32,000 nucleotides of DNA. Source: an uncultured archaeon (GTDB taxonomy: Archaea; Asgardarchaeota; Thorarchaeia; Thorarchaeales; Thorarchaeaceae). Position 1 is the first letter of the stretch. Every line of letters starts with the position of its first letter. Below the pieces are notes generated by a model that was not told where the DNA came from, made no database searches, and was given only the letters and a program-made list of their open reading frames with translations. Position numbers and translations under genes: made by a program. Shown piece after piece: positions 1-32,000 of the stretch. The stretch covers positions 88,440 to 120,439 of the forward strand of contig CAZYLT010000007.1 of NCBI GenBank assembly GCA_964648855.1. The letters are read 5' to 3'.

Positions 1-158
1 ATGGATGCTTTTGAATCCAGATTGATATAGAAATAGTGACCTTCATGAACAACTTTTACCATGAAAGGAAATCTCTTAGCTTCCTCCAGTATTCCTTCAG
101 GTACCTTCAGAACCGTTTTCTTTTTGCAAACTGGACAATCTGCATATCTCTCTAGCAT
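1..158 (-). CDS. Small putative zinc-binding protein (CxxC...HxxH), partial; runs off the window's left edge
   Basis: Not in the ORF track. Manual translation from the ATG at 158 gives MLERYADCPVCKKKTVLKVPEGILEEAKRFPFMVKVVHEGHYFYINLDSKAS..., open to position 1. A purine-rich GGAAAGGAAG lies upstream, and it is co-oriented with 185..595. Confidence 0.7.
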   Translation of the reverse strand, partial: MLERYADCPVCKKKTVLKVPEGILEEAKRFPFMVKVVHEGHYFYINLDSKAS

Positions 159-184
159 GTTAAATCTCTTCCTTTCCAGCTATC

Positions 185-595
185 TCACAACTTCTCTATT
201 TTCGAATCTGGACCAACAATCAGTTGCGAGTTCCACATATCCGGATTCTGCATCGCGTCAGTGAAAATCTCAATCAACTCTTCAGAACTCTTCGCAGCTA
301 TGAAATCCCTATCTGTTCCGACAATGCGGATGTTTTCATATACTGCTGCCTCTATAAGAAATCGAAAGATTTTGGAATCGTTTGTTGCCTCCAAAATGAG
401 GAATTTCGAAAAGTCTCTGAATTCCTCGTTTGGACCCCTTAGAGAACCATCCAGAACCGTTATTCTCCCCTTTTCTTTCGTTTGTTTGAGCAGATACGCT
501 CTAAGGATTCTGTTGCCAACCTTTCTTCGAATATCAATGAATTCCTCAACTCCTCCATCCGGTAATCTGAGTTTCCATACTGGTTGTTTACTCAT
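185..595 (-). CDS. Hypothetical protein (136 aa)
   Basis: ORF with typical charged globular composition and an AT-rich promoter-like region upstream (600-730). The overlapping + strand ORFs are Ser-rich shadows. Confidence 0.75.
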   Translation of the reverse strand: MSKQPVWKLRLPDGGVEEFIDIRRKVGNRILRAYLLKQTKEKGRITVLDGSLRGPNEEFRDFSKFLILEATNDSKIFRFLIEAAVYENIRIVGTDRDFIAAKSSEELIEIFTDAMQNPDMWNSQLIVGPDSKIEKL

Positions 596-733
596 TGGGG
601 CACCAAATATTCAGTACGAATATTTCAAATATAGTATTTATTTCGCTGTATATACATTGGAGACTGCTCAGAATATCTTTATTTGCTATGAGGCATATCC
701 TACAATCAGCAATAATCAGCGGAGCCTAAATTC

Positions 734-1453
734 ATGCTTCAGACCGTCGATATGATAATCAGAGAAGTTCACGTGGGACTATGGTTCCTCGTTGTTGGAT
801 ATTACTTCTTTGTCTTCATCTTTCTCCTATTTTTCAGATGGAGAAAAAGCCGTAATCCATTCCAACTTGCAATGGCTATCTTCTTCTTGCTATTGGCTCT
901 TGGAAGAGCATTCTACTTTGTTGGGGATTTCTATGCAGATCCAACGTCGTTGTACGGAAGTTTACCCTCTCTTGGTCTTGAGCCATTTTTCGCAGATGCC
1001 TCTGGCTGGTTGGCTATAGGTGCGTTCTTTCAATGGATGGCATTGGCAATGCTATCTGCAACAGCTGGATTCATGATAATAGGCAAAAGATGGGCCGAGA
1101 TAGCTTTTGCTGCACCCGCTATAATTATTGGATTGTTGCTCGGACTTGCTCCTCTTGATTCAACCACAAGATGGATTCTTTCTGGTGGCGCTGGTGCAAT
1201 TTATGCCCTATTCATCCCGCTCTTGTTCTGGTATTTGGCTTACCAATCGGGTGGCATGCTCCGGAAATCAAACTTTCTGCTTGGACTGGGTTTCATGATT
1301 CTGTTTGCTGGAAGAGTCATCCACGCAGCCAGACATTGGCTGGCGGATGTGATTTTCGTTACCTATACAATTCCTGGAGTCTTAGCGCCCGGACTAATTG
1401 TAATTGGACTGATTCTTATTGCAACTGGTAATGAATGGGGTCAAGTGCAATAG
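734..1453 (+). CDS. Integral membrane protein with about 7 TM helices and no soluble output domain
   Basis: Seven hydrophobic segments in 239 aa. GGAG SD just upstream of the ATG. Confidence 0.85.
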   Translation: MLQTVDMIIREVHVGLWFLVVGYYFFVFIFLLFFRWRKSRNPFQLAMAIFFLLLALGRAFYFVGDFYADPTSLYGSLPSLGLEPFFADASGWLAIGAFFQWMALAMLSATAGFMIIGKRWAEIAFAAPAIIIGLLLGLAPLDSTTRWILSGGAGAIYALFIPLLFWYLAYQSGGMLRKSNFLLGLGFMILFAGRVIHAARHWLADVIFVTYTIPGVLAPGLIVIGLILIATGNEWGQVQ

Positions 1454-1510
1454 TATCTGAAAATCAGATTATCAAAATCGTGATGTAGGCTCTCCATCAA
1501 ATCATTTGGT

Positions 1511-2134
1511 CTATTCAGCGTATTCGCCAATTTCCTTCCATTCGAGCATATCCATATCCTCAAGTGTATGGAGAGATTTCTGTACCTCTTTCATAGGCAT
1601 ACCTAGCTGGTCAGCGATGTCTCTTGATGTCAGTTTGCCCTTGCACATCTCTGCAACATCGAATACTTCTTGGGTCATCTGTCCAAGTCTAACCAACATT
1701 GGAGAAACCTTGCCTTTCAGGACCGGAACAATAATCCTCATCTCTGAGGCTTTTCCTTTTTTGGTAATTTCATCGATGACCGTAATGAATTGCTCAAAGG
1801 GCTCTAGATTTCCGTCCCAATCATTGAGCAAATCCTTGTACTTCTTCACAAATGCATTATTGACGTCTGCCAATACCGCCATTGCAGCGTTCTGGTCGTC
1901 GGTCTTATCTACTGTTGCCGCCACTATTACGTTGCTTCTCAATGACATACAGATATCAAATGCGCCAAAATCTATGACATGAACTCTGTTTCCAGAGCTT
2001 AACTCTTGCCCAAAAGATATCAAAGCGGTCAGGAAACCACTGACCAGATTCGGGTCCATCTCGGCTTGCCCGTATTTTTTGTCAAGAACACAAAGTCCGC
2101 TGTCTGCAACTAGTACATAGATGGCTTGAATCAA
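1511..2134 (-). CDS. Longin-like domain protein with C-terminal winged helix-turn-helix
   Basis: The N-terminal pattern IQAIYVLVADSGLCVL...DPNLVSGFLTALISFGQEL...IVAATVD is longin-like (beta-beta-alpha-beta-beta-beta-alpha-alpha). The C-terminal LTSRDIADQLGMPMKEVQKSLHTLEDMDMLEW is a wHTH. Confidence 0.8.
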   Translation of the reverse strand: MIQAIYVLVADSGLCVLDKKYGQAEMDPNLVSGFLTALISFGQELSSGNRVHVIDFGAFDICMSLRSNVIVAATVDKTDDQNAAMAVLADVNNAFVKKYKDLLNDWDGNLEPFEQFITVIDEITKKGKASEMRIIVPVLKGKVSPMLVRLGQMTQEVFDVAEMCKGKLTSRDIADQLGMPMKEVQKSLHTLEDMDMLEWKEIGEYAE

Positions 2135-2266
2135 TATCGGGCTACTCCTTGTAAACTTGCTATCTTATCCTTCTTAGCTATATATCACTTCTCGTGGCTT
2201 ATTGGTATGGTTAAATACAAGTTCTTTATGTGTTCGAACGAGTTATACTCAACAAAGGTGGGTTGT

Positions 2267-2962
2267 TTGGATACTGCAAAGGATGCCAGGATTCTGGTTC
2301 TCGAAGACGCTTTACACCGATTGAATGAAATCGTTTCCAAGCGTAAGCTAAAACTGCATTTGGACTACTCGGCACTAGATGCCTTGCTTTCGAAGGCTGG
2401 AAGCCTTCTCTATGAAGTGAAGTATTCTTACATTGATTCTCACGCTCTTGCTCAGGCTATGCCCACAGTTAAAATCGTGGAATTGACGGACCGATTTCAG
2501 ACTCTTGTAGGGACTGCGATCGCTTCAGGTTACGTCCCCAAAACAAAGAACCAGGAACTGGCTTTGGCTGAATACAAATATGCTCTGCGGATAATAAACG
2601 GGTTTCCAGACCGATTAGAACGGTACGATGAAGAACCAGCTCGCGCTGTGGACATACTAGCTGTGAAGATTACTAAGAAACAATCAGTTGAAGAGTCTGA
2701 AAACCTCCAAGCATGCAGGTGTACTGATGGGTCGAGGATTTGGATGATTGTTACAAATTTGAAAAACGTCGCTCCAGAAATGAAGCTATGTTGTGCAGTC
2801 TTACCTCCTGTGGAAATAATGGGCATCATGAGTGAAGCGATGTTTTTGGGCATGAATGAATTAGGTGAAGCTGTACCTCTCGGAATGATTGAAGATGCTC
2901 CCTCACCTGTGCTTGACCAAGCCAGATCTCAAGTTAAAGAAATCATCAAGAGGATGATGTAA
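2267..2962 (+). CDS. Archaeal tRNA-binding protein with C-terminal EMAP/OB-fold domain (COG2517-like)
   Basis: N-terminus DTAKDARILV, YEVKYSY and OB-fold motifs IVTNL...LPP..IMGIMSEAMFLG. Start reassigned to TTG 2267, which follows an AGGTGG SD; the track's longer start overlaps the divergent gene. Confidence 0.85.
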   Translation: MDTAKDARILVLEDALHRLNEIVSKRKLKLHLDYSALDALLSKAGSLLYEVKYSYIDSHALAQAMPTVKIVELTDRFQTLVGTAIASGYVPKTKNQELALAEYKYALRIINGFPDRLERYDEEPARAVDILAVKITKKQSVEESENLQACRCTDGSRIWMIVTNLKNVAPEMKLCCAVLPPVEIMGIMSEAMFLGMNELGEAVPLGMIEDAPSPVLDQARSQVKEIIKRMM

Positions 2963-3301
2963 TTGGATCTAAACACGATTCAAACCATGAAAGCAGAATT
3001 TGAAGAATCCAGGGGCTGGAATAAGTTCCCAGCGTCACTTGTATTCACTCATCTAGTTGAAGAACTGGGTGAAATTTCTCGTCATATCACGTTTGAGGAA
3101 GGATACAAAGTGGCAGGTCTTGGACATGAAGAGCCCAACAGAAGCCATCTAAAACGCGAGTTTGCTCAGGTTTTCTCACTCTTCATACAGCTTGCCAATC
3201 ATTATGACATTGACTTGGAACAATGTGTGCTGGAAGAATTAGAAATCATGAGAAAGAGATTTCCCGAGGATGATTGGAAGGAATATATGAATAGCCGTTA
3301 G
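2963..3301 (+). CDS. MazG-like nucleoside triphosphate pyrophosphohydrolase
   Basis: HLVEELGEISR...LKREFAQVFSLFIQLANHYDIDLE matches the MazG EExxE...E helical motif. It abuts the upstream gene. Confidence 0.85.
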   Translation: MDLNTIQTMKAEFEESRGWNKFPASLVFTHLVEELGEISRHITFEEGYKVAGLGHEEPNRSHLKREFAQVFSLFIQLANHYDIDLEQCVLEELEIMRKRFPEDDWKEYMNSR

Positions 3302-3302
3302 C

Positions 3303-3743
3303 CTATTCCATTTTACGGCGCGCTTCAAGTGCCTTCTTTGCCATGTCTTCAAGGTCCTTCGTGGCAGCCAATAGCCCTAGGGCCTTATTATGCACGACTT
3401 TGATATTCTTCTCCTTTGCCCATTGAGCTAGACCTGTGACAAGGGGACCAAGTGCCGTTCTTGCCGCCTCTACAGTGCCCACAGCCTTCCCCATTAGCTC
3501 AATGCTATGTGTCTTTTCTTTTCCTGCCTCAGCTACTCTTAGCCACACTAGGCCGTGAATCATATATAAGGCATCAAGCATGAGTGTGGGTGATTTTGGG
3601 TTGTCTTGGACCTTCTGCAGCAATAGCTCTTGCCTGGTTTCGAAGACATCCTTGAAGAGATTGAATGCTTTCTTATCATTTCCTTTGTCTAGTTCAATGA
3701 TGCCTCTTTGAAGTTTCTCGTCAGATTCGGACAATACCACCAA
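3303..3743 (-). CDS. Hypothetical all-alpha (TPR-like) protein
   Basis: Amphipathic helices, with a TPR-like LQRGIIELDKGNDKKAFNLFK. AGGAGA SD upstream. Confidence 0.7.
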   Translation of the reverse strand: MVVLSESDEKLQRGIIELDKGNDKKAFNLFKDVFETRQELLLQKVQDNPKSPTLMLDALYMIHGLVWLRVAEAGKEKTHSIELMGKAVGTVEAARTALGPLVTGLAQWAKEKNIKVVHNKALGLLAATKDLEDMAKKALEARRKME

Positions 3744-3912
3744 TCTCCTGAAGTATACTCTCTAATTAGGTCCACTAAATGGGGCCCTGCTATTATCATT
3801 TTCTACTGCTTTAGTAACCTTGTGTTATTTATATTAAAAATGAATTCTCGCAATGTTTATTATGTGCTTAATGAGGGAAATCTAAACTAGTCGAAATATA
3901 CATTGGGGACTG

Positions 3913-5511
3913 TTGAACATGACTCGCTCCACATTCACATTCAAAGAACTAAAACGAACAAATCACCGCGAAATAAAAGAACTTCAGGACAAGAAGTTCC
4001 GAGCGTTTATTCGATACCAGGTATGGCCAAATCATCCGTACTACAGGCGTCTGTTCAAAGAACAGGACATTGACCCGTACAATATAACTTGTGTAGAGGA
4101 TTGGGCAAAATACAATATTCCGCTTGTGAAGAAGAGAGAATACAAGGACAATCTGAGGCAGTTTGTTCTGAATCCTTCTCAAGTGGACGGGAAGGAGCGA
4201 GAGCCCGTTCAGATCGTGAAAAACTTGATGAAATACTCCAAAAATTCCGGATATGATGACCTCTACAAGACCCTAAGAAACAACGGCATTAAGACAAAGC
4301 TCAAGATTGGTGCGGAGTCAGCCATGAATCGTATCAAGGAGAAGCTCACATATCACTATGCCCCATTACAATTTTGGCTGAGTTCTGGACGTGCATCAGG
4401 CCTACCCGCTCCCGTATTTCTTACTCGGCATGACAATGATCTGCTTTACAAGAACTGTGTGAAGGTGGGGCAGATGGCTGTTGAACCCTGGACCGATAGC
4501 GGCTGGGAACTTATAAGCATGAATCTATTCCCATATGCTCCGCATTTAGGGTGGCACGCAGTAAACCTTGGACTGAAGCAGATGTCCAAGTTTTATGTAG
4601 CAACCAGTGCAGGTGGTGCAATTCCTAGTGAGAAGCTCGTTGAAATGGCTGGAGCATTCAAAGTGAATGGGTTCGCTGGCATGCCGAGCTACCTCCGAAA
4701 TCGTTTCTTCAGAGAGATGGCTGATAAGGATTATGAGTCTCCTGAAAAAGTGGTACTGCTGCTTGCAGGTGAAAAAATCTACGGACCAGTTGTAGATGAT
4801 ATGATTGGTACACTGCAAGAAAAGGGGGCAAAGGAGGTTCGTGTTGTGGGTGGATACGCTTCATCTGAGAGTAAGATATCATTTGCCGTACAATGTGAAC
4901 GGCATGGCCCCTATCACAATGTATCTCCCTTGATGTTGGCATTCGAACTTGTGGCGCTAAATGATGATGGTACCTATGATTTCGTTGGCGAAGATGAGTC
5001 AGGACATATGTGTTTGTTCCATCTGGACGGAACTGGTACCATATTCGAGGGATTCTTACTTGGCGATGTTGCTTCTCATCAAGAACGTGGAAAATGTCCG
5101 TTATGCGAATTTGATGGACCCTTCTTCTGGGATATTGGAAGAACAAATGATGCAGAAGCCCAGATTGAAGTCATGGGTCTAAGTGAGAAGAAGATCAAAG
5201 GTGCAACTGTGAATCTGACTGCTCTCCGTTCAGACCTGCTTTCATTGTCTGGTGTGGAGGAAGTGCAGATTGAAGTCGCTAAGGAAGATATGAGCGACCC
5301 ATACAGCATGGACACACTGAATCTCTACGTGGCACCCCATGGATCGACCGGTGCTGACCACTCTTCACTGATTCGAGAAATTCAGAAGGTCACAAAAACA
5401 AGTACGGAAGTAACTCCCAATGTCAAAATATTGGGCTTTGACGAATTGGTTCAAAAGGCGGGTGGAATGAAATTCATGGAGATTGAAGATATCCGTCCTA
5501 AGCCTGCATAG
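3913..5511 (+). CDS. Phenylacetate-CoA ligase-like (PaaK family) adenylate-forming enzyme
   Basis: HPYYRRLF..IDP..I...D...IPLVKK; P-loop variant SSGRASGLP; AGE; GYASSE; GD; CPLC; IGR; KIKGATV. Confidence 0.8.
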   Translation: MNMTRSTFTFKELKRTNHREIKELQDKKFRAFIRYQVWPNHPYYRRLFKEQDIDPYNITCVEDWAKYNIPLVKKREYKDNLRQFVLNPSQVDGKEREPVQIVKNLMKYSKNSGYDDLYKTLRNNGIKTKLKIGAESAMNRIKEKLTYHYAPLQFWLSSGRASGLPAPVFLTRHDNDLLYKNCVKVGQMAVEPWTDSGWELISMNLFPYAPHLGWHAVNLGLKQMSKFYVATSAGGAIPSEKLVEMAGAFKVNGFAGMPSYLRNRFFREMADKDYESPEKVVLLLAGEKIYGPVVDDMIGTLQEKGAKEVRVVGGYASSESKISFAVQCERHGPYHNVSPLMLAFELVALNDDGTYDFVGEDESGHMCLFHLDGTGTIFEGFLLGDVASHQERGKCPLCEFDGPFFWDIGRTNDAEAQIEVMGLSEKKIKGATVNLTALRSDLLSLSGVEEVQIEVAKEDMSDPYSMDTLNLYVAPHGSTGADHSSLIREIQKVTKTSTEVTPNVKILGFDELVQKAGGMKFMEIEDIRPKPA

Positions 5512-5592
5512 AAAAATATCTTGCTCTCAGTGGAAGGACTCTGCGCAGGAATTATAAGAGGATTAGATTGTTCTTGATGTGGAGGAACCTAA

Positions 5593-6525
5593 ATGGAGAT
5601 AGATTCAGGTCCTGGGCCTGAACCGGCTCAGCCGCCCGAACGAGACTATTCGGTTAGCGCCACTGGCTTGGTATCCAGGACTTTCAAATTGTGGTTCAGA
5701 AATCTACTTGCCTACGTTGTAATTGTGGGTATAGTATCATTCCTATGGGCAATAGCACAGTCTTTTGTGTCTGTGTTCATCTTGGGGACTGATTTGACAG
5801 ATTACTTTGGCTCCGATCCGACATCATTCCTGATTGGAATCATAAGCATTCTGACGGATCCATATATTTCACCAGGAACTATAGCCTTCTTTGTCCCTGT
5901 GTCTATTGTGATATTCATAGTCAGTTTACTCATCTATGCTATCATAGCTGGCGCGGCAGTGAAATATGCCCTAGATGACTACGGAACAAAAAGCGCAGAC
6001 ATAAGTGAGAGCTTCTCGTTTGCCACAGGTCGTGCAGTAACGCTTATTCTGGCACAGCTAATAGTCGGTTTAATCAGCGGTGCCATCGTCGCGGGTCCAG
6101 CTGTTCTTCTGATCCTATCATTGTACTTGGGTACTGTGGAACTGCTCTTAGCTGGTATGGTGGCAATTGTCGTGGCCATTATCGTTGTCCTATATGTGAC
6201 TGTACGGCTTTCACCCACACTGGCCGTTGTCATTGCTGAAGATTACTCTGCTATGGACTCAGTGAAGCGGGCCTGGAAAATCACAGGTGGTCATTTCTGG
6301 CATATCTTCGGGGGTCAAATCCTCTTAGGTATAGCTGTATTTGTTGTCAGCTTCGTAATTAGTCTATTAGCATTCAGTTTCGCATTTGCTGGCGGGTATT
6401 TGGTCACTCTGATAATCGCTGCTATTGGAGCATTGCTATTGTCGCCTTTGTCATATATCTTCCAGGCAGTGCTATACAAGGACCTCAAATCCAGAGCGAG
6501 TGTATCAGACCAGGATTGGTGGTAG
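5593..6525 (+). CDS. Multi-pass membrane protein (GPDPase membrane-domain/DUF975-like)
   Basis: Hydrophobic helices with the motif LSPTLAVVIAEDYSAMDSVKRAWKITGGHFW...LYKDLK. GGAGG SD. Confidence 0.75.
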   Translation: MEIDSGPGPEPAQPPERDYSVSATGLVSRTFKLWFRNLLAYVVIVGIVSFLWAIAQSFVSVFILGTDLTDYFGSDPTSFLIGIISILTDPYISPGTIAFFVPVSIVIFIVSLLIYAIIAGAAVKYALDDYGTKSADISESFSFATGRAVTLILAQLIVGLISGAIVAGPAVLLILSLYLGTVELLLAGMVAIVVAIIVVLYVTVRLSPTLAVVIAEDYSAMDSVKRAWKITGGHFWHIFGGQILLGIAVFVVSFVISLLAFSFAFAGGYLVTLIIAAIGALLLSPLSYIFQAVLYKDLKSRASVSDQDWW

Positions 6526-6534
6526 AAAGAATTC

Positions 6535-6565
6535 GGGGGGCCTTGCCCCCCAGACATCTTTTTTT
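6535..6565 (+). terminator. GC stem-loop plus T-tract between convergent genes
   Basis: GGGGGGC-CTT-GCCCCCC (6535-6551) followed by TTTTTTT, 10 nt after the stop of 5593..6525. Confidence 0.65.
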
Positions 6566-6568
6566 AAA

Positions 6569-7012
6569 TTATCTCCCGAATCGGGATTTGACATCCTCTG
6601 TATTCAAGTAGATGACGATAATAAGAGATAGAATCAGACTAAACCAATTTCCACCAGCTAATGCGATAAGACCGCCAATAATGTTGAGAATCATTGCCCA
6701 TAGCCAAGCCCAATTTTCCATATTCCACAGCCCTTTACCGATATAGAATGATATCAGACCAATGACTAGGAATGGAATCCCAACAATAATTCCAAAATAT
6801 GGAATTATGAAAGAGGCAATCCCGGCAACAATCAGTACAATCGCTTGCAATAATTGAAGGATTGCAATGAGTGCCACACCTAATGGACGGTCGCTATCTC
6901 GAGGGGCATCATATGGTTCGTCTGGCAACGGAACTTCAGTCAACTTTCTTTTCTCCGAGTTTTTGTTACTTAAATGGAGGTATGAGGTTCCTAATAATCT
7001 CTCATGTGACAT
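6569..7012 (-). CDS. Small 4-TM membrane protein; the true start is probably downstream of the ORF-track start (about 6930)
   Basis: RPLGVALIAIL...GKGLWNMENWAW...IVIYLNTEDVKSRFG is a common small prokaryotic membrane protein pattern. Confidence 0.75.
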   Translation of the reverse strand: MSHERLLGTSYLHLSNKNSEKRKLTEVPLPDEPYDAPRDSDRPLGVALIAILQLLQAIVLIVAGIASFIIPYFGIIVGIPFLVIGLISFYIGKGLWNMENWAWLWAMILNIIGGLIALAGGNWFSLILSLIIVIYLNTEDVKSRFGR

Positions 7013-7067
7013 ACACTGGAATACTGCACTTCTTTGGCTAATTCCTGAGGATGGAGCGTTTTGGAAT

Positions 7068-8399
7068 TCACTTCAATTTGTGTTTCTCCACAAACTCCTT
7101 CAGTATATCTTCAAGATTTGGTCTGCCAATTTCTTGTAACTCGTATTGAATCCGAACATGAGGCTTTTTGATATCAATTAGACTTGCCAGATCAATAGGA
7201 GTTCCTATAACAACTGCATCAACATCAGCCTTGTTAATCGTTGTTTCAAGCTCATCCATTTGCTCTTTGCCATAACCCATTGCTGGAAGGACATCCTCAA
7301 GATGCTGGTATTTTTCGAAGGTGTCCTTAATACTCCCCACAGCAAAAGGTCGCGGATCAACAATCTTCGCACCTACCTTTCTTGCTGCAATGTATCCTGC
7401 GCCGTATGGCATCTCACCATGGGTGACGGTGGGACCATCTTCTACAACCAAGACCCTCTTTCCTCTAATCTTGCTGGCGTCTTCGATGATTAGTGGTGAT
7501 GCAGCATCAATGATAATTGCATCTGGATTGGCGTCCATGATGTTGTTGCGAACGAGTTCCACATTCTCGTAATCTGCAGTTTCTACTTTGTTTATGATGA
7601 CTACGTCAGCCAGTTTCAGGTTGGTTTCTCCCGGATAGTAAGATATCTCATGACCAGGCCTATGGGGATCAGCCAAAACAATCAGAAGGTCTGGCTTGTA
7701 GAATGGAAAATCATTATTACCTCCATCCCATGTGATTATCTCAGCCTCCTTTTCTGCCTCTGCTAGAATTTTTCCATAATCGACTCCGGCATAAAGAATG
7801 ACTCCCATGTTGATCATTGGCTCATACTCTTCTCTCTCTTCTATGGTACAATTGTACTTATCCAAATGAGAGAGTTCCTCGTATCGCTGAGATATTTGAG
7901 TTGTCAAATCTGGGTCATATGGCATGGGATGTCTAATATTGACAGGCTTAAGTCCCATATCCACAAGTATCTGATTTACTCTTCGTGACGTCTGACTCTT
8001 TCCACACCCAGTTCTAACAGCACATACCGCAATCAATGGCTTCTTGCTGTCGATCATGGTTGTATTTGTTCCCATGAGGCGAATATCGGCTCCAAGAGAG
8101 TTGACATCGGCTATCTTATGACCGACCGTTTCGTATGATAGATCTGAATATGCCAAGATACATTGTTCCACCCCATGCTTCTCAATCAGTTCAGGGAGGT
8201 CTTCTTCTGGATAGATTTTGATCCCATTGGGATAAAGCTTGCCAGACAATTCAGGCGGATACTTTCTATCGCCTATTCCTGGAATTTGCTCTGCTGTGAA
8301 TGCCACTACCTCGTAATCTTCATTATCACGGAAGAAAACATTGAAGTTATGAAAATCGCGACCAGCAGCACCCATTATGATGACTTTTGTTTTACTCAT
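7068..8399 (-). CDS. COG2403 P-loop protein (cyclic 2,3-diphosphoglycerate synthetase-like family); probable arginine synthetase ArcE type
   Basis: IIMGAAGRDFHNFN, AVRTGCGKSQTSR (P-loop), RHPMPY, EEREEYEP, WDGGNND, VEDGPT, LPAMGY. Start reassigned to ATG 8399 (GGTGGA SD). Confidence 0.85.
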   Translation of the reverse strand: MSKTKVIIMGAAGRDFHNFNVFFRDNEDYEVVAFTAEQIPGIGDRKYPPELSGKLYPNGIKIYPEEDLPELIEKHGVEQCILAYSDLSYETVGHKIADVNSLGADIRLMGTNTTMIDSKKPLIAVCAVRTGCGKSQTSRRVNQILVDMGLKPVNIRHPMPYDPDLTTQISQRYEELSHLDKYNCTIEEREEYEPMINMGVILYAGVDYGKILAEAEKEAEIITWDGGNNDFPFYKPDLLIVLADPHRPGHEISYYPGETNLKLADVVIINKVETADYENVELVRNNIMDANPDAIIIDAASPLIIEDASKIRGKRVLVVEDGPTVTHGEMPYGAGYIAARKVGAKIVDPRPFAVGSIKDTFEKYQHLEDVLPAMGYGKEQMDELETTINKADVDAVVIGTPIDLASLIDIKKPHVRIQYELQEIGRPNLEDILKEFVEKHKLK

Positions 8400-8534
8400 G
8401 GTAATTTCCACCATCAAGCGGTGTACAACTCTGAGAGCTGTGGTGAAACTCACAAGCCATGTTAAGAAATTGTCGGTGTGCCTTTTGGTGGAATGTTGAA
8501 AACAGAAGGCTTCCCAATATCCTTTGAGGACGCA

Positions 8535-8590
8535 TTCGATAAATCGAACACTGGATTTTTCGAAAATGTTTCTTACTTCGAAAAATCGAC
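8535..8590. promoter_or_regulatory. Cluster of palindromic TCGA elements (candidate operator) in a divergent promoter
   Basis: TTCGATAAATCGAA (8535-8548), TTTTCGAAAA (8557-8566) and TTCGAAAAATCGAC (8577-8590). There is also an 11-bp perfect inverted repeat, GATTTTTCGAA (8554-8564) / TTCGAAAAATC (8577-8587). Confidence 0.55.
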
Positions 8591-8687
8591 ACATACAACA
8601 CAAACACCTAAATACAGGCTCAATAGAGATATCTAGATGACTTCTTGTGTGTTGGAAGTCTGATTCGGAACTGCGTGGGGTGCACTC

Positions 8688-9239
8688 TTGAAACTGGTTG
8701 AGCTTGCTCGCAAATCAATAGATTTGCTGAAGGAAAAAGGAGAGGACGGGATTAGAAGCGATATTCTGGCAGACGAGTTGGGTGTGGCAAAGAGGAGAGT
8801 CTACGACGTTATAGCAATCCTTACAGCTATGGAACGTGTAGATACCGATCGTCGCTACAATGGAACGACCGTCAGGTGGATCGACAAGTCCAAGAATTTT
8901 GTGAAGAAATCCGATTATGACTCCATTAAAGCTGAGTTAGAACGAGAACGGGAATCTCGCAAGAAAATTCAAGTTGAGCTTGCTAAAGCGAAAGAAACCC
9001 TCCGACGGACAAAATCTCGGCTACGAATGGATACAAAACCAGTCACTGCCAAGGGCAAAACTGAATTTGATACGTGCCAACTTAGAATTCGGTCTCTCTC
9101 TGGCAGAGGATTCAAGAAAGTTGCTGATTCCGGAGTTGAAGCTGTGATAGAGACCTATGAATCTGGTATGATTGTTGACCCATCCGAAGTTGAAACGAAT
9201 AGAAACGAGGCAATCCTGCGAAACATTCAGAAATTATGA
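8688..9239 (+). CDS. E2F/DP-like winged-helix transcription factor with coiled coil
   Basis: LVELARKSIDLL...DG...ILADELGVAKRRVYDVIAILTAM...VRWID reproduces the E2F/DP DNA-binding-domain pattern, including RRxYD (8793-8807). A heptad coiled coil and a beta-rich C-terminal domain follow. Confidence 0.8.
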   Translation: MKLVELARKSIDLLKEKGEDGIRSDILADELGVAKRRVYDVIAILTAMERVDTDRRYNGTTVRWIDKSKNFVKKSDYDSIKAELERERESRKKIQVELAKAKETLRRTKSRLRMDTKPVTAKGKTEFDTCQLRIRSLSGRGFKKVADSGVEAVIETYESGMIVDPSEVETNRNEAILRNIQKL

Positions 9240-9255
9240 GTTTACCATAATTCGG

Positions 9256-9651
9256 TCAATTCTCAGCAGCCCTCAATGTGGCCGAGCTCCCTCGGCGAAC
9301 TTCTCTCAGTTCTTGAATTCCTTGTTCATCAGCAACGATGGTACCAATGATATTTACCGGACTGAAAGTCTTCATATCGTCCAAGTAAATGCAAATCGAA
9401 TCCCCGAGTGGCATATACGCAATATCCCCTTTTTGGACATCTTTGGTTGGTTTTGCATTGCCTCGATTGATTCCTAGGGTTATTTTCATCTCTCCCCTCA
9501 TGAGGACTGCTTTTCCTTCAAAAGGCAACATCGACTTAATATCTTCCACAATCAGCGGAGCTTGGACCCGGTCCAAGATTGCTTTTAGCACTAGGCCATT
9601 CTCAAATGAAATTTCGATTAAAACGTCACTCTCACTCATATTGGGTTCCAC
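9256..9651 (-). CDS. Cyclophilin-like fold protein (DUF369/TM1367-like)
   Basis: APLIVEDIKSMLPFEG...VQKGDIAYMPLGDSICIYL...SPVNIIG. An alternative start is ATG 9639. Confidence 0.8.
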   Translation of the reverse strand: MEPNMSESDVLIEISFENGLVLKAILDRVQAPLIVEDIKSMLPFEGKAVLMRGEMKITLGINRGNAKPTKDVQKGDIAYMPLGDSICIYLDDMKTFSPVNIIGTIVADEQGIQELREVRRGSSATLRAAEN

Positions 9652-9769
9652 TACTATCTATCTCATTCGGTTACTCCTAAAATCTTCTTTGGAAGTTACT
9701 TACGCCAAATGCTTAATTGTGGGGACCTAACCTACACGTTCGGAGCGGATTGAATTAAGCGGAGTAAAA

Positions 9770-10891
9770 TTGGAAGTTGCCTTTGTAGTCGATACAACCG
9801 GGTCAATGAAGGACGATATTAATGCCGTTCGCGATTCACTGTTTGATATCGTTGATTCAATCACTTCGCAGACTGAAGACCTGACAATAAGATTTGCAAT
9901 CGTATCATATAGGGATCACCCACCCCAAGACAAGACCTATGTGACTCGTATCTTTGACTTTACTGAAGATATCAAAAAGGTACACAGAGCCATCTCACAA
10001 CTTGACCCCTCGAAAGGTGGTGATACGCCTGAGGCAGTTGCAGATGCAATCCACGATGCCAGTATCGAATTATCTTGGTCACGCGATGCCTACAAAGCGC
10101 TTCTACTGGTGGGGGATGCACCACCTCATGGACGTGATTACAATTCTCTAGGGGATGATTACTTCCCCAAGGGATGCCCGAATGGTTATGACCCCAAAGA
10201 AGAGATGGTGGCTTTCAAGAAATCTCATAGAGAAATGGCGTTTGTTTTTGTCTGTGGATGTAATCCGCTTGTAGAATCCTCATTCAAGGATATTGCCTCA
10301 TCGGTCAAAGATGGTAAATACTACTCGTTGAGTCAGGCAGACGAGTTACCGGCAGCCATCTTGGAAATACTCAAAGGATTGGGCGACCTGATTGAGATTG
10401 ATCGCCGAGTCATGGCATACTACCAAGAAAGAGATGGCGTCTTTGACATAGGCACTGCAGCAAAAGAGTTGGACTTATCTCTTCGAGACCTGAAGATTTC
10501 GGTTTCAAGGTTAATGGAGCTACAGCTAATTTCTCGTTGGCCCAAAGGCAGACCATTGAATACTGACCTCTTGGGTGTGAAGGTGGAATTGGGTGATGTT
10601 CCTAATGCGCTTGTAGCGGGCAAGGGTTTCAGGTATTCTATGAAATTCGGTAATCCAAGTGTATCCACTGTTTCCGTAAGGACTGTAGCAACACTCGTGA
10701 CTGAAGATGGAGTCAGTGAAATGGCAAACGAGCAACATGAGATTGCTCCGCGCTCTAAACGGGAAATAAAAGTAGATCTAGTTCCAATGGTTCACAAGGC
10801 TGGCAAGGCAAACGTAAGGATTGAAGTGCTCTATGGGGCAGAAGTGATATCTAGCAGAATCTACAAAACCAGGATTTTTGAACACCCGTAG
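9770..10891 (+). CDS. vWA domain protein with intact MIDAS, followed by a wHTH and an Ig-like domain
   Basis: VAFVVDTTGSM, YRDHPPQD, GGDTPEAV, LVGDAPPHG (vWA); FDIGTAAKELDLSLRDLKISVSRLMELQLI (wHTH); beta-rich C-terminus VPNALVAGKGFRYSMKFGN. Confidence 0.85.
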   Translation: MEVAFVVDTTGSMKDDINAVRDSLFDIVDSITSQTEDLTIRFAIVSYRDHPPQDKTYVTRIFDFTEDIKKVHRAISQLDPSKGGDTPEAVADAIHDASIELSWSRDAYKALLLVGDAPPHGRDYNSLGDDYFPKGCPNGYDPKEEMVAFKKSHREMAFVFVCGCNPLVESSFKDIASSVKDGKYYSLSQADELPAAILEILKGLGDLIEIDRRVMAYYQERDGVFDIGTAAKELDLSLRDLKISVSRLMELQLISRWPKGRPLNTDLLGVKVELGDVPNALVAGKGFRYSMKFGNPSVSTVSVRTVATLVTEDGVSEMANEQHEIAPRSKREIKVDLVPMVHKAGKANVRIEVLYGAEVISSRIYKTRIFEHP

Positions 10892-10908
10892 AATAAGGCC
10901 AACCATTT

Positions 10909-13542
10909 TCAACTACGTTTCTGCAATAGCTTATCGACCGTATTTAGAATATACTTATCGATTTTAAGGAGCGAAAATCTCTCTATCGTATGAAATGATA
11001 TGTTGAGATTATCATCTGATGCTCCGATAGTTGACTCATTGTAGCTCGGCAGAACTACATCTATTTGGTAGTCATCTCTCGTCGAAATCGCGTCCAAGAA
11101 TGGGATTGATTCATCTGTATACTGGTTCCATTCGCTTGTGAAGACTATCACTAGTGTTGGCCTATCAGAACCAAAATCCTCTAGGATTTCTGCGATTGCA
11201 CGATGCACCATTTCAGGTCTGGACACTCCAATCATTTCTTGAGCGGCATCAATGACACTATAGAATAGCGAATCCCTGACTTCCTTCGTAGAAAATTCGG
11301 TTCTAAATCCGATTGAGGTATCTAGATTATGTCCTTTCTGGATGCTGAATCTGCGAATTTTCTCGTCATAAGTTAGGAACGAAAATCTTCCTTGCGTGGT
11401 GTTTTCAATCATTGAATTCAATAGAATTAGTATTGTCGCTATCGATACATCTGACATAGAGATTCGTTCCTGTATTCTCTCTTTTAGCTGCTCCAAATCG
11501 CTGAATTGATGTCCTCTTGCGCTGAAACGGGCTCGCAGCGCAGTGGGACTTTCCATTCTAATAGTCTCAAGCGCCATCCTCTCACTGGTTTCCAAGCAAA
11601 TGACGAGATTGAATTCTTCCATTAGGGATTTGGGAACAAATTTCATTTGTGCCTGCTCCAGATTACAAAGCTCGCCGGATTTCATTTCTGGTCTGGTGCC
11701 TTGTAATTCCAGATTGATACTTCTGTTTCCAATCATTATTCTATAATGGGTACCGTTTCCGATAAACATCCTGCCTATAATACTGTCAATTTCCGATCCA
11801 TGAAGATGGAAAAATGAAGGAAGAATTGGCGAGACCGATTTTGGATGAGCATCATACTTCATGATAACATCGGAGGGATGCTGCACCTGTCCCGAGTATT
11901 TCAACACATCTACCTTTGACTCATCTTCAAGACTTAGAATTTCTGCGAACTCTTTTGAGGTTGAGATATGCCGCCTTTCTAGATGCTTCTGAGGATTTGC
12001 TTCTGCTCCCCACCACCGCCGCGAGTCACATTCCAAAATAGTTGCGATTTCTCCTTCACTTAAGTTAAGCGCTGTCATATCTTCAGTATTCAAACAAACA
12101 TTCAAGCCCCCCTCTTCTCCAATTGCAATTGTGAAATGCAGTGATGATACCACATCTTCTTCTGGGTCAAGACGGAGTGAGTCAAGCAGCCTGTCTGTGA
12201 GAACCTGCAACTCATTTATGTCTGTGAGTTCCTCGCCGTTTTCAGCAAACGACGACCCAATCATTTGTAGAAATCCCTCTGCATTGCGAGAATCTATGTG
12301 TGGTGATATCTCATCGTTCCAACCATGAAGGTCCAAGCTTTCATCCCGACCAATCACCAATCCTAACCCTGTTGCTATGTTCTTTCCTGGTTTGGTGATC
12401 GACAAGAAAGCTTGGTTGCTCTGAACAACCCCTCCACCATCCTCAAGCAACATATCACATGAACAGAAATCTCTCATGTTTCTCCGCCTTATGACCCGGA
12501 AAATACTAGATAGCTCTCCAGAGGCAACCCTACCCAACTGCTGTCTTACTTGAGTTTTTACTTTTGTTTCGATGTAAGACAGAAAAGGGGGTCTTCCCGG
12601 AAGCAACCGGAGCATATTACCACCAAGAATCAATTGTAGGTCTCTAGGATGCAAATTCAGATTCTTACTGAGCAAGAAGCTGATTATTTCTGAGAGGCTA
12701 TCTCCCCGCTGTGTTTCCGGATATCCACTCCCAAATACTATTTTTCTAGCCCAGTCTTTTTGATGGTTCTTCTTCAGATGCGAAATAATTGATGACAGAT
12801 TCGATATCGACGCATTGGTGGTGACTAAGTAGGTATTCGGGATATCCAATAGACGGAGTAGATTTTCATCAAACCTTCTGAGCGCGTTTGGTATTAAGAG
12901 GATTCTTGGCCCTTTTAGGCCTCCTTCTTTCACTGATATTAGCCATTCAACTAATTGTACGATTTCCTCTTGGTGAGTAAGGCGTACAGCGATGGGTAAA
13001 TGCATCTGAATTGCATTTCTCAGTGTTCTTTTTGCTGTATTACTCAGACTATCCAAGAGGTGGACATCTGATATCCAACCCCACTCTTCGCCTGGTGGTA
13101 ATGCCAAGCCTAAATCACTCAGAGAATACAGTCGTGTACTCAGAGTAGAACTCCTTGCAAGTCTTCGGACTTCTCTTGCGTTTTCAACACTCTGCTTTGG
13201 GTCAAGCTTCCTCGATGTCACTCTTGATAGCGCTGTTCCAACAAACTGGTCTGCAAGCCAACTGTGTTGAATCCGACCCTGTGAGTCAGTATTGATGGTC
13301 TTGAAAATCTCTGGTTGCATTAAATACCTGTAAGATCGTCTTGGCAGATACGCAAATGAGTCGGGGTAACGTGCCGAATACTCGTAGATTCTATTTTCAA
13401 GCTGATTGTAGTAGTTGAGTAATCTATCAGGTCCAAATTCTTGCTTTAGTTTGCCTGACTGAACACATCCAAGGTTAACGTTGGCATCCACGATAAAGAA
13501 TCGAGTGATTTCTCCGTTGTCCCTGTTTTCAACAACAATCAT
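10909..13542 (-). CDS. Multidomain pseudoenzyme: degenerate amidohydrolase TIM barrel + linker domain + CDC48-N-like domain + degenerate vWA
   Basis: Colinear similarity to 13703..15205 and 15240..16565, with the metal ligands lost (DANVN for DAHHH; FGSGYP for FGTDY; ETSERM for DTSGSM). Confidence 0.75.
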   Translation of the reverse strand: MIVVENRDNGEITRFFIVDANVNLGCVQSGKLKQEFGPDRLLNYYNQLENRIYEYSARYPDSFAYLPRRSYRYLMQPEIFKTINTDSQGRIQHSWLADQFVGTALSRVTSRKLDPKQSVENAREVRRLARSSTLSTRLYSLSDLGLALPPGEEWGWISDVHLLDSLSNTAKRTLRNAIQMHLPIAVRLTHQEEIVQLVEWLISVKEGGLKGPRILLIPNALRRFDENLLRLLDIPNTYLVTTNASISNLSSIISHLKKNHQKDWARKIVFGSGYPETQRGDSLSEIISFLLSKNLNLHPRDLQLILGGNMLRLLPGRPPFLSYIETKVKTQVRQQLGRVASGELSSIFRVIRRRNMRDFCSCDMLLEDGGGVVQSNQAFLSITKPGKNIATGLGLVIGRDESLDLHGWNDEISPHIDSRNAEGFLQMIGSSFAENGEELTDINELQVLTDRLLDSLRLDPEEDVVSSLHFTIAIGEEGGLNVCLNTEDMTALNLSEGEIATILECDSRRWWGAEANPQKHLERRHISTSKEFAEILSLEDESKVDVLKYSGQVQHPSDVIMKYDAHPKSVSPILPSFFHLHGSEIDSIIGRMFIGNGTHYRIMIGNRSINLELQGTRPEMKSGELCNLEQAQMKFVPKSLMEEFNLVICLETSERMALETIRMESPTALRARFSARGHQFSDLEQLKERIQERISMSDVSIATILILLNSMIENTTQGRFSFLTYDEKIRRFSIQKGHNLDTSIGFRTEFSTKEVRDSLFYSVIDAAQEMIGVSRPEMVHRAIAEILEDFGSDRPTLVIVFTSEWNQYTDESIPFLDAISTRDDYQIDVVLPSYNESTIGASDDNLNISFHTIERFSLLKIDKYILNTVDKLLQKRS

Positions 13543-13702
13543 CCTAATCTCAGTCTCTCCATCAAACCCATCGATGTGCTTACGTATCTCTAATGCCTAA
13601 TTTAGGTTATTTATCTTGAATGGAGTCATCTAATATACCACTGCTGGCAATGATTTATCTCATCTCTTACCCACGCCAATCTACGAAGGGAAGAAATCTA
13701 GA

Positions 13703-15205
13703 ATGCTGAAAGTACGCGCCCTGGACGATGCTCCTGGTAAAGGGGTCAGAAAGAATGATGAGTATCACTTCTATATCGTTGATGCACACCATCACATGGG
13801 CAAAGAAGGCAGCCATCGCAACAGTCCTACCAGTGCGTACGAATTCTATATCCTTCTCTGGTTTGAAATGAAGAAGCTTGCCAAAGAGATGAAGGAGAAT
13901 GGTGAGCTTCTTTTTGAGCCCATTGAAGTAACTCCACCTCCTCTTCAAAAGTCTGTCTTCGGACTAAGAAAAGACTGGCGTAGATGGAATCATGGCTGGT
14001 TGATTGATCGAACAATTGTTTTTCCGTACACCGATGATTATTCTGGCAGAACTGAAGATGGGATTGCGTCCTTTAAAATATCAAATAACAAGATTGCCGG
14101 TTGGACGATGAGGGCTCCTCATTCGTCGAGATTAATTGGATTCTGCCGTGTTGACCCAAATGATGCTTTGGTGATTGACTCCGAAACGCCTGTCAAGGAA
14201 ATCCGACGATCAGCAACTGATCTAGGTCTGAGAGGTCTGAAGCTTCATCCCCTTGCCCAATTATTCACTGATAATATTGAAAGCGACCGAATGCAAGACA
14301 TTATTCAAGAAGCCCACAAATTGGGCATGCCTATAATATTCGATTCCCGGAACATAAGCACAGCAATCAGAATACAGAATCTAATAGAAAACATTAGAGA
14401 CGTGATCAATAATCCCGCATTCTCTCCACCTATTGTTTTGGCTCATGCTGCCATGAGCCCTGGCAGGTTAGAACTCTATGATATTCTGCGTGACCCATCT
14501 TTCTTTGTAGACACCTCCTCTCTTCATGGTCGCGACATACCGCTACTCTTTGAAAGTGCCGAATGCCAATTGGCAGCAGCGAATAGCACTTGGTCTGAAA
14601 AAATCCTGTTCGGAACTGACTATTCCTTCTTGTCAATACAAGCGACTGAGCTTATTCTGCACTTATTGTCACGCAGGTTTCCAGGGAATCCTCGGGATAT
14701 TCAGAACATCTTGGGTGGTAATGCCTTGAGGGTTATCAATAGACCCGTATTGACCTATCGCAAGACGGATCTAGCCTCACAACAAATCATCTGCAAAGAT
14801 GAAGAACAGAACAGCACAAGTATTGCAGTATCAACAATAATGCATCTTTTTGAACAGGGATGGGACTTAACATCCGCGGACTATTTGCCAACATCTGGTA
14901 ACTCGTGGCCGGTTTCTATGTCATCGCCGAGAAGGATGTTTTCTGGAATTGATTTTGGGAAGCAAGTATTGTCTCTTAGGCATGAAGAAACGGATAGAGA
15001 ACTGGTTTTTTGGATTACCCGTCATCAAAATGATAACATATCACTGAATATCCATGGATCGGGACCTTTCCCTTCTCTAATGACGCTAGCTGAAGCCTCA
15101 AGCTCGTCTAATGATCCACTTCTTCGTGGCTTTTATGATAATAGCCAATCCGTCAAAAATGTCAATGTCATGTTATCAAAACTTGATGATATCTTAGAAT
15201 CATAG
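13703..15205 (+). CDS. Amidohydrolase_2-family metal-dependent hydrolase with an extra C-terminal domain
   Basis: IVDAHHHMG, RLIGFCRVDP, GLRGLKLHP, VLAHA, VDTS, KILFGTDY, ILGGNA. Confidence 0.88.
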   Translation: MLKVRALDDAPGKGVRKNDEYHFYIVDAHHHMGKEGSHRNSPTSAYEFYILLWFEMKKLAKEMKENGELLFEPIEVTPPPLQKSVFGLRKDWRRWNHGWLIDRTIVFPYTDDYSGRTEDGIASFKISNNKIAGWTMRAPHSSRLIGFCRVDPNDALVIDSETPVKEIRRSATDLGLRGLKLHPLAQLFTDNIESDRMQDIIQEAHKLGMPIIFDSRNISTAIRIQNLIENIRDVINNPAFSPPIVLAHAAMSPGRLELYDILRDPSFFVDTSSLHGRDIPLLFESAECQLAAANSTWSEKILFGTDYSFLSIQATELILHLLSRRFPGNPRDIQNILGGNALRVINRPVLTYRKTDLASQQIICKDEEQNSTSIAVSTIMHLFEQGWDLTSADYLPTSGNSWPVSMSSPRRMFSGIDFGKQVLSLRHEETDRELVFWITRHQNDNISLNIHGSGPFPSLMTLAEASSSSNDPLLRGFYDNSQSVKNVNVMLSKLDDILES

Positions 15206-15239
15206 GAAGACCGTACTATGCTTTATATCCATCATCTCT

Positions 15240-16565
15240 ATGAAACTACCTAGAATCCAAACGGAGGAACCAACAATCCCAAACAGTAAGAACCTGGAAA
15301 TAGTTGATGGCGGCGATTTGAGAGGTTTTGCCCTGCTGAATCCACTAACGGCAAAGGACTTGGGCGCAGATTTGGGCTCGATAGTTGTTTTCCAAGAGGA
15401 ACAGAGCGGATTTTGGGGTGCTGCAGAGATTCGCAAGAGTGAAGATGTAAACAAAGGCGAGATTCACGTTGATATGCTTGTCTTGGAAGCATCTCTCCTC
15501 ATGGGAGGTGATGTCGTCGAGGTAAGACTCTACGATGAAGATATGATTGCTCTAGAATATGTCGAATTTGGCTTGAAGCCCCTAACTGAAGAGGCCAATA
15601 CTGATGATTTGGTAACTCGAGCTGCCGAGAATGTTGATTCTCTTGAGTCTATTATTGGAGGAAGGCTTGTATATCCCGGTATGTCATTCAACTGGCCCGA
15701 ATTGAAGGTCAAAGTTGAGATTCTCAATACTCGGCCATCACTGAAGGGACAAAGTTTTGCAAAGCTGGCATTTGAGGCTCTGAAGGAAAAAACAGGGTAT
15801 CAATTCAAAACGGTGGGGATTGCCACACCTTTCAATGCTATACTCTGTGTCGACACCAGCGGCTCTATGAAAACAACAGACGTTCCGGTTCGAGATATAG
15901 CTCATGCCCGAGAAGGTCTGAAGGATTTGGCCGGTGATAATCCAGAAGTGCGAACATTTCTGGATCGATTCGAGGAAGGAAAGAATGTAAGTAGAGCAGA
16001 AGCTGCAGCAATGGCTGTTCTTCTATATTTGGCTGAGAAAGTAGGTCGTGGCTATGGCGAAAAAGTTGGAGTGATTACATTTGAGAAGGTTGTTTCAGAA
16101 ATGACATTTTTGAATTCGGAGACCGGAGACGTTCAACCATTTGTTGAATGTACTGGCAAGGACAAATCTCTTGGTCTTCAAATAATCAGTACCCACGTTG
16201 TTGACAAAGTAGAGGAGGGTGGAACCTTGACTGATATTGGCAACGCTCTTGCAAAAGCTGCGGATATCTTGGAAGCGTTCGGTGGAAAGCGGAAACCCAC
16301 AATGATAATTTTGCTTACTGATGGCATGACCACATCAGGACCGCCACCCCTTAAGATCCTAAAGGACCGTTTTCCGGATAGAAACAGAATTGTCATCTAT
16401 TGCATTGGGTTGGGTGGACGAAGTGAAATAGATGAAGAGCTAATGCTCGCTATTTCTCAATATGGCAGTGGAACTTATCGGCACGTCGATAACATGAGAG
16501 ACCTTCTGGAATGGTATGGCAGACTTGCAAGTGAATTTGCTGTTGTTATCCGTGAAACTGATTAG
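15240..16565 (+). CDS. CDC48/p97 N-domain-like (double-psi barrel + beta-clam) fused to a vWA domain; no ATPase
   Basis: RGFALLNPLTAKDLGADLGSIV...GEIHVD....ASLLMGGDVVEV and GRLVYPG...VEILNTRP resemble the CDC48 N-domain. The vWA MIDAS is intact (CVDTSGSM, GGTLTDIGNAL, ILLTDG, IYCIGLG). Confidence 0.8.
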   Translation: MKLPRIQTEEPTIPNSKNLEIVDGGDLRGFALLNPLTAKDLGADLGSIVVFQEEQSGFWGAAEIRKSEDVNKGEIHVDMLVLEASLLMGGDVVEVRLYDEDMIALEYVEFGLKPLTEEANTDDLVTRAAENVDSLESIIGGRLVYPGMSFNWPELKVKVEILNTRPSLKGQSFAKLAFEALKEKTGYQFKTVGIATPFNAILCVDTSGSMKTTDVPVRDIAHAREGLKDLAGDNPEVRTFLDRFEEGKNVSRAEAAAMAVLLYLAEKVGRGYGEKVGVITFEKVVSEMTFLNSETGDVQPFVECTGKDKSLGLQIISTHVVDKVEEGGTLTDIGNALAKAADILEAFGGKRKPTMIILLTDGMTTSGPPPLKILKDRFPDRNRIVIYCIGLGGRSEIDEELMLAISQYGSGTYRHVDNMRDLLEWYGRLASEFAVVIRETD

Positions 16566-16566
16566 A

Positions 16567-17949
16567 TCAACTCTTCGGCTCTAGAGCATCAACCAAATCC
16601 TTCAAAGCATCGATATCCATTTCCCTGATTTGCTCTTCTGGTATATCTGCCAGCATTGCTGCTGGCATTAAAGATAAAATGGCTGCTTTCTCTCCACCAT
16701 ATTTCTCAACAAGCTCAGAATCCAAAGTCATTTCTTCTTTTGCGTCTGCAATCCCAAGAATATCCTTTGCCTTAGCAACGAGTTCAGTCGAGCCTTTAGC
16801 TCCCAAGCCATCGACCATTTCCTGTAATATTTCGGGGTCTGCAGCTGCAATCTTTTCAATAGTTTCAAATCCCGCTTCGATTAGGTTCGCTTCCAAGGCG
16901 GGTCCCACGCCTGAAATAACCTGCAAATTTCTTTTCCTTGTTTCTATCGTGTCGCGTGTTTCCTTTTGAGTAATTTCTTCTGGAATGGGCGCGCCGGATT
17001 CCGCTGATACGAGTGCTTCAAGTTCCTCCATTGAAAGGCCTTCTAGGGTGCCCTCTGGAAGCGAATCCTTTACTTCGTTTGGGATTTGATCTATAAGGTA
17101 GTCTCTTGTTGGGCCTTTTTTCTTTCTTCGGACTCTTTTTACTCTTCTAACTTTGACAGCTTTCTTCTTCTCTTTGGCTCTCTCATCTTCTGGAAATGAA
17201 GATACAAGAGAATCCACAAGTTCACGAGCACTCTTCGGATTTAGCCGAACTAAGTCCTCCTCTGGTAATGAACTTCTCATATGAGGAGGAAGCTCCAGCA
17301 ATATCTGTTCGACTGCTGGACTTAGTCCTGCGGGAAGTGTATCATCTCTCTCTTCAGTAACTTCAATCGGTGCTGGTTCCTTTATTAGAATCGGCTTTCC
17401 TTCTAATTTTTCTCGAATAATGGACTCGTCAATGGCGATATCGAAGTCCTCCTTACGCCATCGCAAGAATCTGTCTATTTGACTTGGACGCACCTCAATG
17501 CGCAGTAACAGATTTCTAACTTCTTCATCCGTCATTTCTGGAAAGTCATTTAGGATTGTATCTACTGTTTCTTCATCAACTCTGGCCCAGATGGGTCCAT
17601 TGACCAATTTAGAGAGGCCAGCCGCTGAATGCGATCGCACCCATGTGTTCTGGTCCTTCAGGGCACCCAACAATGCCGGAATAGACCTGGGTTGCTGAAA
17701 CCACGCTAGAGCCTGAGCAGCAGCAATGCGAACTTCTGCATCATCATCAGCTGACAAAATTTCTTCGACCTTAGGTACAATCTCCGGGTTCCCAAAATCG
17801 ATGGCAGCAAGTAAGGCTCTTTGTCTAACAACTTCTGAAGGATCAGAAAAAGCCTTGACAAGTTCTTTTTTGGTCCTGTTGTTCTCTCTGGCAAGTCTTC
17901 CGACTTCTTCCGTCTCGAACTCCAGTAGTAGCCTCCTCGTTTCAGACAA
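16567..17949 (-). CDS. HEAT-repeat protein with three helical LP-x-LPE repeats, a basic patch and a helix-hairpin-helix domain
   Basis: HEAT/PBS repeats (DPSEVVRQRA, DDDAEVRIAAAQAL, DQNTWVRSHSAAGL). HhH: LQVISGVGPALEANLIEAGFETIEKIAAAD...VDGLG. Confidence 0.82.
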   Translation of the reverse strand: MSETRRLLLEFETEEVGRLARENNRTKKELVKAFSDPSEVVRQRALLAAIDFGNPEIVPKVEEILSADDDAEVRIAAAQALAWFQQPRSIPALLGALKDQNTWVRSHSAAGLSKLVNGPIWARVDEETVDTILNDFPEMTDEEVRNLLLRIEVRPSQIDRFLRWRKEDFDIAIDESIIREKLEGKPILIKEPAPIEVTEERDDTLPAGLSPAVEQILLELPPHMRSSLPEEDLVRLNPKSARELVDSLVSSFPEDERAKEKKKAVKVRRVKRVRRKKKGPTRDYLIDQIPNEVKDSLPEGTLEGLSMEELEALVSAESGAPIPEEITQKETRDTIETRKRNLQVISGVGPALEANLIEAGFETIEKIAAADPEILQEMVDGLGAKGSTELVAKAKDILGIADAKEEMTLDSELVEKYGGEKAAILSLMPAAMLADIPEEQIREMDIDALKDLVDALEPKS

Positions 17950-18092
17950 GGGTCAATCTCTCCTGCTTATCAGGCAGACACACTCTGATATTCTTTACTC
18001 TAGTTACCCTTACAGACTGTGCGCACTCAAATTGAATCGGTTACTTAAATGAGTTGGCGCGACATATGCATCTTCCAACCGGATGAATTTTA

Positions 18093-18935
18093 TTGCATTT
18101 GAAAGCCCGAGAACAGGTGCTGAAGATGGTGGAAGATACTATAAGACGGTCACTAAGAGTTCTACTGTTCATAGCAATAATGTTCCTAATTGTCAGCCTT
18201 TCACCATTTGTTGTTCGGCCACTGCAAGGAACTGATCTGTATCCCATTGTTGGCTCTGTGGTTTTCTTTCTCACATTCTTCTTGCTCTACATAATCCCAC
18301 TATCCTTCGTAAAATGGGAAGGTGAAGATTCGCCTGGCTCTCTTGGTTTGAATATTGATGATGAAAAAATGCCCCTGCATTTGAGCGTCGGACTTGTATC
18401 TGGTGCTATAGCCGCGTTCTTCGTCGTATTTCAGGCAATAGCTTTCGGGGGCACACTTAGGCCGCTCTCTGAAATTGGCTCAGATCTTATCATGCAGCAA
18501 ATCATCATCACCGTTCCGACTGCTTTGCTAGAAGAACTCTGCTACCGCGGCTACCTCCTCAGCAGAATGGCCCAACTGGTAGGCAGAGGAATAGCCATTA
18601 TTGGGAGTTCAATAGTATTCTCTCTTCTTCACTTCAGCTGGTGGATTCCCCTAGGGTCTGTATCCTTGCTTTTGGTATTCCTATTTACTCTAAATATCGC
18701 CCTAGGAGGCGTAGTTCTAAGTGTGGGATATTTCCGCACTGGCAACAAACTTTGGTTACCTATTGGTTTCCACTTCTCATGGAATATGGTTGGATATATC
18801 ATGTTCCCGCAATTTCCGCTAGTGCCTGTTGACATGCCATATCTTTACCAGATAGAATGGGGCCTGACAACTATCCCTGGCTTTCTTATAGGATTGGTCA
18901 TGGTGCTTTTGCTAACAAGGAGCTCCGTAGAATGA
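18093..18935 (+). CDS. CPBP family (CAAX/Abi-like) intramembrane glutamic endopeptidase
   Basis: EELCYRG, FSLLH, and HFSWN motifs within a multi-TM protein. Confidence 0.9.
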   Translation: MHLKAREQVLKMVEDTIRRSLRVLLFIAIMFLIVSLSPFVVRPLQGTDLYPIVGSVVFFLTFFLLYIIPLSFVKWEGEDSPGSLGLNIDDEKMPLHLSVGLVSGAIAAFFVVFQAIAFGGTLRPLSEIGSDLIMQQIIITVPTALLEELCYRGYLLSRMAQLVGRGIAIIGSSIVFSLLHFSWWIPLGSVSLLLVFLFTLNIALGGVVLSVGYFRTGNKLWLPIGFHFSWNMVGYIMFPQFPLVPVDMPYLYQIEWGLTTIPGFLIGLVMVLLLTRSSVE

Positions 18936-19170
18936 TTCACATCGACATATTGGATCGACTCTTGTCCTTACCTTGAAATGTCAGAACATGAAGACCAAGT
19001 GATGCTTCAATGGCTATTTCAGTCTTCTCTACTCCAACCCCGCGGACTTTTCTACAGTGCCCCTGAAAACTTACAATCTTGTGGTCTATAATATGGAGGG
19101 GCGAAACTCCTATTCCCACATCTATGTATATCAAACGTATATGAACTTTCGTCCTAAAGTGGTCGGATAA

Positions 19171-19998
19171 TCACTCATTTGATTGAATCTGTGCTCTCTC
19201 AGAATCGATTCTTTTCTTATCTCTACTAATCAGTTCTTCAGAGTGAATTGGATTCAAACTAGTAATTGGAATACCAAGATTGGATTGGGATAAGATCTCC
19301 GCCAGGGGTGTTAGAATTATGGTCAGGATGACAGATGCAATAAGCCGCTCTAATGGATAAAGAAGTATTGCGAACTCGAAGAAACCTGCAAAAGCAGTTG
19401 GCTCGTTGCCCAGCAGAATTACAAAATAGTATGGCGCGATTGCTGAGCCCACTGCATGGTCTGTTGTAACTGATACAATGCTGAGCAACCAAACCGAAGC
19501 TACAAAGATGCTCTTTTGTCCTTTCTCAGGGTCCAGTGACTCGTGAAGAGTCTTAGCGACTTGAGGCATGACGAATAAGAGTGAAAGCAGAAACCCAGCG
19601 GCATGAAACCACATATACTCTGGAACAAGCATGCCAATTGGGCTTACAAGATAGGTTGCCATCGATAAGAGATATACAATGGGAACTATGTGCGGTTTCT
19701 TGGACCTAATCGTGCCTGCAGCAAATGCACCCGCTGCAGTAGCCAATATGGTGAATGGCCCCAAGACAGCAATTTCAGCATGCAGGAACATAGCAATAAC
19801 TGAACCTATTATTATTGCAGCAGTTCCGAAAAAAGGCCCTAACAGGAATCCAACCAGAGGTGCAGAAACCATGCCAAAGGATATCTCTCCTCCACCGAAC
19901 GCTATGTTGTATGGGATTAGAGTAGTTACAAGATGCAGGGCTGCAAAGACACCTACGAGCGCCCATGGATATGCTTTGGAATGTGGGAAATTTGACAA
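19171..19998 (-). CDS. Membrane protein, ECF transporter S-component-like
   Basis: Multi-TM protein with APLVGFLLGPFFGTAAIIIG and YPLERLIA patterns. Confidence 0.65.
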   Translation of the reverse strand: MSNFPHSKAYPWALVGVFAALHLVTTLIPYNIAFGGGEISFGMVSAPLVGFLLGPFFGTAAIIIGSVIAMFLHAEIAVLGPFTILATAAGAFAAGTIRSKKPHIVPIVYLLSMATYLVSPIGMLVPEYMWFHAAGFLLSLLFVMPQVAKTLHESLDPEKGQKSIFVASVWLLSIVSVTTDHAVGSAIAPYYFVILLGNEPTAFAGFFEFAILLYPLERLIASVILTIILTPLAEILSQSNLGIPITSLNPIHSEELISRDKKRIDSERAQIQSNE

Positions 19999-20223
19999 AC
20001 AATGTCCTCCAAATCTTCATGGTCTTGCAGATTGTATTCCATGATTGGTTTTACAATGCAAGACCTACTGAGGCAGCTATTTTAGTATGCCGAACTGAAA
20101 GAAGATAAAATCCAAACTCCTAGCTCAGATATGGTGCCTATTTCAAGCGATGATTGCGAGTACATTATATGGATGACGCAACTAAAGGACTTGCGCGTCA
20201 AATAGTAAATCTAAGGTTTGGTG

Positions 20224-21165
20224 TTAGTTGCTTGAAGATGCGACAAGCCAGAAAAATAGACCGCCTAGTATCCATACAAAAAGGCCTGCTCCAAGAACGA
20301 CGCCCATTGTGGCTCCCATTCCTGATGAACCAAGATTAACATGGGCATTAGTGAATCTTTTGAAACCGCCAATGTACTTGGTTTCATACTGACAGTGGAA
20401 TTCTTTGTCTGTTATAGCTCCACAAATCTCGCAGACATATCTATTCTGGAAAACAGCTCCAAAAAGGCTGTCGAGATTACAACCAATAAATGCCGTCAAT
20501 ACTGCGAGTGGTAATATCATCAATAGTTGTGTTGCGTTATATACAGGAATCCATGCTGGAGCAAAAAGCGCAAAAAACAAACAGATTATTCCCATAAGAA
20601 AACCAGCGGCCAAGGCCGCGCCTTCCCCAAGCAAAGAAACGGCACCAATTGTGCCTCTAGGGACTTTTCTTCTTAGACTCGTTATCAGCCTAGGCTTGCT
20701 CGTGCTAAAAACACCAATCTCGCTTGCCAATGTATCAGCTGCAGTCGTGGCAACCGCGCCAACGTAGCCCCCAAACATTGCAAAAGGATAGAATGGATCG
20801 CTCGTGAGAATGGATGTTAAGTATATGCCAACTGAGAAGAACATCGGGATGATTCCGCTGCCAAAGACATTTCTCCATGACCTTCTGCCCTTCCCTTCTT
20901 GAGCCAAATTCTTCTTAGCTTTTGCCTTGTACTTGTATTTCGTAGCAATACCCGCGCTGACAAAGAAGAAGAGCAACAGAGTAAATGCTGCCACACCTCC
21001 GGTGTACCATACTGTGAAGCCAACAACAAACGCACTAATCAGTCCTGAAACGTCAACAAATCTAAGCTTGTATGTTAAAGCTCCTATGATAGCCATTACA
21101 ATTAGGCCTGATACTACGGGGTGGGAGAGCATATCAATCATCTCTTGTTCGTCCTTTACAGTCAT
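20224..21165 (-). CDS. DUF92/TMEM19 family membrane protein
   Basis: DVSGLISAF, RSWRNVFG, ADTLASEIG, PRLIT..RKVPRGTIGAVSLLG, LDSLFGAVFQ, NAHVN. Confidence 0.9.
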   Translation of the reverse strand: MTVKDEQEMIDMLSHPVVSGLIVMAIIGALTYKLRFVDVSGLISAFVVGFTVWYTGGVAAFTLLLFFFVSAGIATKYKYKAKAKKNLAQEGKGRRSWRNVFGSGIIPMFFSVGIYLTSILTSDPFYPFAMFGGYVGAVATTAADTLASEIGVFSTSKPRLITSLRRKVPRGTIGAVSLLGEGAALAAGFLMGIICLFFALFAPAWIPVYNATQLLMILPLAVLTAFIGCNLDSLFGAVFQNRYVCEICGAITDKEFHCQYETKYIGGFKRFTNAHVNLGSSGMGATMGVVLGAGLFVWILGGLFFWLVASSSN

Positions 21166-21410
21166 CTCTATAATATGTTATCGCTGCTTTTCTCCTAAAT
21201 GTTATATGAGCATATATCATCTAATAGTGATTTTGCTCTTGCTAGCTTAGAAATCGTCTTCTACATCCTATTATACCTTTGCACTTGCCTATATATATTG
21301 GCGAATACTGATTCGACAGATTTGATAGTCAGACTTACTACATCCAGCTCATTTTCCAGAATAAGGGGAATACACTCCACGAACCATTCCTTATGTGGAC
21401 TCATTTTCCG

Positions 21411-24400
21411 CTAATAAACTGTGAAATGTTTGTCTTTTTGATTTACACCCCTGTATGGGATAGGCACTCCATTTTCAAGGATTTCGGATTCGAGATAAAA
21501 TGGTGTTACTGCATCCACATTTGGTGTCTTCCATAGAATAGTTACTCTGAATTCTCCACGATCTCCCATGACTATTGGTGCTTCGAATATATGTACTACC
21601 TTGCCCTTTGAAAGCATCTTGAGACGTATACTAAATATGTCTTCTACATTCGATTTCGATGTGCCTGTTATTTCGATGCTAATATCCTGATTTCTTGCAA
21701 TTAGTCCTGGGATGTCCTTGTCAGACTGGTCAAGTAACCGATAGTTCAGGCTAAAAAACTCGATATCTAGCGGTTTGACTTTGATATTTCTATCTTCTGT
21801 TACAATAGTGTCGTCGAAACTCACCAACGATAAAATCTTAGCAGTACCCATACCGCCAAAGATTGGAATTCTAAAGGGGATTGGATAGACCTTCTTCTCT
21901 TTGGAGTCTATTCTCAGACTGCGTGATAGAATGTCCGCTTCTTGGTCTTTGACATTCAGCAAAACACGAACTTCCCCAACTATGTCCTCCTCTGATCTGT
22001 TCTCGATATGAACCGCTCCATTTATCATAGAACCCGGTTCTGCGAATCTAGATATACCACTGTATTCAATTCTCAATGCGCTAGAAACTGATTCAGCGAG
22101 CCGGATATTGACAACTCTTTCATCAGCCGGTATTCCTGCGTAGACTAACTTCGCTCGCAAATTCAACTCACTGAAATCTTTTAGGCTGCGGGGATGGGGC
22201 AGACTGATTGGTCCGAAAGAGACAGAAAGATTCCTCCTCTGGGTTAAAGGCTGTCGCAAGACGACTTGCTCATGCTCTCCAGGATACTCAACGCCAAGAA
22301 CGAGAATGGCTGATTCGCCCTCTACTGTATTCCTCGTAACTCTCAGCCACCCTGACAGCTTCTCCCCTCTTTGGATTTGTTTTGGTACTCTGATAGAATC
22401 TATACTCATGCTTACTTCTGAAGCCGAGATTCTTGTTCTAGGAGTCTCGATGCGAGCTGTTTCTTTTCCATTTTCCTCTAGAATCGCCACGATTCGTGCC
22501 ATTGATTCCCATGCATCGATCTCACTCGGTGCAAATCTCCATTCGAAGCCCACCAGTCCTGAAAGGATTTCATTTCTATTGAGAACTGCAATATGTTCAA
22601 CTTGTCCAGGATCTTCATGAAACCCCAGTGTAATATTGGCATCCGAACTGAGTGAACTACCCTTCAGATTCAGACCGACTTCTCCTCTTATGAGATCTCC
22701 ATGATGAAGGTGACGCCCCAAGTCCGTTCTCAAAATGATTTCAGGCCCTCTATGAACAAATCCGAGATAGAATGGCCTTGACCTGCTCTGCGCTAGAATC
22801 TGGTCATCAGCATTTCGGACTGATAGTCCCAATATACATCTTTGTACTTCTGACCCCGCATCTGGCTCAATTGTAATCTCAGGGAAGTTGTCTTGGTTGA
22901 ATATAATTGCCGTATCATCCTCCAAAGATAGTTGCGCTTGAACTGATGCCAAAACAGTACCAGTTTCTGGCATGACTGCAGAAACCGTACCAACAATATC
23001 TTGGATATCGGGTTTGTTGGTTTCTATTTCGCCCGAGAATCGAAGTGGTGTTCTACCATCTGCAAACTGTGTTGTAGCACTGGTATCTATTTTTGTCTTG
23101 ATCCAGAGTGTCTGTATGGTCTTTGTTGCTTTGATTTCTCTGCCCGCTACCGAAATCATTACAATGATGTTGTATGCAGAAACTCCCTGTTCGGTTTCGA
23201 ATCTCGTTGTGTATCTGTACACCGCTCCAGGCTCCAATTCAGCCAGAAACAGAGCCTCTTCCTTGATCATTTCCCTACTGGCATTTTCAATACGGTACCG
23301 CACCGGAATATTCGCTAGCTCCTTGTCAATTGTGTTTGACACATCTATATCGAAGCCTGTTTCTTCTCCAGCGAAAACTGAGTCTTGGTGGGTGTCAATT
23401 CTAATCTCAATACCTGTCCACCACTTCATCCATTTTGGGATATTCGCCCTACCAGTCAGGGGGTCATATACCCAATTCGTACAACACTCTCGAGTTATAT
23501 CTGCTAGTCTTCTGAGCAGCGTTAACATGTTCTTATCGCTCTTAGCGAAAACTTGTAGCTGATAGTCCGCAGATGTGGTTCTCTCTTCTATTGTGTCCGT
23601 GCCAAAAACAGAGGATAAGATGGGCTGCATGAATGGGTCATCAAATGCATTCAATTCTTCAAGTTCATTCCGGATGAGGAATAGCATGGAAACTACTGCG
23701 TCACCAAGAAACCTGTTCTTGGTCTTCTCCTGAACATATCCTTGATTATCGATTTGATGGTTGTAAATTAGTGCGAACTCGGAGGACTTGTCACCTTCTA
23801 TAGCAGTGAAAGGTCCCCAAAGGCCGGCATCGATTGCTGAATCCCTATTGGCTGCAATTGTAGATGCCCCAACATCAGGAATCTTCTCTCCGCAATCAAG
23901 CATTTTCTTGGCCTTTGTAGCCAGGGCCTGTAGAATCAGCGCGATTCCGATTCTCCGCGGAACTGATAATTGGGTATCGAAAATTCTGACCTCTACCGTT
24001 TCATACTCGGTGAAGGGAAAAAGGTCAACCATCCGAGGCGGACTTCTCTTTACATGTTCCGCAAATGATTCAATATCATACTCTTCTTGATATGGGACTA
24101 GTTCAAATTTGTTAGAAGGCCCCATCTGTGTCGTATTCTTGAAGAGGCGAATCGACCTTTTGCAGCGTGGTGCTCTAGTTCTACCCTTTGAATCAATATA
24201 TACTTCGTCAGTTGTCTTTTTATTTTCAAAGGGGGAATTGACCGAGAGGGCAATCAAATGCGGCATGAAATTTCTAATCATGTTATATACTGCAAGCCGA
24301 ATCTTCGGGTCGACATTTGGCCCCAGTATATGATGATGTTCACCAAATGAAAGATTCTTGAGATACTCCTGGGTTGGATTCAGACCAGTAGATATTAGAA

Positions 24401-24839
24401 TTGCATTAGAATCGGTAGGAATTGCCTCATATGATATGGCAATCAATGTTTGAACCCACCATGCAAGCTCATGCAGTGTTGTGCAAGGTGGAGTGGCAAC
24501 TTCCAAAATCCAGGTCAAACTGGTTATGTTAGGATCATGCCCTATGAGCGTATATTCTTCTGGCTCGCCTGAAGGGCTCCTGTATACTGCAACTATGCGA
24601 GAACCTCTATCTCCTTCTTCAGTTTGCTTGGAATGACTGTATTTCTCAATGACTGTGTTTATCTCTGAACTGCGTATCCGTTTTTCTAGCAAACCCATTG
24701 CAGTTGAAATTATTCTATCAAAGACATCAAGAACCTCGTCACCTCTGAGCCATGTACCGTCTTTGTGAATTACCTGCAATTCAATTTCAATACCATGTGC
24801 AAAGGGGAGAGCCTGTTCTTTCTCCTTCTCAGTCAGCAT
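21411..24839 (-). CDS. Glutamate-cysteine ligase family 2 (GCS2/YbdK-like) carboxylate-amine ligase fused to multiple Ig-like beta-sandwich domains
   Basis: HGIEIELQ, LEVATPPC, STGLNP, FGEHHHI, LIALSVNSPF, TVEVRIFDTQ in the first ~470 aa; the remaining ~660 aa are repetitive and beta-rich. Confidence 0.82.
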   Translation of the reverse strand: MLTEKEKEQALPFAHGIEIELQVIHKDGTWLRGDEVLDVFDRIISTAMGLLEKRIRSSEINTVIEKYSHSKQTEEGDRGSRIVAVYRSPSGEPEEYTLIGHDPNITSLTWILEVATPPCTTLHELAWWVQTLIAISYEAIPTDSNAILISTGLNPTQEYLKNLSFGEHHHILGPNVDPKIRLAVYNMIRNFMPHLIALSVNSPFENKKTTDEVYIDSKGRTRAPRCKRSIRLFKNTTQMGPSNKFELVPYQEEYDIESFAEHVKRSPPRMVDLFPFTEYETVEVRIFDTQLSVPRRIGIALILQALATKAKKMLDCGEKIPDVGASTIAANRDSAIDAGLWGPFTAIEGDKSSEFALIYNHQIDNQGYVQEKTKNRFLGDAVVSMLFLIRNELEELNAFDDPFMQPILSSVFGTDTIEERTTSADYQLQVFAKSDKNMLTLLRRLADITRECCTNWVYDPLTGRANIPKWMKWWTGIEIRIDTHQDSVFAGEETGFDIDVSNTIDKELANIPVRYRIENASREMIKEEALFLAELEPGAVYRYTTRFETEQGVSAYNIIVMISVAGREIKATKTIQTLWIKTKIDTSATTQFADGRTPLRFSGEIETNKPDIQDIVGTVSAVMPETGTVLASVQAQLSLEDDTAIIFNQDNFPEITIEPDAGSEVQRCILGLSVRNADDQILAQSRSRPFYLGFVHRGPEIILRTDLGRHLHHGDLIRGEVGLNLKGSSLSSDANITLGFHEDPGQVEHIAVLNRNEILSGLVGFEWRFAPSEIDAWESMARIVAILEENGKETARIETPRTRISASEVSMSIDSIRVPKQIQRGEKLSGWLRVTRNTVEGESAILVLGVEYPGEHEQVVLRQPLTQRRNLSVSFGPISLPHPRSLKDFSELNLRAKLVYAGIPADERVVNIRLAESVSSALRIEYSGISRFAEPGSMINGAVHIENRSEEDIVGEVRVLLNVKDQEADILSRSLRIDSKEKKVYPIPFRIPIFGGMGTAKILSLVSFDDTIVTEDRNIKVKPLDIEFFSLNYRLLDQSDKDIPGLIARNQDISIEITGTSKSNVEDIFSIRLKMLSKGKVVHIFEAPIVMGDRGEFRVTILWKTPNVDAVTPFYLESEILENGVPIPYRGVNQKDKHFTVY

Positions 24840-25030
24840 AGTATTTCTTCAACTCCACTCTAGGCATATTCCGTATTGAATTGCTCTCGTATGAAACTCC
24901 AGCAGCAAATATCCATGGCAAGACATACAGCAGACGTTTTTCCTGTAGTTTGTCTGTCAGTCCTAGTACTACAACTGCGCCTATTTGGGGTTCCAGTTAT
25001 TACCTTTATTAGTCAGAATATCAAAGAGTG

Positions 25031-25468
25031 CTATTTCTCAGCAACGAGTCTGAATACCTTCTCAATCTTTTCGCTGAGTTCTCTGAGGCGATACCATACC
25101 GTTTCTTTCCCCTCGCGCTTACTTAGTCTGTCAAAGATGATCTGGTACTCAAATTGTGCTATGTCTTGGAGAATTTTCATGGCTTCTTCATCCTTGAAAT
25201 GGGATGCATTAACTCTGCCATCTTCGTATCGTTTACTGAGCGGCCTAAGCGACTTCTCTACTTTATCAACTTCAATCAACGCGGATCTATAGTTATCCTT
25301 GGGATCGCTCATAGCAAATCCACCAACGAGGGGCGTCATGCCTGTGCCAATGGAACCCCTCCCAATTTCATCCAAAGTATCCATTGCCTCCTGACAATGG
25401 TCATAGGCATCCGACAGACATTTCTTGATTGCTCGTAGGACTCTCGGTCTATCGGATTGACTACTCAA
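25031..25468 (-). CDS. Hypothetical alpha-helical protein
   Basis: 145-aa ORF with GGAGGAAGG SD, co-oriented with oppDF. Confidence 0.75.
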   Translation of the reverse strand: MSSQSDRPRVLRAIKKCLSDAYDHCQEAMDTLDEIGRGSIGTGMTPLVGGFAMSDPKDNYRSALIEVDKVEKSLRPLSKRYEDGRVNASHFKDEEAMKILQDIAQFEYQIIFDRLSKREGKETVWYRLRELSEKIEKVFRLVAEK

Positions 25469-25554
25469 ATTTCCTTCCTCCGTATTGTGAAATAGATTAA
25501 GCTAGAGAAAATAGTTGGATGACGGGCGATTTTGCCTTCGCCCGTGACATTATC

Positions 25555-26637
25555 CTACATTGGTGGTGCTTCGCCAAGCTCGCCTGCAAAGTGACACGCA
25601 ACATAATGACCATTACCCATGTCCCTGTCTTCAGGAATCTCACGTACACATATCTCCTGAGCATAGGGGCATCTTGGATGGAAGCGGCATCCGGATGGCA
25701 CATTTATTGGGCTTGGTGGTTCGCCTTTCAGTGACTCAACACGGCGTTTGACTGTGGGGTCTCCCGATGGCACTGCAGAAATAAGTGCTCTAGTGTATGG
25801 GTGCTCGGGACTGAACGCCACATCGTGAGCGGGACCAATCTCCATGATTTTACCCAAGTACATGATTGCAATCCTATCAGCAATGTATGTGGCGACAGCC
25901 AAGTCGTGGGTAATGAAGAGATATGTTAGGCCTAAGTCCTTTCTCAACTGAAGTAGAAGATTAAGAATCTCTGCTCTAATTGAAACGTCAAGCATTGAAA
26001 CTGGCTCGTCTGCAACCATGAATTCCGGATGCAGAATCAAAGCTCTTGCAACCGATATTCTTTGTCTTTGCCCGCCCGATAATTCGTGCGGATATCTGTC
26101 AATATAATCTTCTGCTGGAGTTAATGCAACACTTTCTAGCGCTTCGAGCACTCTCTCTCTTCTCTGGCTTGGGGTGAGCGGAATTTTGTGTACTGTCAGT
26201 GGCTCTTCAACAATACCTGAGATGCTCTGCTTAGGATTCAAAGACTCGTAAGGATCCTGGAAAGTAATTTGCATTCTCTTACGAAGCTCTTTCATCTCGT
26301 TTCTATCAAGTGTGGACATATCTTGCCCGGCATACATCACGGCACCATCAGTGGGTTCTTCCAGATGAAGTATACATCTGCCAGCAGTCGTCTTTCCACA
26401 TCCAGACTCTCCTGCTAGAACAAGTACCTCTCCCTTGAGAATGTCGAAGGTCACACCATCAACTGCCTTGACAAAGAGTTCCTGCTTATAGAGAAGCGAA
26501 GATAGAAAGCCCGTATTTACAGGGAACCATTTCTTCATGTCGCGAACCGCAATCAAGGGTTCTCCTTCCCGTACATCGCTTTCTGCTGTGAGGGTTTTAA
26601 TTTCATCAACTGTCATTTTTTCAGCCTCCTCAATCAA
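25555..26637 (-). CDS. oppF: Oligopeptide/dipeptide ABC transporter ATP-binding subunit
   Basis: [47 protein letters not shown]. Confidence 0.93.
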   Translation of the reverse strand: MIEEAEKMTVDEIKTLTAESDVREGEPLIAVRDMKKWFPVNTGFLSSLLYKQELFVKAVDGVTFDILKGEVLVLAGESGCGKTTAGRCILHLEEPTDGAVMYAGQDMSTLDRNEMKELRKRMQITFQDPYESLNPKQSISGIVEEPLTVHKIPLTPSQRRERVLEALESVALTPAEDYIDRYPHELSGGQRQRISVARALILHPEFMVADEPVSMLDVSIRAEILNLLLQLRKDLGLTYLFITHDLAVATYIADRIAIMYLGKIMEIGPAHDVAFSPEHPYTRALISAVPSGDPTVKRRVESLKGEPPSPINVPSGCRFHPRCPYAQEICVREIPEDRDMGNGHYVACHFAGELGEAPPM

Positions 26638-27619
26638 GGTCTACCGTTAATTCTCCCTGCAATTGTTCAGCGAAGTGACAAGCTACAAATCTGCCCGGCT
26701 CAATTTCATCAAAAGATGGCTCCTCTCTAGAGCAAATCTCTTGAGCATAGGGGCATCTTGGATGGAACCTGCAGCCCGGTGGGGGTTCAATAAGGTCCGG
26801 GGGCGAACCTGGTATTGATGTCAGTTTCTTTTTCTCTGCCTTCACCATGCTTGGGATTGCTCCCACAAGACCCGTAGCATAAGGATGTATTGGATTCTTG
26901 AATACTGACACTACATCCGCCAATTCTGCGAGTCTTCCTGCGTACATAATTGCCGTCTTGTCGCACGTTTCTGCAATGACGCTCAAGTCGTGGGTGATGA
27001 GAATGAGAGAGAGACCAAGATCTTTTTGAAGCTTCTGCATCAATTTCAGAATTTGTGCCTGAATTGTAACGTCCAAAGCTGTTGTAGGCTCATCTGCAAT
27101 TACCAAGTCTGGATTGCAGGCTAAAGCCATGGCAATCATTGCTCGCTGGCGCATACCGCCTGAGAACTCGTGAGGATAGTTATGAATCCGTCCAGGATCA
27201 AGACCAACCATCTCAAAGAGTTTCGAGCATCTGTCTAAGGCCTCTTCTTCAGTCACATTCTCGTGCATCAGGATTGCCTCTGCTATCTGCTCTCCAATCT
27301 CAAAAACCGGATTAAGAGCATTCATGGCACCCTGAAAAACTATAGCAACATTCTTCCATCTTATGTCCCGCATCTCTTTGGCTGTTTTCCTTAGCAGGTC
27401 ATCGCCCTTGAAGTATATATTTCCTCCAACTATATTTGCCGCTGGTGGCAACAACTGCATAATTGAATATGCAAGACTGCTCTTTCCACATCCGCTCTCG
27501 CCTGCCAATCCAATGGATTCACCGGACTCCAAATCCAATGAAACATTATCAACGGCCTTGACGAGACCTCCCTGTGTGGAATAATACATCCTCAAGTTGC
27601 GGATATCTAACAGGTTCAT
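26630..27619 (-). CDS. oppD: Oligopeptide/dipeptide ABC transporter ATP-binding subunit
   Basis: [40 protein letters not shown]. Start set at MNLLDIRNL (ATG 27619). Confidence 0.93.
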
Positions 27620-27837
27620 TCTTTTACACTCCGCTGAGCACAATAGCAAATGATTGGGTGAGTATTAACACCCTAGTAAGTCCCGCTGACAATGCACTTC
27701 TTAAATACCTAACGGCGCCAGCACGAACCAACTATATGATTTGGTACATATATCATGGCCGAATTTAGCTGTTAAAAGTGTCTCACACTATGCAAATTCA
27801 TCAATTCAAGTAAATTCAAATTCTGCCGTTTGCGAGG

Positions 27838-28203
27838 TCAGATTATGTCTGTTCTTTTTGGGCTGCCTATAGGCAAGATATAGATTGGCCTATGATTCAA
27901 CGGCAACTTAAGCACTTCATAGATTTTCTTAAGGTCAAAGCTCGTGATAGTTGTTGTTCCAAGACCAAATTCTACTGGCTGAAGGAAGAAGTTCTGGGTT
28001 GCATGGCCCTCCTCAAGATGAACAAATCTAAGGACATCTTTCATTATTGGATATGCCTTTATTGCTATAAATCCGGCAGCGATAGAGATGTGTTGGTAAT
28101 TTCTCGTGAAGTTCGTCGTTTCAAGATTGCATCTCTTATTGGTCCCCCCTTTTCTTTTGGGTGTTGATAGTTCGATTTTTGTTCTCGATATTTGCTTCAC
28201 CAT
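27838..28203 (-). pseudogene. Degraded SagB/ThcOx-type nitroreductase (frameshift plus internal deletion)
   Basis: The C-terminus RFVHLEEGHATQNFFLQ..FGLGT...F...PIYILPIG is in the ORF frame. The family's N-terminal motif IRDAILKRRTSRE...SLSLPDL* lies in the +1 frame after the G6 run (28144-28149). The central part of the domain is missing. Confidence 0.75.
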
Positions 28204-28387
28204 GGAATTGGCGATATATGGTCTGCCAGAGAGTACTCCTATGCTAGTTCAATACCTTAGAATAGCCTCGTACCTATTGAATGACAGGAATGTAGCAAGG
28301 TTGAGTGTTATTGCTCATTTTTCATGCGCAAAAGTCGTTCGAGTGCAAAACTGTAAAAGGCTGTAGTAGATTGGATACTCGGTTATA

Positions 28388-28705
28388 ATGAGTATACGAG
28401 CCTTTCCAGAAACCAGAGAAGAACCCCGAAAGAGGATTCTTCTGATTCCACCCGCCTTGATAATCGGAGGGTTATTCTTGGCATGGCTTCATCCAATGTT
28501 GGCATTCATTGGTTCAGTCCTTGCTCTCGCAGGAGTATTGACAGTATTTTTAGTTGGCATGGTGTTTGCTGACCTTTGGGCATCCTCTCGACGTACAAAG
28601 GACATTATCAAAGCCAGAGAGAAACGCATGATGGAATTGGACGAGGAAGAAGATCAAGAACCAGATGTTGACGATCCTTTTCTAGATGCACTTGAAGAGG
28701 AATGA
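28388..28705 (+). CDS. Small 2-TM membrane protein with an acidic C-terminal tail
   Basis: Two hydrophobic helices followed by ELDEEEDQEPDVDDPFLDALEEE. Confidence 0.75.
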   Translation: MSIRAFPETREEPRKRILLIPPALIIGGLFLAWLHPMLAFIGSVLALAGVLTVFLVGMVFADLWASSRRTKDIIKAREKRMMELDEEEDQEPDVDDPFLDALEEE

Positions 28706-28773
28706 ATCCTAATCAGTAGAAGTTTCCACCCTTCACTCGTTGAGCACCTCCAATCTTAGATTTTTGGAAATAA

Positions 28774-28789
28774 TGTTCGATTTATCGAA
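28774..28789. promoter_or_regulatory. Copy of the TTCGA-N4-TCGAA palindrome upstream of oppC
   Basis: TGTTCGATTTATCGAA is the exact reverse complement of 8535-8550. Confidence 0.5.
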
Positions 28790-28935
28790 AAGGATACGCC
28801 CAAACAGACAGTTTTTTAGGGGAACCATCCGGCAGCTATTTTGAAAGATAATCCCCAGTGAACGTTGAGATTGACGAGCTTCTCCTTTGAGCTCTGAGCA
28901 ATCTTTGTGTTCAAAATACGGAGGCTAAAAAGAAA

Positions 28936-30510
28936 TTGTCTGATGATAGAGAAGCCAGTTGGAAAGATAGTAACTGGTACGTGAGCATTTCGGGTTTTTG
29001 GAAGGAATATAGGAAACACAAAATTGGCATATTGGGTCTGATCGTTTTGGGTCTTTATGTTGGGATGGCAGTATTTGCACCTGCCCTTGCAACTCATGAT
29101 CCCAAGCCTAGCAACAAAGTAGCACCAAATTTCCTCGCACCCGGTTGGATGTCATTCTTTGATCCAGAGGGAGTTACGACAGGCGAGTACATGCCCTATC
29201 CACAACTGGATGATGCTGATGCCATTACTTTCGAGAAAAGAGGCACAAATCAGGATGAGTTCAGCTATTCACATTATGTGGATGAAGAAGATGAAGCATC
29301 AAGTAATGTGAACTTGACATGGACTCATACACCAGGTGAAATGGAATGGCGAACCATTGATCCAAGTGGGCAGATGCCCGATTCTAATGACTTCATATTA
29401 TTTTCGCAGACCCTGACTTGGCCATTTGAATCGATGCCAAGTGATGTCAATATGACCTTGGAGTTCGCAACTACTCTTACAGGCGATTTCGCGACAAACG
29501 CTGAAGGCGGACTAATGTTTAAGGTCTATATTTGGTTGATAGATTCCAGTGATACTTGGCAGCAAGTCTATAGTTCATCTCCTCCGTACAGAGAATCATA
29601 TCAACAGCGACGAATCGACCTTAATTACTTCGACATGGCTGCCGCATTCAGAGGCATGATTGAGGAAGATGGTGTTCAGGAGGACCCATCTGATGACTTA
29701 ACGGTCGCCGTGGGACTTGCTCCCACCAACAACTTCAGAAACTATCTGGGAACAACTCCCGAGCTTGAATATGATGGTTCTGTGACAGTGTCCATAAGAA
29801 CGGTGAATCTCGTAGCCTATGGGGACTATTTTGGTATATTAGGCTCAACCGATAAGGGTGCAGATGCCTGGAGTCAGCTTGTATATGGGTCAAGGGTCTC
29901 ATTGATAGTGGGAATCCTTGCAACCGCCCTGTCCACGGCAGTTGGTGTTATTGTTGGTCTGGTTGCTGGTTATTTCGGTGGAAAGATTGACGAAATGCTG
30001 ATGCGTGTCGTGGACTTCCTCCTCGTTATTCCTGGCTTGCCCCTGATGATGGTACTTGCCGCCTTTCTCGGCCCTGACATTTCAAATATCATCATCGTGA
30101 TTTCAATACTGGGTTGGACTGGAACGTCGCGACTGATACGTTCACAGGTGCTAGCTGAAACCAACAAGGCTTATGTCGAATCAGCTCGAGCCATCGGCGC
30201 ATCTGATACTTACATAATTTTCAGGCACGTGCTTCCGAACGTTACTCCCATTCTATTTGCTAACATCACGTTGGGTGTTGTGGGCGCTATCTTGTCTGAA
30301 TCAGGGCTGGCTTTCTTGGGTCTGACTGATCCCGGAGAACCTAGCTGGGGACGGATGCTTGCTGACGCGCAAAGTACTGGTGGATTCAGTGCAGGTGCTT
30401 GGTGGGTTGTAGTCTTTCCTGGACTAATGATTACGGCTTTGTCCTTGGCGTTCACGTTTATTGGACATACTCTTGACCAGGTCCTTAATCCGCGACTCCG
30501 AGAGAGGTAA
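28936..30510 (+). CDS. oppC: Oligopeptide ABC transporter permease with a large extracytoplasmic insertion
   Basis: FWKEYRKHKIGILGL; LGSTDKGADAWSQLVYGSRVSL; EAA loop YVESARAIGAS; PSWGRML; LNPRLR. Confidence 0.92.
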   Translation: MSDDREASWKDSNWYVSISGFWKEYRKHKIGILGLIVLGLYVGMAVFAPALATHDPKPSNKVAPNFLAPGWMSFFDPEGVTTGEYMPYPQLDDADAITFEKRGTNQDEFSYSHYVDEEDEASSNVNLTWTHTPGEMEWRTIDPSGQMPDSNDFILFSQTLTWPFESMPSDVNMTLEFATTLTGDFATNAEGGLMFKVYIWLIDSSDTWQQVYSSSPPYRESYQQRRIDLNYFDMAAAFRGMIEEDGVQEDPSDDLTVAVGLAPTNNFRNYLGTTPELEYDGSVTVSIRTVNLVAYGDYFGILGSTDKGADAWSQLVYGSRVSLIVGILATALSTAVGVIVGLVAGYFGGKIDEMLMRVVDFLLVIPGLPLMMVLAAFLGPDISNIIIVISILGWTGTSRLIRSQVLAETNKAYVESARAIGASDTYIIFRHVLPNVTPILFANITLGVVGAILSESGLAFLGLTDPGEPSWGRMLADAQSTGGFSAGAWWVVVFPGLMITALSLAFTFIGHTLDQVLNPRLRER

Positions 30511-30523
30511 TATAGAACAGAGA

Positions 30524-30541
30524 GTGAGCCTTCGGGCTCAC
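30524..30541 (+). terminator. Stem-loop with a C(UUCG)G tetraloop after oppC
   Basis: GTGAGCC-TTCG-GGCTCAC, followed by a pyrimidine-rich stretch and TTTTT. Confidence 0.65.
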
Positions 30542-30689
30542 CCTACCTTCCATTTTTAAAAATCCAGATTGGTTTCTTCGAACAACACCCTTATTAGGAC
30601 AATAACAAAGGAACATAGTGACTCACGGTACTTAGTATCACTAGGTAGCGAGAAAAAATAATTCAGAATTGAATTGGAGAGTCTGCTAA

Positions 30690-31739
30690 ATGGGATTAAG
30701 AGAATATATAATCAGAAGAGTCATCTACATGTTTCTACTAATTGTAGCTGTAGTATGTTTCAACTTCTTTCTTTTCAGACTTCCCACACTACTCCTTGGT
30801 GTCAGCCCAGTTGACCTCATGATTAGTGAAGAGCTTAGACGCAATCTGACTCGTAAAGCCCTTCAGGAGCTATACCAGCGCTTTGGTTTGGTGCCGGACC
30901 CAGATATTTTCGACTGGATCTATATGTTCTGGCGGTATGTTGTCAACATGTTTACTGGAAACTTTGGCATCTCATTCATAAGCCAGCGTCCAGTCATGGA
31001 TGAAATCATGGCTAGATTACCTAACACACTTCTATTGATGGGTACATCTTCAATTGTGGCTATTGTTCTTGGTATTTGGACTGGTGTAAGAGTTGCAGCT
31101 AACCCTGGTTCTCGGAAGGACGTGAGTGCTGTGACTGTTGCATTGTTCATCTATGCCTTGCCTGTCTTTTGGATGGGAATGATGCTACTGATGATATTTG
31201 CTTTCTACTTGCCCGGATTAACCGGTGGTTTCATACAATTCCCCTTGGGTGGAACCATTGATTACTCGGTCTGGATTAGTGCAAAGCGAGATCCTCTTGG
31301 CGCGCTTGTGATTGCCGCAAATATTCTGCACCACCTCATTCTGCCAATGATCACGTTGGGTGTTGGAGGTTATGGGGGATATTTCTTGTACATGCGGAAC
31401 AACCTCATCGATGTGATGACTGAGGACTATATCCTCACTGCACGCGCGAAGGGTCTTGATGAGAATCAAGTGCTCTACAAGCACGGTCTGAAGAATGCAA
31501 TGCTACCAATGGTCACCATCATTGCAATGACTTTTGGTTTCCTGATAAATGGAGCAACGTTAACAGAAACGGTGTTCAACTGGTATGGTCTGGGGAGATA
31601 TATCTTCGACAGTCTCTTTGTCTTGGACTATCCAGTAGTACAGGCAATTTTCATGATCATTGCAATTACAGCAATTCTAGCAAACTTCATTGCAGATCTG
31701 CTGTACGGAGTACTCGATCCAAGGATCAAATACGGGTAG
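30690..31739 (+). CDS. oppB: Oligopeptide ABC transporter permease
   Basis: YIIRRV; GNFGISF...PV..I..RLPNTLLL; EDYILTARAKGL; DYPVVQA; LDPRIKY. Confidence 0.93.
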   Translation: MGLREYIIRRVIYMFLLIVAVVCFNFFLFRLPTLLLGVSPVDLMISEELRRNLTRKALQELYQRFGLVPDPDIFDWIYMFWRYVVNMFTGNFGISFISQRPVMDEIMARLPNTLLLMGTSSIVAIVLGIWTGVRVAANPGSRKDVSAVTVALFIYALPVFWMGMMLLMIFAFYLPGLTGGFIQFPLGGTIDYSVWISAKRDPLGALVIAANILHHLILPMITLGVGGYGGYFLYMRNNLIDVMTEDYILTARAKGLDENQVLYKHGLKNAMLPMVTIIAMTFGFLINGATLTETVFNWYGLGRYIFDSLFVLDYPVVQAIFMIIAITAILANFIADLLYGVLDPRIKYG

Positions 31740-31753
31740 TCATGAACATAAGA

Positions 31754-31797
31754 GGCCCCCAATGGGGGTCATACTTTTTCTTTTTTTCACCTTTTTT
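31754..31797 (+). terminator. Stem-loop plus long T-rich tract after oppB
   Basis: GGCCCCC-AAT-GGGGGTC followed by TTTTTCTTTTTTTCACCTTTTTT. Confidence 0.7.
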
Positions 31798-32000
31798 GTG
31801 TTTGGTTAAGAGAGCGATGACCAGTAGAAAAACGGCCATCATTACAGATTCTCCAAAGAAAGCATTCCCCTGAGGTTGATTGGGTTATAACGAGTTGAGC
31901 TTGGGTATTCGTCGAATAAACTATCGAAGAAATTTGCCTCTAGGCGGCTCTGTGGAAAAAGTCAAGGATGTAATACAAGGAAACAAGGGCGAGCAGGTGT

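Follow-up and report, generated by a model that had tools for sequence, protein, structure and literature searches.

Entry into S phase is driven in eukaryotes by E2F/DP, whose textbook consensus is the palindromic TTTSGCGCSAAA and whose classical targets are thymidylate synthase and MCM. The typical factors E2F1-6 combine a winged-helix domain (PF02319) with a coiled-coil and marked-box domain (CC-MB; PF16421), and DP combines PF02319 with PF08781 (structures 1CF7, 2AZE, 5TUU and 5TUV). E2F7 and E2F8 carry two tandem winged helices in one chain (structure 4YO2).

Homologues of E2F/DP in Asgard archaea have been listed among the eukaryotic signature proteins, under the table entry 'E2F/DP homolog', arCOG02749 (Eme et al. 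2023, Nature 618:992, PMC10307638, Suppl. 4.1.5). The same study noted conserved base-contact residues in the Asgard homologues, stated that they lack the dimerisation domain and the regulator-binding domains, and reported E2F/DP homologues to be absent from other archaeal lineages. It proposed that eukaryotic E2F/DP arose from duplication of an Asgard homologue and fusion, with CC-MB being fused later, in eukaryotes; as for DNA targets, it only anticipates similar motifs. A 2024 review, 'The Archaeal Cell Cycle' (PMC7617429), states that Asgard genomes have E2F homologues.

Here we analysed a window of 32,000 nucleotides from a Thorarchaeota metagenome-assembled genome (MAG; 3.11 Mb, 94.6 % complete), in which a single-copy E2F/DP-like gene encodes 183 amino acids at 8688..9239 (+). 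A preliminary description of this DNA had left open whether the family was already listed among Asgard eukaryotic signature proteins. It is, and the gene is a regular member of the published family described by Eme et al. (2023), with a PF02319 winged helix, base-contact residues kept and occurrence in most Asgard groups. In contrast to that description, we found a conserved coiled coil and beta domain that are predicted to homodimerise, a putative self-pairing module at odds with the published statement, as well as conserved E2F-type sites, with an apparent cis element kept at thyA and at an unnamed gene. We consider it reasonably probable that this Thorarchaeota protein pairs with itself, reads TTTSGCGCSAAA and regulates a small DNA-precursor and replication regulon.

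The DNA-binding domain

The open reading frame begins with a TTG codon, a start that is backed by 183-aa orthologues opening with MKLVEL. All strings quoted in the preliminary description were recovered in it: RRVYD at residues 36-40, VRWID at 62-66 and a heptad-rich segment at 80-109. Residues 3-65 (8694..8882, +) match the Pfam family PF02319 (E2F_TDP) with 35.4 bits, against a gathering cut-off of 25.7, and with 38 bits on the genome DNA. This domain contains the RRVYD recognition-helix motif (8793..8807, +) and the wing tryptophan W64 (8877..8879, +). R36, R37, Y39, D40 and W64 were invariant in 65 relatives, including some of only 23-33 % identity from other Asgard classes, and the invariance of the RRxYD residues together with W64 is far beyond chance. 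E2F_TDP matched all 65 relatives and gave the best E-value of any family (best E 2e-10).

When the family profile was compared with all PDB sequences, the only winged-helix proteins matched were E2F8 (4.3e-12, 49.6 bits), E2F4 (4.9e-7, 33.1 bits) and DP2 (8e-3, 19.4 bits, with the alignment restricted to residues 34-57); the rest were weak (E of at least 0.1) and lay on the coiled-coil part. Among 5.8 billion sequences, the longer proteins matched were eukaryotic E2Fs only. An hhalign comparison with an alignment of fish E2F6 (winged helix plus CC-MB) gave 96.6 % (E 5e-10), and the alignment reached the first turns of the coiled coil. On the strength of the PF02319 match, the invariant residues and the PDB-profile, long-protein and hhalign results, we conclude that the N-terminal domain is, as judged from its sequence, a true E2F/DP winged helix, homologous to the eukaryotic DNA-binding domain and retaining its RRxYD base-contacting motif. 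The preliminary description had proposed such a domain, with RRVYD and a conserved Trp, and both the PF02319 match and the invariance in the 65 relatives bear it out. The further reading given there, of a domain that mixes features of E2F and DP, goes too far: the family consensus is VLKAL, without a conserved DP-like 'AM', and the profile bit scores for E2F8, E2F4 and DP2 place the winged helix nearer to E2F than to DP.

PF02319 was present in 124 of the 301 genomes of the phylum and in 68 of the 76 in the same family, and was found in none of the genomes of several large families. A back-translated pattern scan, with one genome per species across 185,579 prokaryote species, returned 93 confirmed relatives. 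Those with a named lineage were all Asgard (Thor, Hermod, Odin, Baldr, Hel, Loki/Promethearchaeota, Sif, Borr and Asgardarchaeum), the remainder being unclassified archaeal MAGs; cluster look-ups added Jord/Frey, Ran, Heimdall and Hod. The closest relatives were Thorarchaeota MAGs (best TEKIR_14, 91 %), and Thorarchaeota relatives were 43-95 % identical. NCBI names some of the relatives 'E2F family transcription factor'.

These results also bear on whether the protein could be a generic archaeal winged-helix regulator of the TrmB/MarR type, in which RRxYD arose by convergence. Some relatives are named TrmB or GbsR/MarR by JGI, weak TrmB and HTH_11 matches occur among the relatives, and whole-model fold searches give many generic winged helices. 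However, TrmB matched 54 members with a best E of 5e-6, against all 65 for E2F_TDP, no TrmB or MarR chain was matched by the family profile in the PDB, and the confirmed relatives of the pattern scan are confined to Asgard archaea and unclassified archaeal MAGs. TrmB was absent among this protein's own Pfam matches. The preliminary description had named a TrmB-like best match as the outcome that would tell against it; E2F_TDP proved to be the best match, and the RRxYD residues are kept in the relatives. The TrmB/MarR explanation is largely refuted, and we regard it as very improbable. Foldseek and VIA-align searches with the full-length model returned generic winged helices only (RPC34, Z-alpha, MarR and SelB) and were uninformative on family.

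Predicted pairing and the C-terminal region

In the AlphaFold2 monomer model, which draws on 65 relatives and has a pLDDT of 83.7, we see a winged helix (residues 3-64), a long helix (74-115; 8907..9032, +), four strands (133-164) and a short helix (172-182; 9201..9233, +) that occurs mainly in Thorarchaeota. The strands belong to a beta domain of residues ~124-166 (9057..9185, +). The preliminary description had placed a coiled coil of ~35 residues after the winged helix, followed by a beta-rich tail. The order is confirmed and the beta domain is conserved; the helix in the model has 42 residues.

Homodimer prediction yielded an ipSAE of 0.48 in all three runs, compared with 0.00 for the best of three controls. 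Of 30 proteins solved as one-chain pairs, 20 attain this mark, as does 1 of 23 proteins whose structures are single chains. Contact agreement between runs was at least 92 %, and the pLDDT of the partner was at least 78. In the dimer model, the long helices form a parallel, in-register coiled coil (contacts 77:77, 84:84, 98:98, 101:101 and 105:105) with heptad contacts at 77, 80/81, 84, 87/88, 91, 94/95, 98, 101/102, 105, 108/109 and 112. The beta domains (residues 119-166) are intertwined between the protomers, and the winged helices touch via residues 2-11 and 40-50 (helix 1 and the end of the recognition helix). The homodimer suggested in the preliminary description is thus predicted as a parallel pair that passes the mark. 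Because E2F-DP structures remembered by the predictor may account in part for such a pass, it shows likeness and plausibility, not binding. With this reading of the model, the leucine-zipper-like helix and the small beta domain most likely pair two identical chains in parallel, which would bring two winged helices side by side, as in E2F and DP.

A profile of the beta domain matched nearly all Asgard E2F-like open reading frames fetched, and the domain is kept across the Thor, Hermod, Odin, Baldr, Hel, Loki, Jord/Frey, Sif, Borr and Heimdall forms. Most Asgard lineages also have the coiled coil. Short Heimdall-type forms do without it: in forms of 119-133 aa (one of them from a Heimdallarchaeota cluster), a short linker replaces the coiled coil and the beta domain is present. 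Because the beta domain persists in forms without the coiled coil, the winged helix plus the beta domain is, on these comparisons, the conserved core of the Asgard family. Some Asgard forms have a differing tail (the Hodarchaeota-type, f21 and f12).

Some Asgard lineages have two PF02319 genes per genome (L009, L015 and L020; families f14, f15, f16 and f21), namely a Hodarchaeota/Promethearchaeota-type group and a group with frames of 119-150 aa. One Hod-type paralogue has a different C-terminal domain. Such paralogue pairs could be natural candidates for heterodimers.

Like typical E2F-DP, the Thorarchaeota protein has an RRxYD winged helix followed, after ~10-15 residues, by a predicted parallel coiled coil and a small beta domain that would be shared between chains, and its putative target is the palindromic TTTSGCGCSAAA. 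Unlike the E2F-DP heterodimer, it is a single 183-aa chain predicted to pair with itself. The archaeal tail has no detectable sequence similarity to CC-MB or DP, and the protein is without the transactivation and pocket-protein (Rb) binding tail, the cyclin-binding region and the NLS region of typical E2Fs. It ends 17 residues past the beta domain. A search for a DP paralogue found only one PF02319 gene in the 94.6 %-complete genome. Because there is neither a pocket-protein-binding tail nor a DP-like partner, control of this protein would have to differ from the eukaryotic Rb-E2F circuit. As in E2F7/E2F8, no DP partner would be needed, and two E2F-type winged helices would occupy each palindromic site; E2F8 is also the best PDB sequence match of the family profile. 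In contrast to E2F7/E2F8, each archaeal chain has one winged helix, and pairing is predicted to occur through the tail.

We then asked what the tail is. The preliminary description had equated it with the eukaryotic marked box, an equation that our sequence comparisons do not support. Scans of 60-65 members reported no match to PF16421 or PF08781, even with E values up to 10 allowed. Only coiled-coil noise came back when PDB sequences were searched with the C-terminal profile and when 60 tails were compared with Pfam. In hhalign against the CC-MB alignment of fish E2F6, the tail scored 0.45 % and the beta domain by itself 0.08 %. In a fold search of the ESM-Atlas with the tail, its own family cluster alone rose above TM 0.5 with a sensible match. 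The missing Pfam matches, the coiled-coil noise and the low hhalign values, along with the different tail of the Hodarchaeota-type, f21 and f12 forms, favour an independent archaeal dimerisation (or ligand/partner) domain, unrelated to the eukaryotic CC/marked box, with CC-MB fused later in eukaryotes as Eme et al. (2023) proposed. Against this stand position, spacing and length: the E2F CC-MB begins ~15 residues past the winged helix and spans 96 model positions, and in the archaeal protein ~10 residues separate W64 from the module, which is ~91 residues long. Language-model searches with residues 68-183, which exclude the winged helix, and with residues 114-183, which exclude the coiled coil as well, had E2F_CC-MB clusters as their top matches, at 0.75-0.79 and below the trust level. 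Foldseek gave a weak lead in the same direction, and the E2F profile behind the negative hhalign result was narrow, comprising closely related fish E2F6-type sequences only.

On balance, we lean slightly towards an unrelated tail and give homology with the eukaryotic marked box somewhat less than an even chance. Only tentatively would we go further and regard the coiled coil and beta domain as the ancestral CC/marked-box module of a homodimeric Asgard E2F that already bound TTTSGCGCSAAA at thyA and MCM. If that were true, the link between E2F and S-phase genes and the whole architecture of DNA-binding domain, coiled coil and marked box would predate eukaryotes, and E2F and DP would be duplicates of a self-pairing ancestor, contrary to the assertion of Eme et al. 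(2023) that the Asgard homologues have no dimerisation domain. Asgard E2F-like proteins appear to carry a pairing module of their own.

E2F-type sites and candidate targets

A single copy of the complete palindrome TTTSGCGCSAAA was found in the 3.1-Mb genome, at contig C9:81409; it lies 216 nt 5' of an unnamed gene for a 253-aa protein (1498-2259 of locus L154, C9:80129-83884 of this genome). An E2F-type site lies at the same place in 30 of 30 orthologous loci from 16 genera, in the form TTTGGCGCCAAA, TTTCGCGCGAAA, TTTCGCGCCAAA or a close variant; as a control, 17 of 256 windows match the much looser pattern TSGCGCS. Across the 30 loci examined, the site is ~170-270 nt upstream of the start and 15-70 nt past the stop of a co-directional glycosyltransferase gene, and it stays with the 253-aa gene where the glycosyltransferase gene is missing. 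Of 46 Thorarchaeota-family genomes searched, 43 encode the 253-aa protein, for which Pfam, NCBIfam and the PDB gave no match. In this genome, the site is followed by a second GC-rich element, ATGCGCGCGAT.

Upstream of thyA, 24 of 30 loci have the pattern TTSGCGCS, located at -93 to -181 and seen in either orientation, compared with 9 of 411 control windows; the copy in this genome is the variant AAAATGGCGCGATTT. Upstream of MCM, a site was present in 13 of 30 loci, belonging to some genera, compared with 6 of 383 control windows, and none was found in this genome or its genus. Genome-wide, TTTSSCGC in intergenic DNA (19 %, against a baseline of 13.8 %) was not clearly enriched, and related patterns gave no clear signal there.

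Across the sites, the central GCGC is invariant and the flanking S positions vary, a pattern that fits the E2F core. We infer the assignment of these sites to the E2F-like protein from its conserved RRxYD residues and from a motif identical to the textbook consensus. The homodimer would read palindromic TTTSGCGCSAAA sites and, given that such sites are conserved upstream of the 253-aa gene, thyA and, in some genera, MCM, the protein probably regulates a small regulon that includes DNA-precursor and replication genes.

Alternatively, the GCGC palindromes might serve a different binding factor or form hairpins in RNA or at a terminator, and the E2F-like protein would then have other targets. The placement of the site in all 30 loci, 15-70 nt after the glycosyltransferase stop and ~200 nt before the next start, agrees with such a role, as do its extended palindrome, which is foldable, and the lack of an autoregulatory GCGC site at the factor's own promoter. 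However, a stem would not be expected to keep GCGC invariant and let the flanking S positions vary, as an E2F core does. Non-palindromic copies of the same core, in either orientation, also precede thyA and MCM, the motif equals the E2F consensus in a protein that has kept the RRxYD contact residues, and the site near the 253-aa gene remains when the upstream gene is absent. We consider it unlikely that the sites belong to another factor or to hairpins. Should binding by the E2F-like protein be confirmed, the transcriptional tie between E2F and DNA-synthesis genes would predate the nucleus, cyclins and Rb.

Other TTSGCGCS matches in this genome adjoin unrelated genes, encoding succinate dehydrogenase, a DUF302 protein, inositol-1-phosphate synthase, MFS and PIN proteins and an Rce1-like protease. 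Within the window, an E2F-type half site, TTGGCGCG, lies at 18054-18061 (+), 39 nt upstream of the gene for an Rce1-like CAAX protease (18093-18935); a divergent HEAT/HhH gene (16567-17949) is 105 nt away. In the related genomes G027, G152, G299, G116, G164 and G069, the MCM match falls in separate parts of a single very long open frame (1214-2403 aa), which suggests intein insertions in MCM.

Gene neighbourhood and promoter

The E2F-like gene belongs to a block of strong conservation, whose other genes gave no functional clue for it. A divergent gene for a 443-aa P-loop-like protein (7068-8399, -), blank in Pfam and NCBIfam, recurs in 64 of 80 loci with 77-94 % identity. The cyclophilin-like gene on the other side (PF04126; 9256-9651, -), which is convergent, adjoins the E2F-like gene in 74 of the 80, including Odin, Baldr, Hel and Loki loci, and a vWA gene (9770-10891, +) is conserved as well.

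The promoter of the E2F-like gene has a layout that is conserved among orthologues. A putative BRE/TATA element, AACACAAACACCTAAATA (8597..8614, +), is kept in the orthologous promoters, and a Shine-Dalgarno-like GGGGTGC (8677..8683, +), 5 nt 5' of the start codon, is nearly invariant. No GCGC site was found in this promoter. The presumed 5' leader, downstream of the TATA box and ahead of the Shine-Dalgarno sequence, contains an inverted repeat, GACTTC-N10-GAAGTC (8639-8660, +), and orthologues have a short stem of differing sequence at the same place (e.g. GTGCTC-N4-GAGCA). Evidence for a leader stem is weak, because RNAalifold gave no consensus structure and single-sequence folds had a mean z of only -0.78.

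An upstream box, TCGAAAAATCGA (8578..8589, +), has the orthologue consensus TCGnAAAATCG, and a second copy of the same element, TCGATAAATCGA, is located at 8536-8547 (+). The box TTCGAWAAATCGR has about 10 copies in the 3.1-Mb genome. Two of them are those upstream of the BRE/TATA of the E2F-like gene, where TCGnAAAATCG is conserved in Thorarchaeota orthologues; further copies are at 28777-28788 (-) of the window and at contig C20:34562, directly after the E2F-type site upstream of thyA. The box may be a second regulatory element common to the promoters of the E2F-like gene and thyA.
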